Source: a phage | Length of the DNA stretch: 64,000 nucleotides | Direction: 5' to 3' (one strand) | Sequence record: PZ179882.1 | Shown: positions 1 through 64,000 of the stretch, one piece after another | How the letters are laid out: each line of letters starts with the position of its first letter | Position numbering within the stretch: position 1 is the first letter of the stretch | Made by a program: the position numbers and the translations under genes | Notes under the pieces: model-generated | Seen by the model: the letters and a program-made list of their open reading frames with translations, nothing else | The model's database searches: none | What the model was told of the DNA's origin: nothing

Positions 1-1294
1 TATTAAATAATGGAATGTACTTTTTAATAATAGCGCCTTTAATACCAGAATCTTTGAGCATATCAGTCAAAATTCCTCTATGGTATTTTTCCATTACTAA
101 ATTAGTTTTTGTCTTAACAATTTTATCAAGTTCTTCTTGAAGCAGTGCTATTTCATCAGCATGGTCAATAAACTCGGATGATGCTTTTTCTATAGCCGCT
201 TTAACTTTTTTAGCTTTATCTACCGTCGTAATTAAGGATTGCTTTTTATTGCGAATATCATTTGCTAACGTCTGCTGGGTTTTAATATTATCTCGGTATT
301 CATCAACAAGAACTTTTAAATTATCACGATGTGTTGAAAGCTGTTCAAACGAATGTGTACATTCAGAAACTTTATCTTTAATTTTAGAAACAACTTTATC
401 ACCGGAACTTAATTGTGACAAACAGGTTGGACATAATCCACCTTCGTGATACATATTAATGACTTTATTATACGAGTCAATTTTTGATTTAATTAAAAAT
501 GCTTCTTGACCGATTTTATTAAATGCATCAGTCGGGTCTTCATCCAAAACAATATTAACTAATCTTTCATTAGCTTCTTCTATTTCCGATTTTAGCGTTC
601 TAGCTTCTTTTGCCAAATCGTCATACATATTCTGCAGACGAGTAAGGTTTTCACCAGACAATTTTTTCTGGCGTTCAACGTTATCATTATATATTTTAAT
701 TTGTTGGATAATACTATCTTTTTTAACATCAAGCACTTGGTTTTGTGAATTTAATTCACGTATTAGTGCTTTATTAAGCTTATCCATTTCAGCTAATGTT
801 CCTACTTCGAGCAGGTCTTCGACAAGTTTTCTTCTTGCAGGAGTGGATAGGCCCATAAAAGGGGTATATCCAGCCGTGCCGAGTACGACGATCTGTTTGA
901 AACTGGCGTATGACATTCCGATAAGCTGTTCAAATTCTGCTTGGAAATCTTTACTGCTGGCAGATTCATTAAGACGTGTACCGTTAACGGTGATTTCGAA
1001 AACATTTGGTTTTTGTCCTCTTTTGATATAGTACTTTTTCTCATCATATTCCATCCACAGTTCAACTAAAAGTTCTTTCTTATTTGTGCTGTTTATTAAT
1101 TGACCTTTCTTTACATCACGAAATGGCTTGCCAAAAAGCCCAAATGTGATGGCTTCTAACATAGTAGACTTACCACCACCATTTCGCCCAGTAATAAGAG
1201 TTTTTTGAACCTTATCTAATTGAATGTCAATAGGATTTCCACCTACTGACATTATATTTTGATACCTAACTCGGTTTAGTTTAAAATTCTTCAC
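1..1294 (-). CDS. 46: Recombination endonuclease subunit gp46 (SbcC/Rad50-like ATPase), partial; C-terminal end lies beyond window start
   Basis: Reverse translation gives VKNFKLNRVRY...GRNGGGKST (Walker A) matching T4 gp46 from memory; GTG start at 1294 preceded by AAGGAA RBS; not in ORF track because it runs off the window. Confidence 0.9.
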   Translation of the reverse strand, partial: MKNFKLNRVRYQNIMSVGGNPIDIQLDKVQKTLITGRNGGGKSTMLEAITFGLFGKPFRDVKKGQLINSTNKKELLVELWMEYDEKKYYIKRGQKPNVFEITVNGTRLNESASSKDFQAEFEQLIGMSYASFKQIVVLGTAGYTPFMGLSTPARRKLVEDLLEVGTLAEMDKLNKALIRELNSQNQVLDVKKDSIIQQIKIYNDNVERQKKLSGENLTRLQNMYDDLAKEARTLKSEIEEANERLVNIVLDEDPTDAFNKIGQEAFLIKSKIDSYNKVINMYHEGGLCPTCLSQLSSGDKVVSKIKDKVSECTHSFEQLSTHRDNLKVLVDEYRDNIKTQQTLANDIRNKKQSLITTVDKAKKVKAAIEKASSEFIDHADEIALLQEELDKIVKTKTNLVMEKYHRGILTDMLKDSGIKGAIIKKYIPLFN

Positions 1295-1554
1295 AAAAGA
1301 TTCCTTTTAATGTATCTTTTAGACCATTCTATCATATCATCATAATCTAAAAAGTATTCATCAAATTCAGCCATGCAAACAACACCTTGCGCTGCTTTTG
1401 ATGTGATATAAATTATTCCAACATATCTAGAATCTTCTTCGGTGTAATCAATATTTGCTATGAATTCATCGTTAATGTCAAATGTCGAAAACTTCACAGT
1501 ATGCATCCTTAATACAAGATACAGCCATATCTTGTAATGATTTAGGTGTGTCAT
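1291..1554 (-). CDS. Hypothetical small protein between genes 47 and 46
   Basis: ORF track 87 aa; stop overlaps gene 46 GTG start (GTGA); possible internal start at 1506. Confidence 0.45.
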   Translation of the reverse strand: MTHLNHYKIWLYLVLRMHTVKFSTFDINDEFIANIDYTEEDSRYVGIIYITSKAAQGVVCMAEFDEYFLDYDDMIEWSKRYIKRNLL

Positions 1555-1741
1555 TATCTAAAATGTTGAAGTTAAAAGATACAGCCCAGTCAGTGCAGAC
1601 TGTAACCTTTTTAATACAATTATCTTCAACCTCTAGCGGTTCAAACCAATATTCAATAATTTCTTTATGCCCAATATCATCTTTTACTTCGCATTCAAAA
1701 TGCTGACTCATCATAACATTTTTAAATTCATCAAAAGTCAT
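1478..1741 (-). CDS. Hypothetical small protein between genes 47 and 46
   Basis: ORF track 87 aa; ATG overlaps gene 47 stop; overlaps next ORF by 77 nt in another frame. Confidence 0.45.
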   Translation of the reverse strand: MTFDEFKNVMMSQHFECEVKDDIGHKEIIEYWFEPLEVEDNCIKKVTVCTDWAVSFNFNILDNDTPKSLQDMAVSCIKDAYCEVFDI

Positions 1742-2757
1742 TGTGTTGCCTCTACATATAACTGATTTGCATATTGAATAAGTGCTTCACGGTCAGAATC
1801 AGTGATGTCTGGAATTGCATTAATGTATTCTTCCATCAACGTCTGAAGAGATTGAACTTCAACTTCTTCACTGTCATCTGACTCGACAGAGTTATCAATC
1901 TTTGACACAACTCGTAATGAATGCACAACTTTTTCTAGTTCAGATTCGAACTTCGTTAGATTTTTGTCTACTTCAGTTACTATAACACGTACTGATAGAT
2001 TTGTAAAATCTTTATAGTCAATTTTTCCTTTAAATGGATAATGAATTCTACGATGCCAGGTAGTGTTGTTTGGAATAAATTCCATTCGTTCTGTTTCTGT
2101 ATCAAACATCCAGAACCCACGAGGGTCATTCTCGTCACCTGCAGTTAGTGTCCATGGTGTCCCAATATATCTGACGTTAGCAGCCTCAGAGATAGTATGG
2201 AAGTGACCAGACCACACCTCTTTATAAGTCTTAAGGAAATCAGGTTCAAGACCGTGAGATTTCATTCCTTTATAAAAATAAAATCCATTCAGCTCCCAGT
2301 GACCGACACAAAAAGAAGCAGATGAAGTTTTGATGTGTTCAAGAATTTCACCAGTATTTTCTTCACACATCCAAGGAATTAAATCAATCAAACATCCGTC
2401 AAAATCTACTGTAGTAGGCTTATCATATACTTTAACATTAGGATATTTAGCCAAAAGTTCAGTAGAAGCATTTGGAGTTAAAGTATTTTTAAAGTGCATA
2501 TCATGGTTTCCTACAACAGTATGTAGGGTAATACCAGCATCATCAAGCATTTGAACTATTTCACGAGCGAACTCCATAGTTTTATGTGTGATTGCTTTTC
2601 GCACATCAAAAATATCGCCATATTGAATCCATGTAGTAATTCCATTTTTCTTAGAATATTCTATTGCTTGTTTAATTCCATCCAACTGAATGGATTGAAC
2701 CCACTCATCATCGGCTTTAACACCTAAATGCCAATCACCTAAATTTAAAATTTTCAT
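1738..2757 (-). CDS. 47: Recombination endonuclease subunit gp47 (Mre11-like nuclease)
   Basis: 339 aa; N-terminal GDWHLG and GNHD phosphoesterase motifs; matches T4 gp47 from memory. Confidence 0.92.
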   Translation of the reverse strand: MKILNLGDWHLGVKADDEWVQSIQLDGIKQAIEYSKKNGITTWIQYGDIFDVRKAITHKTMEFAREIVQMLDDAGITLHTVVGNHDMHFKNTLTPNASTELLAKYPNVKVYDKPTTVDFDGCLIDLIPWMCEENTGEILEHIKTSSASFCVGHWELNGFYFYKGMKSHGLEPDFLKTYKEVWSGHFHTISEAANVRYIGTPWTLTAGDENDPRGFWMFDTETERMEFIPNNTTWHRRIHYPFKGKIDYKDFTNLSVRVIVTEVDKNLTKFESELEKVVHSLRVVSKIDNSVESDDSEEVEVQSLQTLMEEYINAIPDITDSDREALIQYANQLYVEATQ

Positions 2758-2917
2758 ATATCAAGAACCGTCATTGAAATGCAAAATAAAATTATTGAAA
2801 TAAATCCATCTGGAGTACTAAAGAATCCAATCCAACATGCTCTAGTGAATAGATAAAACGCTAGAAAAAGTATCACATATCCAAGAAATATCATTATATC
2901 AAACTCCGTATAAAGCT

Positions 2918-2935
2918 AAAGGGCCGAAGCCCTTT
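2918..2935. terminator. GC-rich hairpin (GGGCCGAAGCCC) at the a-gt 3-prime end
   Basis: AAAGGGC-CGAA-GCCCTTT stem-loop overlapping the a-gt stop; T-rich flank on plus side. Confidence 0.45.
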
Positions 2936-4136
2936 ATTTTGTAATAATGTCAAACTGTTCTTTAAAGCAGAAGCTTGAATCTTGATGCTGATACAAAAAT
3001 TCATAAGCTTTTTCGCGTTCGCGATCATAAAGAGCTCGGTCAGATGACAGTTCTTTAATACGTTCAAATGTTGATTCCATGTCATTTTCATCAAACCAAA
3101 CGATACCGCTATCGTGTGAAATTAATGGAGTATTATCAACACGGAATTTTAAATTTTCGCCAGTAGATTTCCAAAATACTGGAATTGTTCCACATGCACC
3201 AAGCTCGAGATGAGTGTATTCTAAAGAACGCTGTAGATATTTTTTGTCCAACTTACTCAGCTGATAACCAAATCCGGATTTACTCATGCGTTCAAGCATT
3301 TCGCTATTTACATAACGGTCGAGAATTTGCGTTGGCAAATTAGGAGCAATTTTAATTTGGTCTACTTGATGAAGACGATAATACTCGTATGGAATTCCTT
3401 TTTCTTTAATAGGAATGAATGCTGGAGAACGTTCCAGACCTTCCATAATAGTACTTAGTCCTGCAGGTTTAAGATGTTTTTCATGAAAATCAAACATCTG
3501 ATAAAAGCCTTTCCATGTAGTAGTACGACCAATCCAACGGTTGATATTCATGTTAATTTCAGAAACATCTTTCCAGTAGGTTGATCGAACCTTCGCAATA
3601 TCCATAGGAGGCTGAAAGTTATATACGGTCGGTGCTTCTTCAATATCATCAAACAGAGAAACAGTTTCCGGATACCATTCTTTCATCAAAACTTTATTAA
3701 AGTCACCATTATCAGAATGGCTAAAAATAACATCAGCTCGACGAACAGTTTCTTCTAATCCCAAATTTCGACGCAAAGAAAGAGAAGAATGGTCATGCTG
3801 ATAAACTACAACACGAACCGAAGGTTTAATGTTATCAATAATTTTTTTATAGTTATTAATGGTGTCTTCTTCTACTGAAGTAGCAGGAACTGAATTGATA
3901 ATTAAAATATCGCAATCATTTACCAGTTTAAGTGTTTTATCGTATTCTTTTGCCAATAAAACCGGAATTGAAAATGACTTATAATCATGTGCGCAATTAC
4001 GAGTAAATGATTTATCTTTAGCATAAACCAAAGTTACTTCATGACCATTTTTAATAAACCAATCACGTTGCTCAAGAGAAAATTTAGTTACACCGCAACC
4101 TTCAAGACCTCGAGCCATAAAAATACATACTTTCAT
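2934..4136 (-). CDS. a-gt: DNA alpha-glucosyltransferase
   Basis: 400 aa, same length as T4 alpha-glucosyltransferase; N-terminus CIFMARGLEGCGVTKFSLEQRDWFIKNGHEVTLVYAKDKSF recognised. Confidence 0.9.
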   Translation of the reverse strand: MKVCIFMARGLEGCGVTKFSLEQRDWFIKNGHEVTLVYAKDKSFTRNCAHDYKSFSIPVLLAKEYDKTLKLVNDCDILIINSVPATSVEEDTINNYKKIIDNIKPSVRVVVYQHDHSSLSLRRNLGLEETVRRADVIFSHSDNGDFNKVLMKEWYPETVSLFDDIEEAPTVYNFQPPMDIAKVRSTYWKDVSEINMNINRWIGRTTTWKGFYQMFDFHEKHLKPAGLSTIMEGLERSPAFIPIKEKGIPYEYYRLHQVDQIKIAPNLPTQILDRYVNSEMLERMSKSGFGYQLSKLDKKYLQRSLEYTHLELGACGTIPVFWKSTGENLKFRVDNTPLISHDSGIVWFDENDMESTFERIKELSSDRALYDREREKAYEFLYQHQDSSFCFKEQFDIITK

Positions 4137-4186
4137 TTAATATCCTCATTGTTTTGGTTTATTTTACCAAAAATTTATAAAGCAAT

Positions 4187-4206
4187 ATAGGAGCCGAAGC
4201 TCCTAT
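4187..4206. terminator. Hairpin ATAGGAGC-CGAA-GCTCCTAT upstream of a-gt
   Basis: 8-bp stem with GNRA-like loop in an intergenic region. Confidence 0.4.
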
Positions 4207-4379
4207 CCGCATAATACGCCATACAGAGGCTCATTAGAGCTTCTAAATTTTATACGCTTATATGTTATAGTTCCTTCTGCTTTAGCTTTATCATGAGACT
4301 CTTTAAAGTGTCTCATCATTTCTACTTTAGAGGAACGAATTTTATTATAATCTATTTCAGAAGTCTGGGTGTTCATCTT

Positions 4380-4586
4380 TCACAGTTGCCACCATTTTTT
4401 GACTTGATAAGAATCAACCCACACTTTCATATTAGGGTCTGCTCTTACAATAGGAGGATTAACTTCTTTGATTGAACTATCATGGTATTCTTTTTCAGAA
4501 ATTTTCACGCAAAGATGACCATTCAAAGATTCAGTAAATCCTGCATTAATTTTAAGACGCTTGAATTTTACGTGTGTAAGCATCAA
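4380..4586 (-). CDS. Hypothetical protein
   Basis: ORF track 68 aa; early-region spacing. Confidence 0.4.
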   Translation of the reverse strand: MMLTHVKFKRLKINAGFTESLNGHLCVKISEKEYHDSSIKEVNPPIVRADPNMKVWVDSYQVKKWWQL

Positions 4587-4869
4587 TCATATCCTCAATC
4601 TGCGATCTAGTAGTCTTCCAAAGAATACTAATGAGTTCATCGTTATATGGCTGTTTTAGAATATCCCGACTTTTCTTGATAGCATATTCGTATTGAGCAA
4701 AATTATTGTTTTCAGCTGCAATCTGAGCGTGTTTATAAAGACGGTTCAGTTCGCGTTTATTTTTAGACAATAACTTATTTGCTTTTCTTTCTGCTTCAAG
4801 ACGGTTCTTTTCTTCAATAGAAGAAATAAGCTTTTCCACTTCATCATTAATTTCGGGTTTATCAGTCAT
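4552..4869 (-). CDS. Hypothetical basic protein
   Basis: ORF track 105 aa. Confidence 0.5.
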   Translation of the reverse strand: MTDKPEINDEVEKLISSIEEKNRLEAERKANKLLSKNKRELNRLYKHAQIAAENNNFAQYEYAIKKSRDILKQPYNDELISILWKTTRSQIEDMIDAYTRKIQAS

Positions 4870-4870
4870 A

Positions 4871-5089
4871 TTATTTCTCTAATATAAAATAAAAATCATC
4901 ATCTGTTAAATGATACCGATAGTTTAATTCTACACCATTAGATTTAAAAGCGGTATCATACGGATTTTCTGGATCAATATCAATGTCAAGAGCTAAAACT
5001 TCCCTGAGATACATTTTAAGTAAATAGGGAATAGCTTCAACTTCAGGTATTTCTTCCAAGAATCCGGAGAGGTTAATCGTTAGCCTCAT
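4871..5089 (-). CDS. Hypothetical protein
   Basis: ORF track 72 aa; stop 1 nt from upstream ORF. Confidence 0.5.
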
Positions 5090-5630
5090 ATAAAAAATCC
5101 AAACTAGGAGAATCGTCTACAACACTTTTCTTTTCAGCCCCCGGTGTTCTATAGGTTGATTCTTCGTAATGCGTCATTTTATCGTAGATGTCTTGAATAA
5201 AAGTTTCATCTACTAACGCAACCATATCGTCGTCACGACTGTCATAGACATTGTGAACGAAGTAACTGTATTTCTTTGCAACTTCCTTACGTTCTTTTTT
5301 AATACGTTGGACGAATGCATTAAAACAAGCTTGAGTTATATATGCATGCGGGTTTTTATATTTCGTTTCATCAAAATTATGAAGCCCCTTAATAGAAGCT
5401 TCTATACCATCTGCAATCATTTCTTGTTTCCAAGACTGGGTGTATCCTGAAAAGTTGAAACGTTTAGATAAGCCTTCTGCAATAAGCATAATGGCTAATC
5501 CGATGGTATCATTCTGACGAACTACTTTATTTGGGTCTTTATTATTTGCTAATTCTGTTTTCCAATCAATAATAGCTTGTAAAAGCTCTTTATTGTTTAC
5601 GTAATTATATTTAGGCTTAGTTTCTGACAT
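5073..5630 (-). CDS. 55: Late-transcription sigma factor gp55
   Basis: Protein [23 protein letters not shown]... matches T4 gp55; ATG at 5630 with AGAGGTGAAA RBS (track start at 5636 is an upstream GTG); 185 aa. Confidence 0.9.
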
Positions 5631-5708
5631 TTTCACCTCTTAGCTCAATTCATAGATCTATTATATCATAATATTTGAAGATCTATCTTAAAGCATAGAG
5701 GATATCAG

Positions 5709-5978
5709 TTATCTAAGTAAACAGTATGCTTGGAACACTTTCTCCATCATCTTTTTAAATTCATGAATATCTATGTAATGACTAGTTAAATCAGCATGAT
5801 ATAAAAAGTCTAAAAACTTTTCATGTGTGCTAACATATTCACTTTCATTTAATTCAGAAACATGGCTTTCCCAATATCCAACACCAGTCTTATTTGGGAA
5901 AAATGAAATTTTCATATATTGGTCAACATAGAAAATTCCATAATTTTCAATAGTAATAGAAATATTAATAAATTTCAT
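5709..5978 (-). CDS. Hypothetical protein
   Basis: ORF track 89 aa. Confidence 0.5.
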   Translation of the reverse strand: MKFINISITIENYGIFYVDQYMKISFFPNKTGVGYWESHVSELNESEYVSTHEKFLDFLYHADLTSHYIDIHEFKKMMEKVFQAYCLLR

Positions 5979-6190
5979 ACATTCATCAACTTAGCCGCTT
6001 CAAGAGCTGCATCTAGTGAATCAAATTGGTCAACGTATTCAATCAATTCGCCATAATTAGCGTATAACCACCATTGGCTAAATTCATACTCAAGGATGAA
6101 TCCATTTCCTTCAATTTGAGTTAAACCAATGCCATTTGTATTTACTTCATATCCAGCAAGACGCAAATCGTTAATAAGAGCTTCGTTCAT
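5975..6190 (-). CDS. Hypothetical protein
   Basis: ORF track 71 aa; start/stop overlap with neighbours. Confidence 0.5.
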   Translation of the reverse strand: MNEALINDLRLAGYEVNTNGIGLTQIEGNGFILEYEFSQWWLYANYGELIEYVDQFDSLDAALEAAKLMNV

Positions 6191-6192
6191 AA

Positions 6193-6519
6193 TTATACCT
6201 TAGTAATTTTCAGGTCTGCAAATTTTTTCTTACGTTGATTTTTCATGCGACGAATAGTTTTATCGGAAATTTCATGCTTTTGATAAGCTTTAGATTCTAC
6301 ACCAAAAGCTTTAACATCAAATTCTGACAAGATATATTGAACCAACAATTCACGGACAGTATTGCGTCCAATCTTCTGATCATTCTGTTTCATCATCTGA
6401 TGAAGCTCTTTTTCCCATTTATCCAAAATTTGAGGAGTTACAATATCGCCTTTTTCTAGCAAAGAAACTACTTTATCATATGCGTAAGAATTGATGGCGT
6501 TTTTAATTTGAATAGTCAT
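6193..6519 (-). CDS. Hypothetical protein
   Basis: ORF track 108 aa. Confidence 0.5.
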   Translation of the reverse strand: MTIQIKNAINSYAYDKVVSLLEKGDIVTPQILDKWEKELHQMMKQNDQKIGRNTVRELLVQYILSEFDVKAFGVESKAYQKHEISDKTIRRMKNQRKKKFADLKITKV

Positions 6520-6552
6520 ACATTATCCTCAATTACGTTAAAATTTTATTAT

Positions 6553-6573
6553 CCAAAAAGGGCCGAAGCCCTT
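6553..6573 (-). terminator. Rho-independent terminator (minus strand)
   Basis: AAGGGC-TTCG-GCCCTT hairpin followed by UUUU on minus strand. Confidence 0.6.
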
Positions 6574-6772
6574 AGCTAAACTTTTTGGCACCCTTCCAGC
6601 CTTCGTACATCATTGCGGCTGATATTAATATTGCCCCTGAACAGCTTGAATATTTGTGATTCCAAAACCAGTTCAGAAAAACTTCGTCATCAATACCTTG
6701 GGCTATCATATTTTCAAAGAACTGACGACGAGCTTCGGCAATTCGTTGTGATAATTTAGATTCAGGATTCAT
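6572..6772 (-). CDS. Hypothetical protein
   Basis: ORF track 66 aa; followed by hairpin terminator. Confidence 0.45.
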   Translation of the reverse strand: MNPESKLSQRIAEARRQFFENMIAQGIDDEVFLNWFWNHKYSSCSGAILISAAMMYEGWKGAKKFS

Positions 6773-6988
6773 TTAAATTTTCCAGTTACCATTTTCATCA
6801 ATGAATTTAATCCAGTCATTTACTGACCACTTGGTCGTATCGCCTTTTGGAGCAACATTTAAAGTGTATAATCCTTGTTTAAAAAGCATTCGTTTGATAT
6901 TCATATTTTCCTCAGCTGTAACGATAGCACTCGTTTGATTTACGCTTAGCAACTCGTTGAGAAGTATTGTAATCAAAATCATCGTCAA
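6773..6988 (-). CDS. Hypothetical protein
   Basis: ORF track 71 aa. Confidence 0.45.
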   Translation of the reverse strand: MTMILITILLNELLSVNQTSAIVTAEENMNIKRMLFKQGLYTLNVAPKGDTTKWSVNDWIKFIDENGNWKI

Positions 6989-7205
6989 TGTAAACTGATT
7001 TTTTCAACTTTCTTACTTCACCACGTAATTGACGATTTAACTCATCTTTAACTTCTGAATCAATGCCTTTCATTCTACGCCATTTATCAGAGCGAAAAAT
7101 GTTTTCAACCATATCTTTATGACTTACACCATCAGGAGCTTTACGCTTTCCGAAATAGTCATAATCACGTACTTTTAAATCTTTACGACGATACGTTTTA
7201 CCCAT
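6912..7205 (-). CDS. Hypothetical basic protein (start trimmed to ATG at 7205)
   Basis: ORF track 6912..7250; ATG at 7205 overlaps upstream stop (ATGGGTAA) giving 97 aa. Confidence 0.45.
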   Translation of the reverse strand: MGKTYRRKDLKVRDYDYFGKRKAPDGVSHKDMVENIFRSDKWRRMKGIDSEVKDELNRQLRGEVRKLKKSVYIDDDFDYNTSQRVAKRKSNECYRYS

Positions 7206-7380
7206 GGAGTTTAATTTCCTTAGCAACTGAACTAAATACAGCACGGTCACAAATCATCTGTTTATGTAACTTAAGTATAAGATAATAAACTTCAAAACCG
7301 TTTACATAAGTAACACGAACAACATTACCATTAATAAAATAATATTGTCCCTTTTTAATTTCTTTATCAACCACAACCAT
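7198..7380 (-). CDS. Hypothetical protein
   Basis: ORF track 60 aa; immediately downstream of early promoter 7411..7440. Confidence 0.45.
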   Translation of the reverse strand: MVVVDKEIKKGQYYFINGNVVRVTYVNGFEVYYLILKLHKQMICDRAVFSSVAKEIKLHG

Positions 7381-7410
7381 ATCAAATCCTCAAAGGCAAT
7401 TCATATGTTA

Positions 7411-7440
7411 ATAATACCACAGTTTGAACTTCTTGTAAAC
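7411..7440 (-). promoter_or_regulatory. T4 early-type promoter (GTTTAC, 18 bp, TATTAT)
   Basis: Minus strand reads GTTTAC at 7440..7435 and TATTAT at 7416..7411. Confidence 0.55.
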
Positions 7441-7538
7441 AACTTTGTGAAAATTATTTTAGGGAATGATAAGAAGGGAACGATAGCTTAGAATGGTAAT
7501 ATACAGAATGTGAGAAAGAAGGACCCAGAGGGCCCGTC

Positions 7539-7847
7539 TTAGTCTTCTATGATATCTCTATCATATCCAAGTGAAATGAGAGTTTCTTTGAAATGTTTAA
7601 TGTTCTTTTGTCTAGAATCATTAATGAAAATGACTGGATAACGAATGTTAAGAGATGTGAATCCAGCGCGTTTAGCAAGAGATACAATCAGTGGACGATC
7701 ATACTCAATCTTACCGTTATTTGTAAGAACTTTATAGAAAGTAAAAGGAGCATTGAGCTCCTTTAGAAGTTTTGTAACTGATTGACATCCAGGACAACGA
7801 CCTACTTCATCTGGAATTCCATAGACTTCAATCTTATTTTGTTTCAC
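7539..7847 (-). CDS. nrdH: Glutaredoxin-like protein NrdH
   Basis: 102 aa; CPGC redox motif; position next to nrdG/nrdD as in T4. Confidence 0.75.
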   Translation of the reverse strand: MKQNKIEVYGIPDEVGRCPGCQSVTKLLKELNAPFTFYKVLTNNGKIEYDRPLIVSLAKRAGFTSLNIRYPVIFINDSRQKNIKHFKETLISLGYDRDIIED

Positions 7848-7849
7848 AA

Positions 7850-8062
7850 CTATTCCTTACTGAGAGCAGCATTCAGCTTATTAGTAATTTTATCCAGACG
7901 CTCATTGAACTCACTAGAAGATAGTCCTTTTTCTGGAGAAATCAAACTAATCACGAAAAATATAGCAATAAAAGGAATAAGGAAAATAGCTCCAACTGCC
8001 ATAAACAAAAAGAATGTTACGGTTGTAAGAAAATCAGCTAAACCTTTACGAAATTTATACAT
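7850..8062 (-). CDS. Small membrane protein
   Basis: ORF track 70 aa; one long hydrophobic segment. Confidence 0.5.
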   Translation of the reverse strand: MYKFRKGLADFLTTVTFFLFMAVGAIFLIPFIAIFFVISLISPEKGLSSSEFNERLDKITNKLNAALSKE

Positions 8063-8176
8063 ATTTACCCTTAATTGATTAACAAAGCATTGATAAGCAC
8101 TAAACTATATTGCGAATAAAATTCTGGACCAAAATGAAAAATCATATCATTTATAGTGTCCATAATATAATTCAAT

Positions 8177-8647
8177 TTAATCATGTTTCCACACCCCATC
8201 GGTATTTGACCAAAGTCGCTGATTATCTGATCCTCGCCACAGCTTTTTGGTCGGAAGATTTTTCTCATACTTCCCATCAATAATAACATCAACATATTTA
8301 AGCATTTCTAGTTGTTTAATATCTTCAAATTTATATCCTGTCCACAACCAAATGCTTTTATTGGGATAAAGATTTTTTACTGTTTGAACAATGCAATGAA
8401 CAACATCTCGGTTATCAGGATAGAGAGGGTCTCCTCCAGTTATAGTTAATCCTTCTATATAATCATTATTCAAACATTCAATTAATTGTTCTAGTGTTTC
8501 ACCAGTGAATGGAACGCCATTTCTAGCGTTCCATGTTGATTTATTATAACACCCTTCACATTTATGCAAACAACCTGTAACGAAAAGAACGACCCTGCAT
8601 CCAGGGCCATTCACAAAATCGCAAGGATAAAATCTATCATAATTCAT
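8177..8647 (-). CDS. nrdG: Anaerobic ribonucleotide reductase activating enzyme
   Basis: 156 aa; radical-SAM cysteine cluster CLHKCEGC; matches T4 NrdG. Confidence 0.9.
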   Translation of the reverse strand: MNYDRFYPCDFVNGPGCRVVLFVTGCLHKCEGCYNKSTWNARNGVPFTGETLEQLIECLNNDYIEGLTITGGDPLYPDNRDVVHCIVQTVKNLYPNKSIWLWTGYKFEDIKQLEMLKYVDVIIDGKYEKNLPTKKLWRGSDNQRLWSNTDGVWKHD

Positions 8648-10461
8648 TGGTGTTTAACCCTATGCATGATTTCTTTATTTTTTCCAAGATTAAATCCGCG
8701 CTCGTTCGGATTTCCCAAATAGCCACATGTTCTTCTTATTGTGTTCATCTTTTTAGGATCAGTTTCTCCACAAATAGAACAAACAAATCCGTTTTCAGTA
8801 GGAGTCATTTCATGGGTACTTCCACACGTAAAACATTTATCTACTGGCATATTAACACCAAAATAATCTAAATGTTGTGCAGCATAATCCCATACAGCCT
8901 CAAGACCTTTTAGATTATTTTTCATATCAGGAAGTTCAACATAAGAAATGTGACCGCCTGTCGCGATGAAATGATATGGGGCTTCGCGAGAAATCTTTTC
9001 AAACGGAGTAATATTTTCTTCTACTGAAACATGGAAACTGTTAGTGTACCAGCCTTTATCGGTAACATCTTTTACACTTCCATATTTTTCGGTATCAAGT
9101 TTACAGAAGCGATAGCACAGGTTTTCAGCAGGAGTAGAATACAAGCTAAAAGCAAAACCAGTTCTTTCAGTCCACTGCTTAAGATGAGCATTCATTTTAG
9201 TTAAAATTTCTTGTCCAATATCACGACCGACAAGAATATTCAATTCGTGAATACCAATGTATCCTAAGGACACTGAACTTCTACCGTTTTTAAATAACTC
9301 AATTATATCGTCATCGGGTTTAAGACGAACCCCGAATGCACCTTCTTGATAAAGAATAGGAGCAACAGTAGCTTTAACTCCTTTTAAGGAACTAATTCTA
9401 CACATCAATGCTTCAAAACATAAATTCATTCGCTCATTGAACAATTCAGTAAATTTCTGTTCATTGAACTGTGTTCCAATATAAGAATCTAACGCAATAC
9501 GAGGAAGATTCAGTGTTACAACACCAAGATTATTACGTCCATCAAGAATTTCATTACCAGTCGAATCTTTCCATACGCCCAAGAAACTACGGCAACCCAT
9601 TGGAGAAACAGGAATAGATGAACCAGTGATAGCTTTATTGTTCTTAGCTGAAATAATATCAGGATACATTCTTTTGCTTGCACACTCTAGAGCAAGCTGC
9701 TTAATATCATAGTTCGGATCGTCTTTATAAAGATTAACACCCTCTTCAACGAACATAACAAGTTTAGGGAAAATAGGAGTTATCCCATCACGACCGAGAC
9801 CTTTAATACGATTTTTCAGAATTGCTTTCTGAATCATTCGTTCAGTCCAGTCAGTTCCAGTACCAAATGTAATTGTTACAAAAGGCGTTTGTCCATTTGA
9901 ACTAAAGAGAGTATTTACTTCATATTCATAAGCTTGGAACGCATCGTATACGTCTTTTTCTGTTTTAGATTGGGCATAATTCAATGCATCAGCGATTTGC
10001 CATTTTTCTGCGTCCTCAATATGTTTTGCATAGGTGCGTTTAACATAAGGAGAAAGTACTTTGTCTACATTCGCAAAAGTCGTTCCGCCGTATTGATGGG
10101 AAGCAACTTGCGCAGTAATTTGCGCCATAATTGCAGTAGCAACGCCAATTGATTTAGGAGTTTCAATCTGTGCATTACCAAGCTTAAATCCGTTTTCAAG
10201 CATTCCTTTTAAATCTACTAAACAGCAATTAGTAAATGGAAGAGCAGGGGAATAATCAATATCGTGGAAATGGATAATTCCGCTTTCATGCGCTTTCATA
10301 ATAAAAGACGGGACCATATTTTTGGCAATGTGTTTAGACACAATACCAGCCATAAGGTCCCGTTGAGTTGGAAAAACACGAGAATCTTTATTAGCATTCT
10401 CGTTTAAAAGGTCTTTATTAGTTTTATGAATCAATCCTTCAATTTCTTTTTCAATTGTCAT
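8644..10461 (-). CDS. nrdD: Anaerobic ribonucleoside-triphosphate reductase (class III), uninterrupted
   Basis: 605 aa continuous ORF; C-terminal glycyl-radical and Zn-ribbon region (CFTCGSTHEM...CSICG...RTCGYLG) recognised as T4 NrdD. Confidence 0.95.
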   Translation of the reverse strand: MTIEKEIEGLIHKTNKDLLNENANKDSRVFPTQRDLMAGIVSKHIAKNMVPSFIMKAHESGIIHFHDIDYSPALPFTNCCLVDLKGMLENGFKLGNAQIETPKSIGVATAIMAQITAQVASHQYGGTTFANVDKVLSPYVKRTYAKHIEDAEKWQIADALNYAQSKTEKDVYDAFQAYEYEVNTLFSSNGQTPFVTITFGTGTDWTERMIQKAILKNRIKGLGRDGITPIFPKLVMFVEEGVNLYKDDPNYDIKQLALECASKRMYPDIISAKNNKAITGSSIPVSPMGCRSFLGVWKDSTGNEILDGRNNLGVVTLNLPRIALDSYIGTQFNEQKFTELFNERMNLCFEALMCRISSLKGVKATVAPILYQEGAFGVRLKPDDDIIELFKNGRSSVSLGYIGIHELNILVGRDIGQEILTKMNAHLKQWTERTGFAFSLYSTPAENLCYRFCKLDTEKYGSVKDVTDKGWYTNSFHVSVEENITPFEKISREAPYHFIATGGHISYVELPDMKNNLKGLEAVWDYAAQHLDYFGVNMPVDKCFTCGSTHEMTPTENGFVCSICGETDPKKMNTIRRTCGYLGNPNERGFNLGKNKEIMHRVKHQ

Positions 10462-10931
10462 TTTAAACTCTTTCTAAGCTGCTTCTTAAATGAAGCTATT
10501 AACTGTGTTTTAGTATCAGATTCATTATATTCAAATCCTCTTTGAAGCATCTCGGCCATCATTTCCTCTTTTCCTAAACGAGAAAATTCCTTTGATTTAT
10601 CTCCAACAAAGTTAGGGTGAATATTATTTTGGGTGTAATCGGATTTTAAATAAGTAAGTAAATTTTCTAACCATTCAAGATAATCAACACCTTGTCCCTT
10701 TAAGCCAGAACGATTAAATTTATGCTTCATTTGACCTTCTGCGGCATTGCAGAGATTACAAAGCAATCCACGTATCTTTCCTGCTTTTGGTCCATTTAAT
10801 TCATGGTCATGATCAAGATGATTAGCTTGAACATCAGGATTTAGTTCTCGTTGGCAAATTAAGCATTTACCGTTTTGTGCATTATAAAATTTTTGTTTTT
10901 CTTCTTTGTATAATTTGCCAGTCAATAACAT
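10458..10931 (-). CDS. 49: Endonuclease VII (Holliday-junction resolvase)
   Basis: 157 aa; MLLTGKLYKEEKQKFY...CLICQ...HLDHDHELNGPKAGK matches T4 gp49. Confidence 0.92.
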   Translation of the reverse strand: MLLTGKLYKEEKQKFYNAQNGKCLICQRELNPDVQANHLDHDHELNGPKAGKIRGLLCNLCNAAEGQMKHKFNRSGLKGQGVDYLEWLENLLTYLKSDYTQNNIHPNFVGDKSKEFSRLGKEEMMAEMLQRGFEYNESDTKTQLIASFKKQLRKSLK

Positions 10932-10973
10932 AATAAAACCCTTACCTTAAATAGATAAGGGTATTTATTATTT

Positions 10974-11150
10974 TTAAGTATTGTAAAACATTCGATGCAA
11001 TCGTTTATACTGTCGAATCATCTTTTTAGTAGGACGAGAATAGGTTCCTACGCAAGTGGTCATATGAGGGTCCGTAGAATGTCCTTTAATAAAAAGTTTC
11101 CAAACCTTACCGCCATTTAACTTTTCAGTATAAACCAATTCGGTTTTCAT
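10974..11150 (-). CDS. Small protein (58 aa) sharing its C-terminal 14 residues with the downstream pin-like protein
   Basis: Found by eye (below 60-aa track cutoff): ATG at 11150, TAA at 10974; translation MKTELVYTEKLNGG...RQYKRLHRMFYNT. Confidence 0.4.
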   Translation of the reverse strand: MKTELVYTEKLNGGKVWKLFIKGHSTDPHMTTCVGTYSRPTKKMIRQYKRLHRMFYNT

Positions 11151-11233
11151 TAAAATGTCCTGTCAGAAAAAGAATTTTGAGTTTTTTTCAAGTATTATAA
11201 AACATTTGATGCAATCGCTTATATTGCCGAATC
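10976..11233. repeat. Diverged direct repeat (~44 bp) at the 3-prime ends of two adjacent genes
   Basis: 10976..11019 and 11190..11233 align with about 5 mismatches; both encode ...RQYKRLH(R/Q)MFYNT plus stop. Confidence 0.6.
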
Positions 11234-11673
11234 TTTTGGTCAGAAAAAGAAATTTGAGTTTCAAGCCATTCAATGTACTCTGCGGCAGCTTGCATCAGGT
11301 TACCTTCATAGCCATCGTTATTTTCTTGCGCAGCTAATTTAGCTAATGCGTATGAAATACGTTCACCTTGAAAAGAGGCTTCAGGCTTCTGAACATCTTG
11401 GCTAGTTCTCTCTACAACTTCTTCAATTTCGCCATTTTCGACTGATTCAGTATTCCACAAGCACCAATACGTAATTGGCTTATCGTAGATGTTAATAATC
11501 TTTCCGTCGGAAAGTTCAATTTCAATAATTCCAGTATCAGGTTCTATATCATCTTCACATTCTTTTGCAAGTTCACGAACTTTAAAGACAGTACCTGCAC
11601 TAAGTTCCGGCCAGTAATTACACAGCCCTATATCAACACGATTAATTCTAAACCACTTATCTACTGTAATCAT
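11188..11673 (-). CDS. pin: Probable protease inhibitor Pin
   Basis: ORF track 11188..11691 begins at TTG; ATG at 11673 gives 161 aa, the length of T4 Pin; position between 49 and nrdC; sequence itself not recalled. Confidence 0.5.
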   Translation of the reverse strand: MITVDKWFRINRVDIGLCNYWPELSAGTVFKVRELAKECEDDIEPDTGIIEIELSDGKIINIYDKPITYWCLWNTESVENGEIEEVVERTSQDVQKPEASFQGERISYALAKLAAQENNDGYEGNLMQAAAEYIEWLETQISFSDQKIRQYKRLHQMFYNT

Positions 11674-11795
11674 GTCCCATCTCCATATCAATTAAGTCAT
11701 TTATCGTTGGTTCATTATATACTGTTTCTTCATCAGTGTAAACCGGTTCTTCCGGCTCTGGCTCTACAGTTTCCCATCTAGCCGCCCACCAAGGT

Positions 11796-11966
11796 TTAAC
11801 CCCGAAGCTTATTAAGTTCTTCATAATCAATCCAGGATTCTAATCCTGATGGCAAATCAGATTCAATTTCCCAAAGAAGCTCTTCAATTTTCTGAAGACG
11901 ATCTAGTTCTTCGGCTGGAATAGTAACCATTGACGGAGCTCGTGATACATTAATATCGTAAATCAT
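11796..11966 (-). CDS. Small acidic protein (56 aa)
   Basis: Found by eye: ATG at 11966 five nt after upstream stop, TAA at 11796. Confidence 0.4.
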   Translation of the reverse strand: MIYDINVSRAPSMVTIPAEELDRLQKIEELLWEIESDLPSGLESWIDYEELNKLRG

Positions 11967-11968
11967 AT

Positions 11969-12184
11969 TTACCCCAATTTAACCATACAATCGCCGTATT
12001 TCCACTTAGAAATAGACTTTTCACCATTAGAATAATAAACTTCGAGTTTAGCACGATTATTTTTAATTTGAATAACCTTGGCTGTCATCAAAGTTCCATA
12101 CCCATAATAAACTGCAACTTCATCACCTACATATACCGCGCTTCCGCGGTAATCATGAATATAGTCAGTTCCTTCGAGCATCAT
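11969..12184 (-). CDS. Hypothetical protein
   Basis: ORF track 71 aa; ATG overlaps nrdC stop. Confidence 0.5.
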   Translation of the reverse strand: MMLEGTDYIHDYRGSAVYVGDEVAVYYGYGTLMTAKVIQIKNNRAKLEVYYSNGEKSISKWKYGDCMVKLG

Positions 12185-12444
12185 TTAAAATATTCTCGCA
12201 GTTGGTCAAATCCACCAATATGACTTCCATCAGGAGCAAATACCTGGGGCATTGTCAAGCCGATTTGAGTATCACGACCTAGTTTAGTCAGAAGCTCAGC
12301 AATTTTCTCATCATCAAAAACACCTTTTTCCGGCATAATGTTGATAAATTCAAACGGCTGTTTCTTCACGGTCAAAAGACGTTTTGCATTATCGCAATAC
12401 ACACATTTATGAATGTTGCTATCATAACCATATACTTTAAACAT
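12181..12444 (-). CDS. nrdC: Thioredoxin/glutaredoxin NrdC
   Basis: 87 aa; MFKVYGYDSNIHKCVYCDNAKRLL... matches T4 NrdC. Confidence 0.9.
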   Translation of the reverse strand: MFKVYGYDSNIHKCVYCDNAKRLLTVKKQPFEFINIMPEKGVFDDEKIAELLTKLGRDTQIGLTMPQVFAPDGSHIGGFDQLREYFK

Positions 12445-12445
12445 A

Positions 12446-12688
12446 TTATTCCTTAATTCCTAGTACTTGTTTAAAAGTCTCGTCGTAATCAAGACTTTGG
12501 CCCGTTTGTTCTTTATGTTTGTATATAATATCACTTACTTCTGATAGCATATTTTTATATGAACGAGTTAAAGCAGATTTAAGCACGCTGTATCTATCAG
12601 GAAATTTACCATGTTCATTATAATAAGCTATTGCTAATTCACGGACTGCCTTTTCAGCAGCCTCCATATATTCTTTACGCTTGGTCAT
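12446..12688 (-). CDS. Hypothetical protein
   Basis: ORF track 80 aa. Confidence 0.5.
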
Positions 12689-12690
12689 TT

Positions 12691-13080
12691 TTAATCCAAA
12701 ATATTATTAGGCATTGGTTGAACACTCACAAGTTCTTTAAAGAACTCAGTAGAGTCAGGCAATTTAACCATTTCCGGAGCATGCTTACTGAATTTATGTT
12801 TACATTGACGGCATTTATATTCAAGCTCTGGTTTACGCCAGTTAATCAATTGAACTTGTTCAGTACCGCATTCAGGGCAATTAGGAACGTTTTTAGAAGC
12901 TCTTTCACGTCGTTCAACCATAGCCATAATAGCATCCCATGCTGGAGGTTTAAAATCTAAATCGTCGCAGCCGTGAATCTTTCCACGCATTTCTAGATCG
13001 TCTTCTTCACCAGCCATAATAATTTTAATTAAACTGGAATTACTTGAAGCTGCAATGTCTTCTAATAAACGCTTTTTCAT
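12691..13080 (-). CDS. Zinc-ribbon protein
   Basis: 129 aa; CPECG...CRQCKH four-cysteine pattern. Confidence 0.5.
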
Positions 13081-14006
13081 TTCAATACCTCAATAGCATT
13101 ACGTAAACCATTTGCTTTGGCGGTTAAAGCCTTAAGAACTTTAGTATGATCTTCAATCTGTTTTTCAACTTCAATTAAGCGTGTATTAAGATATTCGCGT
13201 TCTTCGCTCAGATTATCAGCCTTTTCTGCTTTAGGTTCTTTTACAACTGGCTTATACGTATTAGGGTTCTTCAATTTAATTAGAATGCGTGAACTGTATA
13301 ACATTGAACCATTATCTTCGGTTTCATCATACATTTCCACTACGTCCATCATCTCCACCATCGTGCAGAGTTTATAAGACAACGAACGAATAGTTTTGTT
13401 GTGCTTATTAATTTCTCTAGCTGTCATGGTGCCGAGATTACGTGAGTAATAATAAGGAACCTGGATATTAATTAATACTGATGAACCACCTGGCTTGTGT
13501 GTTACTTCATCAGCAATAACCCAGTCCTTAACATGAACTGTATTTGTACGGTCATCGCCCGCGGTAAATAGTTTACGAGCATGCTTAAAAAGCATATTCA
13601 CTTGGTCATTGAATTGACAGGCGAATTTATCAGCAAATTTAGTTTCAGGAATGGTAGATAACCAATCAGCCAAATGGGTCTTTTTAACATCGTTAACAAT
13701 AGTAAATTCAACCAAATCGGTTATAGATGTCGCAGATTTAATGAAGCTCGGCTTCATAAAGTTTTTAATGTTATCACTAGCTACAGTAGAAGATAACAGA
13801 CGAGAACGTTTAAACCATTGAAGCAAATTGCCTAACGAATGAGAATAAGCGTTTTGAGTATCTTTACAGATATGATTTTCCTGGCCAACATATTGAAGGA
13901 AATCACGAAGAATATTATTGATTACTGCTCTGTGCCCGATCTGATAATTACGATGTTTAGTAATAAGACTGTCAAAATAATCAATATAATGTTTACGAGT
14001 TTTCAT
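13077..14006 (-). CDS. Paralog-array protein P1 (N-terminal globular region plus C-terminal coiled coil)
   Basis: 309 aa; shares motif FNDQVNMLFKHARKL and a C-terminal heptad-rich tail with the three upstream ORFs. Confidence 0.65.
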   Translation of the reverse strand: MKTRKHYIDYFDSLITKHRNYQIGHRAVINNILRDFLQYVGQENHICKDTQNAYSHSLGNLLQWFKRSRLLSSTVASDNIKNFMKPSFIKSATSITDLVEFTIVNDVKKTHLADWLSTIPETKFADKFACQFNDQVNMLFKHARKLFTAGDDRTNTVHVKDWVIADEVTHKPGGSSVLINIQVPYYYSRNLGTMTAREINKHNKTIRSLSYKLCTMVEMMDVVEMYDETEDNGSMLYSSRILIKLKNPNTYKPVVKEPKAEKADNLSEEREYLNTRLIEVEKQIEDHTKVLKALTAKANGLRNAIEVLK

Positions 14007-14058
14007 GTTCTTCTCACTTGGTTAATGATTTATACTCCGAGCCATCCTTGGCTTTAAA

Positions 14059-15060
14059 TTACTTAATTAACTGTAAAGCTTGTTCAAGACGATCCAGGCG
14101 ATTAACAGATTCTTCCCAAATCCTTTTAGCCTGCTCATATTCTTTCTGCGCTTTATTAGAAATTTCTAGAGCTTCTTTATAAGCTTTTTCTAGTGCAATA
14201 ACTTCTGGACGAATTTCTACCGGTTCAGGCGAATCATCAAGACATTCCATTAGTTCCTCAAGGGTAGTTTCTTCTTTAGGAGTATTCACAATTTCATCAC
14301 ATTTTTGTTGGTAAATTTCTTTATCAGTCGGTAAATAAGCACATTTCACTTCACGAAGACTAACTACAATTTTATATCCTTCCCAACCGCATATACTCTT
14401 AAAAGGATACGTATGAATATTTTCTACTGTTTCCATACAAAGTAATGCAGTCTCTAATTGACGAGTTATATCACTAGCAATTGAGAAAAATTTATTAATG
14501 TTCTTTTGATTAGCTTCTGGCGTAAAAAATCCATAATTCACAAAAATAGCTGCTTTATTTTTATCAAGTTCATATTCTTTTATGATAATCATATCAGAAG
14601 CCCAAGGATGAATTTGACGATAATCACCATAGCATAATTTAGAAGCTGATTTTAGAATTTGCTTTTTGAAAAGTCTGAAATTACTAATCCAACGACGAGT
14701 AAAAATATTCTCAGGGTCTTCTTTAATATTAAGATGATAAGAATTAACATCACCGAACCAATTATATCCTACTACATCTTTAGTTCGTTTAATTTCTTTC
14801 CCAAATTTACCAAGAATATCCTGATTAACTAAATATGAAAGAAGACGAGAACCTTTAAAGGTTTCCTTAATATCACTTTTATCTTCGCGACTAGAAATTT
14901 TATGAACTTCATGAATAAATTTGCTGGAAGAAACAATGCTTACATCAATATTATTGAGCCATTGATTGATAATGGAAATAACGTTATTCTGACTAGACAT
15001 AGGTTTAACTTTATCATCAATAACACTATTGAATGATTTGATATATTCGTTACGAGTCAT
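14059..15060 (-). CDS. Paralog-array protein P2
   Basis: ORF track 14059..15090; ATG at 15060 preceded by GAGGAG RBS and downstream of promoter 15089..15118; 333 aa; motif FRLFKKQILKSASKL. Confidence 0.65.
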   Translation of the reverse strand: MTRNEYIKSFNSVIDDKVKPMSSQNNVISIINQWLNNIDVSIVSSSKFIHEVHKISSREDKSDIKETFKGSRLLSYLVNQDILGKFGKEIKRTKDVVGYNWFGDVNSYHLNIKEDPENIFTRRWISNFRLFKKQILKSASKLCYGDYRQIHPWASDMIIIKEYELDKNKAAIFVNYGFFTPEANQKNINKFFSIASDITRQLETALLCMETVENIHTYPFKSICGWEGYKIVVSLREVKCAYLPTDKEIYQQKCDEIVNTPKEETTLEELMECLDDSPEPVEIRPEVIALEKAYKEALEISNKAQKEYEQAKRIWEESVNRLDRLEQALQLIK

Positions 15061-15088
15061 ATTAATCTCCTCAGTAGAAAGTAAGAAC

Positions 15089-15118
15089 ATTATACCACAT
15101 CCTTGTGGTAAAGTAAAC
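15089..15118 (-). promoter_or_regulatory. T4 early-type promoter (GTTTAC, 18 bp, TATAAT) between P3 and P2
   Basis: GTTTAC 15118..15113 and TATAAT 15094..15089 on minus strand. Confidence 0.6.
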
Positions 15119-16140
15119 TAGTTCAGTGCATTTAGTGCATTGTTCAGTTTAGAACGTTGCTTCGTGAGATTTTTGACTTTTTCTTGAGCTTTTTCTAGCG
15201 TCTTTTCAGCTTCTAGCACTTCATTAGTTGCTTTAACGAGTTCATCATCTACTGCCTTGATAGACTTCTCAATCGCATCTGCATGCCATTTTTCAACAGG
15301 TTTAAGACTCGGATTTTCAATAGGAAGAAAATTCACTTTATTGAATTTCCATGCATCTTTATTACCTGAACTATACATCCAAAATTTAGGATCGTTTGAT
15401 GAGTAATTGGATAAATTTAAGTTATCTTGCACTTCCTGCTTTTTCTCTTGTGTGACTTCGTCCTTTCTCAAAAAATCGTATTTAAATGAAACGATCATAT
15501 CAAGTTCATATGTTGTTGTATGTTCCCAATTTCGCTCAAAATGAGGTAAAATCTTAGACTGAACAGCGGCAACAACATCCATATACTTAAATGCTTCTGT
15601 CAACTGTGATTTAAGGCATTCACAAATTGAAAGAGAATTTTTTGTATTAGGTTTAAAGCTAATTCGTGCAGTTCTATTATTTTCTTTTAATGGTCTTACT
15701 TCCATCTGAAGAGTATAACCATCAAATTTCAGGTTCTTTAAGTTAATGTCAGAACCTTTTAATCGACTAGCCGTCGACAAAATTTGCTTTAATTGTCTAC
15801 GGAACAGAGCAATAAATCTCCATTCAATACGATAATGATTTGGATTGAAAAATCCAGATGATAAATCGACCTTACTTTGACCAACGCCTTGAACAAATAG
15901 AGGATTTTTATAATCAATAGTTTTACAGAAATCGGTGAGCAGCTCACGAGCCGTCATTTGTGTAATATACCCTGCTTTACTAAAATTACGCACCCATTCA
16001 CTGCTATTCGTATACTTAAAGTGATGAATAACACGATTAACTTTATCAGGGTCTAAATTATTTTCACACAAAAATGTCATAACATCACGAGTATAACTGG
16101 CATTACGAACTATATCTTCAATTTGAGAACGAGTTTTCAT
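15118..16140 (-). CDS. Paralog-array protein P3
   Basis: 340 aa; motif FRRQLKQILSTASRL; C-terminal coiled coil. Confidence 0.65.
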   Translation of the reverse strand: MKTRSQIEDIVRNASYTRDVMTFLCENNLDPDKVNRVIHHFKYTNSSEWVRNFSKAGYITQMTARELLTDFCKTIDYKNPLFVQGVGQSKVDLSSGFFNPNHYRIEWRFIALFRRQLKQILSTASRLKGSDINLKNLKFDGYTLQMEVRPLKENNRTARISFKPNTKNSLSICECLKSQLTEAFKYMDVVAAVQSKILPHFERNWEHTTTYELDMIVSFKYDFLRKDEVTQEKKQEVQDNLNLSNYSSNDPKFWMYSSGNKDAWKFNKVNFLPIENPSLKPVEKWHADAIEKSIKAVDDELVKATNEVLEAEKTLEKAQEKVKNLTKQRSKLNNALNALN

Positions 16141-16148
16141 GGTATTCC

Positions 16149-17051
16149 TTAAGATTTAAGTAAATCAACAATTTTAATTAACTTTTCACGCTCAGATTTA
16201 GCTTTACTACTCAATCCAGATAGTCTGAAAATTTCATCATCATATTGCTGAATAGAAATATTTAGCTCTTCAATCTGCTTATTAAAATAAGCAATTTGTT
16301 CAGAATGTTTTTCATTACTGCGAACTGGTACAGGTTTTGTAGGTAATTTAGTTGAACTGGATTCATCTGGGCGATAAATTAAAATGCAATTTGAACCAAT
16401 CGGACATTTAGCACCAGACACATATTCTAATGTTCCGGCTTCTTTTAAAACTTCAAAAGCTAAACAGAGATGATGCCCCATATTAACATAATCTGTAGAG
16501 CGAGCTCTGATGTAATAATCATCTCCACGAGTACTAAATTTAAAGCATTTAAGGTCTTCTGTATTATTGGTCTTAAAAATCATTTGTTTATCTAGACCTT
16601 TAGCTAATCGAGCGCCTAATGCTAATAATCGTCGTTGATTTTCCCACAAATCCGCAATCATTTGGTCAAATGATAATTTCGGCATTAGTCGACCATAAAG
16701 GTCATATCCTTTATTATAATTGCGAAGGATTTCACTCGCATTAATACGAGACAACGCTCCAATTTTATTAAGGGCTTTCATGATGCGATTAGATAAACCC
16801 ATTCCAGATCCGTTTGTTCGTTGCAAATGTTTATCTAATCCAAACCCAATATCAACTTTAAATTTATCTAAAATTTCAGCATGAACATCTCTGTCAATAA
16901 CATTCAAATCCAAAGTTGGGTTAAATCTATGAAAAAATTTATCTGGCTCTCCACGACGAAGTACAGTCCATTCATTTAATTTTTTATTAACTAAAGATTT
17001 AATTACTGCATTGACATTATTAATTACTACTGACATATTTTCCTCACTCAA
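16149..17051 (-). CDS. Paralog-array protein P4
   Basis: 300 aa; motif WENQRRLLALGARLAKG; C-terminal coiled coil. Confidence 0.6.
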   Translation of the reverse strand: MSEENMSVVINNVNAVIKSLVNKKLNEWTVLRRGEPDKFFHRFNPTLDLNVIDRDVHAEILDKFKVDIGFGLDKHLQRTNGSGMGLSNRIMKALNKIGALSRINASEILRNYNKGYDLYGRLMPKLSFDQMIADLWENQRRLLALGARLAKGLDKQMIFKTNNTEDLKCFKFSTRGDDYYIRARSTDYVNMGHHLCLAFEVLKEAGTLEYVSGAKCPIGSNCILIYRPDESSSTKLPTKPVPVRSNEKHSEQIAYFNKQIEELNISIQQYDDEIFRLSGLSSKAKSEREKLIKIVDLLKS

Positions 17052-17452
17052 TTTTCAATTTTACTAAATATACAGAATAAGATGGAACAGACTATATAAG
17101 CACCACACACAGATTGAACTAATACCATTCCAAAGAACCAAACAATATTATCAAACAATGTCTGTTTTACGTCGAAAGGACGTAAACTTACAGTAATATT
17201 ATCACCTTTTTCTATTGAAGAATACATCTCTGGGGAAATATATTCACTAAATCTATAACCGTCTTTGAGTTCATATACGGCAATAAACGATAAACTAGAC
17301 CCTTTTCCTTGTGTTCCTGTAATGGTATTAACTACAGTAACATCATAATCTTTATAATGCATATAATCATTAATTGCGTAATAACCATATGCAACTACTA
17401 TACATAAACAACATATCAATAAATTCAATCTTTTAATTATCAACCGTTTCAT
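17048..17452 (-). CDS. Membrane protein, two TM segments
   Basis: 134 aa; hydrophobic N- and C-terminal segments; ATGA overlap with P4. Confidence 0.55.
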   Translation of the reverse strand: MKRLIIKRLNLLICCLCIVVAYGYYAINDYMHYKDYDVTVVNTITGTQGKGSSLSFIAVYELKDGYRFSEYISPEMYSSIEKGDNITVSLRPFDVKQTLFDNIVWFFGMVLVQSVCGAYIVCSILFCIFSKIEN

Positions 17453-17507
17453 AATAATCTCAATTAAAAGGGCTTAGAACCATTATACCATCCTTGGTAT
17501 AAAGCGG

Positions 17508-18035
17508 TTATGCGAGTACCGTCTTTAACCGTTCTTCAAACTTCCGAAGAGTATTTTGGCGTTCAGCTCTTTGCTTTTTGTAAGTTTCAATACGCTCTGA
17601 AATGAGAGAGTATCGTTCATTTACTGATTCTTTCATAAAATCAGGAATTTCACGAGAAGCTTTAATCTCGTCAAATTTATCAATAACAGCTTGCTCTTCA
17701 GCAATTAAGTTATCATACATTAAAATATCTTTCTTGATGAACTCAATATCTTCTTGAGTTACACGAGACATTTTAGATGCTTTATCCTTTTTGTACTGTT
17801 CGTTAGTATCACGAGACCAGTGTAATGTACGATTTTTATTCGTATTCTTGTAAATTTCTACAATACCGATCTCATCAATAATAACGATCCAATTCCAACG
17901 GGATTTGTAAATTTGTCCTCCATCAACAGTGATTTCACCTCCGATTGAGATGTCGTTAAAGAACTTGCTTTGCGCTTCAGATTTAAATTTGCCATCGTTG
18001 TAATTTACTAAGTTGAAAATATCTTTAGCGTTCAT
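17508..18035 (-). CDS. Hypothetical protein with C-terminal coiled coil
   Basis: ORF track 175 aa; preceded by early promoter 18064..18093. Confidence 0.55.
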   Translation of the reverse strand: MNAKDIFNLVNYNDGKFKSEAQSKFFNDISIGGEITVDGGQIYKSRWNWIVIIDEIGIVEIYKNTNKNRTLHWSRDTNEQYKKDKASKMSRVTQEDIEFIKKDILMYDNLIAEEQAVIDKFDEIKASREIPDFMKESVNERYSLISERIETYKKQRAERQNTLRKFEERLKTVLA

Positions 18036-18063
18036 TTTCTGTTCCTCCGTAGTTGATAGGGTA

Positions 18064-18093
18064 ATAATACCACAGAGGAACAGTCTTGTAAAC
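18064..18093 (-). promoter_or_regulatory. T4 early-type promoter
   Basis: GTTTAC 18093..18088, TATTAT 18069..18064. Confidence 0.55.
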
Positions 18094-18095
18094 CA

Positions 18096-18398
18096 CTAAA
18101 AGAAACTTCTTTCACAATTTTTTCCACTGAACCATGCACTTACCGCTTTCTTGGTCTCAGGAGCAGTGTTATCCATAAACCATTCAAAGGCAGCCTTTTT
18201 ATGATTCTGGAGGGCTTCTCGGGCTTTAATCTGCTCACGGTCTATTAACACTAACATATGAGCCTTTCTTGTCACCATGGACTTCTTATGATTTTTTGAA
18301 TACTCCCAGTCATTTGTCCATCGCATTGTCGTTGCGAATTGAAATACTGCTTCTTTAATTTTAGTTTCGTAAATTTCACGAGCCTTTGAGTATAACAT
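18096..18398 (-). CDS. Hypothetical protein
   Basis: ORF track 18096..18410; second ATG at 18398 has GGAGGT RBS; 100 aa. Confidence 0.5.
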   Translation of the reverse strand: MLYSKAREIYETKIKEAVFQFATTMRWTNDWEYSKNHKKSMVTRKAHMLVLIDREQIKAREALQNHKKAAFEWFMDNTAPETKKAVSAWFSGKNCERSFF

Positions 18399-18480
18399 CA
18401 CTACCTCCATTCACCAGTTTAATTCTAGTCATCTTTTTAATGGCAGTCCATATAATCTATTTCTGAACTGTCTTTTTGTC

Positions 18481-19200
18481 TTAGGATTCTTCTAAATGTC
18501 TTTTCTGAAAAGTTGATACCATACTACGATACGGTTCATTTGGATACCCGTGTTTTATAGCTTCCTTTGTAAATTTTCTCCATCCATATTTAGTTTCTTT
18601 CCAAAGCTCGAATAATTCATCTTCATATTGCCATATAGTTAAATGAGAACGCTTTGCAGCTTTAATTCCATTAATATGCTTTTCTTTTACTACAGGATTA
18701 CTTAGTTTCTTTTTAATAATATTACTAACTTTTCTAACAAAAACTGGGTCCTTATATCGTTGCGAAGTTTTTATTGAAGTGTTTAATTTAGCTTCCGGTG
18801 TGGATGTGACCTCTTTCATCTTTTTCTTCATATGCTGTATATGATTAGGATTTTTCCATAAATTTATAGAATGCTTTTTGCATTTTATCCTAGTTTCATC
18901 TGCAACCTTTCCTCCTTCACCTCCGTATGACAGGTTAACACAGTTTTTTCCATATTTCAATTTACCTGCCATGATATATAATATTTCAGCTTGTACCATT
19001 TTATCATAATTATCAAAAACTTCTAAAACCGTTTTTGTTAATATGTGGTCATTTGACACTTTTACACGTTCTATATAATTTCCACTACCAACATACGAAT
19101 CATTGATGTTATTAGTTATATGTCGACCATAATAGTATTTCTTAATACCTGTCTTTAAATTTAATATTTCAGTTTTATAGATAGTAAAATATTTTTTCAT
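18481..19200 (-). CDS. GIY-YIG homing endonuclease (Seg-like)
   Basis: 239 aa; N-terminal TIYKTEILN...KYYYG...YVGSGNYI GIY-YIG-like motifs; basic NUMOD-like C-terminus. Confidence 0.65.
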   Translation of the reverse strand: MKKYFTIYKTEILNLKTGIKKYYYGRHITNNINDSYVGSGNYIERVKVSNDHILTKTVLEVFDNYDKMVQAEILYIMAGKLKYGKNCVNLSYGGEGGKVADETRIKCKKHSINLWKNPNHIQHMKKKMKEVTSTPEAKLNTSIKTSQRYKDPVFVRKVSNIIKKKLSNPVVKEKHINGIKAAKRSHLTIWQYEDELFELWKETKYGWRKFTKEAIKHGYPNEPYRSMVSTFQKRHLEES

Positions 19201-20165
19201 TTTAATAATACCGTTTCAGCAATTTCTTCCCAACCGTTTTTGTCGGTCATAATAAAGTCAGCAAGATAAAGAGCAGTACGCAGTGAAACATTGCGTAAAC
19301 GATTAACATTAACTTTCATCCATGATAATGCTTTATAAGTTTCTTCATCAGAAAGACCGCGCTTTTGCATCATGTCGGTTGAAAGAATAACATCTTCAAC
19401 CCTGACCATAATTTCTTCATTAGTGTGAACACCCAAATCTAAATAAACTGAGCGGGACACTAATGCTTGTAAATGTGGAGCAAGTTTAGTACCACGGTCT
19501 AATTCGCGGTCAATATCAACGTTTGTGATAAAAACAATCGTTCCTTTAAATTCAAACTCACGCTCAATGCCTTTTTCTTCTAAGTAAGAAGATGCAGTGC
19601 TCCAGCAGACTTTACGGGTCTCTCCAGTGTCCAGAGCAGCTTTTAGAAGATTAAGAATGTCCATATCAGAGAAAACATCCACATCATCAATCAAAAGGAC
19701 AGAATTCTCTTCACGATTATTCCAAAGCTGCTCATAAAGACCAATACCAGAGATTTTACCATTAATGCTTTTATATTCAATGTATCCATTATCATTTGCT
19801 TTATTTAAAGCTTTATCTAAAGAATACGTTTTACCAATACCTGCTGCGCCAGAGATAATTAATGAACGAATATTTCCATTAATAATACCATTCGTCATCA
19901 TTCCCATAACATTAAATCTTTTATTAATGCGGGTTTTCATATCTTCATATGATTCTTTAACTTCTTCAACTTTTACACCATCATATGAAATATCTGATTT
20001 GTAAACCCAAACACCGCGACGTTTACCGTCAATTTCAACAAAAACTTTACCATCTCCTTGTGCATCTACCGGAGCATTATCTGGGAACCATTCGCCTAAG
20101 AGCTCAAAAGTTCCAGAGATTTCTTTACCGAAGTAGATACCCTTATTGATAGTTACAGTTTTCAT
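19197..20165 (-). CDS. P-loop NTPase
   Basis: Walker A GAAGIGKT and Walker B LLIDDVD; ATG at 20165 with GGAG RBS (track start 20183 is GTG); 322 aa. Confidence 0.65.
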   Translation of the reverse strand: MKTVTINKGIYFGKEISGTFELLGEWFPDNAPVDAQGDGKVFVEIDGKRRGVWVYKSDISYDGVKVEEVKESYEDMKTRINKRFNVMGMMTNGIINGNIRSLIISGAAGIGKTYSLDKALNKANDNGYIEYKSINGKISGIGLYEQLWNNREENSVLLIDDVDVFSDMDILNLLKAALDTGETRKVCWSTASSYLEEKGIEREFEFKGTIVFITNVDIDRELDRGTKLAPHLQALVSRSVYLDLGVHTNEEIMVRVEDVILSTDMMQKRGLSDEETYKALSWMKVNVNRLRNVSLRTALYLADFIMTDKNGWEEIAETVLLK

Positions 20166-20201
20166 TTTATTCTCCAATTTCACATTTGTTTTGATAGGGT
20201 A

Positions 20202-20231
20202 ATAGTATCACACTACTACCCTGCTGTAAAC
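20202..20231 (-). promoter_or_regulatory. T4 early-type promoter upstream of the P-loop NTPase
   Basis: GTTTAC 20231..20226, TACTAT 20207..20202. Confidence 0.55.
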
Positions 20232-20234
20232 AAT

Positions 20235-20498
20235 TTATTTTAATGTTTGCCAAATTTTTACTGCTTCGCGACGAGATACTTCTACAGCTCCAAGTTCTAC
20301 AGCTTTTTGGCGTCGCCGAGCGTGTAAGTCATAATGTTTAATGCGTTTATCTTGAAACCAAGAACGTTTCATTCCTATTGCTTCTGCCATTTCGTGAAGC
20401 TCTTCAATATCTCCATCAGTGAACATATGACAATTTTTAGTTGGATGACCGCGAAGTTTCCATCCATGATTCATTAAAACATCTACGTAAACTGTCAT
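20235..20498 (-). CDS. Hypothetical small protein (MTVYVD...HGW motif)
   Basis: ORF track 87 aa. Confidence 0.5.
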   Translation of the reverse strand: MTVYVDVLMNHGWKLRGHPTKNCHMFTDGDIEELHEMAEAIGMKRSWFQDKRIKHYDLHARRRQKAVELGAVEVSRREAVKIWQTLK

Positions 20499-20644
20499 TG
20501 ATTCTTCTCCAAATAAGTTTCGATAATTTTCTGGGCAAGATAAACCGCGTTATCTTCAGTTGCGTCTTCTAAGAAACTTTCAAAACACTCTGAAATTTCT
20601 TCTGTATCAATCAACTTTTTTACTTCAATTGGTGTAATTTTCAT
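20495..20644 (-). CDS. Hypothetical small protein
   Basis: ORF track 20495..20713; ATG at 20644 lies downstream of promoter 20682..20711; 49 aa. Confidence 0.4.
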   Translation of the reverse strand: MKITPIEVKKLIDTEEISECFESFLEDATEDNAVYLAQKIIETYLEKNQ

Positions 20645-20681
20645 TTTGTTTTTCCGTTTAAGTGTTTGTTTTGATAGTTGT

Positions 20682-20711
20682 ATAGTACCATAAAGCTTTA
20701 TGCTTGTAAAC
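20682..20711 (-). promoter_or_regulatory. T4 early-type promoter just downstream of terminator 20735..20760
   Basis: GTTTAC 20711..20706, TACTAT 20687..20682. Confidence 0.55.
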
Positions 20712-20734
20712 AATTTTGTGAAAAATTTTTGAAA

Positions 20735-20760
20735 TAAAAAAGGGAGCCCGAAGGCTCCCT
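20735..20760 (-). terminator. Rho-independent terminator downstream of the nucleotidyltransferase gene
   Basis: GGGAGCC-TTCG-GGCTCCC hairpin followed by a six-U run on minus strand. Confidence 0.7.
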
Positions 20761-20761
20761 A

Positions 20762-21775
20762 TCATTTATAATAACTTCGGTGGTTTTCAAGATAAACCCT
20801 CTCAAGGAAGTCATCCCAAAAACCCATGTCTACTTTTTGCTGCATACCGTTCTTAGAAGCTTCAGTAGATGCTGCTTCTACTTGATCGACCACATCTTCC
20901 AAAAACTCTTGAACCGTTTTAAATGGATGTTTACCCAACTTCACGTCGAGAATAAATGGAGCATCTTGGAGTGGATAAACCAAGTCACCAGTTTTGTAAA
21001 TTTCCAATAGTTGGAGTCCACCACGGCAAGCATGACTCAGAGCTTTCCAGTCAATACCTTCATTGGCTTCGGCCTTACGAGCACGTTCACCGTATTCAGC
21101 ATCTAATTTGTTCAGTGACTGCTTAAGCTCAATAAGAGAAAGCGTTGTCTGATATTTACGACCCAACACTGTGTAGAACGTCTGTGGGCCTGTTTTCTCA
21201 TGATTATGGAACACCCATTCACAGAATTCGTTTTCTGGAAGACGATGCTTAATATCTTCAACTTTAGTACGACGCTGCTTAATAGAACCATCTTCTTGGT
21301 AATCAACCCATTTCTCAGGGATTTGATTAACTACTTTCAATACATCACGTAATGCAGCCAAACGAGAACCCTTAACGCCGTATTTAGAAGCTTGCTTACG
21401 GACATATCCTAAATAGGATTTCATGTTAGTCGTATAAAAACGAGAACGGTTGTCTTGAATAAACTTCCACACATCAGGCAAATCAGATTTAACCACTAAC
21501 TCAGGTGGAGTGTGAAGCATATCTAACGCTACAGTTTCACCATCTGCTGCTAATTTAAAGAAATATTTAAGACTATACAATTCGTGGTCAATATCATCTT
21601 TAGTGTTTTTAGATGATGTGTTGTTAGTGTTTTTACTCATATGCTCTTTAACATTTCCGATAAGAATATCACGAGCAGGAGGAACAAAGATTTCTTTAAA
21701 ATCTACATCAGATTCTGGGGTAGAAGTTCCATAAAGATGACTACCAAAATAGCTTTTCATTACTGTTTTCATCAT
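20762..21775 (-). CDS. Polymerase-beta-superfamily nucleotidyltransferase
   Basis: 337 aa; N-terminal GSHLYGTSTPESDVDF fits hG[GS]x9-13Dh[DE]h; ATGA overlap with upstream membrane ORF; strong terminator directly downstream. Confidence 0.6.
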   Translation of the reverse strand: MMKTVMKSYFGSHLYGTSTPESDVDFKEIFVPPARDILIGNVKEHMSKNTNNTSSKNTKDDIDHELYSLKYFFKLAADGETVALDMLHTPPELVVKSDLPDVWKFIQDNRSRFYTTNMKSYLGYVRKQASKYGVKGSRLAALRDVLKVVNQIPEKWVDYQEDGSIKQRRTKVEDIKHRLPENEFCEWVFHNHEKTGPQTFYTVLGRKYQTTLSLIELKQSLNKLDAEYGERARKAEANEGIDWKALSHACRGGLQLLEIYKTGDLVYPLQDAPFILDVKLGKHPFKTVQEFLEDVVDQVEAASTEASKNGMQQKVDMGFWDDFLERVYLENHRSYYK

Positions 21776-22233
21776 TCAGCCTTATATTCAATAACAGGAC
21801 ATACTTTAGCTTTACGAGCTTTTAAAAATTCAACGATAACCGATTTCTTGGGTTGAATAGGAGGTAAACCTTTATACGCCCTATCAATATTTTCTACGTG
21901 TAAAGCATAATCCTTTTTCCATTTATAATCTTTATATTTTTCACGCAGTTGTGCAGGAATAACAAATGAACCGATAATAAGTAAAACAACCAAAAGTGCA
22001 AGTATAAATGCCGATGGAAGAAGAGTCCATAAACTACCAAAAATAAGCCATTTCTGTATGATTTCTGCACAGATAATAGTTAGACCTGCGAGTATAGTAC
22101 ATCCGAAAAAAGAAACGAAAAATGTAGGGATAACAATAGACCAAAAGTATGCACACAGTGTCTTAGGTCGTTTCCATTCGTCGTTAAACAGTTTGAATAA
22201 TTTATAGTGCCAAGAGTTTTCATTAATAATCAT
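21772..22233 (-). CDS. Membrane protein (about three TM segments)
   Basis: 153 aa; long hydrophobic stretches; translationally coupled to the nucleotidyltransferase. Confidence 0.55.
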   Translation of the reverse strand: MIINENSWHYKLFKLFNDEWKRPKTLCAYFWSIVIPTFFVSFFGCTILAGLTIICAEIIQKWLIFGSLWTLLPSAFILALLVVLLIIGSFVIPAQLREKYKDYKWKKDYALHVENIDRAYKGLPPIQPKKSVIVEFLKARKAKVCPVIEYKAE

Positions 22234-22235
22234 AA

Positions 22236-22757
22236 TTATCCTTTCATTGAAGGTGTAACAGTTGTTAAATACTTAATCATAGCTTCAGCTTCTGATTTTG
22301 ATAATGAAATTTCTTCATTGTTTTGACGAATAGAAATAAAATCCGGATGACGGTCACCACCAGCTTTTAAAACACACATATAAGTATCAGTTTCATCTTC
22401 AATATCTGAAATGATTGAAGCAGTTCCACATGAATGTGGTTTTTGATAAATCAATACAGCTTTTCTTCCACCGTTTGACTGTTCATAAACTTTTAACACA
22501 TCAAACAAATCGCTTCTTTTATCAATAGCTAAGATGTTGTTTTCATCTTCAATATTAAATCCTTCGGATACTTCATAAAGTGTCACCCATAAATCACCAA
22601 TATCAATAACAGCGTTCACTTTTCCATGACTTTCAAGAGCATTACAAATTTTCTTAATTTCATCATAACTCATTTTAATAATATCATCTCCTTGAATAAG
22701 GAAGATGTCATTTTTAAATTCAACACGAATTAAACCACTTCCACTTGAAATAAACAT
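22236..22757 (-). CDS. Hypothetical protein, paralog of 22764..23297
   Basis: 173 aa; C-terminus EAEAMIKYLTTVTPSM resembles DEAIALKTYLDSVIPTM of neighbour. Confidence 0.55.
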   Translation of the reverse strand: MFISSGSGLIRVEFKNDIFLIQGDDIIKMSYDEIKKICNALESHGKVNAVIDIGDLWVTLYEVSEGFNIEDENNILAIDKRSDLFDVLKVYEQSNGGRKAVLIYQKPHSCGTASIISDIEDETDTYMCVLKAGGDRHPDFISIRQNNEEISLSKSEAEAMIKYLTTVTPSMKG

Positions 22758-22763
22758 ATTTCC

Positions 22764-23297
22764 TCACTTTGAAATCATAGTTGGAATGACAGAATCGAGA
22801 TAAGTCTTTAGCGCAATAGCTTCGTCTTTGGTAAATGTGACAATATACGATCGAAAATCATCAATTTGACGAATAGTTAAGACATCACCATCTTCATAGC
22901 ATTTTGATACGTTTAAAACAGTTTCATCATTCTGATTGCAAGCGTTAGTAATAATAGCATTGCAATTTTTGAGCCATTTTAAACTATGTTTTCTTTCATT
23001 AGAATAATAAAAATATTTAATCTTATCTATAAAACTATCCCAATGGATAACTGATAAACACATTGACTCACTTTTAATATTAAATCCTGGGCATGAAGAA
23101 TAAAAATGAATTTTGTGCTCATCATTGATGCTTACTATTTTATCAGTATAAGGATATTCAATTTGGGTTAAATGAATGATTTCACTAGGCGTAAAATATA
23201 GCATATCGTCTTCTTGTGTCAAACGATACATATTATTTACTTTTTCTATAGCTAATTCACCAAAAAGCGGACTAACTTCTAATACTAATCGTTTCAT
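22764..23297 (-). CDS. Hypothetical protein, paralog of 22236..22757
   Basis: ORF track 22764..23321 starts at GTG; ATG at 23297; 177 aa. Confidence 0.55.
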   Translation of the reverse strand: MKRLVLEVSPLFGELAIEKVNNMYRLTQEDDMLYFTPSEIIHLTQIEYPYTDKIVSINDEHKIHFYSSCPGFNIKSESMCLSVIHWDSFIDKIKYFYYSNERKHSLKWLKNCNAIITNACNQNDETVLNVSKCYEDGDVLTIRQIDDFRSYIVTFTKDEAIALKTYLDSVIPTMISK

Positions 23298-23445
23298 ATT
23301 GATTCTCTTCGACTCACCCACAATTACATACTCCTTTGAATAATATCAATAATGTTGTTCACCAGATTATAAGTAAACATTGGATAATTATATTGAATCA
23401 TCACATACACAACAAACAAAACTTTCATTCTCTTCTCCTTGGCAG

Positions 23446-23477
23446 TTGGCAAGATTACTATATCATAATCTTGCCAA
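23446..23477. repeat. Inverted repeat TTGGCAAGATTA(8 nt)TAATCTTGCCAA
   Basis: 12-bp perfect arms spanning the spacer/-10 region of promoter 23457..23486. Confidence 0.5.
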
Positions 23478-23486
23478 CTTGTAAAC
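23457..23486 (-). promoter_or_regulatory. T4 early-type promoter heading the four-gene cassette 23297 to 20762
   Basis: GTTTAC 23486..23481, TATAGT 23462..23457; overlaps a 12-bp-arm inverted repeat. Confidence 0.5.
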
Positions 23487-23488
23487 CA

Positions 23489-23635
23489 TTAAATGACGTT
23501 TTCAATAAAATTCTGAAGCTTTGTGTGAGCATCAACCATGATTTTCAATTCTTCTTTAGCGAAAGCTGTACCTCTTTCCCGAGCAGAATACTCATAGTCA
23601 GAAACTGCATTAGCATATTCTTCAATTAGCTTCAT
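23489..23635 (-). CDS. Small ORF (48 aa)
   Basis: Found by eye in gap between track ORFs; ATG 23635, TAA 23489. Confidence 0.3.
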   Translation of the reverse strand: MKLIEEYANAVSDYEYSARERGTAFAKEELKIMVDAHTKLQNFIENVI

Positions 23636-23651
23636 TAAAAACATCTGCTTT

Positions 23652-23846
23652 TCAGTTTTCATTATTCCACCTAATCATTTCAAGATATTGAACTAACTTA
23701 GCTTTGGATTTATCCAAATCCTTTTTAGCTGCTTCTATACCGTCGTATGAATATCCTTCACAATGCTCAACTGCTAATTGGTATGAATCTATTTCAATAT
23801 CACGTGCTAATTTAATAATTTTTTCAAACTGTTCACGTGTTAGCAT
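23652..23846 (-). CDS. Hypothetical protein
   Basis: ORF track 64 aa. Confidence 0.45.
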   Translation of the reverse strand: MLTREQFEKIIKLARDIEIDSYQLAVEHCEGYSYDGIEAAKKDLDKSKAKLVQYLEMIRWNNEN

Positions 23847-23848
23847 AA

Positions 23849-24067
23849 TTAAACTCTCGTATTATGATCGATAATTTCATCAAGAAACATATCTAACGCT
23901 TCTAAAGCATTATCAACTTTAGCTTCAAATTCTTCAATACCTGATAAGGCAAAGTTAATGCGTTCCTCATCTGCTTTGCGAATTAAAGCTACCAATTCTT
24001 TAATTTTATCTGCTTGTTCAATGCTAGTCATTATTCCACCACATATGAAAGAGAGAATATTGCACAC
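23849..24067 (-). CDS. Hypothetical protein
   Basis: ORF track 72 aa. Confidence 0.4.
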
Positions 24068-24264
24068 GCCATATGAGTTGCAGCTTCATCACACATATCA
24101 TAACGTTTCTTAAGAAGTTCTACAAGTTCTTCACTAGTAACTTCATCCATGTCGACGAAAAAATCACCATTAATGATGACGTAGATATTTCCTTCTTGAT
24201 TGAGTGCTTCAATTTTCATGATGTTCTCCTCTTTATCCGATGGTTGTATAGTATCACAGCTCAA
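24031..24264 (-). CDS. Hypothetical protein
   Basis: ORF track 77 aa; downstream of promoter 24248..24277 if internal start is used. Confidence 0.4.
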
Positions 24265-24277
24265 ATTGAAAGTAAAC
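24248..24277 (-). promoter_or_regulatory. T4 early-type promoter
   Basis: GTTTAC 24277..24272, TACTAT 24253..24248. Confidence 0.55.
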
Positions 24278-24314
24278 TGGTAAAATGAAAAAAGTCTCCC
24301 GAAGGAGACTAATG

Positions 24315-24701
24315 TTATTCGAGGGAAAGAAGATATTTGCTCTGGTAAAACATCCCAGTAATATCATCTATCGTGCTTTGAATGGCTGGAGGCATTTCTT
24401 TATAAATGCTGTTAGATTGGTCTAGTATGCGATCAATCATTTTAATTGTGTCGGTAGGAAGTTTACTGGCATCCGGAATTGACGGCGTGTATTTTCTACC
24501 AGAATACCCCAAATATTGCTCACCAAATTTATCAATCAAATCTGGCAACTCAGAGAAAATAAAATCGTATGCTTTGTGTCTAGCATAACTTTTAGTTTCA
24601 AAATGCGCAGAATGAAAATAAGCTTGTGCAGCCATTAATAAACCTAAGTATTCATCTGCCTTTGAAGGTTTTCCACTTTGTGAAAAGTCGCTGAATTTCA
24701 T
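24315..24701 (-). CDS. Hypothetical protein adjacent to rI
   Basis: ORF track 128 aa; ATGA overlap with rI stop. Confidence 0.55.
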
Positions 24702-24991
24702 TCAGTCTCCAATTTAATGTTCATAATTCTAGCGTATGATTGTGCCATCTCCGCGCCTCGCTCTATACATTCAAAATCGGAAGAGCACGGGTCATTTTTA
24801 TAAGTCGTTCGCATAAAACTATAGAACTGTTCAGATGATTCTACGCTTTTATTTTCAAAAAGCATATAAACGTGTCTAATACCAGATTCCATAAATTTAT
24901 CAAAATGAGGATCGACATTCGCTTCAATCGGTGGAGATAAAGCAAACGCTAATCCTAGCATGGCAAATAGTGCCGTTGCTTTTAAGGCCAT
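24698..24991 (-). CDS. rI: Lysis-inhibition regulator RI
   Basis: 97 aa; MALKATALFAMLGL...DPHFDKFMESGIRHVYMLFENK matches T4 RI. Confidence 0.9.
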   Translation of the reverse strand: MALKATALFAMLGLAFALSPPIEANVDPHFDKFMESGIRHVYMLFENKSVESSEQFYSFMRTTYKNDPCSSDFECIERGAEMAQSYARIMNIKLETE

Positions 24992-25003
24992 AAAGGCCTC
25001 CTA

Positions 25004-25216
25004 TCATTTTTGTCCTGTATTTACTTTATGCCGATGCACGGCCTTAACTTTATCAAGGTATTTTTCAAAATTTCGCAATCTAGTATAGTCTGCCGGAGAT
25101 TGGTTGAGTGATACTTCTCGACGCAAAGCTGAAATGATATTTCCAACTTCCCTACGAATTTCATCTAATTGAAGAACAGTAAGATTGCGAAGTTGCTTTT
25201 CAGTTAATTGTAGCAT
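25004..25216 (-). CDS. Hypothetical protein
   Basis: ORF track 70 aa. Confidence 0.5.
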
Positions 25217-25258
25217 ATATACCCCTTTAGTTAGATAAACCTATTTATAACTTTTGCA

Positions 25259-25840
25259 CTAACCGAGCTTTTTAGTTAATTCATTCCAATGTTTTCTACA
25301 CAAAGAAACATAAATTTCATCACCAATACAGATTTGATTACCTTCTTTAACTGGTGTTCCATCTTCCATTAATCGAGCTGTCATAATAGCTTTTTTACCA
25401 CAATGACAAACTGCCTTTAGTTCAATAAGTTTATCTGCAATCGCCAAAAGTTCTTTAGAACCTTCAAATAATTTTCCAGCGAAATCAGTCCTTAGCCCAT
25501 AAGCCATAACAGGAACATTATATGTATCGACAATTCGGCTTAATTGATGCACCTGTTCAGTTTTTAAAAACTGGGCTTCATCTACAAATACACAATGAAT
25601 ATCTTTTTGTGCTTCAGCCCATTTATAGAACTCAAAAATATCCATATCATCCGTAATAATATTCGCTTCCTGTTTAATTCCAATGCGAGAAACGACTTCA
25701 CAGACAGAATCACGAGTATCAATAGCAGGCTTAAGAACTAATACACCCATTCCGCGTTCTTTGTAATTATGTGCAGCAGTCAAAAGAGAAGCAGATTTTC
25801 CAGCATTCATTGCTGCGTAAGTAAAAATTAAACTCGCCAT
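25259..25840 (-). CDS. tk: Thymidine kinase
   Basis: 193 aa; P-loop AAMNAGKS and zinc-binding CHCGK...C motifs; matches T4 Tk. Confidence 0.92.
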   Translation of the reverse strand: MASLIFTYAAMNAGKSASLLTAAHNYKERGMGVLVLKPAIDTRDSVCEVVSRIGIKQEANIITDDMDIFEFYKWAEAQKDIHCVFVDEAQFLKTEQVHQLSRIVDTYNVPVMAYGLRTDFAGKLFEGSKELLAIADKLIELKAVCHCGKKAIMTARLMEDGTPVKEGNQICIGDEIYVSLCRKHWNELTKKLG

Positions 25841-25849
25841 ATCACCTTC

Positions 25850-26035
25850 TTAAAGCGTATTCACATAAGCTATTAATTCGTTTTCTTTCTTATCAAACCG
25901 ATCAGCAAATTCTTCTTGCTGATCGGGAGATAGCGGGCCGTATTCATCATAAAAGGTGTTTGCTTCTGTATGCTCATCTAGAAGTTCATGGATAAGCTCA
26001 AACAATTTATCTTTTTGTTCTTTACTCAGACTCAT
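25850..26035 (-). CDS. Hypothetical acidic protein
   Basis: ORF track 61 aa. Confidence 0.5.
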   Translation of the reverse strand: MSLSKEQKDKLFELIHELLDEHTEANTFYDEYGPLSPDQQEEFADRFDKKENELIAYVNTL

Positions 26036-26201
26036 ATATTAATTTCCAGGAGTTTTAAAATAATTCGCTTTTGCTTAAATATTTCCATAGTTAAATGACC
26101 AGTATCTTTTTGACCGATTCCAATGGCAAAACCTTTATTGACAGCGAGTTCAATTAAATTATCAAGCTCACATAACACTTCATATTGTAACTCAAAACTA
26201 T

Positions 26202-26429
26202 TCATTTTGGTTTACCTTCTTTAACGAAATCAGGATAAGGATAAAATCCTGAATAAAATCCTTCGCCTTTATGATTGACGCATCCTTTATTAGAGCAATA
26301 GCACCAATAATCGAAATCACAAGCCATTTCATCATTACATAAAGCAAAAACAACTGGCCATTCACACTTTTCGCAGTGGGCATTTTTAAGAATACTAGTT
26401 TGGCTCATAACCATGTAACCTTTAAACAA
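26202..26429 (-). CDS. Cys-rich small protein
   Basis: ORF track 75 aa; 11 cysteines; preferred over overlapping hydrophobic frame 26198..26383. Confidence 0.45.
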   Translation of the reverse strand: MFKGYMVMSQTSILKNAHCEKCEWPVVFALCNDEMACDFDYWCYCSNKGCVNHKGEGFYSGFYPYPDFVKEGKPK

Positions 26430-26617
26430 TATTCTTCTACATGTTGTTTACGACCTTTCCTATCAATAAAGGTATATTCAACGAATGTTCCAATATAGTC
26501 TTTATCTACATCATGTGGACTATTAATTGGGCATTTAGTACGGCAAATGCGTTCCCATTGACGAATAATTTCCACTTTGTTTTTAGGATCAAACGGATGC
26601 GGGTAATGTACTTTCAT
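26405..26617 (-). CDS. Hypothetical protein
   Basis: ORF track 70 aa. Confidence 0.45.
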   Translation of the reverse strand: MKVHYPHPFDPKNKVEIIRQWERICRTKCPINSPHDVDKDYIGTFVEYTFIDRKGRKQHVEEYCLKVTWL

Positions 26618-27068
26618 AATCCACCACTATTAAATCAATATCAGGAGTAAACATGTCGATTAATTTAGAAACCTTATCCCAATCGCCGCCAGCAATACCG
26701 CAACCTATGCGTGGAATGTAAATTACTGGTTTAAACAAAAGGGTTTCTGCCTGTAGATTTAATTCTATCATGCAGTTTACTAAAGCACCATAATCAAGAT
26801 TAGGACCCGGTTCGTATTGCGTATACAGGTTATAGCATATACCAAATCCTGTAGGATTATGTTTAAAAACAATAGACATATCACCTAATTTATCACGAGA
26901 ACCGTACTCGGTAGTGGTTTTATCTATTTCTAAAATTTTGGGATAGGCTCTTGCTAATTGACCTGCTACGCCAGAGCCCATTGTGTGGAAGCAATTACAC
27001 CCGTGCGCAATAATATTACCTTGAAGAAATAGGGCGACAATATCGCCCTTGATATATTTTACAATCAT
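26589..27068 (-). CDS. Macro-domain-like protein
   Basis: 159 aa; GDI...IIAHGCNCFHTMGSGVAGQL and IPRIGCGIAGG parallel the macro-domain N-terminal and FP-ISTG motifs. Confidence 0.55.
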   Translation of the reverse strand: MIVKYIKGDIVALFLQGNIIAHGCNCFHTMGSGVAGQLARAYPKILEIDKTTTEYGSRDKLGDMSIVFKHNPTGFGICYNLYTQYEPGPNLDYGALVNCMIELNLQAETLLFKPVIYIPRIGCGIAGGDWDKVSKLIDMFTPDIDLIVVDYESTLPASV

Positions 27069-27412
27069 CTAGTACTCAATCCTCGATTATAAGAATCTAC
27101 TAAACGGTCAACCATTGAATGACAAGCGGCTTTATCTTTCTCCTCCGCAACTGAACATTCTAAGGTATTCCACTTTTTAGCATATCGTTTTAACAATGTA
27201 TCATTTTTGTATCTGCTTGATTTATCTCTTTCTCCGTCTTTATATGCATATATTAATTTCTGCGCAAATTCAGCTTGGCATGCTTTATTTTTCCCACAAT
27301 AATCCGCGGCAGTACGGTTTACATACTCTCTAATTTCAGTATATGATGTATCTGCTAACGCAGAAGCAGAAAATGAAATTAATCCTATACATAAAACCAA
27401 AATTTTAGTCAT
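27065..27412 (-). CDS. Secreted small protein
   Basis: 115 aa; N-terminal signal-peptide-like MTKILVLCIGLISFSASALA. Confidence 0.5.
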   Translation of the reverse strand: MTKILVLCIGLISFSASALADTSYTEIREYVNRTAADYCGKNKACQAEFAQKLIYAYKDGERDKSSRYKNDTLLKRYAKKWNTLECSVAEEKDKAACHSMVDRLVDSYNRGLSTR

Positions 27413-27950
27413 TTACTATTTCCAAAAGTTTATTATTTTTAAGGTAATTAGCCTTTTCTAGGACTTCAGAAGCATATTTAGAACCTGCTTTAACATTCCA
27501 TCCCGAATTATAAGAGGATATTGCTTTTCTTATATCGCCCTTATGTATATTTAACCAATAAGAAAGTTCAATGTACGCCCAGGAAGCTGAATTGGACCGT
27601 TTATTCAACATTCTTTTTATTTCAGCATCGGTCATATTATAACCAAGTTCCTTAACTCTTGCTCGCATAGTAGGCAAATAATTTTGGAACATTCCATAAG
27701 CGTGATGCTTTGGTTTAGATTTTAAATTAACTCCGCCAGAGCTTTCTTGCCATAAAATAGCAGCCATTATATGACCTAATCCGCTCTTGTGGATATTTTT
27801 GTGTGTTTTATATTTTCCATCCTTAGAAAATTGTTCCCCGAATTGATACGCGTAACGCATGTTATCGAGTTGGACATTACTGAAAGTATGCTCGGAGCTA
27901 TGTGCCATCATTGAAATGGCCAATAGACCAGCGAGTAGTGCTTTTCTCAT
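27405..27950 (-). CDS. Secreted lytic-transglycosylase-like protein
   Basis: 181 aa; signal peptide MRKALLAGLLAISMMAHS; WQESSGGVN...YGMFQ resembles SLT catalytic ES and GLMQ motifs. Confidence 0.55.
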   Translation of the reverse strand: MRKALLAGLLAISMMAHSSEHTFSNVQLDNMRYAYQFGEQFSKDGKYKTHKNIHKSGLGHIMAAILWQESSGGVNLKSKPKHHAYGMFQNYLPTMRARVKELGYNMTDAEIKRMLNKRSNSASWAYIELSYWLNIHKGDIRKAISSYNSGWNVKAGSKYASEVLEKANYLKNNKLLEIVND

Positions 27951-27957
27951 GCTTACC

Positions 27958-28419
27958 TCATTGAGTTTTAATTACTGCTTTAGAAGCCTTTCCTGGTAAA
28001 CGACGACTGTTAATAATTGCCATCCTACATTGAAGTGACGGGTCTTTGAACTTCGCATTAGGTTTACAAACTGTAAATCCAAGCCAAAGATTTCCATCTG
28101 TGATTTCTAAACGTCCAGGACGGTATTCAACCCCATCAATAAAATCCTCATCAATGTCAGGACGCGGAGGCATACTCAGGAATTCATTAACTTCTAAAAC
28201 ATGGTCTTTTATTTTATGGAATAATTCAAAAACATATGTCTCATCAATCTCCCGTTGAATTGCACGATCAAGAAGATGTTGAGAATATTTTAGATGAAAC
28301 GATGAGACTCCTGCTGCTTTTGATGCCTCACGAATCTCATTGTTAATTTGACGAAACTCCGACTCAAAGTGACGACGAAGCTTATTTCGACGGATAAAAA
28401 CTTCTGTATTGATAGTCAT
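27958..28419 (-). CDS. regB: Endoribonuclease RegB
   Basis: 153 aa; MTINTEVFIRRNKLRRHFESEF... recognised as T4 RegB. Confidence 0.85.
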   Translation of the reverse strand: MTINTEVFIRRNKLRRHFESEFRQINNEIREASKAAGVSSFHLKYSQHLLDRAIQREIDETYVFELFHKIKDHVLEVNEFLSMPPRPDIDEDFIDGVEYRPGRLEITDGNLWLGFTVCKPNAKFKDPSLQCRMAIINSRRLPGKASKAVIKTQ

Positions 28420-28446
28420 GTTATTCTCCTCTTAACTGATAGAAAA

Positions 28447-28476
28447 ATTATACCACAGTCAAGAGGAAAAGTAAAC
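28447..28476 (-). promoter_or_regulatory. T4 early-type promoter upstream of regB
   Basis: GTTTAC 28476..28471, TATAAT 28452..28447. Confidence 0.6.
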
Positions 28477-28478
28477 AG

Positions 28479-28757
28479 TTATTCTTTAAATCTAATCAAT
28501 TTATTCATAGACTTTGAAACTTCTGCACGAACCTCATGTAGATTTTTGAGCTGTTCAAGACGCTGCTCATAGTAAGCAATTTCATCTTCTTCGAGACAGT
28601 CCTGTGAATCTTCTTTAAGATAACGTGCATAGTCCTGGAAAGCGTTACGAACTACTTCCTGGAAGTCATCAAGACTTTGAATTTTCTTAGGAGCAACAGA
28701 TACACGACGAGGGGCAGTATAATACTCATAACCAAACCCTGCGCTTAATTGAGCCAT
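28479..28757 (-). CDS. Hypothetical protein
   Basis: ORF track 28479..28799; ATG at 28757 overlaps upstream stop (TAATG); 92 aa. Confidence 0.5.
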
Positions 28758-29023
28758 TAATATTTTTCCTCTGGTTGGAACACTGCGCGACAAGCCCACA
28801 TACTGGCTTCTTTGAGTTTCATTTTAGCAATAGTTAACTGATCGAGGCTTTCGGCGTAATTCTTCGCGAGTTCATCATCTTCACAGCTATCAAATGCTTC
28901 CCAGAATTCATCATATAAAGCATCAAAGATAAGCCCTAAACGAACTTCAGCATCTTTGATAGCATTCACTTTACTGATTTTATCGTCAGTATGTGGTTTA
29001 TAACCTTTAATGTCTTCAATCAT
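28757..29023 (-). CDS. Hypothetical protein in the position of T4 vs.4 (Acb2)
   Basis: ORF track 88 aa; second ORF downstream of regB; assignment is positional only. Confidence 0.45.
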
Positions 29024-29237
29024 ATTTTACTTCCTCACCTGTTCCCAAATCATATTCAACTAAACGAATAGGTTCATGAATGCCATATCCTTGAACAGAA
29101 ATTTCTGTCGTAGGATAAATTCCATTAATATCACCCATGTTCCATGCTTCGTTAAATTGCTGTTCGCCTGAATTACTAAACCACTCGGCGAAAGCATTTA
29201 GCACATCTTCAGAACCTTCAATAATTATCTTTGCCAT
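29016..29237 (-). CDS. Hypothetical protein
   Basis: ORF track 73 aa. Confidence 0.5.
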   Translation of the reverse strand: MAKIIIEGSEDVLNAFAEWFSNSGEQQFNEAWNMGDINGIYPTTEISVQGYGIHEPIRLVEYDLGTGEEVKYD

Positions 29238-29599
29238 TACAAACTCTCGGTGAAGGTACGAGCGATAACGTCGCGCTGCTGTTCCGGAGTCAGAGAGTTA
29301 AAGCGAACTGCATAACCGGATACACGGATGGTCAGCTGCGGATATTTTTCCGGATGCTTAACTGCATCTTCCAGAGTTTCACGACGCAGAACGTTAACGT
29401 TCAGGTGTTGACCACCTTCAATTTTAACTGTAGGCTGTTGCTCAATTTCAATTTCACGGGCATGCAAACCATAGAAAATTTCTGGGTCTACAAAAGAGTC
29501 CTCTTTAAAGGTTTTAGAGACAATAATTCGTGCTTGAATACCATCTTCAAAATAAATAGTACCTTTATGTGTGCCTTCAAGAATTTGATATGCTTTCAT
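29237..29599 (-). CDS. Autonomous glycyl-radical cofactor (GrcA/YfiD-like)
   Basis: 120 aa; C-terminal [27 protein letters not shown] glycyl-radical motif. Confidence 0.75.
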
Positions 29600-29605
29600 A
29601 TAACC

Positions 29606-29935
29606 TCAATTAGAAAATAAATTTATCCAAGATTGTTCTTTAATTAAAAATGGCTCAGAATCATATGCCATTAAACTCTGTGTGATTAGTCCTTTAAAAG
29701 GCCCATCAATAAATTCCATGGTAAAATATGGAATTTTATTCATTAGCCGTGCATTAGGAGCCGTGCACAAAACTCTGCATCCTTTGAATACGCCTTTTTG
29801 TAATTTGTATTGCTTGGGATAAAATTCGCTCAAAATGTTATTTTTTGCCAAAATTTCAAAATGATTCACCAATTTATTTTTAATAGTTTTTGGCGAAAAA
29901 TAAAGATATTCGAAAAGCTGAGTGTCTGTCATCAT
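29606..29935 (-). CDS. Hypothetical protein
   Basis: ORF track 29606..29986; ATG at 29935 forms ATGA overlap with upstream stop; 109 aa. Confidence 0.45.
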   Translation of the reverse strand: MMTDTQLFEYLYFSPKTIKNKLVNHFEILAKNNILSEFYPKQYKLQKGVFKGCRVLCTAPNARLMNKIPYFTMEFIDGPFKGLITQSLMAYDSEPFLIKEQSWINLFSN

Positions 29936-30519
29936 TGCATTCCGATTACGAAAAACTGTGGACGAGTAATACCACCAATGCAACATTTAATATTACAGCA
30001 GCAGTGTACAGTGTCAATATGGACACTATAAATCTTATCCATATCAGGAGATTTGACAGGCTCATCAATTATATACAAAATTCGCGAAAGCGATAAACCT
30101 CTGAACTTGCTTCCTTTATTACCAATAAAACTGCGCACAGAATCAGTAAATAAACGAAAACGTATATCATCATTAGAATAACGCGAAAATTCCTTTTTAA
30201 TATTATCTGCGGAAATTTTAGCGTAAGCTGAAGTATTAGAAAGAACAATAACTGTTCCACCGTCATACAACCAATTAGCGGCAAAATTAGTTACTGCAGT
30301 TGATTTACCAGATTGACGCCCACCATCTAGTCGAAGTGTACAATACTGTTTAAGTAAGTCTTCAAATGGCGGGATATATTCGTTTTTACAAATTTCTTCT
30401 ACTCTAGCATCAGAATGGTGTGTAAAAGCATTCATCAGGGATAGATAAGGACCAGTTAAAAATGTTCTCATTTTGTTCTCTCTAGGTTTGGGCCATTCCA
30501 TGGCGCATGAATTGTCCAT
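29932..30519 (-). CDS. P-loop protein
   Basis: Walker A GGRQSGKST; alternative ATG at 30471 has better RBS. Confidence 0.5.
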   Translation of the reverse strand: MDNSCAMEWPKPRENKMRTFLTGPYLSLMNAFTHHSDARVEEICKNEYIPPFEDLLKQYCTLRLDGGRQSGKSTAVTNFAANWLYDGGTVIVLSNTSAYAKISADNIKKEFSRYSNDDIRFRLFTDSVRSFIGNKGSKFRGLSLSRILYIIDEPVKSPDMDKIYSVHIDTVHCCCNIKCCIGGITRPQFFVIGMQ

Positions 30520-30616
30520 TTCTGTATTTACCCATTACGGCACTTGGGCTCGACCTTATTACAGGTTGGCGGGAATCCCTCACAGAATCATGAGGTCCAG
30601 GTTATTCCCATGTTAT

Positions 30617-31033
30617 TTAAATGTAAATATTTTTGCCGTAATACTTATACCAGTGTGGCTTCATTAAAATTTTTTCATCGAGTCGTTGTTGACTCAACTT
30701 AATAGCTGATTTGCATGGATTATAATCATTTTTCCATTCTACTGGAATATCGCTGATGTCAGGAACTTCAGTATCTTTTATACTAAACCCACGTTTTAAG
30801 CATTCCGTTATAATGTCTGATTGACGCTTTCGCAAAAATTCTAACTTATCGTAAAAGAACGTAACATGACCAGAACCTAAAATAAACTCGGAAGATATTT
30901 TAAAATCTTTAACCCGCTTACCATTTGCCACGTGTTTACGAACTATACCAAAAACACGTGGCAATTCACGATACTCAGCCATAAGATGTTGGTCGGTCAG
31001 TTCAGAAACAAGTGTTAAATTGATACGAGTCAT
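30617..31033 (-). CDS. denV: Endonuclease V (pyrimidine-dimer DNA glycosylase)
   Basis: [12 protein letters not shown]...[14 protein letters not shown] matches T4 DenV; ATG at 31033 with GGAGGAAATT RBS; 138 aa. Confidence 0.88.
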
Positions 31034-31060
31034 AATTTCCTCCAAGTAGTTGATGAATGT

Positions 31061-31090
31061 ATAGTATCAAAGTCCTTGGAGGAAGTAAAC
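31061..31090 (-). promoter_or_regulatory. T4 early-type promoter upstream of denV
   Basis: GTTTAC 31090..31085, TACTAT 31066..31061. Confidence 0.55.
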
Positions 31091-31091
31091 A

Positions 31092-31894
<803 letters not shown>

Positions 31895-32350
31895 TTAAAA
31901 GAGGCTGTTCATTATTCGGTAAAGTGAAGGGCCCATCACATATTGCCACTGAGTACGAGGAATAAGGGCAAAAGCATCCATCTCTGGAATCATAACACCA
32001 TCTTTATTTTCAAAATAAGACTCGCAATGGCAATTTCTAAACATCTCATGCTCTACTGGAATCGTATAATAAAATAACTGTAAGTCTTTATTACTAGAAT
32101 ATTTAAATACACCTAGGTCTTCTAGAAGGTCTGGATTATAATTGCTAAAACCAGTCTCTTCTAAACATTCTCTTCGTGCTGCATCTAGTGCGTTTAAATC
32201 AGAATTTTCTACACGGCCTTTTGGAATATCCCAGCGATGTGCCATCATTCCAGGCTTACGAGAACCAGTAACCCGTCCCATGAATAAATCTTTATCTTCT
32301 GTCATAAAGATAATACCAGCTGATAATGTTTTCATTTTAATTTCCTGCAT
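31895..32350 (-). CDS. nudE: Nudix hydrolase
   Basis: 151 aa; Nudix box ...AARRECLEETGF; adjacent to e as T4 e.1. Confidence 0.75.
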   Translation of the reverse strand: MQEIKMKTLSAGIIFMTEDKDLFMGRVTGSRKPGMMAHRWDIPKGRVENSDLNALDAARRECLEETGFSNYNPDLLEDLGVFKYSSNKDLQLFYYTIPVEHEMFRNCHCESYFENKDGVMIPEMDAFALIPRTQWQYVMGPSLYRIMNSLF

Positions 32351-32820
32351 TCAATGATAAAGTTATTTAAATTTTGAGTATATTTCTTTTCATCAAAAAT
32401 CTTTTGTTGTCTGCGTAGCCGCCATGGCATTTCGATGAACACACACCATATTCCTGATAGTATTGCTGCTGTCAAAATATTAACAAGTATGATTAAAAGA
32501 ATCCAATCTCCCGTTCTGCCTACTGGACTTTCTCCAAAGAAGCAAAATACAAATGATGTCACAGGAAAACTAATAATGTACCACAGAATCATAATTTTAT
32601 CTGTGAACCAATCAGCGTTCGTTAATTTAGCGCGACCATTATGAATACATACGAATTTATCATCTGTTGCAGTAGATGGCTTAACTGGTTGATATCCCAT
32701 TCTAAACTCCCTAATCAGCAAATTTTTCATATCTTCGGAACAGCCATTCCAGTCAACTCTATCAACTGGAATGCCATCATCCCCATCATCTAAATCATAC
32801 CAGCGAGTTTTTAAAATCAT
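32332..32820 (-). CDS. Membrane protein with C-terminal ECRK motif
   Basis: 162 aa; TM segments; C-terminus NNFIIECRKLK. Confidence 0.5.
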   Translation of the reverse strand: MILKTRWYDLDDGDDGIPVDRVDWNGCSEDMKNLLIREFRMGYQPVKPSTATDDKFVCIHNGRAKLTNADWFTDKIMILWYIISFPVTSFVFCFFGESPVGRTGDWILLIILVNILTAAILSGIWCVFIEMPWRLRRQQKIFDEKKYTQNLNNFIIECRKLK

Positions 32821-33179
32821 CTGATTTTCCTACAATCACTCACAAACTCTTTCATTGATTCATTTTCAATATAAGACATGTAGTTATTATATTCTTTTAA
32901 TTGTATTTTGTAATCCTTTTTTCTTTGCCAATTTATTTTAAAATTATCATAATGAAAATATAGAATGATACAAAAGAATGAAAATAATGAAATAATTTTA
33001 GTATAGCGAAGTTCACTCCAAACTTCTATTATATTTACTGTGCCATCGATGTTTAAAATAAGACAGTCAATTAACAATCCAAAAAGACTACCCGCAAGAG
33101 CTGCAGCCAACGCCACAGCAAAAATTAAAAATGACTCAGGAAGCGAATATTTGACTTTATTTAGTTTTGGCTTTTGCAT
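32817..33179 (-). CDS. Membrane protein with C-terminal DCRK motif
   Basis: 120 aa; two TM segments; C-terminus MKEFVSDCRKIR. Confidence 0.5.
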   Translation of the reverse strand: MQKPKLNKVKYSLPESFLIFAVALAAALAGSLFGLLIDCLILNIDGTVNIIEVWSELRYTKIISLFSFFCIILYFHYDNFKINWQRKKDYKIQLKEYNNYMSYIENESMKEFVSDCRKIR

Positions 33180-33574
33180 CGTGATTCCTTAACAAATTTC
33201 ATAATTTCATCAAATTCATACGCAGCAAGTTTAAGCTGATATTCCTTTTTAATCTTTTTACACTGTGCTTTCCAATCACGTACGCGTTTACGATAATGCC
33301 TTCCTTGATACCAGTATCCTACCCAATTTACAGGTACTAATAAAAATGGAACTATTAATGGAAGAATTAGCATTAATACAAGTATTTCGCCAGAATCAAT
33401 ATCAGTCATAACATCTAAAACACCTCCAATAATCAATAGAATTACAAATGATATGAGTATAACAGGACCCATTAATACATCGGTAGAAATTATCTGGCGC
33501 TTTAGTTCATACTTCAAAGGTTTACTTGGAAGGTATAGTGATGGCTTTGACATATTCTCTGCATTCCTTAACAA
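33161..33574 (-). CDS. Membrane protein with C-terminal FVKESRCK motif
   Basis: 137 aa; two TM segments; start probably internal. Confidence 0.5.
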   Translation of the reverse strand: MLRNAENMSKPSLYLPSKPLKYELKRQIISTDVLMGPVILISFVILLIIGGVLDVMTDIDSGEILVLMLILPLIVPFLLVPVNWVGYWYQGRHYRKRVRDWKAQCKKIKKEYQLKLAAYEFDEIMKFVKESRCKSQN

Positions 33575-34130
33575 ATTTTTCTAGTAATAAATCGCTTTCA
33601 AAATTAGGATTTTCTACGAATTTATCAAAAAGATCATCAACAATAGTAAAGATATTCTTTTTACTAAGAATACGCTTATTTTCATATTTTGTTTCAGAGT
33701 CAACTATAAGAGTAAAGAAATATTTCTTTCCCTGAAATTTTACTGTAGTATCAATATAAAATAAATTTGACTTTTGTAAATTACGTCTAAAACACGCGTC
33801 ACTTAAACTATAAATGCCAAGATAATCATAATCGTCGTTTAAATAACAAACTGTCCATTCAGGAGAAATGAAATCAGTAAATTCAACATCAAAATCACAT
33901 GTCAATGAATGAATTGATTCAATACTGTTAATAAGTATTCCAGGACGTATTAAGGACTTTTTACCTCTATAAAATCTTCCAGAAAGACTTTCGTCAGTTT
34001 CATACGAAGACCCCCAATAGTAATTACGCCCTTCTGCCATACGTTTAAGAGCATTTAGTAATTGGTCTGGAACATCAACATGTCTTTGGAACTCTTCAAA
34101 CATTGAATTGAAATCATTTTGCATTCTCAT
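33522..34130 (-). CDS. Soluble protein with C-terminal KFVKECR motif
   Basis: ORF track 202 aa. Confidence 0.55.
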   Translation of the reverse strand: MRMQNDFNSMFEEFQRHVDVPDQLLNALKRMAEGRNYYWGSSYETDESLSGRFYRGKKSLIRPGILINSIESIHSLTCDFDVEFTDFISPEWTVCYLNDDYDYLGIYSLSDACFRRNLQKSNLFYIDTTVKFQGKKYFFTLIVDSETKYENKRILSKKNIFTIVDDLFDKFVENPNFESDLLLEKFVKECREYVKAITIPSK

Positions 34131-34149
34131 TCCTATTTACTCCAAGTAT

Positions 34150-34167
34150 AAGGGGCCGAAGCCCCTT
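34150..34167. terminator. Hairpin AAGGGGC-CGAA-GCCCCTT
   Basis: 7-bp GC-rich stem between two minus-strand genes; weak U tract. Confidence 0.4.
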
Positions 34168-34171
34168 ATCA

Positions 34172-34765
34172 TTATTTCAGAGAATTAATGTATTCCTGAA
34201 CATCAGCAGAGGTAGTTTCAACCCCAGAAATATTACCGTTAAAGGTTTCAACTCGAGCAAGGGTATCTTCAATATCAACCTTAGTCAGTGCTGCAATTTC
34301 AACTACATCATCGGCAGTACTAATTCCAAGGGCATTTGCTGCACGAGTTTCACGGATATATTCCAATTTAACCGCAAGTTCTTGACGAGCATCATCTAAC
34401 TCAACTACTTTCTTGGCGATTTCAATTCGCATTTCAGCATAACCGTCAGCCTTAGTAGTCAACTGCTCAGCTGTTCGACGATATAGTAAACCGAGTTTAG
34501 CATGCATTGTTACATCTTGGCCTTCGGAAAGAAGTTTACGAATTTCACGCTCTTTTGATTCGGCCTGTCGATTCTTTTCGATAACAAGTTCACGAATACG
34601 TTTTTCTTCGTTAATAGATTTAACAGAAGCAGTTTTTAGATCTTTAATTTTATCAAGTAGTTTTGCTGCTGCAGCAGTATACTGTTCTTCGACAGATAGA
34701 TTTTTAGCCATAGCAGAACCAAGTTTAGTGCGAATAAACTCAACAATTTTCTTCAATGTGTTCAT
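34172..34765 (-). CDS. Coiled-coil protein (weak PspA/IM30-like character)
   Basis: 197 aa; extended heptad-rich helices. Confidence 0.5.
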
Positions 34766-34866
34766 AGTATTTCCTTAGGTTAATTGAGATTTAAAATCCG
34801 TAGGAGTATAATACTCTATCGTCAAATTATAGGCTCATAATATCTCAATCATGAGCCTGCGTAAAC

Positions 34867-35130
34867 TTATTTCATATTATTGAAATATTCTTCTGCGATT
34901 TCGTCGTTATCATGGTAAACTTTAGAAGACAGTTTAACATAACCTTCTGCTGTGAACATATTAATCACAACTTTTACAGTATACCACTGACCGTCTTCAT
35001 TACCCATTACTGCGTAAGTTTCAAACATCGGATGATCAGGACCGATAACTTTAATATCATTCACTGTACGACCGAAATCTTCTGAAACGCATTTCATAAA
35101 GAAGTTGAACAGTTCGCCGTAATTATCCAT
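34867..35130 (-). CDS. Hypothetical protein
   Basis: ORF track 34867..35250; ATG at 35130 with GGAG RBS lies downstream of promoter 35174..35203; 87 aa. Confidence 0.45.
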   Translation of the reverse strand: MDNYGELFNFFMKCVSEDFGRTVNDIKVIGPDHPMFETYAVMGNEDGQWYTVKVVINMFTAEGYVKLSSKVYHDNDEIAEEYFNNMK

Positions 35131-35173
35131 TTCATTCTCCAAGTTGTTTTCTGTATCAGTAGTTGATAGTTGT

Positions 35174-35203
35174 ATAGTACCATGGAAGAACAGAGATGTA
35201 AAC
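35174..35203 (-). promoter_or_regulatory. T4 early-type promoter
   Basis: GTTTAC 35203..35198, TACTAT 35179..35174. Confidence 0.55.
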
Positions 35204-35359
35204 AGTTTTGTGAAAAAATTTTTAGGGAATTCTAGGGCAGGGATGGGCAATTAAAGGATAGGATAATATATTATAAAGGGTATAAACTAAATGATGCCTA
35301 GAGAGGTCCAGAAAGGCCTAGATACCAAAAAGCCCTATCATTTAGATAGGGATTTAAAA

Positions 35360-35923
35360 TTATTTACCTAGTTTACTTATTATAGCTTCTGCAGCAGCTT
35401 TTAGCTTAGATGCAGTGTTAATACGATTTTTAATTTCAGTATACGCATCGCCAAGAACATCAAGGCTATCAGAATAAACACTTACACTATTGCGTTCGCT
35501 ATTTGAAATAGAACCTTTAGTTTTGCGGTCAAAATCGGTGTACACGTCTTGAAGATCGCGGGCTGCCTTCTTTGCATCATCCAATGCATCAAGAGCTTTA
35601 TTCAAAGCATTAACGTATTTTTTAGTGTCGAACATATTCTTAGAAATTTTAACAGGTGCGCGTTCAGGAGTAGCTAACACAGATTTAGGAACCTGAGCGC
35701 CAGATGCCAATTTCTTAGAAATTTTGAAAAATGCTTTATTGAATTTATTTTCTTGACTCATTGTAAAAGAACTATTATCGATGTTGTACATTTCAATAGC
35801 TTTAGCTTTCCACTTAAGAAAATCGCCGCGGTCTTTTGGGTCCAATTGGAAGAATACTTTAGTAAGATCTGCTTCAGATGGTAATTTTGCTGCTTCGGTT
35901 AAAAATTCGGCATAGGTTTTCAT
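35360..35923 (-). CDS. Internal (capsid-targeted) protein, IPIII-like
   Basis: 187 aa; starts MKTYAEFLTEA capsid-targeting sequence. Confidence 0.6.
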   Translation of the reverse strand: MKTYAEFLTEAAKLPSEADLTKVFFQLDPKDRGDFLKWKAKAIEMYNIDNSSFTMSQENKFNKAFFKISKKLASGAQVPKSVLATPERAPVKISKNMFDTKKYVNALNKALDALDDAKKAARDLQDVYTDFDRKTKGSISNSERNSVSVYSDSLDVLGDAYTEIKNRINTASKLKAAAEAIISKLGK

Positions 35924-36013
35924 TTAAAATCCTTGAAATAATTTATCGGTTGGTTATTAATTATTTATTACTTTGTTACTATCCGTAACAGCGTTATCCG
36001 AGTGATTCAAACT

Positions 36014-36044
36014 AAAAAGCCCCAACCTTTCGGTCGGGGCTAAG
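36014..36044 (-). terminator. Terminator-like hairpin, copy 1 of a 31-bp repeat
   Basis: AAAAAGCCCCAACCTTTCGGTCGGGGCTAAG; on minus strand a 9-bp stem (one G-U) followed by UUUUU. Confidence 0.55.
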
Positions 36045-36048
36045 AATG

Positions 36049-36522
36049 TCATTTGATTTGTTTAGCAGACCAAATGCGGTCTTTAATAATTTTTTGGATG
36101 TCTTCAACATACTCAAGAGAGTGAACATGTGGATTATCTTTGAAACTATAAGCACGGGCTAACTTTTGGCCTTCGGTTTTGATTACTAAAAGCTCTTTAA
36201 GGATAGCTTCATATTTAGCGATAATTCCTTTAACGATATTTTTTTCTTGTGCCGCTTTAGGATCTGCTTTAGGAGCAGGTTTACCCGAAGCCTTTGCAAA
36301 AGCAGCGCCAGTAGCAACTAAACTTTTCCAGGCCATACTAACTGCATTTCCCGTAAATCCTTCCGCTTTCATGTCGCGTGCAAACTGGAATCGCGATTCA
36401 TCAGAAGCATCTTTATAGGAATATTTACCCGCGGCAATGGCAGCTTTTGCAACAGCTTGAATTTCGGTGCTAGATGCTTCATTTAACACCGCTTCATTTA
36501 AAAATTGAGTATATGATTTCAT
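36049..36522 (-). CDS. Internal-protein-like protein (MKSYTQFLNEA N-terminus)
   Basis: ORF track 36049..36699 runs into the RNA region; ATG at 36522 with AGGAAA RBS; 157 aa; flanked by identical 31-bp hairpins. Confidence 0.55.
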   Translation of the reverse strand: MKSYTQFLNEAVLNEASSTEIQAVAKAAIAAGKYSYKDASDESRFQFARDMKAEGFTGNAVSMAWKSLVATGAAFAKASGKPAPKADPKAAQEKNIVKGIIAKYEAILKELLVIKTEGQKLARAYSFKDNPHVHSLEYVEDIQKIIKDRIWSAKQIK

Positions 36523-36570
36523 CTTATTTCCTGTTTTAATTTGTAGATTTAATATACTAATATTTATACC

Positions 36571-36601
36571 AAAAAGCCCCAACCTTTCGGTCGGGGCTAA
36601 G
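36571..36601 (-). terminator. Terminator-like hairpin, copy 2 of the 31-bp repeat
   Basis: Identical 31-mer to 36014..36044. Confidence 0.55.
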
Positions 36602-36905
36602 CCTTGCGGCAACCTTGTCGGGGTTCCACCTGCTAAGGCAAGTGTTTGTACGAAACGCCGGGATTCGAACCCGGTTATTAAGTAGTTGACGCTACTCAAT
36701 ATTTTTAAAAGGCCATATCTCGACCATATCCGAACGTTCCGTCAAAAACGCTACTCGGCTTACGGCAAAGATATTTCCTCGAATCGATAATTCGGTGCGC
36801 CGTTTCTGCTGTGATAGTAAAGAGCCAGAACACAGTAAAACTGTGGGAGGAAACTATACTCCAGGGAACATCAGTCCGACGACTTACCGGTAGCGACCCG
36901 GTTTC
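36602..36905 (-). ncRNA. Structured non-coding region with a tRNA-like 3-prime half; candidate small stable RNA(s)
   Basis: No credible ORF; T-arm-like CCGGGTTCGAATCCCGG (36658..36674) plus hairpins; no complete cloverleaf. Confidence 0.3.
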
Positions 36906-37256
36906 TTAATATTCTTTTAAAGAATCAATATATTCACGGCGTTTACGCCACAAATCAATTGCTTCATACGCGGATTCAGCATTTCGAATTAGCCGGCATT
37001 TATGTAAAGACTTATGATTTTGATATTGTGTAGATAACGGAATTGTATCTAAAAGGTCTTTACGATCAAAATATTCGTAACCATCTAAACCAAATGAACG
37101 ATTTTTGAGAAATTGCCAATGACCATATTCGTTTTCGACATAAACATAATCTGCATGCTGATAAAGCAAATTAATTACACGTTCAGAAATAACAGTATCA
37201 TTATGATTAAAATAGAATGTTAAATCATGAACTACTAAATAAACATTACCTTTCAT
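36906..37256 (-). CDS. Hypothetical protein
   Basis: ORF track 116 aa. Confidence 0.5.
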   Translation of the reverse strand: MKGNVYLVVHDLTFYFNHNDTVISERVINLLYQHADYVYVENEYGHWQFLKNRSFGLDGYEYFDRKDLLDTIPLSTQYQNHKSLHKCRLIRNAESAYEAIDLWRKRREYIDSLKEY

Positions 37257-37274
37257 ATTTTCCTCACTTATAAT

Positions 37275-37350
37275 TGGTCGAGGCAGTAGGGATCGAACCT
37301 ACGACCTAGGACTTAGAAGGTCCTTGCTCTTCCTTCTGAGCTATGCCCCG
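37275..37350 (-). tRNA. tRNA-Arg (anticodon UCU)
   Basis: 76 nt cloverleaf folded by eye; loop CUUCUAA; T-loop GTTCGATCC; encoded CCA. Confidence 0.85.
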
Positions 37351-37354
37351 TAAT

Positions 37355-37429
37355 TGGGTGACCGATGGGAGTCGAACCCATGACTACGAGAATCACAATC
37401 TCGAGTTCTACCAACTGAACTACGGCCAC
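37355..37429 (-). tRNA. tRNA-His (anticodon GUG)
   Basis: 75 nt cloverleaf; loop UUGUGAU; T-loop GGTTCGACTCC; encoded CCA. Confidence 0.8.
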
Positions 37430-37543
37430 ATTAATACCTACTCCAACAATCAAGATGTCTTCACACGAAATTAAGAGAAGAGTGATCAGTTCAACCCCTA
37501 TAATCGCGTCAAGTAGATATTAATGTGACAGTTGTCACAAATT

Positions 37544-37618
37544 TGGCGGACGTGATAGGATTCGAACCTATAACCAATCGCTTAACAGGCGATCGCTCTG
37601 CCATTGAGCTACACATCC
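37544..37618 (-). tRNA. tRNA-Asn (anticodon GUU)
   Basis: 75 nt cloverleaf; loop CUGUUAA; encoded CCA. Confidence 0.8.
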
Positions 37619-37622
37619 AAAT

Positions 37623-37709
37623 TGGTGGGGAGTGATGGAGTCGAACCACCCGAGTCGCAATGACAATGGATTTACAGTCCACACCGCTACCTCTACGGGA
37701 TAACTCCCC
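37623..37709 (-). tRNA. tRNA-Tyr (anticodon GUA)
   Basis: 87 nt with long variable arm; loop CUGUAAA; encoded CCA. Confidence 0.75.
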
Positions 37710-37721
37710 TAATTCGTAATT

Positions 37722-37796
37722 TGGTGGCCCTGGGTGGAATTGAACCACCATCTGGCGATTATGAGTCGCTTGCTTGAACCTTCCAGCTACAGGGCC
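37722..37796 (-). tRNA. tRNA with CAU anticodon (Met, or Ile if C34 is lysidine-modified)
   Basis: 75 nt cloverleaf; loop CUCAUAA; one mismatch in D and anticodon stems. Confidence 0.75.
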
Positions 37797-37797
37797 T

Positions 37798-37873
37798 TGG
37801 TGCTGATTGACGGAATCGAACCGCCGACCTTCTCATTACAAGTGAGTTGCTCTACCTACTGAGCTAAATCAGC
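37798..37873 (-). tRNA. tRNA-Thr (anticodon UGU)
   Basis: 76 nt cloverleaf; loop CUUGUAA. Confidence 0.85.
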
Positions 37874-37878
37874 AAAAC

Positions 37879-37968
37879 TGGCGGAGGCGATAGGATTTGA
37901 ACCTATGAGTCGCCGGAGCGACTGCCGGTTTTCAAGACCGGTGCATTAAACCACTCTGCCACGCCTCC
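37879..37968 (-). tRNA. tRNA-Ser (anticodon UGA)
   Basis: 90 nt with long variable arm; loop CUUGAAA. Confidence 0.8.
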
Positions 37969-37970
37969 AG

Positions 37971-38044
37971 TCTCCGTGGCAGGATTTGAACCTACGACAT
38001 TCTGCTCCCAAAGCAGACGCTCTACCAAACTGAGCTACACGAAG
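37971..38044 (-). tRNA. tRNA-Pro (anticodon UGG), CCA not encoded
   Basis: 74 nt; loop UUUGGGA; 3-prime end lacks CCA. Confidence 0.8.
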
Positions 38045-38054
38045 TAAATTAAAT

Positions 38055-38128
<74 letters not shown>

Positions 38129-38133
38129 AAATT

Positions 38134-38220
38134 TGGTGCGAGAAGTGGGACTCGAACCCACAAGGAAATCATTCCGCAGCATTTTAAGTGCTGTGCCTTT
38201 ACCAATTTGACCATTCTCGC
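38134..38220 (-). tRNA. tRNA-Leu (anticodon UAA)
   Basis: 87 nt with long variable arm; loop CUUAAAA. Confidence 0.85.
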
Positions 38221-38226
38221 TCTATA

Positions 38227-38859
38227 TTATTTATTACGTGAAAAAGATTGTTCTATCAATTCTGGACACTTTCGTTCTATCCATTTTCTAGCTTTTTGTG
38301 GGCTTATACCTATTATTTTAGCAGCTTTACTAACCCATCCAAATTTAGAATAATCGATTTTAACTAATTCTTCGTAAATTTCATCAGTTAAAATCTTTTC
38401 ATTAATATTTACCAGTAAATGATATAATTTATTATCATTAGCAATTTTAATGAATCTTTTATAGTTTCCGCCTTTACTTAAACCTAATGAAGTAATTGCA
38501 GATGATATAGTAGCTGAATTTAATAGTGCGTTTAAAATTTCTTCATCACTAACATTATAACGCTTTTTATTATTTTTAATATTTTTACCGGCAAAAGTAT
38601 CAGTTTGCGAATGGCAATTTGGACATAATAATCTTAAATTTGATTTAAGATGATTTTTGTTATTTCCATCAATATGGTCTAATTGCAGAACAATATGCTT
38701 ATTTTGCCATTTTGAAATTTTACAAATTGCACACTCATATGGAAAAATATTTTCTTTTATTATTTTGTCTTTCAGCTTTCCTGTACTAAAATTTGGATGT
38801 TTTCCTTCAAAAATTTCAGCTAATTTAGTATCCATAATATAATTCCCAATTATTAACAA
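38227..38859 (-). CDS. HNH homing endonuclease
   Basis: 210 aa; LQLDHIDGNNKNH...LRLLCPNCH HNH motif; stop 6 nt upstream of tRNA-Leu; start may be 38835. Confidence 0.65.
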   Translation of the reverse strand: MLIIGNYIMDTKLAEIFEGKHPNFSTGKLKDKIIKENIFPYECAICKISKWQNKHIVLQLDHIDGNNKNHLKSNLRLLCPNCHSQTDTFAGKNIKNNKKRYNVSDEEILNALLNSATISSAITSLGLSKGGNYKRFIKIANDNKLYHLLVNINEKILTDEIYEELVKIDYSKFGWVSKAAKIIGISPQKARKWIERKCPELIEQSFSRNK

Positions 38860-38945
38860 AGGCTCTCAAACAAGAACCCTTGATGATAGAGGGTATTAAT
38901 CAGTGCGATATGAGTTAATAATAACAAATAATTCTTAAAGCATAT

Positions 38946-39233
38946 TTACCATTTATAATAATACATATTTACGATGCATTCAAGACCCAAAGGATTCTTG
39001 AAAATATCATATTCAAGAGGACCTTTTTCTGTTTCAATAAAGAAATCAAAATTTACTGTATTAAATTTACGTTCTTCCTTCACTAATTTAACTTGAGAAG
39101 ATGAACGGTCAATGTAAACCTTTTCAACTTCAAAACATGTTAAAATGCCATAATCATCAATCAAAGCTTTAGCCGCGTCTTGATCATATTTATATCCATT
39201 TTCAATGGATGATACTTTTGCATAAAGAATCAT
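38946..39233 (-). CDS. Hypothetical protein
   Basis: ORF track 95 aa. Confidence 0.5.
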   Translation of the reverse strand: MILYAKVSSIENGYKYDQDAAKALIDDYGILTCFEVEKVYIDRSSSQVKLVKEERKFNTVNFDFFIETEKGPLEYDIFKNPLGLECIVNMYYYKW

Positions 39234-39235
39234 TA

Positions 39236-39634
39236 TCAGCCTTCATCAACAATAGTGTGAGTATTAGCATTTACGATTTGCCACCAATCAAAGCGATTAG
39301 AATCCATCGGTTTGTTTTCATTTTCTTTGATAATGTCACGGAGTTCATCTTCAGAGAATGCTTTAGCAATTAAATCGGTATACCCACCACGGGGATAATA
39401 ATTATCACCTGCAAACAAAAGGAAATTTACCTTCCCGGAAGCAACATATGCTTCCTTAGGATACTTGTTTCCTGCGTGGTCAACCACTTCAATATAACGG
39501 TAAGGAATATCGGTTCTTTCAACCCATTGCCATGCCGCCGCAGGGGAATCGAAAGCATCTACACCTAAACGATTATCTTCATCTTTAGACGGATTATTTT
39601 CGTAATCCGCATATACATAATATTCAACGTTCAT
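39236..39634 (-). CDS. Hypothetical protein
   Basis: ORF track 132 aa. Confidence 0.5.
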   Translation of the reverse strand: MNVEYYVYADYENNPSKDEDNRLGVDAFDSPAAAWQWVERTDIPYRYIEVVDHAGNKYPKEAYVASGKVNFLLFAGDNYYPRGGYTDLIAKAFSEDELRDIIKENENKPMDSNRFDWWQIVNANTHTIVDEG

Positions 39635-39819
39635 TATTCACCTTTAGAAATTTTATCCATAACAATAGCAATTAAACCAATTAAAAATGCTACTACAAGT
39701 GAAAAAACATTTTCTGCCGTAGTCAATAATCCGCATATAAATCCAACAATCATTGAAAAACTGAAAGCGGAAGCAGAAATTGCAATAGCAACATTTCGAA
39801 TTAATTCACAACGTTTCAT
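39634..39819 (-). CDS. Small membrane protein
   Basis: 61 aa; two hydrophobic segments; downstream of promoter 39848..39877. Confidence 0.45.
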   Translation of the reverse strand: MKRCELIRNVAIAISASAFSFSMIVGFICGLLTTAENVFSLVVAFLIGLIAIVMDKISKGE

Positions 39820-39847
39820 TTTATTCTCCTCAGTAGTAGATAGGGTA

Positions 39848-39877
39848 ATAGTATCACTACCCTATCTAAAAGTAAAC
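39848..39877 (-). promoter_or_regulatory. T4 early-type promoter
   Basis: GTTTAC 39877..39872, TACTAT 39853..39848. Confidence 0.55.
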
Positions 39878-40111
39878 TTATTTTTTACGAAAAATTGATT
39901 TATTTTCTGCTGCCCATTTTTCAATAACTGCAGCAGGACCAGTAACAACAATTTTATCACCGTAATCTTCTGCGGCGAGTTGACCGAAATTATCTAATGC
40001 ATCACGAAGAACTCCATGAGGCATTTCACCCATTTTATCTTTCTTGCCGGTGTAAATAAACTCAACTTTTACATCAGCAGTTTCAGCAATAAATTCTTGG
40101 TAAGTTTTCAT
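39878..40111 (-). CDS. Internal protein I-like (capsid-targeted)
   Basis: ORF track 39878..40123; MKTYQEFIAE capsid-targeting sequence starts at 40111; 77 aa; position upstream of 57B as T4 ipI. Confidence 0.6.
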   Translation of the reverse strand: MKTYQEFIAETADVKVEFIYTGKKDKMGEMPHGVLRDALDNFGQLAAEDYGDKIVVTGPAAVIEKWAAENKSIFRKK

Positions 40112-40145
40112 TTTGATTTCCATTTGGTTTTGTTTTGATAGGGTA

Positions 40146-40175
40146 ATAGTATCACAACTAAAACCCTATGTAAAC
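40146..40175 (-). promoter_or_regulatory. T4 early-type promoter upstream of the ipI-like gene
   Basis: GTTTAC 40175..40170, TACTAT 40151..40146. Confidence 0.55.
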
Positions 40176-40187
40176 AACTTTGTGAAA

Positions 40188-40872
<685 letters not shown>

Positions 40873-40873
<1 letters not shown>

Positions 40874-41598
40874 TATAGTACCTTTAGTGTATTTTTAATT
40901 TTAGAAAAAAGTTCTTCAAGAGAACCATCGTTTGTAATTACTAAATCGCCATCACGAATTGGCAATCCAGCTTCTGTAATATGTGTATCATTGGATTTTT
41001 GACCAGGACGAACTACATGAATTACTGTAGCACCCATCGCCCTAGCCGCATCCATTTCATGATCTTGACGGGTATCAGGAACGATATAATAATCATAACC
41101 TGAGTTAAATTTATCAAGATAATCTAAAGCAAATAATTTTACCCAGTACATGCGGTCGAAGTTATTAACAATCAAATCCGTACCTAGGGCTTGCATCAGA
41201 CGACGGACTGACCATTGATCTTCAATATTATTTATAACGTCAGTAATTTTGTTAAATGCTACGAAATTAACTGATTCTTTTCCTTCGTCATCAAAAACAA
41301 ACACACCTTTAATTGGGCTTTTACCATTAAGATAGCAAAATGCTTGTTCCATAATCGTGATTACTTCTAATTTAGTCAGATTTAAATTAGTCTCACGATC
41401 ATAGTCAATTCCTTCAAACTCTTTACGAGTTAAGCAAGGATAGTCGGTGTTTGCTGCAAATACACCCCATGCATAAGCCAATGCATCCTTAATAGGACCA
41501 GCAAGTTGATATTTAACTGCAGAATAATTATTCATGATAAAATCTGCAGTAGTATCTTTTCCACTACGCTTTACACCACTTAAAAAGATTAGTTTCAT
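40873..41598 (-). CDS. 1: Deoxynucleoside monophosphate kinase
   Basis: 241 aa; MKLIFLSGVKRSGKDT P-loop; matches T4 gp1. Confidence 0.92.
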
Positions 41599-41647
41599 GT
41601 GTTTCTCCTCAAATTTAGTTAAGATTATAACACATGAAACTTAAGCA

Positions 41648-42178
41648 TTAAACTTCTGCTATAATTTTGCCATCTTTTTCTACTTGAAAATACGTATAAG
41701 GAATCGTTGCTGTGCATACTAAAGCTGGGTCTGAATCTTCTGTGTAGCTAAATTCTACTTCAGACAGGTCAGAAACCCAAGGCTTATAAAAATTTATTGA
41801 CATCACGATTTCAGTTTTACTATTATCTAAAATGTAAAGCGTAATGTACTCAGGACCTGTTTTTTGGGCAGTATTTTCGCCTGTAAGATAGTTACTAGTT
41901 CCTAGCATCCATTCATACATTCCTATCCACGACTTAAGCTCTTCATCAACTATAAATCTCACGATGAGTGGATCGTACTCAAATGTAACACCTGGACGTT
42001 GTGCTCGGCCTAGTCCAAACGGCCCAGTCACGGTATCAGTAACAGGTATCCTAATTCCTGGAATAGGAACTGACTGAGCATTTAAAGTAAAAGCAGATGT
42101 AGTATTACTATGCGGTATTGATACTACAAAGTTAGTTGTATTTGCTTGGTTAAAAATTTGTTGCAGAGCTTGCGACAT
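41648..42178 (-). CDS. 3: Tail tube terminator / sheath stabiliser gp3
   Basis: ORF track 41648..42259; MSQALQQIFNQANTTNF start at 42178 gives 176 aa as in T4 gp3. Confidence 0.88.
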   Translation of the reverse strand: MSQALQQIFNQANTTNFVVSIPHSNTTSAFTLNAQSVPIPGIRIPVTDTVTGPFGLGRAQRPGVTFEYDPLIVRFIVDEELKSWIGMYEWMLGTSNYLTGENTAQKTGPEYITLYILDNSKTEIVMSINFYKPWVSDLSEVEFSYTEDSDPALVCTATIPYTYFQVEKDGKIIAEV

Positions 42179-42284
42179 ATATTCCTCATAATGCTTTATA
42201 AATGTTGGTGGTATAATGGGTCTAAGTCCCTTCCATTCAATTCCAATTAGAACAAACAATAGAAAAGAATGGAAGATAATAGAA

Positions 42285-43109
42285 TTAGATATTTGACCAG
42301 ACTTTGTTTGCAGAGAAACGTTTTCCTTTTGAAACGAACTGCTGAAGTGGCATTAACACAACGTTCGCCCAGTCTTTCGGGGCGATTTCAACAAGGCTAC
42401 CCATAATATTACCAGGTATATATGCCTTAATCATTTGGTCTGCACCCCTAAATCCTTTCACTTGACTCCAATCAATTTTTAATTTCGTTTTATTAGTAAT
42501 AGTAGGTGTATTTGAATATTGCTTTAAAAGCTCTTCTAGAAACTGTTGACGAGCTTTAGGTGGAATATAGTGCAAGTTCAATCCATACATTAAATTATGT
42601 TTACCTAAACCGAGGTAAATTATCAAAGGAAATTTATCCCAATAAGGAAGAGTTTCCTTGTGTTTAGCATCATAAGCAAAAGCATATATTCGTCCCGGCT
42701 GCGGGCGAACAACCTTATGTCCTTTTACTTGCTTAATAGTTTCAGCAAACCACTTTCTGGTTTTATTATTAATTGCTGCACCTTCATTACGAATTTTATC
42801 ACGCAATGTTTGTCTGAATGAATTTATCATAAGCAGTTGTCTTTCTTGCTTATTGAGTTTATTCATTGGTTTTGATTCAAGATTTTGAATCTTTTCAGCC
42901 GTTTTAATTCCTGAAGCATATTTTGACATTGCCGAAGTAAACGTAGAGTATTTGATTCCTCTTTCTTCAGCAAATTGCTTTCCTGTCATTCCTTTTGCTT
43001 TGGCCTTTTTATATTCAAGACCTATCTGAATCCATTTCTTTTCGTTTAATGATTGCTTAACCTTTGGAACTTGGGGAGTGCTTTCATTAATTATTTGAAA
43101 AATAGCCAT
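42285..43109 (-). CDS. 2: DNA end protector gp2
   Basis: 274 aa; matches T4 gp2. Confidence 0.9.
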
Positions 43110-43561
43110 TATGCCCCCTTAAAGCCAAGAGCTCGTAATCCATCTTCTGTTAGAATTCTAAATTTTATTCCACGCTTTTCAGCTAAAGATTGTGCTGCTT
43201 TCCATTTGTCGGTATTAACAGAATATGTATAAATTTCATTCATAAATCTTTTCTTCGCTGCGGTTGTTAGATGTGCTGGTTTAACTGGTGGTTGTGTTTC
43301 TTTTTTAGGTTTTATTTCAATAAAAAATTCTTGTCCAGAAGAATCTTTCATCCAAATATCCATGAAGTATCTACGTTTTTTCCCTTCTGCATTACAAAAA
43401 TAAGGAATTACTGCTGTTTCACTACCCCATGCAATAATTTCTGGATTTTTATCTAACCATTCAAAAAAGAATTTTTCCCAATTTGATCTATACGTAATTT
43501 TTTTAGGGTCACCTCTATATTTTGATATATTTTTAGGAACCCATTTTCCAGAATATGCCAT
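43109..43561 (-). CDS. 4: Head completion protein gp4
   Basis: 150 aa; matches T4 gp4; diverges from gene 53 across a late promoter. Confidence 0.9.
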
Positions 43562-43572
43562 TGGATTCTCCT

Positions 43573-43580
43573 TATAAATA
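43573..43580 (+). promoter_or_regulatory. Late promoter TATAAATA upstream of gene 53
   Basis: Exact TATAAATA 29 nt upstream of the gene 53 ATG. Confidence 0.65.
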
Positions 43581-43608
43581 GATAATATATTTATAAACAG
43601 GAGGGCCC

Positions 43609-44199
43609 ATGCTCTTTACATTTTTTGATCCGATTGAATATGCGGCCAAAACGGTGAATAAAAACGCGCCGACTATTCCTATGACAGATATTTTTAGAAA
43701 CTATAAAGACTATTTTAAACGCGCTCTTGCGGGATACCGCTTACGTACTTATTATATCAAAGGTTCACCACGCCCGGAAGAATTAGCAAATACTATATAT
43801 GGAAATCCGCAGTTGTATTGGGTTTTATTGATGTGTAATGATAATTATGATCCGTATTATGGATGGATTACTTCGCAAGAAGCTGCTTATCAAGCATCTA
43901 TACAAAAATACAAAAACGTAGGTGGAGACCAAATAGTATATCATGTGAATGAGAACGGTGAAAAATTTTATAATTTAATATCATACGATGATAATCCATA
44001 TGTTTGGTATGACAAAGGCGATAAAGCTAGAAAATATCCTCAATATGAAGGAGCACTTGCTGCGGTCGATACGTATGAAGCTGCTGTTCTTGAAAATGAA
44101 AAACTTCGTCAAATAAAAATAATAGCAAAATCAGACATCAATTCATTTATGAACGACCTTATACGTATAATGGAGAAATCTTATGGAAATGATAAGTAA
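43609..44199 (+). CDS. 53: Baseplate wedge protein gp53
   Basis: 196 aa; TATAAATA late promoter 43573..43580 upstream. Confidence 0.92.
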   Translation: MLFTFFDPIEYAAKTVNKNAPTIPMTDIFRNYKDYFKRALAGYRLRTYYIKGSPRPEELANTIYGNPQLYWVLLMCNDNYDPYYGWITSQEAAYQASIQKYKNVGGDQIVYHVNENGEKFYNLISYDDNPYVWYDKGDKARKYPQYEGALAAVDTYEAAVLENEKLRQIKIIAKSDINSFMNDLIRIMEKSYGNDK

Positions 44200-45913
44200 T
44201 AACCTTAATTGGTTTGTTGGTGTTGTTGAAGATAGAATGGACCCATTAAAATTAGGTCGTGTTCGTGTTCGTGTAGTTGGTCTGCATCCACCTCAAAGAG
44301 CACAAGGCGATGTAATGGGTATTCCAACTGAAAAATTACCATGGATGTCAGTTATTCAACCTATAACTTCTGCAGCAATGTCTGGAATTGGAGGTTCTGT
44401 TACTGGACCGGTAGAAGGAACTAGAGTTTATGGTCATTTTTTAGACAAATGGAAAACTAACGGAATTGTCCTTGGCACGTATGGTGGAATAGTTCGCGAA
44501 AAACCGAATAGACTTGAAGGATTTTCTGACCCAACTGGACAGTATCCTAGACGTCTAGGAAATGATACTAACGTATTAAACCAAGGCGGAGAAGTAGGAT
44601 ATGATTCGTCTTCTAATATTATCCAAGATAGCAATCTAGACACTGCGATAAATCCTGATGATAGACCGCTATCAGAGATTCCAACTGATGATAATCCAAA
44701 TATGTCAATGGCTGAAATGCTTCGCCGTGATGAAGGATTAAGACTAAAAGTTTATTGGGATACAGAAGGATATCCGACAATTGGTATTGGTCATCTTATC
44801 ATGAAGCAGCCAGTTCGTGATATGGCCCAAATTAATAAAGTTTTATCAAAACAAGTTGGTCGTGAAATTACCGGAAATCCAGGTTCTATTACAATGGAAG
44901 AAGCGGTAACTTTATTTGAACGCGATTTGGCTGATATGCAACGTGACATTAAATCACATTCTAAAGTTGGCCCAGTTTGGCAAGCAGTTAATCGTTCTCG
45001 TCAAATGGCGTTAGAAAATATGGCATTCCAAATGGGCGTTGGTGGCGTAGCTAAATTTAACACAATGTTAACTGCTATGTTAGCCGGAGATTGGGAAAAA
45101 GCATATAAAGCCGGTCGTGATTCATTGTGGTATCAACAAACAAAAGGCCGTGCATCGCGTGTTACCATGATTATTCTTACAGGGAATTTGGAATCATACG
45201 GTATTGAAGTTAAAACACCAGCTAGGTCTTTGTCAGCAATGGCTGCTACTGTAGCAAAGTCTTCTGACCCGGCCGATCCTCCTATTCCGAATGATTCAAG
45301 AATTTTATTCAAAGAACCTGTTTCTTCATATAAAGGTGAGTATCCGTATGTTCATACAATGGAAACTGAAAGCGGTCATATTCAGGAATTTGATGATACC
45401 CCTGGGCAAGAGCGATACAGATTAGTTCATCCGACTGGAACGTATGAGGAAGTATCACCGTCAGGAAGAAGAACAAGAAAAACTGTTGATAATTTGTATG
45501 ATATAACAAATGCTGACGGTAATTTTTTGGTAGCCGGCGATAAAAAGACTAACGTCGGTGGATCAGAAATTTACTACAACATGGATAATCGTCTTCACCA
45601 AATAGATGGAAGCAACACAATATTTGTCCGTGGCGATGAAACTAAGACAGTTGAAGGTAATGGAACTATCCTAGTTAAAGGTAATGTTACTATTGTAGTT
45701 GAAGGTAATGCTGATATTACAGTTAAAGGGGATGCTACTACTTTAGTTGAAGGAAATCAAACTAATACAGTAAATGGAAATCTTTCTTGGAAAGTTGCTG
45801 GGACAGTTGATTGGGACGTTGGTGGTGATTGGACAGAAAAAATGGCATCTATGAGTTCTATTTCATCTGGTCAATACACAATTGATGGTAGCCGTATAGA
45901 CGTAGGTTTATAA
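44183..45913 (+). CDS. 5: Baseplate hub/tail lysozyme gp5
   Basis: 576 aa; central lysozyme domain MAEMLRRDEGLRLKVYWDTEGYPTIGIGHL; C-terminal VxGxxxxx beta-helix repeats. Confidence 0.95.
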   Translation: MEMISNNLNWFVGVVEDRMDPLKLGRVRVRVVGLHPPQRAQGDVMGIPTEKLPWMSVIQPITSAAMSGIGGSVTGPVEGTRVYGHFLDKWKTNGIVLGTYGGIVREKPNRLEGFSDPTGQYPRRLGNDTNVLNQGGEVGYDSSSNIIQDSNLDTAINPDDRPLSEIPTDDNPNMSMAEMLRRDEGLRLKVYWDTEGYPTIGIGHLIMKQPVRDMAQINKVLSKQVGREITGNPGSITMEEAVTLFERDLADMQRDIKSHSKVGPVWQAVNRSRQMALENMAFQMGVGGVAKFNTMLTAMLAGDWEKAYKAGRDSLWYQQTKGRASRVTMIILTGNLESYGIEVKTPARSLSAMAATVAKSSDPADPPIPNDSRILFKEPVSSYKGEYPYVHTMETESGHIQEFDDTPGQERYRLVHPTGTYEEVSPSGRRTRKTVDNLYDITNADGNFLVAGDKKTNVGGSEIYYNMDNRLHQIDGSNTIFVRGDETKTVEGNGTILVKGNVTIVVEGNADITVKGDATTLVEGNQTNTVNGNLSWKVAGTVDWDVGGDWTEKMASMSSISSGQYTIDGSRIDVGL

Positions 45914-45916
45914 ATA
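45909..45916 (+). promoter_or_regulatory. Late promoter TATAAATA upstream of the SegC-like endonuclease gene
   Basis: Exact TATAAATA 16 nt upstream of ATG 45932. Confidence 0.55.
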
Positions 45917-45931
45917 ATTCAGAGGTGAATT

Positions 45932-46798
45932 ATGAAAAAATCTAACACTGTTCAATTTAGATACATATATAAAACAACCGTTACTAATCCGAAAGGATTA
46001 GTACGTGTTTATATTGGTAAACATGAATCTAGATATTTTGATTTAGAAAATGACAAGTATATAGGTTCCGGTGATTATATTAAAAAGATACGCAATAAAC
46101 CTGGTTATAAAATAGATTTTGAAATAATTGAATTTGTTTCTACTTATGAAATTCTTAATTTAAGAGAAAGGTATTGGATTTCGAAATATAAATCATCTGA
46201 CATTCTATGTACCAATATAAAATCCGGCGGTGATGGTTTTTCATCCGAAGATTTGAAGAGAATGTGGTCTAATCCTGAATATAGGAAAGCTCAATTGAAG
46301 GCATTAGCTAAATCAACGTCAACTAAAGAATTTTCAGAGAAAATATCTAAAATAAACAAAGAAAGATGCGCATCACCAGAATATCGAAAGAAAATGAGTA
46401 ATGCGATGAAAACTGCTTTTGAAAATGACCCGACATTAAAAATTCGTATTTCTAATACTGTTAAATCTTTATGGAAATCCGATGAATACAGAAATAAATT
46501 AATCAATCATCCAGGAAAAATAGAAGGAACGAAACAATCATGGAATGATCCTTTGATAAGAAAATCGAGATTAGATGCTAGAAATAAAAAACTAAGATCA
46601 GTTGAACCTTGGATTAGTATAGAAAAAGTCAAAAAACTTTGGGAGGATTTGGGAAAACCGCATCCGCAGAAATACAAATGGTTTAGAGAAAAAGCAATTG
46701 AACATGACCTTCCGGATGTAAGTTATAACGCAATTTTAAAAGCTTTGAAAAAATGTGATTATAAATTTACATCATTAGAGAATTCAACAATTGGCTAA
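45932..46798 (+). CDS. GIY-YIG homing endonuclease (SegC-like)
   Basis: 288 aa; RYIYKTTVTNPKGLVRVYIGKHES GIY-YIG motif; repeated W-NPEYRK NUMOD-like motifs; own TATAAATA at 45909..45916. Confidence 0.7.
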   Translation: MKKSNTVQFRYIYKTTVTNPKGLVRVYIGKHESRYFDLENDKYIGSGDYIKKIRNKPGYKIDFEIIEFVSTYEILNLRERYWISKYKSSDILCTNIKSGGDGFSSEDLKRMWSNPEYRKAQLKALAKSTSTKEFSEKISKINKERCASPEYRKKMSNAMKTAFENDPTLKIRISNTVKSLWKSDEYRNKLINHPGKIEGTKQSWNDPLIRKSRLDARNKKLRSVEPWISIEKVKKLWEDLGKPHPQKYKWFREKAIEHDLPDVSYNAILKALKKCDYKFTSLENSTIG

Positions 46799-46808
46799 TA
46801 TACTTCCA

Positions 46809-47327
46809 ATGAGCGCTGATTTAGGAGAATCCATGGAAGGTTCTTCTATCGACGTCACCTTTACCGCTCAATTAGAAACAGGTGAAACGTTAGTATCTAT
46901 AAATATAACTAGTTACGAAGAAACTCCTGGGGTTTTAGTAGAAGAAAATCGTTTATATGGAACGTATGAATCTGTATTTGGATTTGGAAATGACGCATTG
47001 AAATATCGTTTAGATGATGAATTTAAAACTGCTGCTTCATGGGAAGACCTTCCAACTGATTCTAATACTCAGTTATATCTATGGAAAGCTCCTCAAAACC
47101 TCCAGAAGACATTCACTTATGAAGTAACATTAATATATGACTACCAAGAACAAAGTGAATCTGGAGGTTCTGGCAGTAATTCTAGGTCATCTTCTGATAC
47201 TACTGAACCAACGGATCCTCCTGCTCCAATAAGAAAAACTCTTGTTAAAAATTACACAAAAACTATAGTTGGAAATTGGAGCCGTTGGGCTAATAAATTG
47301 AGAAGCTACGTATATGAGAGGCAATAA
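46809..47327 (+). CDS. Hypothetical protein with S/G/T/P-rich linker (gene 5.x position)
   Basis: ORF track 46791..47327 starts at TTG; first ATG at 46809; 172 aa. Confidence 0.5.
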
Positions 47328-47620
47328 TGTCAGGATTAAGTTATGATAAGTGTGTTACTGCTGGCCATGAAGCATGGCCTCCAACAGTTGTGAATGCTAC
47401 ACAAAGTAAAGTATTCACCGGAGGAATTGCTGTTCTCGTAGCAGGTGATCCAATTACAGAACATACAGAAATTAAAAAGCCATATGAAACACATGGCGGA
47501 GTGACACAACCTAGAACTTCTAAGGTATATGTCACTGGAAAGAAAGCTGTTCAAATGGCTGATCCAATATCATGCGGTGATACTGTGGCTCAGGCATCAT
47601 CTAAAGTATTCATTAAATAG
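47327..47620 (+). CDS. 5.4: Baseplate spike tip (PAAR-like) gp5.4
   Basis: 97 aa; [19 protein letters not shown]... matches T4 gp5.4. Confidence 0.9.
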
Positions 47621-47628
47621 GATTTAAA

Positions 47629-49611
47629 ATGGCAAATACCCCTGTAAATTATCAATTAACAAGAACAGCAAATGCTATTCCCGAGATATTCGTCGGGGGT
47701 ACATTTGCTGAAATAAAACAAAACCTCATTGAATGGCTTAATGGTCAAAATGAATTTTTGGATTATGATTTTGAAGGCTCAAGATTAAACGTTCTGTGCG
47801 ACCTTTTGGCTTATAATACATTGTACATTCAACAGTTTGGTAATGCTGCCGTGTATGAAAGCTTTATGCGTACTGCTAACTTACGTAGTTCAGTAGTTCA
47901 AGCGGCACAAGATAATGGATATTTACCTACTTCAAAATCAGCTGCTCAAACTGAAATTATGCTAACTTGTATAGATGCATTGAATAGAAATTACATTACT
48001 ATTCCTCGCGGTACTCGCTTTTTAGCATATGCAAAGGATACTTCTGTTAATCCTTATAACTTTGTCTCTACTGAAGATGTTATTGCTATTCGTGATAAAA
48101 ATAACCAGTATTTTCCACGTTTAAAATTAGCTCAAGGACGTATAGTAAGAACTGAAATCATTTACGATAAATTAACACCTATTATCATTTATGACAAAAA
48201 TATAGATAGAAACCAAGTTAAACTATACGTTGATGGAGCAGAATGGATTAACTGGACAAGAAAGTCAATGGTTCATGCTGGTTCTACATCAACAATTTAC
48301 TACATGCGTGAAACTATTGATGGAAATACTGAATTTTATTTTGGTGAAGGTGAGATTTCTGTTAACGCGGCAGAAGGAGCATTGACCGCTAATTATATTG
48401 GAGGTCTTAAACCTACCCAGAACTCTACGATTGTTATTGAGTACATCAGTACTAACGGTGCAGATGCGAATGGTGCAGTCGGATTTTCATACGCAGATAC
48501 ATTAACAAATATAACTGTCATCAATATTAATGAAAACCCAAACGATGACCCAGATTTTGTTGGGGCAGATGGCGGCGGTGACCCAGAAGATATTGAACGT
48601 ATTCGCGAATTGGGTACTATTAAACGTGAAACCCAACAACGCTGCGTAACTGCGACTGATTATGATACATTCGTTTCAGAAAGATTCGGTTCTATTATTC
48701 AAGCGGTTCAGACTTTCACTGATTCTACTAAACCTGGTTATGCATTTATTGCTGCTAAACCTAAATCAGGACTATATTTAACTACTGTACAACGTGAAGA
48801 TATTAAAAATTATCTAAAAGATTATAATTTAGCTCCTATTACACCATCAATTATTTCTCCTAATTATCTTTTTGTTAAGACTAATTTAAAAGTCACATAT
48901 GCTTTAAATAAGCTGCAAGAATCCGAACAGTGGCTCGAAGGTCAAATAATTGATAAAATTGATCGTTATTATACCGAAGACGTAGAAATTTTTAATTCAT
49001 CTTTCGCTAAATCTAAGATGTTGACATATGTAGATGATGCAGATCATTCTATCATTGGCTCATCCGCGACAATTCAAATGGTACGTGAAGTACAAAACTT
49101 CTATAAAACGCCTGAAGCGGGTATTAAATACAATAATCAAATAAAAGATCGTTCTATGGAATCTAATACGTTTTCATTTAATTCTGGACGAAAAGTTGTA
49201 AATCCTGATACTGGTTTAGAAGAAGATGTATTATATGACGTTCGTATAGTATCAACAGACCGAGATTCTAAAGGAATTGGCAAAGTTATTATTGGTCCAT
49301 TTGCTTCTGGCGATGTTACAGAAAATGAAAACATTCAGCCATATACAGGCAATGATTTTAATAAATTAGCAAGTTCCGATGGACGTGACAAATACTATGT
49401 TATCGGTGAAATAAATTACCCAGCTGACATGATTTATTGGAATATCGCTAAAATTAATTTAACATCCGATAAATTTGAGGTTCAGACTATTGAGCTATAT
49501 TCTGATCCAATAGACGATGTTATTTTCACGCGCGATGGTTCACTGATTGTATTTGAAAATGATTTACGTCCACAATACTTAACTATCGATTTGGAGCCTA
49601 TATCACAATGA
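47629..49611 (+). CDS. 6: Baseplate wedge protein gp6
   Basis: 660 aa; matches T4 gp6. Confidence 0.95.
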   Translation: MANTPVNYQLTRTANAIPEIFVGGTFAEIKQNLIEWLNGQNEFLDYDFEGSRLNVLCDLLAYNTLYIQQFGNAAVYESFMRTANLRSSVVQAAQDNGYLPTSKSAAQTEIMLTCIDALNRNYITIPRGTRFLAYAKDTSVNPYNFVSTEDVIAIRDKNNQYFPRLKLAQGRIVRTEIIYDKLTPIIIYDKNIDRNQVKLYVDGAEWINWTRKSMVHAGSTSTIYYMRETIDGNTEFYFGEGEISVNAAEGALTANYIGGLKPTQNSTIVIEYISTNGADANGAVGFSYADTLTNITVININENPNDDPDFVGADGGGDPEDIERIRELGTIKRETQQRCVTATDYDTFVSERFGSIIQAVQTFTDSTKPGYAFIAAKPKSGLYLTTVQREDIKNYLKDYNLAPITPSIISPNYLFVKTNLKVTYALNKLQESEQWLEGQIIDKIDRYYTEDVEIFNSSFAKSKMLTYVDDADHSIIGSSATIQMVREVQNFYKTPEAGIKYNNQIKDRSMESNTFSFNSGRKVVNPDTGLEEDVLYDVRIVSTDRDSKGIGKVIIGPFASGDVTENENIQPYTGNDFNKLASSDGRDKYYVIGEINYPADMIYWNIAKINLTSDKFEVQTIELYSDPIDDVIFTRDGSLIVFENDLRPQYLTIDLEPISQ

Positions 49612-52600
49612 CAGTAAAAGCACCTTCAGTTACTAGTCTCAGAATTTCCAAGTTATCCGCAAATCAGGTGCAAGTACGCTGGGATGACGTTGGTGCTAAT
49701 TTCTACTATTTTGTAGAAATCGCTGAGACAAAAACAAACTCGGGAGAAAATCTCCCGAGCAATCAATACAGATGGATTAACTTAGGATATACTGCAAATA
49801 ACAGCTTCTTTTTTGATAATGCTAATCCATTGACATCGTACATTATTAGAGTAGCTACAGCTGCACAGGATTTTGAGCAGTCTGATTGGATTTATACCGA
49901 AGAGTTTGAAACTTTTGCTACAAACGCTTATACATTTCAAAACATGATTGAAATGCAATTAGCTAATAAATTCATTCAGGAAAAATTTACTCTTAATAAT
50001 TCTGACTATGTTAATTTTAATAATGATACTATAATGGCTGCATTGATGAATGAATCATTCCAATTCAGCCCATCATATGCTGATGTTTCATCAATAAGTA
50101 ATTTTATTATTGGTGAAAATGAGTATCATGAAATACAAGGTTCTATTCAGCAAGTATGTAAGGATATTAATCGAGTTTATTTGATGGAATCAGAAGGGAT
50201 TCTATATCTTTTTGAGCGTTATCAACCTGTAGTTAAAGTATCTAATGATAAAGGACAAACCTGGAAAGCCGTAAAGCTCTTCAATGATCGTGTAGGATAT
50301 CCTTTATCTAAGACTGTATATTACCAATCTGCAAACACAACATACGTTCTAGGATACGACAAGATTTTCTACGGCCGCAAATCTACTGATGTTAGATGGT
50401 CAGCTGATGATGTTAGATTTAGTTCGCAGGATATAACATTTGCTAAACTTGGAGATCAACTTCATTTGGGATTTGATGTTGAAATATTTGGTACTTATGC
50501 TACATTACCAGCGAATGTATACCGCATTGCAGAAGCTATTACTTGCACTGATGATTACATTTACGTTGTCGCCAGAGACAAAGTTAGATACATAAAAACG
50601 AGTAATGCGCCCATAGATTCTGACCCATTATCTCCAACATATTCGGAAAGACTTTTTGAACCTGATACAATGACTATAACCGGAAATCCTAAAGCAGTAT
50701 GCTATAAAATGGATTCTATCGGTGATAAAGTTTTTGCTCTTATTGTTGGAGAAGTTGAAACATTAAATGCTAATCCTAGAACATCAAAAATAATTGATTC
50801 TGCTGATAAAGGAATATATGTTTTAAATCATGGCACGAAAACATGGAAAAGAGTTTTTGGCAACACTGAAGAAGAAAGAAGACGTATTCAACCTGGATAT
50901 GCGAATATGTCAACTGATGGTAAATTAGTTTCTCTGTCTTCGAGTAATTTTAAATTTTTAAGTGATAACATTGTTAATGACCCTGAAACTGTGGTGAAAT
51001 ATCAGTTAATCGGTGCTGTTAAATATGAATTTCCTCGTGAATGGTTAGCTGATAAGCATTATCATATGATGGCATTTATAGCAGATGAAAAGTCTGATTG
51101 GGAAACTTTTACGCCTCAGCCAATGAAATACTATGCAGAACCATTCTTTAACTGGTCTAAAAAGTCTAATACACGGTGCTGGATAAACAACTCTAATAGA
51201 GCTGTAGTAGTTTATGCTGATTTAAAATACACTAAAGTTATAGAAAATATTCCGGAAACATCACCAGATAGATTAGTTCATGAATACTGGGATGATGGTG
51301 ATTGTACGATAGTAATGCCAAATGTTAAATTCACGGGATTTAAAAAATATGCGTCTGGGATGCTTTTTTATAAATCTTCTGGTGAAATAATTTCTTATTA
51401 TGATTTTAACTATCGTGTGAGAGATACAGTAGAAATTATTTGGAAGCCGACTGGAGTATTTTTAAAAGCATTTTTACAAAACCAAGAGCATGAGACTCCT
51501 TGGTCGCCAGAAGAAGAGCATGGATTAGCTGACCCTGATTTAAGACCATTAATTGGCACAATGATGCCTGATTCTTATTTACTACAAGATTCGAATTTTG
51601 AGGCATTTTGCGAAGCATATATTCAATATCTTTCTGATGGATATGGAACTCAGTATAATAATTTACGAAATTTAATTCGTAACCAATATCCGCGAGAAGA
51701 GCATGCATGGGAATATTTGTGGTCAGAGATATATAAAAGAAACATTTATTTAAATGCTGATAAACGTGATGCTGTTGCAAGATTTTTTGAATCACGTAGC
51801 TATGATTTTTATTCTACTAAAGGAATTGAAGCATCATACAAATTTCTTTTTAAAGTTCTTTATAATGAAGAAGTTGAAATTGAAATTGAATCTGGGGCTG
51901 GTACTGAATATGATATAATCGTTCAATCTGATTCTTTGACTGAAGATTTAGTAGGACAAACGATTTATACTGCTACAGGAAGATGTAATGTTACTTATAT
52001 AGAAAGAAGCTATTCCAATGGCAAATTGCAATGGACCGTAACTATTCATAATCTTTTGGGAAGATTAATTGCCGGTCAAGAAGTTAAAGCAGAAAGACTC
52101 CCTAGTTTCGAAGGCGAAATTATTCGCGGGGTTAAAGGAAAGGATTTGCTTCAAAATAATATAGACTATATTAATAGAAGTAGATCATATTATGTAATGA
52201 AAATTAAATCAAATTTACCTTCTTCCCGCTGGAAATCTGACGTTATTCGTTTTGTTCATCCAGTAGGATTTGGATTTATAGCAATTACTCTTTTAACAAT
52301 GTTTATTAATGTCGGTTTAACTCTTAAACATACAGAGACTATAATTAATAAATACAAAAACTACAAATGGGATTCTGGATTGCCTACTGAATATGCTGAT
52401 AGAGTAGCTAAATTAACTCCAACCGGTGAAATTGAGCATGACTCAGTTACAGGCGAAGCAATTTATGAACCTGGCCCAATGGCTGGTGTAAAATATCCTC
52501 TTCCTGATGACTATAATGCTGAAAATAGTAATTCAATATTTCAAGGTCAATTGCCTTCTGAACGACGCAAGTTAATGAGTCCTCTATTTGACGCATCTGG

Positions 52601-52706
52601 AACAACATTTGCACAGTTTAGGGATTTAGTTAATAAACGTCTAAAAGATAATATAGGAAATCCAAGAGACCCTGAAAATCCAACACAGGTTAAAATAGAT
52701 GAATGA
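49608..52706 (+). CDS. 7: Baseplate wedge protein gp7
   Basis: 1032 aa; matches T4 gp7. Confidence 0.95.
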   Translation: MTVKAPSVTSLRISKLSANQVQVRWDDVGANFYYFVEIAETKTNSGENLPSNQYRWINLGYTANNSFFFDNANPLTSYIIRVATAAQDFEQSDWIYTEEFETFATNAYTFQNMIEMQLANKFIQEKFTLNNSDYVNFNNDTIMAALMNESFQFSPSYADVSSISNFIIGENEYHEIQGSIQQVCKDINRVYLMESEGILYLFERYQPVVKVSNDKGQTWKAVKLFNDRVGYPLSKTVYYQSANTTYVLGYDKIFYGRKSTDVRWSADDVRFSSQDITFAKLGDQLHLGFDVEIFGTYATLPANVYRIAEAITCTDDYIYVVARDKVRYIKTSNAPIDSDPLSPTYSERLFEPDTMTITGNPKAVCYKMDSIGDKVFALIVGEVETLNANPRTSKIIDSADKGIYVLNHGTKTWKRVFGNTEEERRRIQPGYANMSTDGKLVSLSSSNFKFLSDNIVNDPETVVKYQLIGAVKYEFPREWLADKHYHMMAFIADEKSDWETFTPQPMKYYAEPFFNWSKKSNTRCWINNSNRAVVVYADLKYTKVIENIPETSPDRLVHEYWDDGDCTIVMPNVKFTGFKKYASGMLFYKSSGEIISYYDFNYRVRDTVEIIWKPTGVFLKAFLQNQEHETPWSPEEEHGLADPDLRPLIGTMMPDSYLLQDSNFEAFCEAYIQYLSDGYGTQYNNLRNLIRNQYPREEHAWEYLWSEIYKRNIYLNADKRDAVARFFESRSYDFYSTKGIEASYKFLFKVLYNEEVEIEIESGAGTEYDIIVQSDSLTEDLVGQTIYTATGRCNVTYIERSYSNGKLQWTVTIHNLLGRLIAGQEVKAERLPSFEGEIIRGVKGKDLLQNNIDYINRSRSYYVMKIKSNLPSSRWKSDVIRFVHPVGFGFIAITLLTMFINVGLTLKHTETIINKYKNYKWDSGLPTEYADRVAKLTPTGEIEHDSVTGEAIYEPGPMAGVKYPLPDDYNAENSNSIFQGQLPSERRKLMSPLFDASGTTFAQFRDLVNKRLKDNIGNPRDPENPTQVKIDE

Positions 52707-53703
52707 TTCAAGTGTTATCTATCGTGCGATAGTTACTTCAAAATTTAGAACAGAAAAAATGTTGAATTTTTATAATTCAATTGGGAGTGGTCCGGATAAA
52801 AACACTATCTTTATCACATTTGGAAGATCAGAACCGTGGTCATCAAATGAAAATGAGGTGGGCTTTGCTCCACCTTATCCAACTGATTCTGTATTGGGTG
52901 TAACTGACATGTGGACTCATATGATGGGAACCGTAAAGGTTCTTCCATCTATGCTTGATGCGGTTATTCCTCGTAGAGATTGGGGAGATACTAGATATCC
53001 GGATCCATACACATTTAGAATTAACGATATTGTAGTATGTAACTCAGCTCCTTACAATGCTACTGAATCAGGCGCAGGATGGCTAGTATATCGTTGTTTA
53101 GATGTTCCTGACACAGGAACATGCTCAATAACATCTTTGACTGACAAGGATGAATGTATTAAGTTAGGTGGAAAATGGACTCCTTCTGTTAGGTCAATGA
53201 CTCCTCCTGAAGGTCGAGGAGACGCGGAAGGAACAATCGAACCTGGAGACGGATATGTTTGGGAATATCTTTTTGAGATTCCGCCTGATGTATCTATAAA
53301 TAGATGCACAAATGAATATATCGTAGTTCCTTGGCCTGAGGAATTAAAAGAAGACCCAACTAGATGGGGGTATGAAGATAATCTCACTTGGCAACAAGAT
53401 GATTTTGGATTAATTTACCGTGTTAAGGCAAATACTATTCGTTTTAAAGCATACTTAGATTCAGTTTATTTTCCTGAAGCTGCATTGCCAGGAAATAAAG
53501 GATTTAGACAAATATCGATAATCACGAATCCTCTTGAAGCTAAAGTTCATCCAAATGACCCAAACGTTAAAGCTGAAAAGGATTACTATGATCCGGAAGA
53601 TTTAATGAGGCATTCGGGCGAAATGATTTATATGGAAAATAGGCCACCTATTATCATGGCAATGGATCAAACAGAAGAAATCAATATTCTGTTTACATTT
53701 TAA
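52699..53703 (+). CDS. 8: Baseplate wedge protein gp8
   Basis: 334 aa; matches T4 gp8; hairpin terminator follows. Confidence 0.93.
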   Translation: MNDSSVIYRAIVTSKFRTEKMLNFYNSIGSGPDKNTIFITFGRSEPWSSNENEVGFAPPYPTDSVLGVTDMWTHMMGTVKVLPSMLDAVIPRRDWGDTRYPDPYTFRINDIVVCNSAPYNATESGAGWLVYRCLDVPDTGTCSITSLTDKDECIKLGGKWTPSVRSMTPPEGRGDAEGTIEPGDGYVWEYLFEIPPDVSINRCTNEYIVVPWPEELKEDPTRWGYEDNLTWQQDDFGLIYRVKANTIRFKAYLDSVYFPEAALPGNKGFRQISIITNPLEAKVHPNDPNVKAEKDYYDPEDLMRHSGEMIYMENRPPIIMAMDQTEEINILFTF

Positions 53704-53708
53704 ATTAA

Positions 53709-53732
53709 GGGAGCCCATAGGCTCCCTTTTTT
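53709..53732 (+). terminator. Rho-independent terminator after gene 8
   Basis: GGGAGCC-CATA-GGCTCCC followed by TTTTTT. Confidence 0.7.
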
Positions 53733-53735
53733 CTT

Positions 53736-53743
53736 TATAAATA
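53736..53743 (+). promoter_or_regulatory. Late promoter TATAAATA upstream of gene 9
   Basis: Exact TATAAATA between the gp8 terminator and gp9 start. Confidence 0.65.
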
Positions 53744-53767
53744 CTATAAACTCATAAGGAAACCGCT

Positions 53768-54634
53768 ATGTTCATTCAAGAACCAAAGAAATTGATTGAT
53801 ACCGGCGAAATTGGTAACGCTTCTACTGGTGATATCTTATTCGACGGTGGTAATAAAATTAATAGTGATTTTAACGCAATTTATAATGCGTTTGGCGATC
53901 AGCGCAAAATGGCAGTAGCAAATGGCACTGGTGCTGACGGCCAAATTATCCATGCTACTGGATATTATCAAAAGCATTCTATCATAGAGTACGCAACTCC
54001 GGTGAAAGTTGGTACTAGACATGATATTGATACCTCTACTGTAGGTGTTAAAGTTATCATTGAAAGAGGCGAACTTGGCGACTGCGTTGAATTTATTAAC
54101 TCAAATGGATCAATATCAGTTACTAATCCTTTAACGATTCAAGCTATTGATTCAATTAAAGGTGTTTCGGGTAATTTGGTAGTAACTAGCCCATATAGTA
54201 AAGTTACTTTACGTTGTATTTCATCTGATAATTCTACGTCAGTTTGGAATTATTCTATTGAAAGTATGTTTGGCCAAAAAGAATCACCGGCCGAAGGTAC
54301 ATGGAATATTTCTACATCTGGGTCAGTTGACATTCCATTGTTTCATCGTACTGAATATAACATGGCTAAATTGTTAGTTACGTGCCAATCGATAGATGGA
54401 AGAAAAATTAAAACGGCAGAAATAAATATTCTTGTAGATACTGTTAATTCAGCGGTCATTTCTTCTGAATATGCTGTCATGCGAGTTGGGAATGAAACCG
54501 AAGAAGACGAAATCGCTAATATTGCATTTAGTATTAAAGAAAATTATGTAACTGCGACTATAAGTTCTTCAACTGTCGGTATGAGAGCAGCAGTTAAAGT
54601 TATCGCTACGCAGAAAATCGGGGTGGCTCAATAA
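53768..54634 (+). CDS. 9: Baseplate wedge / long-tail-fibre connector gp9
   Basis: 288 aa; late promoter 53736..53743 upstream. Confidence 0.93.
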   Translation: MFIQEPKKLIDTGEIGNASTGDILFDGGNKINSDFNAIYNAFGDQRKMAVANGTGADGQIIHATGYYQKHSIIEYATPVKVGTRHDIDTSTVGVKVIIERGELGDCVEFINSNGSISVTNPLTIQAIDSIKGVSGNLVVTSPYSKVTLRCISSDNSTSVWNYSIESMFGQKESPAEGTWNISTSGSVDIPLFHRTEYNMAKLLVTCQSIDGRKIKTAEINILVDTVNSAVISSEYAVMRVGNETEEDEIANIAFSIKENYVTATISSSTVGMRAAVKVIATQKIGVAQ

Positions 54635-56439
54635 TGAAACAAAATATTAATATCGGTAATGTTGTTGATGATGGTACCGGTGACTACCTGCGTAAAGGTG
54701 GTATAAAAATAAATGAAAACTTTGATGAACTTTATTATGAACTTGGTGATGGAGATGTTCCATATTCAGCCGGTGCCTGGAAAACTTATAATGCTTCATC
54801 TGGACAAACACTAACGGCAGAATGGGGAAAATCATATGCCATTAATACTTCGTCTGGAAGAGTAACTCTACAACTTCCTAAAGGAACTGTTAATGATTAC
54901 AACAAGGTAATTAGAGCTAGAGACGTATTCGCTACATGGAACATCAATCCAGTTACTTTAGTAGCTGCTTCCGGAGATACAATTAAAGGGTCGTCATCAT
55001 CGGTTGAAATTAATGTTCAATTTAGTGATTTAGAGTTAGTTTATTGCGCTCCAGGACGTTGGGAATATGTCAAAAACAAACAAATTGACAAAATTGTTAG
55101 TTCAGATATTAGTAACGTAGCTCGCAAAGAATTTTTAGTTGAAGTTCAAGGACAAACTGACTTTTTAGATGTTTTCAATGGAACTAGTTATAATGTTAAT
55201 AACATAAGAGTGAAGCATCGTGGTAACGAATTATATTACGGTGATGTATTTAGTGAAAATAGCGACTTTGGCTCTCCAGGGGAAAATGAAGGCGAATTAG
55301 TTCCTCTTGATGGATTTAATATTCGATTAAGACAGCCATGTAATATTGGTGACACCGTTCAAATTGAAACATTTATGGATGGTGTATCACAATGGAGAAG
55401 TTCATATACAAGACGCCAAATAAAAGTACTAGATTCAAAACTAACATCAAAGACTTCATTAGAAGGAAGTATTTACGTTACTGATTTATCAACGATGAAA
55501 TCAATTCCATTTTCCGCTTTTGGATTAATTCCTGGTGAACCTATTAATCCTAATTCTCTTGAGGTTCGTTTTAATGGAATTTTACAGCAGCAGGCTGGAA
55601 CAGCTGGATATCCTCTGTTTTTGTGTGAAGGCGCTAATTCAGATACGCAAGAAGGATGTATATCTCTTGGCGGCGAATGGAAAGAATCAAACACGGATTA
55701 TTCTATAGAATATGAAGACGGAAAACCTATCAGTCTTTTATTTGATAGAAAATTTGAATCCGGCGACATTATCGTTATAACATGGTTCAATAACGATTTA
55801 GGAACTCTTTTAGAAAAAGATGACATTATTGAATTAACAGATGACCGTTATGTTAGCAAAGGATCATCTACTGAAGTTACTGGTGATGTGGCCTTAACAG
55901 ATTTTGATAAAATCGGCTGGCCAAATGTTGAAAAAGTTGATTCTTATACTAGAACGTATAATTCAATATCATCTATTTTCGATAGCATTTATCCTGTAGG
56001 TTCAATTTATGAAAATGCTATAAATCCAAATAATCCGGTGACTTATATGGGATTTGGTTCATGGAAATTATTTGGCAAAGGACAAGTTTTAGTAGGATGG
56101 AATGATGATGTTACGGATCCAAACTTTGCTTTAAACAATAATGATTTAGATTCTAGCGGAAATCCTTCACATACTGCTGGTGGAACAGTTGGAACAACAT
56201 CAGTAACGCTTGAAAACGCAAATCTTCCTGCAACTAAAACCGACGAAAGAGTTTTAATTGAAGACGAAAATGGATCGGTTATTATTGGAGGTTGCCAATA
56301 TGACCCAGATGAAACTGGTCCTATATATACAAAATATCGTGAAGACTATGCAACAACAAACTCTTCACATACTCCTCCTGCTAATATTAGTAATATTCAA
56401 CCGTCTATTACTGTATACCGTTGGATAAGGATTGCATAA
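54634..56439 (+). CDS. 10: Baseplate wedge protein gp10
   Basis: 601 aa; matches T4 gp10. Confidence 0.93.
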
Positions 56440-57098
56440 TGAGTTTACTTAATAATAAAGCGGGAGTTATTTCCCGCTTAGCAGATTTTCTTGGTTTTAG
56501 AACTAAGAAAAATGATATTTCGGTTATGAATAATCAGCCAGTAGGCGCTGTAACAATTTCACAAATAGCAAAAGGTTTTTATGACCCAAATGTAGAATCT
56601 GCTATTAATGATGTTAGAAATATGGCAGAGCAACAAGTTGGAGCTGTATTAGTTAATATAAGCGGCGTATCTCCTACTGGCGTGCAGCAAACAGACTATT
56701 GGTCATTTGAAGGAACTGTTACTGATACTTCAGCCAAACCAGGTGACCCAGTTATTGTTAACATGTTTGGTATTCCAGTTAAAGCTACTAACGGAATGAC
56801 TTCAATTGAATTTACCAGTGCCGTTAGAATAGCTCTACAGGAAATGGTTGTAAAATTTATTGCAATTGATTCATTTGAAGACCATCCTACCATAGGAAAT
56901 AAAATACAAGTTAAGTATTTAGATAACCAAGAACATATCTTAGAACAATACTCTGATAAAGGAATTACTTTCAAACAGGAAATAATTTCTCCTTCTAAAC
57001 CTGGGTATGGAACTTGGCAATTATTAGGTGCGCAAACTGTTACGCTAGATAGTCACACACAACCTACAGTATTTTATTATTTTGAGAGAGTAGCATGA
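56439..57098 (+). CDS. 11: Baseplate wedge protein gp11
   Basis: ORF track 56421..57098 starts at TTG; ATG at 56439 overlaps gp10 stop (TAATG); 219 aa. Confidence 0.92.
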
Positions 57099-58645
57099 GT
57101 AACAATACATATCAGCACGTATCAAATGAATCAAAATATGTTAAATTCGATCCTACTGGATCGAATTTTCCTGGCACTGTTACGACAGTACAGTCTGCAT
57201 TATCAAAAATAAGTAATATCGGCGTAAATGGTATTCCTGATGCAACTATGGAAGTTAAAGGAATAGCAATGATCGCGTCAGAGCAAGAAGTTTTAGATGG
57301 AACTAATAATTCTAAAATCGTTACACCAGCTACATTAGCAACAAGATTATTATATCCAAATGCTACTGAAACTAAATATGGTTTAACGCGTTATTCAACA
57401 AATGAAGAAACATTAGAAGGCTCAGATAATAATTCATCAATAACGCCGCAAAAACTGAAATACCACACTGACGATGTGTTCCAAAATAGATATTCGTCTG
57501 AGTCATCAAACGGGGTTATTAAAATATCATCTACACCTGCAGCTTTAGCTGGCGTTGATGATACTACGGCAATGACTCCATTAAAAACACAAAAACTTGC
57601 AATAAAATTAATTTCACAAATAGCTCCTTCCGAAGATACTGCATCAGAATCTGTGAGAGGTGTAGTTCAATTATCTACTGTTGCGCAAACTCGTCAAGGA
57701 ACTCTCCGCGAAGGATATGCAATTTCTCCGTATACCTTTATGAATTCTGTTGCAACACAAGAATATAAGGGTGTTATACGTTTAGGAACACAATCGGAAA
57801 TTAACAGTAATTTAGGAGATGTTGCAGTAACAGGTGAAACACTAAATGGTCGAGGAGCTACTGGTTCTATGCGTGGAGTAGTTAAATTAACGACGCAAGC
57901 CGGTATTGCCCCTGAAGGTGATAGTTCTGGAGCATTAGCATGGAACGCAGATGTAATTAATACTCGTGGTGGACAAACTATTAACGGTTCTTTAAATTTA
58001 GACCATCTTACAGCAAACGGAATTTGGTCGCGCGGCGGAATGTGGAAAAATGGCGATCAACCTGTTGCCACTGAAAGATATGCGTCCGAAAGGATTCCAG
58101 TTGGAACTATTATGATGTTTGCAGGTGATTCAGCACCTCCAGGTTGGATTATGTGCCACGGCGGAACCGTGTCAGGAGATCAATATCCTGATTATAGAAA
58201 CGTAGTTGGAGGAAGATTTGGTGGGGATTGGAATAATCCAGGGATTCCTGATATGCGAGGTCTTTTCGTCAGAGGAGCTGGCACGGGCGGTCATATTTTA
58301 AATCAACGTGGACAAGATGGCTATGGAAAGGATAGACTGGGCGTAGGATGTGACGGAATGCATGTTGGTGGTGTTCAGGCACAACAAATGTCATACCATA
58401 AACATGCTGGTGGTTGGGGAGAATACCAAAGACATGAAGCTCCATTTGGCGCGTCAGTTTATCAAGGATATCTTGGAACTAGAAAATATTCCGACTGGGA
58501 TAATGCTTCATACTTCACTAATGATGGATTTGAATTGGGTGGACCGAGAGATGCCCTTGGTACACTTAATCGTGAAGGATTAATTGGTTATGAAACTAGA
58601 CCATGGAATATATCATTAAACTATATTATTAAAGTTCATTACTAA
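57095..58645 (+). CDS. 12: Short tail fibre gp12
   Basis: 516 aa; matches T4 gp12 including C-terminal IIKVHY. Confidence 0.92.
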
Positions 58646-58654
58646 GGATTACAA

Positions 58655-60112
58655 ATGATTGAATTAAAAGAGTTACCTTTTGTTGATAGCGTTCCTGACG
58701 AAGGTCAGGAACGTATTTCATGGATTAAAAATGGTGAAGAAATATTAGGAGCTAGTACTAAGTATGGAAATGATGGATCAATGAATAGACCAATTGTTTC
58801 CGTGTTTAAAAACGTCGAGGTTCTTGATGAAAATGTGGGAATTCTTAAAACTGCCATTGAAACATCACAGAAAGATATTAAAACAATTCAAGGAGTTTTA
58901 GATGTATCAGGAGATATAGAAGCACTATCGCAGATCAGTGTTAATAAAAATGACATATCGAATTTAAAGACACTTACTAGTGAACACACTGAAATATTAA
59001 CTGGAACTAATAATACAGTTGACAAAATTATCGCTGATATAGGTCCATTTAATGATGAAGAAAACTCTGTTTATAGAACAATTAGAAATGATTTACTGTG
59101 GATTAAACAGGAATTAGGACAATATTCTGGCCAAGACATTAACGGTCTTCCTGTTGTTGGTAATGCTAGCACAGGAATGAAACATAGAATAATAACAAAT
59201 AGCACATTATTATCTTCACAAGGCATTCGTTTAAGCGAATTAGAAAATAAATTTACTGAATCTGACGTAGGATCATTAACTGTTGAAGTTGGTAAATTAC
59301 GTGATGAACTTGGTAATAAACCGGTAGATTTTGGACCAAATATTTATAATAGATTAAACGCTATAGATGATAAACAAACTTTAATAAATTCTGATATAGC
59401 AGAAATTAAATCTTCTATTGGATACCCAGAAAATGTTTCTATAATAACAGAAATTAATAATAACAAAAGTAGCATTGAATCTATTAATAATGAATTAAAT
59501 CAGAGTGAAGGTGTTAAACAGCGCTTAACGGCTATTGAAACTTCTATAGGTTCAGATGATATTCCTTCTAGTATTAAAGGAAAAATTAAAAATCACACAA
59601 CTTCTATTGAGTCTTTAAACGGAATTGTTGGTGAAAACACTTCGTCTGGTTTAAGAGCGAATGTTTCGTGGTTAAATCAAATTGTTGGAACTGACTCCAG
59701 CGGAGGACAACCGTCTCCTTCTGGATCTCTATTAAATAAAGTTTCAGTGCTTGAAGGAGAAGTTTCAGTTTTAAACAATAATGTTCAAAATATACAAGTT
59801 GAAATAGGAAATAATAGAACAGGAATTAAAGGTCAAGTTATTGAACTTACTTCACTTATAAATGGAAATAATCCTGACGGATCAACTGTTGAAGAACGAG
59901 GATTAACTAATTCTGTAAAAACGAATGAAACTAACATTGCGGCAGTCACACATGAAGTAAATACAGCTAAAGACAATATATCCTCTTTACAGAGCAGCGT
60001 TCAAGCTCTACAAGAAGCAGGTTATATTCCTGAAGCTCCAAAAGATGGTCAAGCTTACGTTCGTAAAGACGGCGAATGGGTATTACTTTCTACCTTTTTA
60101 TCACCAGCATAA
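58655..60112 (+). CDS. wac: Fibritin (whisker) Wac
   Basis: 485 aa; coiled-coil body and C-terminal foldon [27 protein letters not shown]. Confidence 0.9.
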
Positions 60113-60115
60113 CAT

Positions 60116-60131
60116 GGGGCCGCAAGGCCCC
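60116..60131 (+). terminator. Stem-loop GGGGCC-GCAA-GGCCCC after wac
   Basis: Perfect 6-bp GC stem just past the wac stop; no clear U tract. Confidence 0.35.
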
Positions 60132-60143
60132 AAAGGATTTTAA

Positions 60144-62654
<2,511 letters not shown>

Positions 62655-62695
62655 TAAATATTATAAACTAATTAAAGCCCAGATTAGGAGAAATC

Positions 62696-64000
<1,305 letters not shown>

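Follow-up and report, generated by a model that had tools for sequence, protein, structure and literature searches.

The DNA analysed here, a stretch of 64,000 nucleotides from sequence record PZ179882.1 which is called the window in the following, is that of a Tequatrovirus, i.e. a T4-like phage. The gene order was obtained by mapping T4 proteins onto the window, and all genes of the region are located on the minus strand. Along the direction of transcription the first part comprises 57B, a 77-aa internal protein (IP) gene, trna.4 to trna.2, an ORF of HNH type, ten tRNAs and a 116-aa ORF. This part is followed by rnaD, rnaC, an outer hairpin, a 157-aa gene, an inner hairpin and a 187-aa gene, and then by a different hairpin, e.8, e.6, e.5 and, further on, nudE, e, a 93-aa IP gene and denV. 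The features needed here are:

38227-38859: HNH-type ORF, adjacent to the tRNA cluster
36794..36909, minus strand: homologue of rnaD (species 2 RNA), with approximate boundaries and a middle section which has diverged from T4
36649..36787, minus strand: homologue of rnaC (species 1 RNA), from alignment to the annotated rnaC of T4
36571..36601, minus strand: outer (upstream) copy of a 31-mer, stem 36575-36598, predicted terminator of the tRNA-rnaD-rnaC operon, some 50 nt downstream of rnaC
36561..36568, minus strand: TATAAATA motif, T4 late-promoter consensus
36049..36522, minus strand: 157-aa gene with the leader MKSYTQFLNE/A, which resembles a capsid-targeting sequence (CTS); candidate internal (injected) head protein
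36014..36044, minus strand: inner (downstream) copy of the 31-mer, stem 36018-36041, predicted terminator of the 157-aa module
35360..35923, minus strand: 187-aa gene with the CTS-like leader MKTYAEFLTE/A; second module, independent in its presence and absence
35327..35351, minus strand: third, different predicted terminator with the hairpin at 35333-35351, CCCTATCTAAATGATAGGG plus T5; ends the 187-aa module
35174-35202: predicted early-promoter-like site of e.8
34867..35130, minus strand: homologue of e.8, conserved, which anchors the variable interval on its downstream side

Both rnaC and rnaD are also annotated in RB27, at the matching place. An Rfam scan of positions 35000-38500 recognized the tRNAs only; the hairpins, rnaC and rnaD remained without a match.

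The 31-mer, which reads AAAAAGCCCCAACCTTTCGGTCGGGGCTAAG in plus-strand coordinates, is present in two exact copies in direct orientation, at 36014-36044 and 36571-36601. It is the sole exact direct repeat of at least 24 nt within the window, and a third copy was not found in the 64 kb even if up to three mismatches were allowed (none is expected from shuffled sequences). The outer copy ends 48 nt ahead of the ATG of the 157-aa gene, and the inner copy begins 4 nt past its stop codon. Read on the minus strand, either copy gives CTTAGCCCCGACC-GAAA-GGTTGGGGCTTTTT, that is a stem of 10 bp (seven G-C pairs and one G.U pair) with a GAAA loop and a U5 tract. In both copies T5 follows directly after the stem, as the U-tract of an intrinsic terminator does, and both are placed where such a terminator belongs, at the 3' end of an operon and of a gene, respectively, and in sense orientation. 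A consensus scan scored both copies as terminators. For the 51-nt contexts of the two copies folding energies of -24.9 and -20.5 kcal/mol were calculated (z = -3.9 and -4.5). The fold of the plus strand is weaker, because the G.U pair turns into an A.C mismatch there. By its predicted fold each copy is thus a strong intrinsic terminator of the minus strand. The sequence-only reading of the window had stated that the 31-mer brackets the 157-aa gene as an exact direct repeat and that each copy folds into a minus-strand terminator, and both statements were confirmed. Both hairpins were already marked as terminators by the depositors of D5505. More than 25 phages from independent sequencing projects, e.g. 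D5505, HP3, YUEEL01 and Paracelsus, share the segment 35200-37300 at 100% identity, and therefore the repeat is not an assembly artefact.

The third terminator lies 687 nt away and is quite unlike the 31-mer. Past its GGGCTTTTT the window resumes sequence of the T4/T6 type, GGTATCTAGGCC..., and since this continuation is found only after the third hairpin, both genes with a CTS-like leader represent an insertion relative to T4.

A leader of the type MK[ST]Y..F[LI].E is found in only four ORFs of the window. Besides the 157-aa and the 187-aa gene these are the ORFs in the two classical IP loci, e-denV (93 aa) and 57B-trna.4 (77 aa). In comparison to the leader MKTYQEFIAEA of T4 IPII/IPIII, 7 of 11 residues are identical in the 157-aa protein and 8 of 11 in the 187-aa protein, and both leaders comprise the protease site L-x-E followed by Ala. 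The leader of the 187-aa protein was aligned to IPII/IPIII by BLAST; that of the 157-aa protein, for which BLAST gave no match to IPII/IPIII, was compared by eye. Beyond the leader no BLASTP similarity of the mature parts to IPI, IPII or IPIII was detected, so that the designation "IPII-like", which had been given to the 157-aa gene, holds for its 11-aa capsid-targeting leader and does not extend to the mature part. The characterised IPs are themselves mutually unrelated in sequence (PMC12373910), so the missing homology of the mature parts is a weak criterion. Searches of Pfam, NCBIfam and PDB sequences with the IP-like proteins gave no match, and the public names of both proteins are throughout "hypothetical protein". 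Both genes most likely encode internal head proteins which are injected and which would be cut after Glu10 by the prohead protease. IPI-IPIII are specific inhibitors of GmrSD-type restriction (PMC12373910), and our best guess is that the two candidates may likewise act against a host defence.

The TATAAATA motif begins 3 nt past the T-run of the outer terminator and ends 38 nt ahead of the ATG of the 157-aa gene. Across the Tequatrovirus alleles it is kept while the adjoining bases vary, and in phiC120 it is replaced by AATAAATA. Overall, the window shows no excess of the motif (13 found and 11 expected), so its assignment as putative late promoter of the 157-aa gene draws on position and conservation only.

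The hairpin at the outer position is not specific to genomes that carry one of the two genes. It matches in 30 of 31 positions in T4 and in all 31 positions in T6 and T2, in each case some 50 nt downstream of the 3' end annotated for rnaC. In these three phages it is directly followed by GGTATCTA(A/G)GCC... and the promoter region of e.8, with no protein gene in between. As the hairpin is present there without an IP gene, the outer copy can be regarded as the terminator of the tRNA-rnaD-rnaC unit. As far as the compared sequences tell, it is a conserved feature of the genus which is independent of the internal-protein genes.

To describe the variation downstream of that terminator, the interval from the rnaC-distal anchor to the start codon of e.8 was extracted from 13 loci. 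Four natural configurations were identified:

Empty interval, 266 nt: T4, T6 and T2
157-aa gene only, with a hairpin on either side, 811-825 nt: RB51, RB27, NR1 and one IMG/VR contig
187-aa gene only, preceded by the rnaC hairpin and followed by the different hairpin, 943 nt: ESh36
Both genes, 1500-1513 nt: the window, D5505, ECML-134, pSs-1, one IMG/VR contig and the Mosigvirus phiC120

RB69 has the same 187-aa-only junction as ESh36, and its interval is longer because its copy of the 187-aa gene is frameshifted. Every module junction is located directly after the GGGCTTTTT of a terminator. If one 557-bp unit is removed from the interval of the window, the interval of ESh36 is obtained with two mismatches in 943 nt, and the removal of its own 559-bp unit from RB51 leaves 266 nt, which is the length found in T4 and T6. 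Among the loci compared, the inner copy is missing from those genomes which do not contain the 157-aa gene. The identity to the window jumps at the module borders. In phiC120 it is 97% for rnaC, 74% for the 157-aa gene and 95% for the 187-aa gene, and in ESh36 the 187-aa gene is 100% identical and both flanks are about 97% identical.

For a wider survey the GenBank phage collection was used, as IMG/VR yielded only five contigs with the hairpin; the record numbers are approximate and include RefSeq/GenBank duplicates. The 157-aa gene was found in 403 records and the 187-aa gene in 165, of which about 128 contain both genes. The 187-aa-only junction is fully covered in 48 records, which leaves about 37, including Shfl2 and HY03, after subtraction of 11 two-piece matches from genomes with both genes. 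The exact 31-mer occurs at 516 places in 420 records and never more than twice in a record. It is present twice in about 96 genomes and once in about 324, i.e. about three quarters of the genomes carry a single copy.

These numbers bear on the remaining claims of the sequence-only reading, which had seen in the repeat a portable cassette with the internal-protein gene. That idea was essentially right, since the 557-bp unit is present or absent as a whole with its breakpoints exactly at the repeat. The 31-mer is also not scattered over unrelated terminators, given at most two places in any of the 420 records. The tie between hairpin and IP genes was overstated, as was the novelty: the hairpin belongs primarily to the end of the tRNA/rnaC operon and not to IP genes. 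Flanking by identical copies applies to the lineage of the window, about 96 records, with D5505, HP3 and the BASEL phages Paracelsus and WilhelmHis as examples, whereas the two copies of most carriers differ at 1-3 nt and those of Mosigvirus at 5 nt.

Several alleles of the hairpin exist. The 5' arm of the stem reads CCCCGACC in the window and CCCCAGCC, CCCTAGCC or CCCCGACT elsewhere, and Mosigvirus has CCCCTTCC in its outer copy and CCTTAGCC, together with an AAAA loop, in its inner copy. All variants stay paired by G.U wobbles, which work only in the minus-strand RNA. Named by two bases of the stem, the outer and inner alleles are GA/GA in the window, AG/AG in NR1, GA/AG in ECML-134 and AG/GA in an IMG/VR contig (L008). 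NR1 therefore also contains two identical 31-mers, of another allele than the window. An exact match to the AG allele occupies the outer position in 49 records, and AG is common at the inner one too, e.g. in RB32, RB33 and PP01. Recombination in the flanks is unable to shift an allele from one position to the other, and therefore the pattern speaks either for conversion of one copy by the other or an unequal exchange, or for repeated insertions which copied the resident hairpin. The sharing of alleles between the two positions points to exchange from copy to copy. Alternatively, since GA and AG have the same UU as their pairing partner, the alleles could have arisen by parallel mutation via AA or GG; neither of these intermediates occurred among the few loci read. 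The duplication is old, its copies drift and are now and then re-homogenised, and their exact identity in the window is one such state and not the trace of a pristine recent event.

Taken together, the data are probably best explained by a 557-bp module which is docked to a terminator and bounded by recombining hairpin repeats, and whose genes likely encode injected internal proteins. Four other explanations were weighed against that reading.

The first assumes a single ancient insertion as a passive scar, the presence or absence of which is maintained by homologous recombination in the long flanks while the 31-bp repeats are inactive. Some observations fit this assumption. The polymorphism is old, as Tequatrovirus and Mosigvirus each include genomes with both genes and genomes with the 187-aa gene only. 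Over hundreds of bases the flanks agree to 92-99% and thus offer homology far beyond 31 bp, and most carriers have two hairpin copies that differ from each other. However, one and the same allele with two substitutions occupies the outer position in one set of genomes and the inner position in another, and the window and NR1 are each internally identical with different alleles. Alleles cannot change their position by recombination of the flanks, and T4 is known to recombine at much shorter repeats (PMC9391042). We therefore regard inactive repeats as unlikely.

According to the second explanation the 157-aa and the 187-aa gene are paralogues, and the repeat is the remnant of a tandem duplication which included the terminator. 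Both proteins match phrog_2280 (unknown function) over the full length of this PHROG, and the leader/start regions of the two genes are 74% identical over 42 nt. The relationship suggested by the shared PHROG found no support outside the 11-aa leader, where the two proteins show no significant BLASTP similarity and hhalign gives a probability of 0.4%. Moreover, the 187-aa gene ends in a different terminator, and both hairpins are kept in the 157-aa-only genomes, while there is one in the 187-aa-only genomes. A tandem duplication is thus very improbable.

It is still harder to see in the repeat the footprint of a mobile element, be it a target-site duplication or an insertion driven by a homing endonuclease, although an HNH-type ORF is located nearby (38227-38859), segB-type genes occur in the tRNA cluster of relatives, and co-conversion could aid the spread of neighbouring alleles. 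The only ORF of the 557-bp unit encodes the 157-aa protein, which has no family match, and the unit contains neither a nuclease nor a transposase. A duplication of 31-36 bp which coincides with a pre-existing functional terminator would also be an atypical target-site duplication. A transposon or IS as source of such a duplication was rejected, since the unit shows neither a transposase nor terminal inverted repeats. Independent selection of two terminators for the same optimal sequence has hardly any probability left: both copies look functional, with a stable stem under selection, but the identity of 31 of 31 positions extends over the unpaired 5' CTTA, the loop and the T-run (none expected by chance), the third terminator nearby is quite different, and the boundaries of the repeat are also the boundaries of the indels.

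The terminator-docked module, i.e. the preferred reading, could have come about and could operate as follows. In the lineage of the window the 557-bp module would have been set directly after the T-run of the rnaC terminator. It consists of the late-promoter-like TATAAATA, a ribosome-binding site, the 157-aa gene with its CTS-like leader, 4 nt and a copy of the terminator. As a result of its placement after the resident terminator the gene is bracketed by hairpin direct repeats. The second module is built likewise from a leader of its own, the 187-aa gene and a different terminator, and joins at the 9-nt microhomology GGGCTTTTT. With its own promoter and terminator each gene would form a self-contained unit which is insulated from its neighbours, and the outer terminator is predicted to stop transcripts of the tRNA operon 3 nt before TATAAATA.

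Recombination between the two 31-bp copies would loop out exactly one unit. The junction expected from a deletion of 557 bp is rnaC-hairpin-AGTTTGAATC, reading ...GGGGCTTTTTAGTTTGAATC. A gain could occur, for instance, if a circle with one hairpin integrated by a single crossover at the resident terminator, which would recreate the bracketed arrangement. Existing alleles may in addition pass from one co-infecting phage to another by way of their extended conserved flanks, and recombination in these flanks, which are 95-99% identical, could account for the whole spread of the presence/absence alleles with no part played by the 31-bp repeats. We infer that recombination between the copies is an ongoing mechanism. 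There are precedents for the single steps. During laboratory evolution T4 undergoes deletion and amplification between microhomologies of 2-10 bp, and IP genes are among the losses (PMC9391042). In RB49 and phi1, ORFs flanked by PeSLs excise as mini-circles, and T4 deletions often end at GGGC/GCCC motifs (both PMC2839356).

All parts can be combined to one joint reading, which as a whole is tentative and rather doubtful. The interval rnaC-e.8 would then be an unrecognised third hotspot for injected IPs in the Tevenvirinae (Tequatrovirus and Mosigvirus), with terminator-bounded cassettes docked at the terminator of the tRNA operon. Gene conversion would keep the hairpin copies alike, the 557-bp unit would leave and re-enter the genome in circular form as PeSL mini-circles do, and both proteins would be new anti-defence effectors.

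The interval rnaC-e.8 illustrates neatly, in natural genomes, the gain and loss of accessory genes by T4-type phages as insulated units of promoter, gene and terminator. A functional terminator serves as the joint, and all intermediate states are preserved among the sequenced genomes. In addition, two widespread "hypothetical" genes (about 400 and about 165 records) are flagged as candidates for injected anti-defence proteins outside the usual IP loci. Such candidates are relevant now that IPI-IPIII are known as specific inhibitors of GmrSD-type restriction. The existing picture of the plasticity of T4 genomes is not changed by this locus.

The comparison with known systems starts with the terminator itself. 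The outer copy of the window agrees in sequence and position with the terminator of the rnaC/tRNA operon of T4. In T4, T2 and T6 this terminator is a single copy with the promoter region of e.8 directly next to it, whereas the window has two copies.

The two proteins share with T4 IPI-IPIII the leader MK[ST]Y.[EQ]F[LI].E/A with the L-x-E site and the late-promoter motif, and like IPI-IPIII they are encoded by dispensable, variable genes. They differ in their dissimilar mature part and their other locus, and the 157-aa and 187-aa proteins are known here from their genes alone.

As cited in PMC2839356 and PMC4122927, Repoila et al. 1994 (EMBO J 13:4181) reported promoter/stem-loop sequences which flank IP genes in two hypervariable loci, and proposed them as mediators of IP shuffling. 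As described in these later papers, the elements resemble the repeat of the window in that short conserved regulatory sequences are located on both sides of genes with an 11-aa leader, whose gain and loss among relatives they are proposed to mediate. According to the same descriptions they are T4 early promoters (GTTTAC...TACTAT type) overlapping weak AT-rich stem-loops, whereas the 31-mer has no such promoter and is a strong G+C-rich intrinsic terminator by its predicted fold, the outer copy of which doubles as terminator of the tRNA operon. The loci given for them are 57B-trna.4 and e-denV, while the repeat of the window lies at a third site, rnaC-e.8. Elements of the Repoila type are present in the window at the gene of the ipI locus (39839-39886 and 40137-40184). 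At its two classical IP loci neither the 31-mer nor a relative of it was found; the genes there are flanked by different early-promoter/stem-loop sequences. Away from the 31-mer, the window shows elements of the Repoila type as the repeat families D1 and D2. As a side observation, a neighbouring indel at e.7 breaks at an early-promoter/stem-loop element and not at a terminator.

The idea of promoter/stem-loop shuffling was generalised with the PeSLs (Arbiol et al. 2010, PMC2839356; Comeau et al. 2014, PMC4122927). The GCCCC...GGGGC stem of the 31-mer with its arms of G-run and C-run is like the terminator stem-loop of a PeSL. The copies flank optional genes, and the indels of relatives break within the element. 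Excision and integration of mini-circles as described for PeSLs would yield the loss or gain of single units that is seen at rnaC-e.8. A PeSL, however, also comprises a sigma-70-like early promoter with an AT-rich upstream region, and the window hairpins lack this part. A scan of the minus strand for sigma-70-type sites gave none in 35924-36013 and 36523-36570; the outer copy is followed by the late-type TATAAATA and the inner copy by no recognisable promoter.

The locus resembles the microhomology deletions and amplifications of T4 (Srikant et al. 2022, PMC9391042) in that the segment enclosed by two short direct repeats comes or goes and a single repeat is left. The microhomologies of T4 are chance repeats of 2-10 bp (PMC9391042), whereas the repeat of the window has 31 bp, looks functional and is conserved over hundreds of genomes.

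Both the flanking repeat and the principle of stem-loop-mediated IP shuffling are already known; the former is given in the GenBank record of RB51, where the 157-aa homologue is described as "flanked by 34 bp imperfect direct repeat". Our literature search for the rnaC-e.8 locus, the names of its ORFs and the rnaC terminator found nothing, the Petrov 2010 review and a T4 omics paper included, and recent papers still count two Ip loci (PMC2839356, PMC12373910). What the window adds to these systems is modestly new, namely a third site for IP-like cassettes, which is terminator-bounded and docked at the terminator of the tRNA operon.

The second CTS-leader (capsid-targeting sequence) gene, which encodes 187 aa, and the 157-aa gene enclosed by the terminator repeat both have homologues in related phages.

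2648-3210 of the RB69 locus (NC_004928), frameshifted homologue of the 187-aa gene
1796-2257 of the RB27 locus and 1999-2463 of the phiC120 locus, divergent alleles of the 157-aa gene (153-154 aa)

In the RB69 annotation this homologue is split into two ORFs that overlap, 149c and 148c. Since it is frameshifted and its translation leaves the family after about residue 122, the copy in this reference Mosigvirus may be a pseudogene. The RB27 and phiC120 alleles of the 157-aa gene are strongly different in the N-terminal third that follows the leader, and the C-terminal half is nearly invariant. This suggests a protein in which a variable specificity region is joined to a conserved domain.

In the e-denV locus T4 holds ipIII and ipII, whereas the window has only one CTS gene at this locus.

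31092-31373, minus strand, single 93-aa CTS gene

Over the first 19 residues of the 93-aa protein the identity to the 157-aa protein is 58%, and this stretch includes a second L-N-E-A motif. The N-terminal likeness of the two proteins hints at a leader exchange between the loci.

The tRNA cluster and its surroundings contain the homologues of rnaC and rnaD as well as two further ORFs.

36649-36909, minus strand, rnaC and rnaD homologues
36906-37256, minus strand, 116-aa ORF (phrog_3355, RB69ORF150c-like) inserted between tRNA-Arg and rnaD
38227-38859, minus strand, ORF of 210 aa that contains the HNH-type motif HIDGNNKNH...CPNCH, directly upstream of tRNA-Leu

Neither the rnaC nor the rnaD homologue had a match in Rfam, even with E values as high as 1 allowed. 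The rnaC homologue, which includes a tRNA-like T-arm (GGTTCGAATCCCGG), is conserved to about 97% in comparison to T4, whereas rnaD differs strongly from its T4 counterpart in the central part. The 116-aa ORF is missing from T4, T6 and ESh36; its stop codon adjoins the rnaD homologue at the latter's 5' end. Upstream of tRNA-Leu, D5505 carries a tRNA-Gln, which ARAGORN did not find anywhere in the window, whereas the window carries the 210-aa ORF, probably a free-standing homing endonuclease inserted in the cluster.

Compared with the T4 locus (6397-6875), e.7 is missing from the window and a single spacer (34766-34866) is in its place. This spacer and the T4 e.8-e.7 and e.7-e.6 spacers all carry GTTTAC early-promoter motifs overlapping inverted repeats, and the e.7 indel therefore breaks at PeSL-like elements (early promoter and stem-loop), not at terminators.

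Elements of early promoter and stem-loop also flank the gene at the classical ipI locus.

39878-40111, minus strand, ORF of the 77-aa CTS gene
39839-39886 and 40137-40184, early-promoter/stem-loop elements, one on each side

Both elements share the exact 19-mer GATAGGGTAATAGTATCAC and are members of a dispersed family with other copies at 18055 and 20193. They look like the Repoila-type element, in contrast to the 31-mer terminator repeat around the 157-aa gene.

Follow-up and report, generated by a model that had tools for sequence, protein, structure and literature searches.

The window analysed here, a stretch of 64,000 nucleotides from sequence record PZ179882.1, belongs to a T2/T4-like Tequatrovirus. 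Over 36540-36960 it shares 100% identity with Escherichia phage YUEEL01, and this segment has matches in 810 phage records, nearly all of them from Tequatrovirus and its relatives. Since the ten tRNA genes that lie upstream are on the minus strand, the stretch 36602-36905 is read on this strand as well. The features of the locus, listed along the minus strand, are as follows.

37275..38220, minus strand: ten tRNA genes (Leu, Gly, Pro, Ser, Thr, Met, Tyr, Asn, His, Arg), called by ARAGORN and Rfam; 5' part of the same transcription unit as rnaD and rnaC
36906-37256, minus strand: ORF of 116 aa between tRNA-Arg and rnaD, with its stop codon TAA at 36908-36906
36910->36794, minus strand: rnaD (orthologue of T4 species 2 RNA), about 117 nt, from the alignment to T4 71053-71171 and the consensus fold
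36793->36788, minus strand: spacer GAAUUA of 6 nt between rnaD and rnaC, from the alignment to T4 and the T4 annotation
36787->36649, minus strand: rnaC (orthologue of T4 species 1 RNA), 139 nt, from the T4 alignment and covariance model R1
36648->36599, minus strand: 3' trailer with the 7-bp hairpin CACUUGC...GCAGGUG, kept even in phages without rnaC
36570..36598, minus strand: intrinsic terminator of the tRNA-rnaD-rnaC operon, AGCCCCGACC-GAAA-GGUUGGGGCU followed by UUUUU
ATG at 36522: internal-protein-like gene, the next one downstream

rnaD and rnaC are thus located at the 3' end of the phage tRNA operon. The hairpin of the terminator, at 36598->36575 on the minus strand, consists of a 10-bp stem with a GAAA loop and is followed by U5; the segment 36915->36565 as a whole folds with z = -5.05. 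In T4, the tRNA cluster yields a primary transcript of ~1.75 kb and transcription terminates after the species I gene (PMC2330249). The tRNA region of the window phage is of the T2 type: it comprises ten tRNAs and an additional ORF and lacks segB; the ORF between tRNA-Arg and rnaD is also present in fPS-65, BW-1 and others. The T4 late-promoter word TATAAATA at 36568-36561 lies 3' of the terminator and was assigned to the next gene. The original prediction had described 36602-36905 as devoid of a credible ORF. This holds, as only ORFs of 32-42 aa occur between the stop at 36906 and the ATG at 36522. The coordinates given there take in two separate RNAs and part of the 3' trailer, all encoded on the minus strand.

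Species 1 and species 2 RNAs are small stable RNAs of phage T4 that date from work of the 1970s. In the T4 annotation (NC_000866) rnaD occupies 71053-71171 and rnaC 70908-71046 of the minus strand, directly after tRNA-Arg. The window aligns base for base to both, and order, strand and terminator are the same. Between its rnaC and that of T4, identity is 99.3% over 139/139 nt; the two agree in length, strand, trailer and in being the last RNA before the terminator, and no material difference between them was found. rnaD is 79.5% identical to T4 rnaD over positions 5-117; the ends are almost the same and the middle differs. Conserved are the 5' 54 nt (P1 hairpin, AAGUCGUCGGACUGAUG, UUCCCUG), the 3' 25 nt (AUCACAGCAGAAACGGCGCACC) and the position immediately upstream of rnaC, whereas the apical stem module differs. 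Furthermore, T4 rnaD abuts tRNA-Arg and encodes ...CACCA, whereas the window rnaD follows the 116-aa ORF and reads ...CACCG. A 5' end directly after tRNA-Arg is therefore not found in the window, a difference in gene order and not in the RNA itself. The 3' end of the window rnaD reads ...GCGCACC; its 5' end was set by homology to T4 and overlaps the TAA stop codon of the ORF. As this ORF, instead of tRNA-Arg, lies upstream, the 5' end of rnaD in the window phage is uncertain.

Matches to rnaC were obtained in 748 phage records and to rnaD in 746; in 681 of the 748 records rnaC is at least 95% identical. In T4, RNAC has been seen by Northern blotting, and RNAC and RNAD have been listed among the late RNAs with no known function (PMC9697503); rnaC accumulates as a discrete stable species (PMC9697503; for RNAC and RNAD see also PMC3014915). 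Judged by sequence, the stretch consists of copies of rnaD and rnaC and is a member of both families on every feature tested. The rnaD/rnaC locus as such is already known. The original prediction had left the choice between a decayed tRNA and a stable RNA resembling T4 species 1 or 2, and the alignment to T4 rnaC and rnaD, in the same order, strand and position, decides for the second alternative.

The fold of rnaC was derived from 24 distinct homologues that represent over a dozen genera or lineages of phages: Tequatro-, Gapriver-, Karam-, Moon-, Kagamiyama-, Winkler-, Teguna-, Gelderland-, Mosuguk- and Marfavirus as well as Edwardsiella phage PEi20 and Citrobacter phage Ursula. RNAalifold and the single-sequence minimum free energy (MFE) structure agree on a tRNA-shaped four-way junction, for which the window rnaC has an MFE of -50.2 kcal/mol (z = -4.56). 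Over the 24 sequences, 92.1% of the cells contain standard pairs, compared to 38-46% when the partners are slid by 1-3 columns, and both sides have changed in 29 of the 48 pairs. The junction is composed of four arms, all on the minus strand.

36786-36780 / 36657-36651, minus strand: acceptor-like stem of 7 bp, CGAUUCG / CGUUUCG, the 3' strand of which abuts the T stem
36710..36779, minus strand: 'D-domain', a branched arm of 70 nt in the place of the D arm, with loop L1, UUGACG, at 36745-36740
36676..36701, minus strand: anticodon-like arm with a 10-bp stem and the 6-nt loop L2, CGUCAA, at 36691-36686
36674->36658, minus strand: T arm CCGGG-UUCGAAU-CCCGG (helix 8), 99% paired, with two covarying pairs

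The T arm is exactly the perfect one noticed in the original prediction, which had missed the acceptor-like stem. The 70-nt domain separates the 5' strand of this stem from the 3' half of the molecule. The two central U.U mismatches of this stem in the window and in T4-type phages are replaced by Watson-Crick pairs in Tegunavirus and Mosugukvirus homologues (TG1: U-A, C-G; PM2: U-A/U-A), and pair 3 switches between A-U and G-C. The 3' strand is followed by UA, the annotated 3' end, and then by a conserved CAA; no CCA is encoded. A D arm is indeed lacking. In its place, helices 2-5 of the branched domain are 89-100% paired and have undergone many double changes. The hairpin preceding the T arm (36696->36681) is real, but its loop contains 6 nt and not 7, AGTAG-CGTCAA-CTACT, one C having been counted twice, and flanking pairs extend the stem to 10 bp. 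The T-loop word GGTTCGAATCC, with at most one mismatch, occurs eight times in the window, in seven tRNAs and at the rnaC site, compared to 0.58 occurrences expected by chance; in Winklervirus homologues of rnaC the T-loop has been lost.

A search with covariance models, which had been proposed as a check, gave no family in Rfam, which contains none for these RNAs, but the model R1, built from 16 rnaC homologues from outside Tequatrovirus and thus not of the T4 type, found the window rnaC with 140.6 bits and E = 2.9e-36 over model positions 1-140, exactly at 36649-36787 of the minus strand. A second, weak match of R1 at 30853-30946 is spurious; it lies inside a coding sequence, which we take from its translation to resemble T4 denV.

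rnaC is not a tRNA, a tmRNA or a pseudogene. Rfam, searched with gathering thresholds and in E-value mode using the complete stretch as well as rnaC and rnaD singly, returned no family but only local matches to T arms. Neither ARAGORN nor the Rfam tRNA model called a gene at 36649-36787. The best score of the stretch within the tRNA clan, 17 bits for tRNA-Sec, compares to a gathering score of 47; tmRNA was not called by ARAGORN and its sole match, a 17-nt T arm, reached 10 bits where the gathering score is 47. rnaC shares with canonical tRNA (RF00005) the 7-bp acceptor stem that abuts a 5-bp T stem, the UUCGAAU loop, the four-way junction and the location inside tRNA operons. It differs from canonical tRNA in the 70-nt domain that stands for the D arm, the 10-bp 'anticodon' stem, the 6-nt loop without U33, the one unpaired nucleotide at the place of the variable loop and the lack of an encoded CCA.

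The acceptor/T-arm module is reused by the tRNA-like domain of tmRNA, by YrlA and by mascRNA as it is by rnaC, presumably for processing by RNase P and for stability. With tmRNA and mascRNA the resemblance of rnaC is confined to local T-arm matches in Rfam and does not extend to the overall sequence or model. tmRNA has an mRNA-like ORF and a ring of pseudoknots, both of which are missing in rnaC, and the bacterial Y-RNA-like YrlA carries a long Ro-binding stem that is absent from rnaC. A further comparison concerns phage tRNAs that act in anti-defence. The tRNA-Tyr of T6 counters Septu, and the T-even tRNA region functions in anti-defence (PMC13096335); phage tRNAs with variant anticodon loops have been described in relation to tRNA-cleaving defences (PMC10264068). 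rnaC has in common with such tRNAs the type of operon, the accessory status and, putatively, a value that depends on the host. However, these tRNAs decode and replace cleaved host tRNAs, whereas rnaC cannot decode and no defence system has been linked to it. rnaC is a tRNA-derived scaffold and not a decoder.

L1, at the apex of the D-domain, is the exact reverse complement of the 'anticodon' loop L2 in 23 of the 24 homologues; the stems that close the two loops vary. Three versions of the pair exist, UUGACG/CGUCAA, UUGAUG/CAUCAA and UUGGCG/CGCCAA. The second, in Tegunavirus, replaces C-G by U-A and the third, in the Marfavirus phage R3_1, replaces A-U by G-C, so that the loops have changed together twice, at separate positions and in separate lineages, in two independent compensatory events. 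PM2 retains just a 4-bp core, GACG/CGUC. Over the 24 homologues the helix formed by the loops is 99.3% paired, and by direct calculation full complementarity of two given 6-nt loops is expected by chance in ~1/4,096 cases. L1 and L2 are therefore read as partners of a probable kissing interaction, within one molecule or between two, and the case for this pairing rests on the two lineage-specific events seen in the sequences. The pairing, whether intra- or intermolecular, would leave the 'anticodon' loop of rnaC not free to decode. Folding as full-length duplexes and as dimers was uninformative.

The fold of rnaD, derived from 19 distinct homologues, is organised differently. It consists of a 5' hairpin, P1, and a long irregular stem with a conserved core, the apex of which is exchanged between lineages in the form of modules.

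36886..36902, minus strand: P1 hairpin ACCGG-GUCGCUA-CCGGU, 5 bp with a 7-nt loop
36798..36881, minus strand: long irregular stem, from pair counts over the homologues
36831..36845, minus strand: apical hairpin CACAG-UUUUA-CUGUG, with G at 36833

In this fold 85.5% of the cells are paired, compared to 32-48% in slid alignments, and 11 pairs have changed on both sides. The P1 stem covaries in W70 (GUCGG/CCGAU); in the copies from Karamvirus and Klebsiella phages, P1 gives way to an unrelated hairpin of 7 bp. The long stem is closed by an invariant helix, CGUCG (36881-36877) / CGGCG (36802-36798). Its inner helix, UGAUGUU/AGCAGAA, contains tandem G.A in T4-type phages and Watson-Crick pairs at the same positions in the Karamvirus and Klebsiella-phage types. 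The predicted stability of rnaD is no better than that of shuffled sequence (z = -0.4 to -1.6). Several resemblances within this RNA were rejected. A hammerhead in the core (CUGAUG...GAAAC) was dropped since A9 is missing, and assignment of the core to a hammerhead, a kink-turn or a C/D-box-like element does not fit the geometry of the bulge or the Watson-Crick pairs that replace G.A in the Karamvirus and Klebsiella types. Pairing of the P1 loop GUCGCUA with the repeated UAGCG of rnaC is not accompanied by covariation, and rnaD exists without rnaC. The complementarity in 8 of 9 positions between GAAACGGCG at the 3' end of rnaD and CGGCGUUUC at the 3' end of rnaC is not kept in Karamvirus and was regarded as a coincidence.

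A selection experiment with phage BW-1 bears on the apical hairpin of rnaD. Adaptation of BW-1 to E. coli ECOR34 was accompanied in each of the three lines by one convergent rnaD SNP, 164264 T->C (PMC12685909). Mapped on the deposited genome, the SNP is an A->G change of the RNA in the apical hairpin, CACAG-UUUUA-CU[A>G]UG, which restores a C-G pair and with it the fold of the family and lowers the MFE from -25.9 to -31.0 kcal/mol. A G is already present in the window phage at the corresponding site, 36833. This SNP is the sole functional hint and points to a host-specific role that depends on RNA structure, although standing variation in the ancestral stock could be its source.

rnaC and rnaD are separable modules that occur independently. 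rnaC is found in many genera of Straboviridae, and rnaD is found there and in Vequintavirinae. In Karam-, Kagamiyama-, Gelderland- and Winklervirus and their relatives rnaC lies between tRNA genes at tRNA-like spacing; in EnA02 it follows tRNA-Trp after 9 nt and precedes tRNA-Gly by 6 nt. rnaD without rnaC, with the trailer retained, is present in Dhakavirus-type phages (IME08, JS98) and in several IMG/VR contigs. A rnaD-like element comes directly after a tRNA in T4, IME08, W70 and Karamvirus, and the Vequintavirinae phages W70 and A73 both carry a rnaD homologue directly 3' of a tRNA. A search of 185,579 species genomes of bacteria and archaea gave no match to the 5' block of rnaD, and blastn of rnaC and rnaD gave none in 5,426 E. 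coli genomes or in PLSDB plasmids. Most hits of an exact-pattern scan of IMG/VR with the 15-mer AAGTCGTCGGACTGA were due to chance and lay in unrelated GC-rich contigs; these were filtered by requiring the 3' block. The only new loci obtained with the 3' block pattern, L064-L067, were chance matches.

From the order of the genes and the shape of the RNAs a route of synthesis can be proposed. Transcription would proceed through the tRNA genes, the 116-aa ORF, rnaD and rnaC and stop at the terminator at 36598-36575. rnaD and rnaC would be released from the polycistronic precursor by the tRNA-processing enzymes of the host, because rnaC offers a 12-bp acceptor/T helix recognised by RNase P. As the shape suggests, RNase P would cut at the foot of the acceptor-like stem, which is stacked on a normal T arm. 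Since both RNAs are flanked like tRNAs, their 3' ends would be trimmed back to the closing helices by endo- and exonucleases. In the mature rnaC, L1 and L2 may then pair in a kissing complex, intra- or intermolecularly. Processed stable orthologues of rnaD and rnaC at the 3' end of the tRNA operon, which undergo tRNA-like processing and fold as described, jointly provide the best explanation of the data, with a probability of about 85%.

This explanation has to be weighed against two readings that deny the stretch a functional RNA. The decayed tRNA of the original prediction would be a pseudogene that arose by insertion into the D-arm region and has since drifted without function. The 3' half of rnaC does look like that of a tRNA, with its T arm, hairpin and 3' acceptor strand abutting the T stem, it escapes ARAGORN and the Rfam tRNA model, and in T4-type phages the acceptor stem contains the two U.U mismatches. 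Drift is, however, not what the homologues display. The near-identity of rnaC in 681 of the 748 records, the compensatory substitutions in the stems around fixed loops in divergent genera, the structural conservation even of the inserted D-domain and the discrete stable RNA formed in T4 (PMC9697503) all argue against decay, and as compensatory changes have preserved the fold in over a dozen genera of phages, this reading is highly improbable. The same pattern of covariation excludes a small protein-coding gene hidden in the stretch, as the substitutions are paired in the manner of an RNA. Such a gene might be sought among the ORFs of 32-42 aa that overlap the region on both strands, and several GenBank records do place 'hypothetical protein' features over rnaD and rnaC. 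Yet no ORF spans a conserved block, the middle of rnaD is swapped for unrelated modules of different lengths and T4 annotates both genes as RNAs, so that a hidden gene is hardly credible at all.

Two further readings accept the RNAs but assign them other tasks. rnaD and rnaC might be by-products or cis-acting parts of the operon, spacers that direct processing or shield the polycistronic transcript at its 3' end and have no later role. They are always inside or appended to tRNA clusters, a conserved trailer and the terminator follow them, rnaD is not particularly stable thermodynamically, and we know of no phenotype on laboratory hosts. Arguing against this possibility are the internal location of rnaC in the tRNA arrays of Karam-, Kagamiyama-, Gelderland- and Winklervirus, which is incompatible with a mere 3' cap, the independent occurrence of the two RNAs, the adaptive SNP at the apex of rnaD and the invariant loops, including the covariation of L1 with L2, for which a spacer has no need. 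We consider a purely local role unlikely. Alternatively, L1 and L2 of rnaC and the P1 loop of rnaD might pair in trans with mRNAs or tRNAs of the host or the phage. The loops are invariant amid covarying stems, and the complementarity of L1 and L2 demonstrates that they are competent to pair. The same complementarity and the joint changes nevertheless favour pairing with each other over pairing with a shared external target. In addition, neither RNA ends in the terminator hairpin and U tail typical of Hfq-dependent sRNAs, both being cut from a precursor. Regulation by base pairing in trans is accordingly improbable.

As to what processed rnaD and rnaC do, proposals are necessarily more tentative. 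T4 remains viable on laboratory strains when the tRNA region is deleted, so that any function of the two RNAs would be conditional. Both may give an advantage that depends on the host, like the rest of the accessory tRNA locus. It is possible, as a guess with odds below even, that they are structured RNAs that bind proteins or mimic tRNA to the benefit of the phage in certain hosts; rnaC might then serve as a mimic or decoy of tRNA for a host or phage factor that recognises tRNAs. The idea of a decoy derives from the viability of the deletions together with the anti-defence character of the T-even tRNA region noted above. A more specific version, in which rnaC is a dedicated tRNA mimic with its loop locked by the kissing interaction and serves together with rnaD in host range or anti-defence, for instance as a decoy for, or inhibitor of, a nuclease that targets tRNAs or some other factor that binds them, is doubtful. 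The remaining probability falls to functions outside these options.

rnaC and rnaD are present in most T4-like records but stay unannotated or are covered by 'hypothetical protein' features; automated pipelines miss them because neither is represented by an Rfam family. The models of the two folds, the kissing loops, the distribution as modules and the placement of the BW-1 SNP are possibly new. The folds with their covariation, the pairing of the rnaC loops, the separable modules and the SNP in rnaD could make the old question of function testable, as they yield concrete mutants and hosts such as ECOR34. If the anti-defence proposal is true, the T-even tRNA operon would be a mixed island of tRNAs and RNA decoys devoted to counter-defence, and the 50-year-old question of the role of species 1 and 2 RNAs would be answered.

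The tRNA operon contains, in addition to rnaD and rnaC, a structured stretch between two of its tRNA genes that is not itself a tRNA. The features of the window that surround or interrupt the operon are as follows:

37430-37543, minus strand: 114-nt non-tRNA spacer between tRNA-Asn and tRNA-His
36906-37256, minus strand: 116-aa ORF (phrog_3355) inserted between tRNA-Arg and rnaD
38227-38859, minus strand: HNH homing-endonuclease ORF (phrog_14736, E = 6e-124)
36049-36522 and 35360-35923, minus strand: internal-protein-like genes

The predicted fold of the spacer is a long branched hairpin with an MFE of -33.1 kcal/mol (z = -3.37), a stability that was equaled by 0 of 200 shuffled sequences. The spacer is shared by 356 phage records, with an identity of about 80% in Klebsiella JD18-like phages and of 87% in the Vequintavirinae phage W70. 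A search of Rfam with the spacer returned no match. The spacer carries no annotation and is a candidate for a small RNA that, as a third one beside rnaD and rnaC, would be processed from the operon transcript.

Further elements related to rnaD, or located next to it, were found in loci of other phages and contigs (designated L):

L030 ~1042-1110 (minus strand), L040 ~320-388 and L043 ~243-311: "mini-rnaD", ~70 nt
L070 580-719, L002 175-315 and L071 580-706: hairpin-rich non-coding sequence 3' of the rnaD-like element

Mini-rnaD, which lies between tRNA-Arg and rnaD in some Dhakavirus-like contigs and consists of a hairpin followed by AAGCCGUCG...CCGGCGCAAC, has the appearance of a tandem rnaD paralogue that has been shortened. 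Karamvirus and Klebsiella phages have about 140 nt of the hairpin-rich DNA between the rnaD-like element and tRNA-Asp, and this DNA may encode another structured RNA. The 3' block of rnaD, GAAACGGCG (window 36798-36806), is complementary at 8 of 9 positions to the 3' end of rnaC, CGGCGUUUC (36652-36660). This complementarity is probably a coincidence, because it is absent as a conserved feature in Karamvirus; it could count in the unprocessed precursor.

The operon and its surroundings differ from those in T4. There, tRNA-Arg directly adjoins rnaD, whereas in the window phage the two are separated by the 116-aa ORF, which had no match in a Pfam search and whose TAA stop codon is overlapped by the 5' end of rnaD as set by homology. 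This gene order is also found in fPS-65, BW-1 and IMG/VR relatives. Instead of the GIY-YIG endonuclease gene segB within the tRNA cluster of T4, the window phage has the HNH ORF directly upstream of the cluster. Downstream, the internal-protein-like genes directly follow the operon, whereas in T4 e.1-e.8, nudE and e are in between. The N-termini encoded by the two genes, MKSYTQFLNEA... (36049-36522) and MKTYAEFLTEA... (35360-35923), resemble the capsid-targeting leader of the T4 internal proteins, and the late-promoter word TATAAATA is located at 36568-36561, ahead of the former gene. In Yersinia phage fPS-65 and several others (the two-piece matches H2, H4, H7 and H8), the operon terminator downstream of rnaC is doubled and the copies enclose an extra ORF (g136c), an arrangement that looks like a cassette insertion.

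The comparison also yielded these copies and tRNA-like elements:

L005 (fPS-65) 1853-1898 and 2412-2457: operon terminator copies
L024, minus strand, between the first tRNA and tRNA-Arg: odd element of ~115 nt
L075 126-265 and L078 105-242: Winklervirus rnaC homologues

The L024 element, which lies within the tRNA group of a VR25-like phage, contains two T-arm-like hairpins, GCGGTTCGATTCCGTC and GGTGGTTCGAGTCCACC. Possible readings are a tRNA that is split, permuted or interrupted by an intron, and a further tRNA-like RNA. The Winklervirus rnaC homologues retain the T stem and have lost the T-loop motif, with a loop of UGCAUCC or UGCAUC rather than UUCGAAU; the rnaC family can thus dispense with the tRNA-like T-loop.

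Follow-up and report, generated by a model that had tools for sequence, protein, structure and literature searches.

Judged by alignment of its junctions with those of related phages, a free-standing HNH endonuclease gene has replaced the tRNA-Gln gene at the head of a phage tRNA operon. The gene lies in a 64,000-nucleotide stretch of DNA (sequence record PZ179882.1), which we will call the window and which belongs to a Tequatrovirus (i.e., a T4-like phage); over the 2.5 kb around the gene it matches phages UTI-E4 and S2_01 at 99.2% and vB_EcoM_ACG-C40 at 98.3% identity. We consider it probable, at roughly 0.7, that this is a homing-endonuclease gene of the T5 hegA/F-TflIV family which inserted in tRNA-Gln and which spreads by homing. 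The features of the locus, in order of transcription, are the following:

38918..38942, minus strand: MotA-dependent middle promoter, homologue of T4 PtRNAsc1 (sequence identical to T4)
38942..38936, minus strand: MotA box TGCTTTA
38923..38918, minus strand: -10 element TATTAT
38836..38911, minus strand: putative 5' leader, 76 nt, common to HNH-less phages
38840..38848, minus strand: tRNA-Gln remnant, i.e., its first 9 nt, TGGGAATTA (alignment with T4, T2, RB14, slur13 and PYPS2T)
38221..38839, minus strand: inserted cassette, 619 nt, consisting of TATT (4 nt), the coding sequence and TATAGA (6-nt tail) (pairwise and 10-genome alignments)
38227..38835, minus strand: HNH endonuclease coding sequence, 202 aa, ATG (probable start) to TAA
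38134..38220, minus strand: tRNA-Leu(UAA), first tRNA of the cluster (ARAGORN; Rfam tRNA, 59.3 bits)
37275..38128, minus strand: nine further operon tRNAs, i.e., Gly, Pro, Ser, Thr, Ile/Met-CAU, Tyr, Asn, His and Arg (ARAGORN)

An earlier note on this DNA had described a 210-aa HNH reading frame ending 6 nt upstream of tRNA-Leu. The minus-strand frame at 38227..38859 is indeed present, and it counts 210 aa when read from a TTG; the start of the gene, however, is most likely the ATG at 38835 (202 aa) rather than the TTG at 38859, because GenBank calls of the same gene are 609 nt long and the N-termini of homologues align there. The TTG falls in sequence common to HNH-less phages. The frame is not a chance one, since PHROG 14736 matches it over its full length and 3127 database homologues were found at E<=1e-5. 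At the other end the note's spacing was exact: the TAA stop (38229..38227) is followed by TATAGA (38226..38221) and then by position +1 of tRNA-Leu at 38220.

The window carries ten tRNA genes at 37275-38220, transcribed on the minus strand from tRNA-Leu(UAA) to tRNA-Arg, and ARAGORN found no tRNA-Gln in this cluster. Its tRNA-Leu is identical to that of T4, and the tRNAs of phage slur13 are the window's ten plus tRNA-Gln. The order in T4 is trna.2, a 97-nt spacer, tRNA-Gln, 1 nt and tRNA-Leu; T4 thus has tRNA-Gln at the equivalent place, with segB elsewhere in the cluster, between tRNA-Ile and tRNA-Arg, as the earlier note had said. We aligned the locus in five phages with the HNH gene (the window, ACG-C40, BP32, KarlGJung and HEMP5) and five HNH-less ones (T4, T2, RB14, slur13 and PYPS2T). 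Homology is unbroken through trna.2, the entire spacer and the first 9 nt of tRNA-Gln (38848..38840; the remnant reads TGGGAATCA in some HNH-bearing phages), stops past nucleotide 9, and restarts exactly at tRNA-Leu +1. The same 9 nt open an intact tRNA-Gln in all five HNH-less phages, and the 619-nt cassette has no counterpart in the tRNA-Gln-bearing relatives. The insertion point is therefore placed after nucleotide 9 of tRNA-Gln, and the earlier suggestion that the endonuclease may have displaced a tRNA gene is borne out by the remnant and by junctions that are exact in five genomes of each kind. Because the truncated tRNA fragment is in register with the leader, tRNA-Gln came first. In some alleles the last 1-3 nt of the cassette tail match the tRNA-Gln 3' end and spacer; the tail in HEMP5 ends in AGC, i.e., the last two nucleotides of tRNA-Gln and the spacer C, and the insertion therefore probably took place entirely inside the former tRNA-Gln gene.

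Two alleles of tRNA-Gln(UUG) occur in Tequatroviruses, a T4/T2 type in about 136 records and an RB14/PYPS2T type in about 311, and compensatory differences distinguish them all along the anticodon stem. Besides the HNH gene and an intact tRNA-Gln, the site has a third form, seen in Shigella phage Sf25 (L023, 1439-1533). Here a deletion whose ends lie in similar D-arm sequences has removed the bulk of tRNA-Gln together with the start of tRNA-Leu, so that the first ~19 nt of the former join the D-loop region of the latter. This probably yields a chimeric tRNA that is defective, and repair of a break inside tRNA-Gln could give rise to such a deletion. Further along the operon, ARAGORN calls the tRNA at 37722-37796 (minus strand) tRNA-Met (CAU), while its orthologue is annotated as tRNA-Ile in T4, RB14 and KarlGJung; a CAU anticodon of tRNA-Ile is read after lysidine modification.

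By sequence and predicted fold, the protein is an HNH (His-Me finger) nuclease, as the earlier note had proposed. PHROG 14736 ('HNH endonuclease') matches it from end to end (E=5.5e-124) and twelve other HNH PHROGs match its N-terminal third, making thirteen HNH-endonuclease PHROG families in all; no GIY-YIG family was among its Pfam or PHROG matches. The Pfam HNH profile (PF01844) scored 17.3 bits, under its gathering cut-off of 21.4, and also matched the homologues P0003 and P0004 weakly; weak Pfam helix-turn-helix (HTH) matches fell at residues 165-193. When the family profile was compared with PDB chains, the only matches were marginal ones of the linker region to TraI, which were taken as noise. 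The predicted layout of the protein is:

residues about 30-85: N-terminal, Zn-bound HNH nuclease domain
residues about 97-141: helical module in the middle of the protein
residues about 165-194: HTH-like C-terminal region

The His-Me finger superfamily is recognised by a catalytic His (the general base), a conserved Asn and a metal-binding His/Asn in a beta-beta-alpha-metal motif, and the clade with McrA, GVE2, Mob and F-TflIV by a CxxC...CxxC zinc site flanking that motif. Across 36 aligned homologues, which go down to 37% identity, the catalytic residues D53-H54, N66 and H75 are invariant, as are all four cysteines of the zinc site (C35, C38, C71 and C74) together with G57, L70, P72, N73, T78 and G83; the earlier note had singled out non-conserved motif residues as the observation that would speak against an endonuclease, and the opposite was found. 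An AlphaFold2 model (mean pLDDT 88.6, pTM 0.48, the latter value being typical of domains on a flexible string) places strands at residues 51-54 and 67-70 followed by a helix at 72-75, with eight helices thereafter, and the fold is similar to solved HNH domains.

The closest characterised relative found in these searches is hegA/F-TflIV of phage T5, described as an H-N-H site-specific endonuclease (Akulenko et al. 2004, PMID 15456135, as reported in PMC2330249 and PMC5714182). The two proteins are 35% identical over 170 aa (BLASTP E=2e-22; residues 16-184 versus 71-210), with homology that takes in both the nuclease domain and the C-terminal HTH (tblastn coverage 83%), and the GenBank label of the ACG-C40 orthologue is HNH endonuclease, 'similar to T5 H-N-H endonuclease TflIV'. 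Like the window gene, hegA is a free-standing gene in a phage tRNA cluster. It differs, however, in its length of 227 aa, in a 55-aa N-terminal extension and in lacking the middle 'GLSxGGNYxR' module; its phage belongs to the Demerecviridae and the window to the Straboviridae, and the neighbouring tRNAs are not the same.

In functional terms, the best analogy is SegB of T4, a free-standing endonuclease of the same tRNA operon whose gene abuts the 5' end of tRNA-Arg. SegB shows presence/absence polymorphism in T-even phages, its homing replaces tRNA genes of the recipient (T2L), it recognises tRNA-gene DNA with a T-arm motif, and tRNA processing has been proposed to limit its mRNA (PMC2330249). 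By contrast with the window protein, SegB is a GIY-YIG enzyme with a fold unrelated to HNH, and its position between tRNA-Ile and tRNA-Arg is away from the operon head. Phage BP32 has, besides the HNH gene, a 666-nt 'homing endonuclease' gene in the segB position, abutting tRNA-Arg (L003, 1187-1852); the operon thus has room for two endonuclease genes that are unrelated to each other. The T4 proteins MobA-E, which a classification of His-Me finger nucleases puts in one clade with F-TflIV (PMC5714182), share the lifestyle and the layout of an N-terminal HNH and a C-terminal DNA-binding region, yet they are inserted elsewhere, in the nrd, alpha-gt and gene 39 regions (PMC2988022), and tblastn at E<=1e-5 detected no similarity between them and the window protein. 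At that threshold there were matches in 80 Escherichia-phage records, about as many as expected from the 53 HNH-bearing Escherichia records and T5-like phages, and mob-bearing T4-like records in general gave no match. HNH genes in mycobacteriophage tRNA clusters have been proposed to generate diversity of tRNA repertoires (PMC6409571), which is the same concept in other phage groups.

To place the gene among phages, we drew on GenBank phage records and metagenome contigs. HNH DNA was found in 64 phage records, in one copy each, at 97.4-99.7% identity and at the same site in every record inspected, while tRNA-Gln, counted with a 100-nt probe spanning the tRNA-Gln and tRNA-Leu junction, was found in 464. 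The gene is thus carried by about 12% of records with this locus; universal presence, which the earlier note had named as an outcome that would count against its proposal, is not what the records show. A scan of IMG/VR viral contigs for relatives gave none that tblastn confirmed. One species holds both KarlGJung, which has the gene, and PYPS2T, which has tRNA-Gln instead. Compared with the window, PYPS2T is 99.3-100% identical in six of seven segments (including tRNAs, 99.3%; trna.2, 99.7%; trna.3 and 57B, 100%; 57A, 99.6%), the intergenic region being 98.1% identical. For BP32, the HNH gene is 99.5% identical to that of the window, with flanks at 95-99% and a trna.3 allele at only 71%.

Codon differences between HNH alleles were synonymous and non-synonymous in ratios of 9:0, 3:0 and 5:1, and the KarlGJung allele (L004, within 2501-3118) carries an in-frame, 9-nt tandem duplication, by which Asn-Ile-Lys occurs twice over in the lysine-rich linker that follows the HNH domain. 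Because the differences are almost all synonymous and the duplication preserves the frame, the protein is under purifying selection. In the 10-genome alignment we saw no co-conversion tract in the Tequatrovirus flanks, and tRNA-Leu, tRNA-Gly and the leader held no HNH-linked SNPs that could be candidate immunity polymorphisms. The systematic allele difference is limited to the body of tRNA-Gln itself, which is compatible with a target there.

Other genes around the operon also vary. A second presence/absence cassette adjoins the site, namely a 171-aa reading frame of unknown function (PHROG 2290, E=1.7e-65) placed between trna.2 and the tRNA promoter in T2 (L005, 2819-3334), Sf25 (L023, 1606-2121), HEMP5 (L008) and others; its insertion remodels the 3' end of trna.2, and HEMP5 carries both this frame and the HNH gene. 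The trna.3 gene (39236-39634 in the window) exists as two alleles with only about 71% DNA identity in flanks that are otherwise 95-100% similar, and T2 has no trna.3. Gene content in the ipI region, between 57B and trna.4, varies among the phages compared. Two minus-strand reading frames, at 39878-40123 and 36049-36699, have MKTYQEFIAE and MKSYTQFLNE near their starts, which we take to resemble the capsid-targeting sequence of T4 internal head proteins.

Upstream of the gene, TGCTTTA, 12 nt and TATTAT fit the MotA-box consensus and the 12-bp spacing of T4 middle promoters (PMC2988021). The T4 counterpart, PtRNAE (PtRNAsc1), was identified experimentally at position 72593 (PMC2988021, Table 1), which in T4 coordinates is 7 nt downstream of the matching -10 element, and we infer a transcription start at about 38911 in the window. 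Since the conserved PtRNAsc1 homologue is 76 nt upstream, the HNH gene would be the first cistron of the tRNA operon. A generic sigma-70 promoter scan gave counts near shuffled expectation, and a terminator scan found none. The leader contains a conserved hairpin (about 38857..38882), and the sole Shine-Dalgarno-like sequence before the ATG is a GGGA that comes from the tRNA-Gln remnant, 8 nt ahead of the AUG. A long-range leader stem is predicted over this GGGA and the AUG (MFE -23.1 kcal/mol, z=-2.14); we gave such occlusion of the start codon little weight, as the stem is weak, a natural T>C variant of the remnant breaks a pair and covariation lends it no support.

The tRNA-Asn/tRNA-His spacer of the operon (37430-37543, minus strand; 114 nt) forms a predicted fold with a ~19-bp closing stem (MFE -36.9 kcal/mol, z=-3.84) to which Rfam has no match. 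It may represent a small stable RNA, or else a processing element, in the manner of the species 1 and 2 RNAs of T4. Rfam matched tRNAs alone, both in the region and in the Klebsiella-phage contig.

Sequence comparison shows that an ancestral event put the HNH gene inside tRNA-Gln at the head of the tRNA operon and removed nucleotides 10 to about 71 of the tRNA, sparing 9 nt of its 5' end. Under homing, the reading we prefer, the tRNA precursor would carry the gene as its first cistron, with a weak ribosome-binding site, and the RNase P cut at tRNA-Leu +1 would leave the 3' end of its message 6 nt past the stop codon and without a protective hairpin, leading to low expression. Control of mRNA by tRNA processing has similarly been proposed for segB, which abuts tRNA-Arg, and for the T5 F-Tfl genes (PMC2330249). 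In a mixed infection the enzyme would cut or nick the DNA of an HNH-less relative, presumably in or near tRNA-Gln, and repair by recombination, with the HNH-bearing genome as template, would install the gene and take out the tRNA. Genomes with the gene would be immune because their target is gone, and the cost to the phage would be one dispensable tRNA.

The nuclease may instead be retained for some advantage that it gives the phage, such as excluding competitors' markers, degrading foreign DNA or countering host defence, with the loss of tRNA-Gln incidental. Strong purifying selection on the gene would fit, as would the presence, in no fewer than three divergent T4-like lineages, of related genes in the same position, where they follow gene 1-57A-57B-trna.4/.3/.2 and head the tRNA cluster, and marker exclusion of the SegB type is documented for this region (PMC2330249). 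Marker exclusion itself follows from homing, however, and the two readings overlap to that extent; moreover, the distribution has the pattern of a selfish element, unlike that of a fixed beneficial gene. Only about 12% of Tequatrovirus records have the gene, its presence is all that distinguishes near-identical phages, and a homologue with 68% identity is absent from all the Klebsiella T4-like records of the phage collection. We regard retention for phage benefit as unlikely.

A further possibility is that the gene is an immobile relic of one old insertion, now spread by ordinary homologous recombination and encoding an inactive nuclease or only a DNA-binding protein. Many T4 mob genes are without demonstrated activity (PMC2988022, Table 1), no co-conversion tract is visible around the cassette and the Pfam HNH match is below threshold, but every catalytic and zinc-ligand residue is invariant in homologues down to 37% identity, substitutions are nearly all synonymous, and the cassette (97.4-99.7%) is more conserved than its flanks, which argues for recent spread; a relic thus seems quite unlikely. 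Highly improbable, in turn, is an ancestral HNH arrangement with tRNA-Gln as a later insertion in most Tequatroviruses, even though other T4-like genera have related HNH genes heading their tRNA clusters. What is kept of tRNA-Gln is precisely its first 9 nt, continuous with the upstream leader, and such a truncated tRNA is readily explained only by a prior intact tRNA-Gln. In addition, tRNA-Gln is the majority state (464 versus 64 records), and its two diverged alleles, set against near-identical HNH alleles, point to the HNH gene as the more recent arrival.

Relatives of the gene keep similar company. We examined ten family contexts (the window, T5 hegA and eight metagenomic homologues), and all ten lie in or beside tRNA arrays, the distance to the nearest tRNA ranging from a 10-nt overlap to 514 nt. 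T5 hegA follows tRNA-Ile2 by 23 nt; the contexts of metagenomic homologues, with identity to the window protein, include:

P0002, 68% identity: 14 nt after tRNA-Gln
P0003 and P0004, 58% identity: in Erwinia-phage-like contigs, heading the tRNA cluster after gene 1-57A-57B-trna.x
P0007 and P0010, about 41% identity: flanked by tRNAs on both sides
P0008, 43% identity: 3' end overlaps tRNA-Lys by 10 nt
P0086, 41% identity: on a 465-kb contig, 10 nt from tRNA-Leu
P0061, 43% identity: between two tRNA-Leu genes

The Marfavirus-like contig with P0002 is about 96-97% identical to Klebsiella Marfavirus phages, all of which are without the HNH gene, and its cassette stands in place of the tRNA-Asn of phage AmPh_EK29. 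Divergence from AmPh_EK29 rises from 2 differences in 237 nt upstream to 13 in about 50 nt, with the heterology starting inside tRNA-Gln after nucleotide 24 and covering its 3' two-thirds; from its sequence, this tRNA-Gln looks like a co-converted and possibly cleavage-resistant allele. Based on this allele and on the deletion of tRNA-Gln in Tequatroviruses, we propose that the target may lie in the body of tRNA-Gln. Free-standing T4 endonucleases often cut far from their own genes (PMC2988022). A GC-rich, non-coding block of about 400 nt also separates an HNH homologue from tRNA-Met in sequence L011 (3607-4009); it is nearly identical in AmPh_EK29 and opens with the tRNA-Leu-like GCGAGACCAAGCTGGTAA, although ARAGORN calls no tRNA and Rfam has no match in it.

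It is possible, if rather doubtful, that recognition of tRNA-gene DNA is the speciality of this whole HNH clade, with the body of tRNA-Gln(UUG) as the target here, and that the clade generally drives the loss and replacement of genes in phage tRNA arrays, in T4-like genera as well as in T5-like and jumbo phages. If so, carriers would escape self-cleavage either through deletion of the target tRNA, as in Tequatrovirus, or through a co-converted, resistant tRNA allele, as in the Marfavirus-like contig.

Our literature search found no description of this HNH gene or of the replacement of tRNA-Gln; the concept is already in the literature and the gain is incremental. What the locus offers is a view, to the single nucleotide, of a phage operon losing a tRNA gene to a selfish nuclease gene. 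The replacement explains why this group of phages has 10 rather than 11 tRNAs, and it provides an HNH counterpart to the characterised GIY-YIG enzyme SegB within the same operon. Because closely related, sequenced phages with and without the gene exist, e.g., KarlGJung (Bas37 of the BASEL collection) versus T4 or PYPS2T, intron-less homing of an HNH enzyme into a tRNA gene can be tested here. Finally, the consistent placement of the family in or beside tRNA arrays suggests that these enzymes have a share in the rapid turnover of tRNA repertoires among phages, a process which bears on how phages keep or lose the tRNAs that counter host tRNA-targeting defences.

Follow-up and report, generated by a model that had tools for sequence, protein, structure and literature searches.

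A probable Seg-type homing endonuclease gene at the gene 5/5.1 junction of T-even phages

The window analysed here, a 64,000-nucleotide stretch of phage DNA (sequence record PZ179882.1), contains gene 5, which encodes the 576-aa baseplate hub/tail lysozyme, or tail-spike, protein (44183..45913, plus strand; Gp5_OB at 1e-65, Phage_lysozyme and Gp5_C) with the C-terminal end DGSRIDVGL*. Beginning 18 nt past the end of gene 5 is an intact, free-standing ORF of 288 aa, referred to below as the seg gene, which has an ATG start (45932..46798, plus strand) and a Shine-Dalgarno sequence, GAGG, at 45922-45925, 6 nt before the ATG. Its assignment draws on the ORF call, a match to PHROG 314, an alignment of relatives and a structure model. 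An earlier note on this DNA had claimed a 288-aa GIY-YIG gene straight after gene 5, and the ORF found there is genuine: about 34 phage records have it, two diverged variants exist, and a dN/dS of 0.09 points to strong purifying selection. The same note had located it between gene 5 and gene 5.4. The downstream neighbour is instead gene 5.1 (46791..47327, plus strand; PHROG 1168 at 3e-73, with protein residues 1-177 against profile positions 1-159), and gene 5.4 (PAAR; 47327..47620) comes next after 5.1, with no insert separating the two in the window. Gene 5.1 could start at TTG 46791 or at ATG 46833, the counterpart of the start annotated in T4; the conserved N-terminus of gp5.1, (M)ANILPMS, which is kept in seven genera, opens at TTG 46791. 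In most records the seg gene is labelled 'hypothetical protein', and standard HMMs overlook it.

The seg gene was also said to abut gene 5. It does lie directly 3' of gene 5, but the left boundary of the cassette falls inside gene 5, the last eight codons of which it replaces. Allele comparison places this substituted terminus at 45889..45913 (plus strand), where the sequence is TAGCCGTATAGACGTAGGTTTATAA here and ATCGAGGATTGACATTGGCTAA in T4-type phages; 10 of the 24 coding nucleotides differ, and the effect on the gp5 protein is a change of I to V and one extra Leu. The PAAR tip, gp5.4, is understood to sit next to the gp5 C-terminus. When six phages were compared, this 25-nt block was the sole seg-linked polymorphism in an interval reaching 69 nt to its left and 162 nt to its right. 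At the other end, the seg ORF closes in frame on ATTGGCTAA (46790..46798, plus strand), the last two codons and stop of T4-type gene 5, which overlaps the TTG 46791 of gene 5.1. The cassette is seamless in that it brings its own substitute gene 5 terminus and finishes on the old gene 5 stop, which leaves the stop/start overlap into gene 5.1 intact. S16-type phages have a similar gene 5 end by nature, and the rewritten terminus may be no more than donor sequence, not something evolved for immunity; the idea that it was deliberately recoded for immunity loses strength, given that gene 5 of these phages has nearly the same ending. Seg enzymes often cut hundreds of bp away from their own insertion site, and the target thus need not be the rewritten 25-nt block.

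The T4 late-promoter motif TATAAATA was claimed as an exact match ahead of the seg ORF, and it is present at 45909..45916 (plus strand), overlapping the gene 5 stop (45911-45913). A single box is not above chance in this AT-rich window, which has 13 copies against 11 expected. The support for this one comes from its conservation, since it is invariant in four diverged seg copies and since Salmonella phage S16, which lacks a seg gene, has the same stop-plus-TATAAATA arrangement (GGT TTA TAA ATA) ahead of gene 5.1. The S16 arrangement also argues against the suggestion that the promoter is the element's own: it is probably not an invention of the element but the promoter that served gene 5.1 in the donor lineage and that S16 has kept. 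The T4 late box is located at -13..-6 relative to the transcription start, from which we infer a start near 45922. A sigma-70 promoter scan, irrelevant for T4 late genes, gave fewer sites than shuffles and was set aside.

Folding predicts a hairpin around the seg ribosome-binding site (45903..45944, plus strand), with an inner stem that pairs 45914-45921 with 45926-45933 around a GAGG loop (45922-45925) and an outer stem that pairs 45903-45909 with 45938-45944. This structure has a folding energy of -11 kcal/mol (z -3.9), matched by none of 200 shuffles, whereas RNA beginning at 45922 folds at just -1.9 kcal/mol; the hairpin is predicted to be formable only in gene 5 read-through transcripts, and not in those started from TATAAATA. 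No covariation was found in it, with T6, F2 and L015 each carrying one uncompensated defect, and we keep it as a hypothesis, for which I-TevI, segB and Aeh1 mobE provide precedents (PMC2988022). A second, terminator-like hairpin, TACTAATCC-GAAA-GGATTAGTA followed by CGUGUUUAUAUU, has a 9-bp stem and occupies codons 18-24 of the seg ORF (45982..46003, plus strand), within a 4-aa loop insertion specific to the seg subfamily. In the F2 and L015 variants both partners of three of its nine pairs have changed, through synonymous substitutions, and 97% of cells are paired; this covariation involves three lineages only, and by a rough estimate the pattern has about a 5% chance given that all six sites changed. 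The intragenic hairpin may be a weak terminator or attenuator, or else an element for mRNA stability, and terminators in the 5' coding region are on record for mobE and segF (PMC2988022).

Homology predicts a seg protein composed of an N-terminal GIY-YIG nuclease domain (about aa 9-100; 45956-46231, plus strand), four PEYRxK-type helical, NUMOD3-like repeats (about aa 108-225; 46253-46606, plus strand) and a small helical C-terminal DNA-binding domain (aa 226-288; 46607-46795, plus strand). The GIY-YIG domain is undetectable by single-sequence search, and a family profile or a structure model is needed to see it. Searched singly against Pfam, NCBIfam and the PDB (phmmer), the seg sequence gave no significant nuclease match; in particular, the protein alone did not match Pfam PF01541 or PF19835 (SegE_GIY-YIG) at E<=0.1, and the NCBIfam 'group I intron endonuclease' model reached E 0.0016, short of its cut-off. 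The PHROG 314 'homing endonuclease' profile, in contrast, matches it at E 1e-25; among its relatives, 9 of 15 match PF19835 and 6 of 15 match PF01541, and the family profile matches the I-TevI catalytic domain, 1LN0, at E 2.9e-7. A match to GerD was compositional noise from the helical repeats.

Most of the residues expected of a GIY-YIG nuclease are in place. Y11, Y13, Y27-I28-G29, YxGSG, E79 and N95 are invariant across the relatives, T4 SegB and SegC included, and the GIY and YIG motifs themselves (Y11-I12-Y13 and Y27-I28-G29) are invariant in 13-15 relatives; their spacing of 13 aa is explained by the 4-aa loop insertion. In the profile alignment E79 and N95 correspond to the catalytic E75 and N90 of I-TevI. 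The I-TevI residue R27 is unaligned, lying where I-TevI has an insertion relative to the Seg-like profile, with K30, H31 and R34 nearby. The same gap at the R27 equivalent is seen in T4 SegB and SegC, both of which are listed as active enzymes (PMC2988022). A model of the N-terminal region (aa 1-105; pLDDT 74.8, pTM 0.66) has beta-beta-alpha-beta-alpha topology with a three-stranded sheet (strands 9-18, 24-33 and 60-69; helices 48-53 and 72-87), and its best Foldseek match in the PDB is 1LN0 (probability 0.96, TM 0.49-0.54), although the E value, 0.054, is weak. The isolated N-terminal domain alone was informative in this respect: Foldseek matches of the whole-protein AlphaFold model (pLDDT 67, pTM 0.33) were meaningless.

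The repeats had been described as NUMOD-like, a description that holds in part. There are four helical units of the 'xxPEYRxK' type, and one of them, aa 146-165 (SPEYRKKMSNAMK), lines up with genuine NUMOD3 units in relatives, S156 being invariant; the likeness is nevertheless loose, and the NUMOD3 HMM (PF07460), which matches 4 of the 15 relatives down to E 6e-29, does not match the seg protein.

Some near-identical phages have the seg gene and others lack it, always at one fixed junction; it is free-standing, outside any intron or intein. It occupies this site in 33-34 of 532 Tequatrovirus-like records (about 6%), T6 included, and 479 phage records have an empty T4-type gene 5/5.1 junction. 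Four further records (ESh36, 215Ecol030PP, LF73P3 and LF73P1) carry a deletion scar, an 851-bp loss between two copies of the 8-nt direct repeat TTATAAAT (45908..45915 and 46759..46766, both plus strand, marked as deletion endpoints by the scar alleles), in which the altered target is kept. The flanking SNP haplotypes of seg-bearing phages are mosaic, and the gene has been transferred into three genus-level backgrounds, Tequatrovirus, Mosigvirus-like and Dhakavirus-like, together with short stretches of co-converted flanking sequence. In phage F2 the flanks are 98-100% identical to Mosigvirus mar005P1, except for a T4-type patch around the cassette that extends about 70 nt to the left (about 45 nt of T4-like gene 5 plus the block) and 18 nt to the right. 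These chimeric flanks show classical co-conversion and record a past transfer rather than a measured homing event. A third seg copy lies in the Dhakavirus-like background, and an IMG/VR scan returned one locus with a protein-identical copy and no further contexts. A search of the literature found no paper characterising the seg gene.

Taken as a whole, the locus is best explained, and with good probability, by a mobile gene for a diverged, uncharacterised Seg-type GIY-YIG homing endonuclease. The Seg family itself is well known; what is new is this member and its insertion site at the gene 5/5.1 junction. Following the Seg/I-TevI paradigm, we suggest that late in a mixed infection the enzyme would cut the seg-less, T4-type allele at or near this junction, and that repair of the double-strand break by recombination from the seg-bearing genome would copy in the gene with short flanks. 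The DNA of the carrier would be protected because its site is split by the 0.9-kb insert and the last eight gene 5 codons are rewritten. Transcription of seg would start from the late TATAAATA box, translation of gene 5 read-through transcripts would be damped by the hairpin over the ribosome-binding site, and, on the model of mobE and segF, the covarying hairpin near the 5' end of the coding sequence may be a weak terminator. The frequency of about 6% implies that any drive is not overwhelming.

We considered whether the protein might no longer, or not only, be a homing enzyme. It could be catalytically dead, or it could have been domesticated to act as a DNA-binding regulator, to attack co-infecting phages, or to set off recombination by which loci are amplified under defence pressure. 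Strong purifying selection (dN/dS 0.094 between the window and F2 copies), combined with the low population frequency, would fit a maintained function beyond pure drive. The 3', DNA-binding half of the gene is also more conserved between lineages (90-98% identical) than the 5' half (just 70-75%), and the equivalent of Arg27 is not evident. There are also precedents in the reported SegB-driven amplification of loci under defence pressure in T6 (PMC13096335) and in the autorepression of I-TevI (PMC2988022). However, the remaining catalytic-motif residues are all invariant, the chimeric F2 flanks have the form of classical co-conversion, no operator-like copy of the target was seen, and nothing in the sequence demands a second function, so that we regard an additional or substitute function as unlikely.

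A second alternative, to which we give very little weight, is that the seg gene is ancestral to the T-even phages and that its patchy presence reflects repeated loss rather than insertion or homing. Deletion does occur, as the four scarred records demonstrate, and the gene 5 end beside seg resembles that of the outgroup S16. Yet the 479 empty sites are scarless and have a different gene 5 terminus, and six genera that lack seg have the gene 5 stop next to, or overlapping, the start of 5.1. The T4-like patch in the Mosigvirus-like background of F2, moreover, coincides exactly with the surroundings of the cassette, which requires lateral transfer. Finally, that the gene is the plain T4 segC ortholog in the same position is virtually excluded, and the difference from the segC situation that had been claimed is borne out by comparison with the T4 gene 5-6 interval: although both are Seg-type genes of this interval with a common N-terminal motif, T4 segC sits about 0.5 kb away, past 5.1 and ahead of 5.3, where the window has no insert before 5.4, the two proteins are 37% identical by BLASTP over 49 aa only (288 versus 140 aa in length), and both genes are present in phages LH2 and T4_ev151, one on either side of 5.1.

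With a mobile Seg-type endonuclease as the preferred reading, the locus has several implications. A classical T-even homing system gains a Seg-type enzyme with a putative new target region, where the essential tail-spike/lysozyme gene 5 ends, and the proposal is directly testable because the gene is carried by the model phage T6. Local marker exclusion in the region of genes 5 to 5.1, in crosses of T6 with T4 or T2, may be due to the seg gene. The locus displays the main stages in the life of a homing gene (empty site, occupied site, transfer across genera with short conversion tracts, deletion scar), and it illustrates how an insertion may leave no seam when it brings a substitute end for one gene and takes over the stop/start overlap with the next. 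It also calls for caution with annotation, given how readily such a gene passes as a 'hypothetical protein'. A bolder proposal, unlikely as a whole, is that the cassette goes beyond passive selfishness and is a self-contained, tightly regulated module (captured late promoter, ribosome-binding-site-masking hairpin and covarying intragenic attenuator) that crosses T-even genera, rewrites the gp5 C-terminus (I to V plus Leu) at each homing, re-wires gene 5.1 transcription and translational coupling, and might work as a weapon of marker exclusion or set off recombination in the manner of SegB, with real effects on the fitness of the phage.

In comparison with known systems, the intragenic hairpin recalls the internal terminators of MobE and SegF, which are likewise stem-loops with a 4-nt loop in the 5' endonuclease coding region; the seg hairpin differs in its poor U-tract, especially in F2, and is supported by covariation only. 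I-TevI, to which the N-terminal domain is matched best by both profile and structure, has in common with the seg protein the logic of a GIY-YIG domain, linker and DNA-binding domain. Its late promoter lies immediately upstream and yields late transcripts without the inhibitory ribosome-binding-site hairpin (PMC2988022), an arrangement of promoter and hairpin that is predicted for the seg gene as well. Unlike I-TevI, the seg gene is not intron-encoded, no zinc-finger linker was detected in its protein, and Arg27 is unaligned. With T4 SegC, the seg gene shares neighbourhood and enzyme family, whereas site and protein are different.

The closest parallels are with T4 SegA-SegG, and especially with SegF and SegG ('intronless homing'). 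Like these, the seg gene is free-standing between essential late/structural genes, is present or absent among close relatives with co-conversion of flanks, and bears putative negative-regulation motifs (late promoter plus RNA hairpins), and its protein has the same N-terminal signature, YxY...YIG...YxGSG...E...N. The seg protein differs in being at most about 28-37% identical to the T4 Seg proteins over the N-terminal domain, in a 4-aa insertion in the beta1-beta2 loop, and in repeats of the PEYRxK type in place of canonical NUMOD3. The cassette differs in rewriting the last eight codons of the upstream gene and reusing its stop, and in its new insertion site at the gene 5/5.1 junction.

The window is a segment of a T4-like (Tequatrovirus) genome in which gene 5, encoding the baseplate hub and tail lysozyme (44183-45913; Gp5_OB, Phage_lysozyme and Gp5_C domains), is followed by a 288-aa Seg-like open reading frame at 45932-46798 (+), here called seg. 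An earlier note had described this frame and an exact TATAAATA in front of it; both were found, the latter at 45909-45916, overlapping the gene 5 stop codon (45911-13), and a GAGG lies at 45922-25, 6 nt upstream of the seg ATG. The placement between genes 5 and 5.4 needs correction, since the actual neighbours are genes 5 and 5.1. Gene 5.1 (PHROG 1168) starts at TTG 46791 or ATG 46833 and ends at 47327, and is followed by gene 5.4 (PAAR; 47327-47620) and gene 6 (47629-49611). Elsewhere in the window, genes 4 (-) and 53 (+) are separated by 47 nt that contain two opposed TATAAATA boxes, at 43573 (+) and 43588 (-) (together 43573-43595), which look like a divergent late promoter pair. Ten tRNA genes (Arg, His, Asn, Tyr, Met, Thr, Ser, Pro, Gly, Leu) are clustered at 37275-38859 (-), with no segB-sized gap; in T4, segB lies among eight tRNA genes (Arg, Ile, Thr, Ser, Pro, Gly, Leu, Gln). 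A 210-aa frame adjoining the cluster (38227-38859) has a weak HNH match below the cut-off (E 0.006).

The description of the seg product as a GIY-YIG protein with NUMOD-like repeats is correct in substance, although the protein has diverged past standard thresholds. Searched as a single sequence against Pfam, NCBIfam and PDB, it matched no nuclease model, and its sole match was to PHROG 314 'homing endonuclease' (1e-25). A homologue search returned 13 proteins, most of them 30-37% identical, and when these relatives were aligned with T4 SegB and SegC the invariant positions were Y11, Y13, Y27, G29, Y43xG45-S46-G47, K56, E79, N95 and G99-G100. The resulting profile matches the I-TevI catalytic domain 1LN0 (E 2.9e-7), pairing E79 with E75 and N95 with N90, and among the 15 aligned sequences PF19835 SegE_GIY-YIG is matched by nine, PF01541 by six and NUMOD3 by four. 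The predicted structure of residues 1-105 (pLDDT 75) has beta-beta-alpha-beta-alpha order, with 1LN0 as its top PDB match (prob 0.96, TM about 0.5, weak E 0.054). No equivalent of I-TevI Arg27 aligned in the seg protein, nor in SegB or SegC; all alignable residues of the GIY-YIG catalytic motif are retained in the alignment. The remainder is helical and carries four (W/C)xxPEYRxK-type repeats, one of which aligns with genuine NUMOD3 units in relatives, and a three-helix C-terminal domain downstream of them. seg belongs to a thoroughly studied class of enzymes and is already annotated as Seg-like or homing endonuclease in a few GenBank records; literature searches did not find a paper characterizing it.

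We considered whether seg is simply the T4 segC ortholog, and reject this because the T4 order (5, 5.1, segC of 140 aa, 5.3, 5.4, 6) puts segC on the opposite side of 5.1, BLASTP identity to SegC is 37% over only 49 residues (E 8e-5), and LH2 and T4_ev151 carry both seg and a segC-type gene, flanking 5.1 on either side. T4 segC and gene 5.3 (56 aa) are themselves two pieces of one 196-aa Seg-type frame (T4 locus L002, 10197-10792), intact in LH2 (locus L005, 2915-3505) and T4_ev151; in T4 a 1-nt deletion within the direct repeat GGGCCTAGAGGGCCTAGAGG parted the catalytic from the C-terminal domain. The window also holds a second Seg-like frame of 239 aa at 18481-19200 (-), 28% identical to seg over aa 12-183 (tblastn E 2e-13) and without a Pfam match, whose counterpart in RB32, RB14 and RB68 is annotated 'putative site-specific intron-like DNA endonuclease' or segE.

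The boundaries of the insertion were defined by comparison with the seg-less (empty) sites of T4 and IME537. The empty junction reads ...CAATTGATGG ATCGAGGATTGAC ATTGGCTAA TATACTTCC..., and that of the window ...CAATTGATGG TAGCCGTATAGACGTAGGTTTATAA ATAATT...(seg)...CAACA ATTGGCTAA TATACTTCC...; thus 13 nt of the empty site are replaced by 45889-46789. The left boundary falls within gene 5, whose last 8 codons are rewritten (10/24 nt changed), so that gp5 ends in DGSRIDVGL* instead of DGSRIDIG*. The former end of gene 5, ATT GGC TAA, is now the in-frame end of seg, and this nonamer overlaps TTG GCT AAT ATA CTT CCA, which codes for a gp5.1 N-terminus, (M)A[N/D/Q/E]I[L/F]P, that is conserved in seven genera. 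As read from the junctions, the stop/start overlap into 5.1 is therefore kept, with coupling moved from gene 5 to seg. In six Tequatrovirus loci the flanks are invariant over 69 nt on the left and 162 nt on the right, SNPs farther out are mosaic relative to seg status, and the sole seg-linked polymorphism is a 25-nt block, the replaced 3' end of gene 5.

The 14 codons before the T4-annotated ATG of 5.1 (window 46791-46832; L002 9680-9721) encode a peptide that is conserved, apart from synonymous changes in its codons, in Gelderland-, Jiaoda-, Mosig-, Kanagawa-, Teguna-, Dhaka- and Gaprivervirus, where its first codon is ATG. T4-type gp5.1 may therefore start 14 codons before the T4 annotation, at the TTG overlapping the gene 5 stop (ATTGGCTAA). 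The T4-type gene 5 end contains the unusual codons TCG AGG, which put GAGG 7 nt before this TTG. Within the 5.1 coding region a second exact TATAAATA (46898-46905, +), which T4 also has, could drive late transcription of gene 5.4, gene 6 and those beyond; if so, the downstream baseplate genes would be independent of attenuation within seg.

Comparison of empty gene 5 ends across genera suggests where the altered end came from. TCG AGG ATT GAC ATT GGC TAA is common to Tequatrovirus, Dhakavirus (IME08) and Gaprivervirus (VR25); the remaining genera use different codons, yet their gene 5 stop adjoins or overlaps the 5.1 start. Alone among the empty ends compared, that of the seg-less Gelderlandvirus S16 (GGC AGT CGT GTG GAC ATT GGT TTA TAA ATA) has the extra Leu and a stop overlapped by TATAAATA, with the 5.1 ATG beyond a 29-nt spacer. 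The block beside a diverged seg copy in the metagenomic contig L015, GGT AGC CGT GTG GAC ATT GGT TTA TAA ATA, is almost identical. The most economical reading is a three-step donor scenario, in which seg would have entered the spacer of an S16-like donor, downstream of an existing late promoter of 5.1 and upstream of its start, and would then have spread to T4-type genomes together with the donor's promoter and gene 5 end. Thus the 'own late promoter' of the earlier note is probably a host promoter that was captured, and the gene 5 'recoding' is probably donor sequence, which may confer resistance on carriers. The last 27 nt of the empty gene 5, GAT GGx TCG AGG ATT GAC ATT GGC TAA TAT, are identical in Tequatro-, Dhaka- and Gaprivervirus (T4, IME08, VR25), and third-codon positions just upstream vary. 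This is the type of conserved site targeted by homing enzymes, and the 5.1 start signals that overlap it could account for its conservation.

In the INPHARED phage set, counting GenBank/RefSeq duplicates, 479 records have the empty T4-type junction and 33-34 carry seg, including T6 (annotated 'seg-like hypothetical protein, T6ncORF142'), ACG-C40, fPS-2 and PYPS2T. ESh36, 215Ecol030PP and LF73P3, as well as LF73P1 with a variant block, carry a scar that retains the rewritten gene 5 end and the final 34 nt of seg, the exact product expected of an 851-bp deletion between TTATAAAT repeats at 45908-15 and 46759-66. It records seg degeneration, with an altered, presumably resistant site left behind.

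The cassette occurs in three backgrounds, into which it was transferred with short converted flanks. In phage F2 (and ZQ3), whose seg protein is 86% identical, identity to Mosigvirus mar005P1 is 98-100% in the flanks, on the left as far as about 66 nt upstream of the gene 5 stop and on the right beginning 18 nt past the seg stop; in between the sequence is T4-like, with GCATCTATGAGTTCTATTTCATCTGGTCAATACACAATTGATGG plus the block at left and ATTGGCTAATATACTTCC at right. This patch is a conversion tract of the kind left by homing. In L015 the same cassette (protein 78% identical) adjoins a Dhakavirus-like 5.1, and the right junction AATGGCTAA provides 5.1 with a start at ATG. For the window and F2 copies, seg has a dN/dS of 0.094 (dS 0.95) and is mosaic, its 5' half being 70-75% identical and its 3', DNA-binding half 90-98%. 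We regard the cassette structure, its presence/absence polymorphism at one site, the purifying selection and the deletion scar as established.

Following the Seg/I-TevI paradigm, we infer that the putative enzyme would be expressed late and would cleave a co-infecting phage in the region of its empty gene 5/5.1 junction, that the phage recombination machinery would repair the cut from the seg+ genome, and that the split and altered site would protect the carrier. Seg enzymes can cut hundreds of bp away from their own gene. What makes seg instructive is its detail: the cassette is seamless, its promoter probably captured and the hairpin inside the gene covarying, and there are a scar allele and conversion tracts that cross genera.

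Thirteen copies of TATAAATA occur in the window against 11 expected, so that a single box is not significant, and TTATAAATA is invariant in 4/4 diverged seg copies while neighbouring positions vary. Since the T4 late box sits at -13 to -6, seg transcription would start near 45922, the G of GAGG. Inside seg, at 45982-46003, a hairpin with a 9-bp stem and GAAA loop is kept in F2 and L015 with three pairs changed on both sides (U-A to C-G twice, U-A to A-U once), each change being synonymous and at a third codon position. This hairpin falls within a 4-residue loop insertion specific to the seg subfamily, its U-tract is poor, and its covariation comes from three lineages only. At the ribosome-binding site, read-through RNA from gene 5 is predicted to fold into a hairpin with GAGG in a 4-nt loop and the AU of AUG in the stem (-11 kcal/mol, z -3.9, 0/200 shuffles as stable). 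Covariation does not support this hairpin because T6, F2 and L015 each have one uncompensated defect. A transcript beginning at 45922 is predicted to have almost no structure (-1.9 kcal/mol). This predicted arrangement is the one reported for I-TevI, I-TevII, I-TevIII, segB and Aeh1 mobE (PMC2988022).
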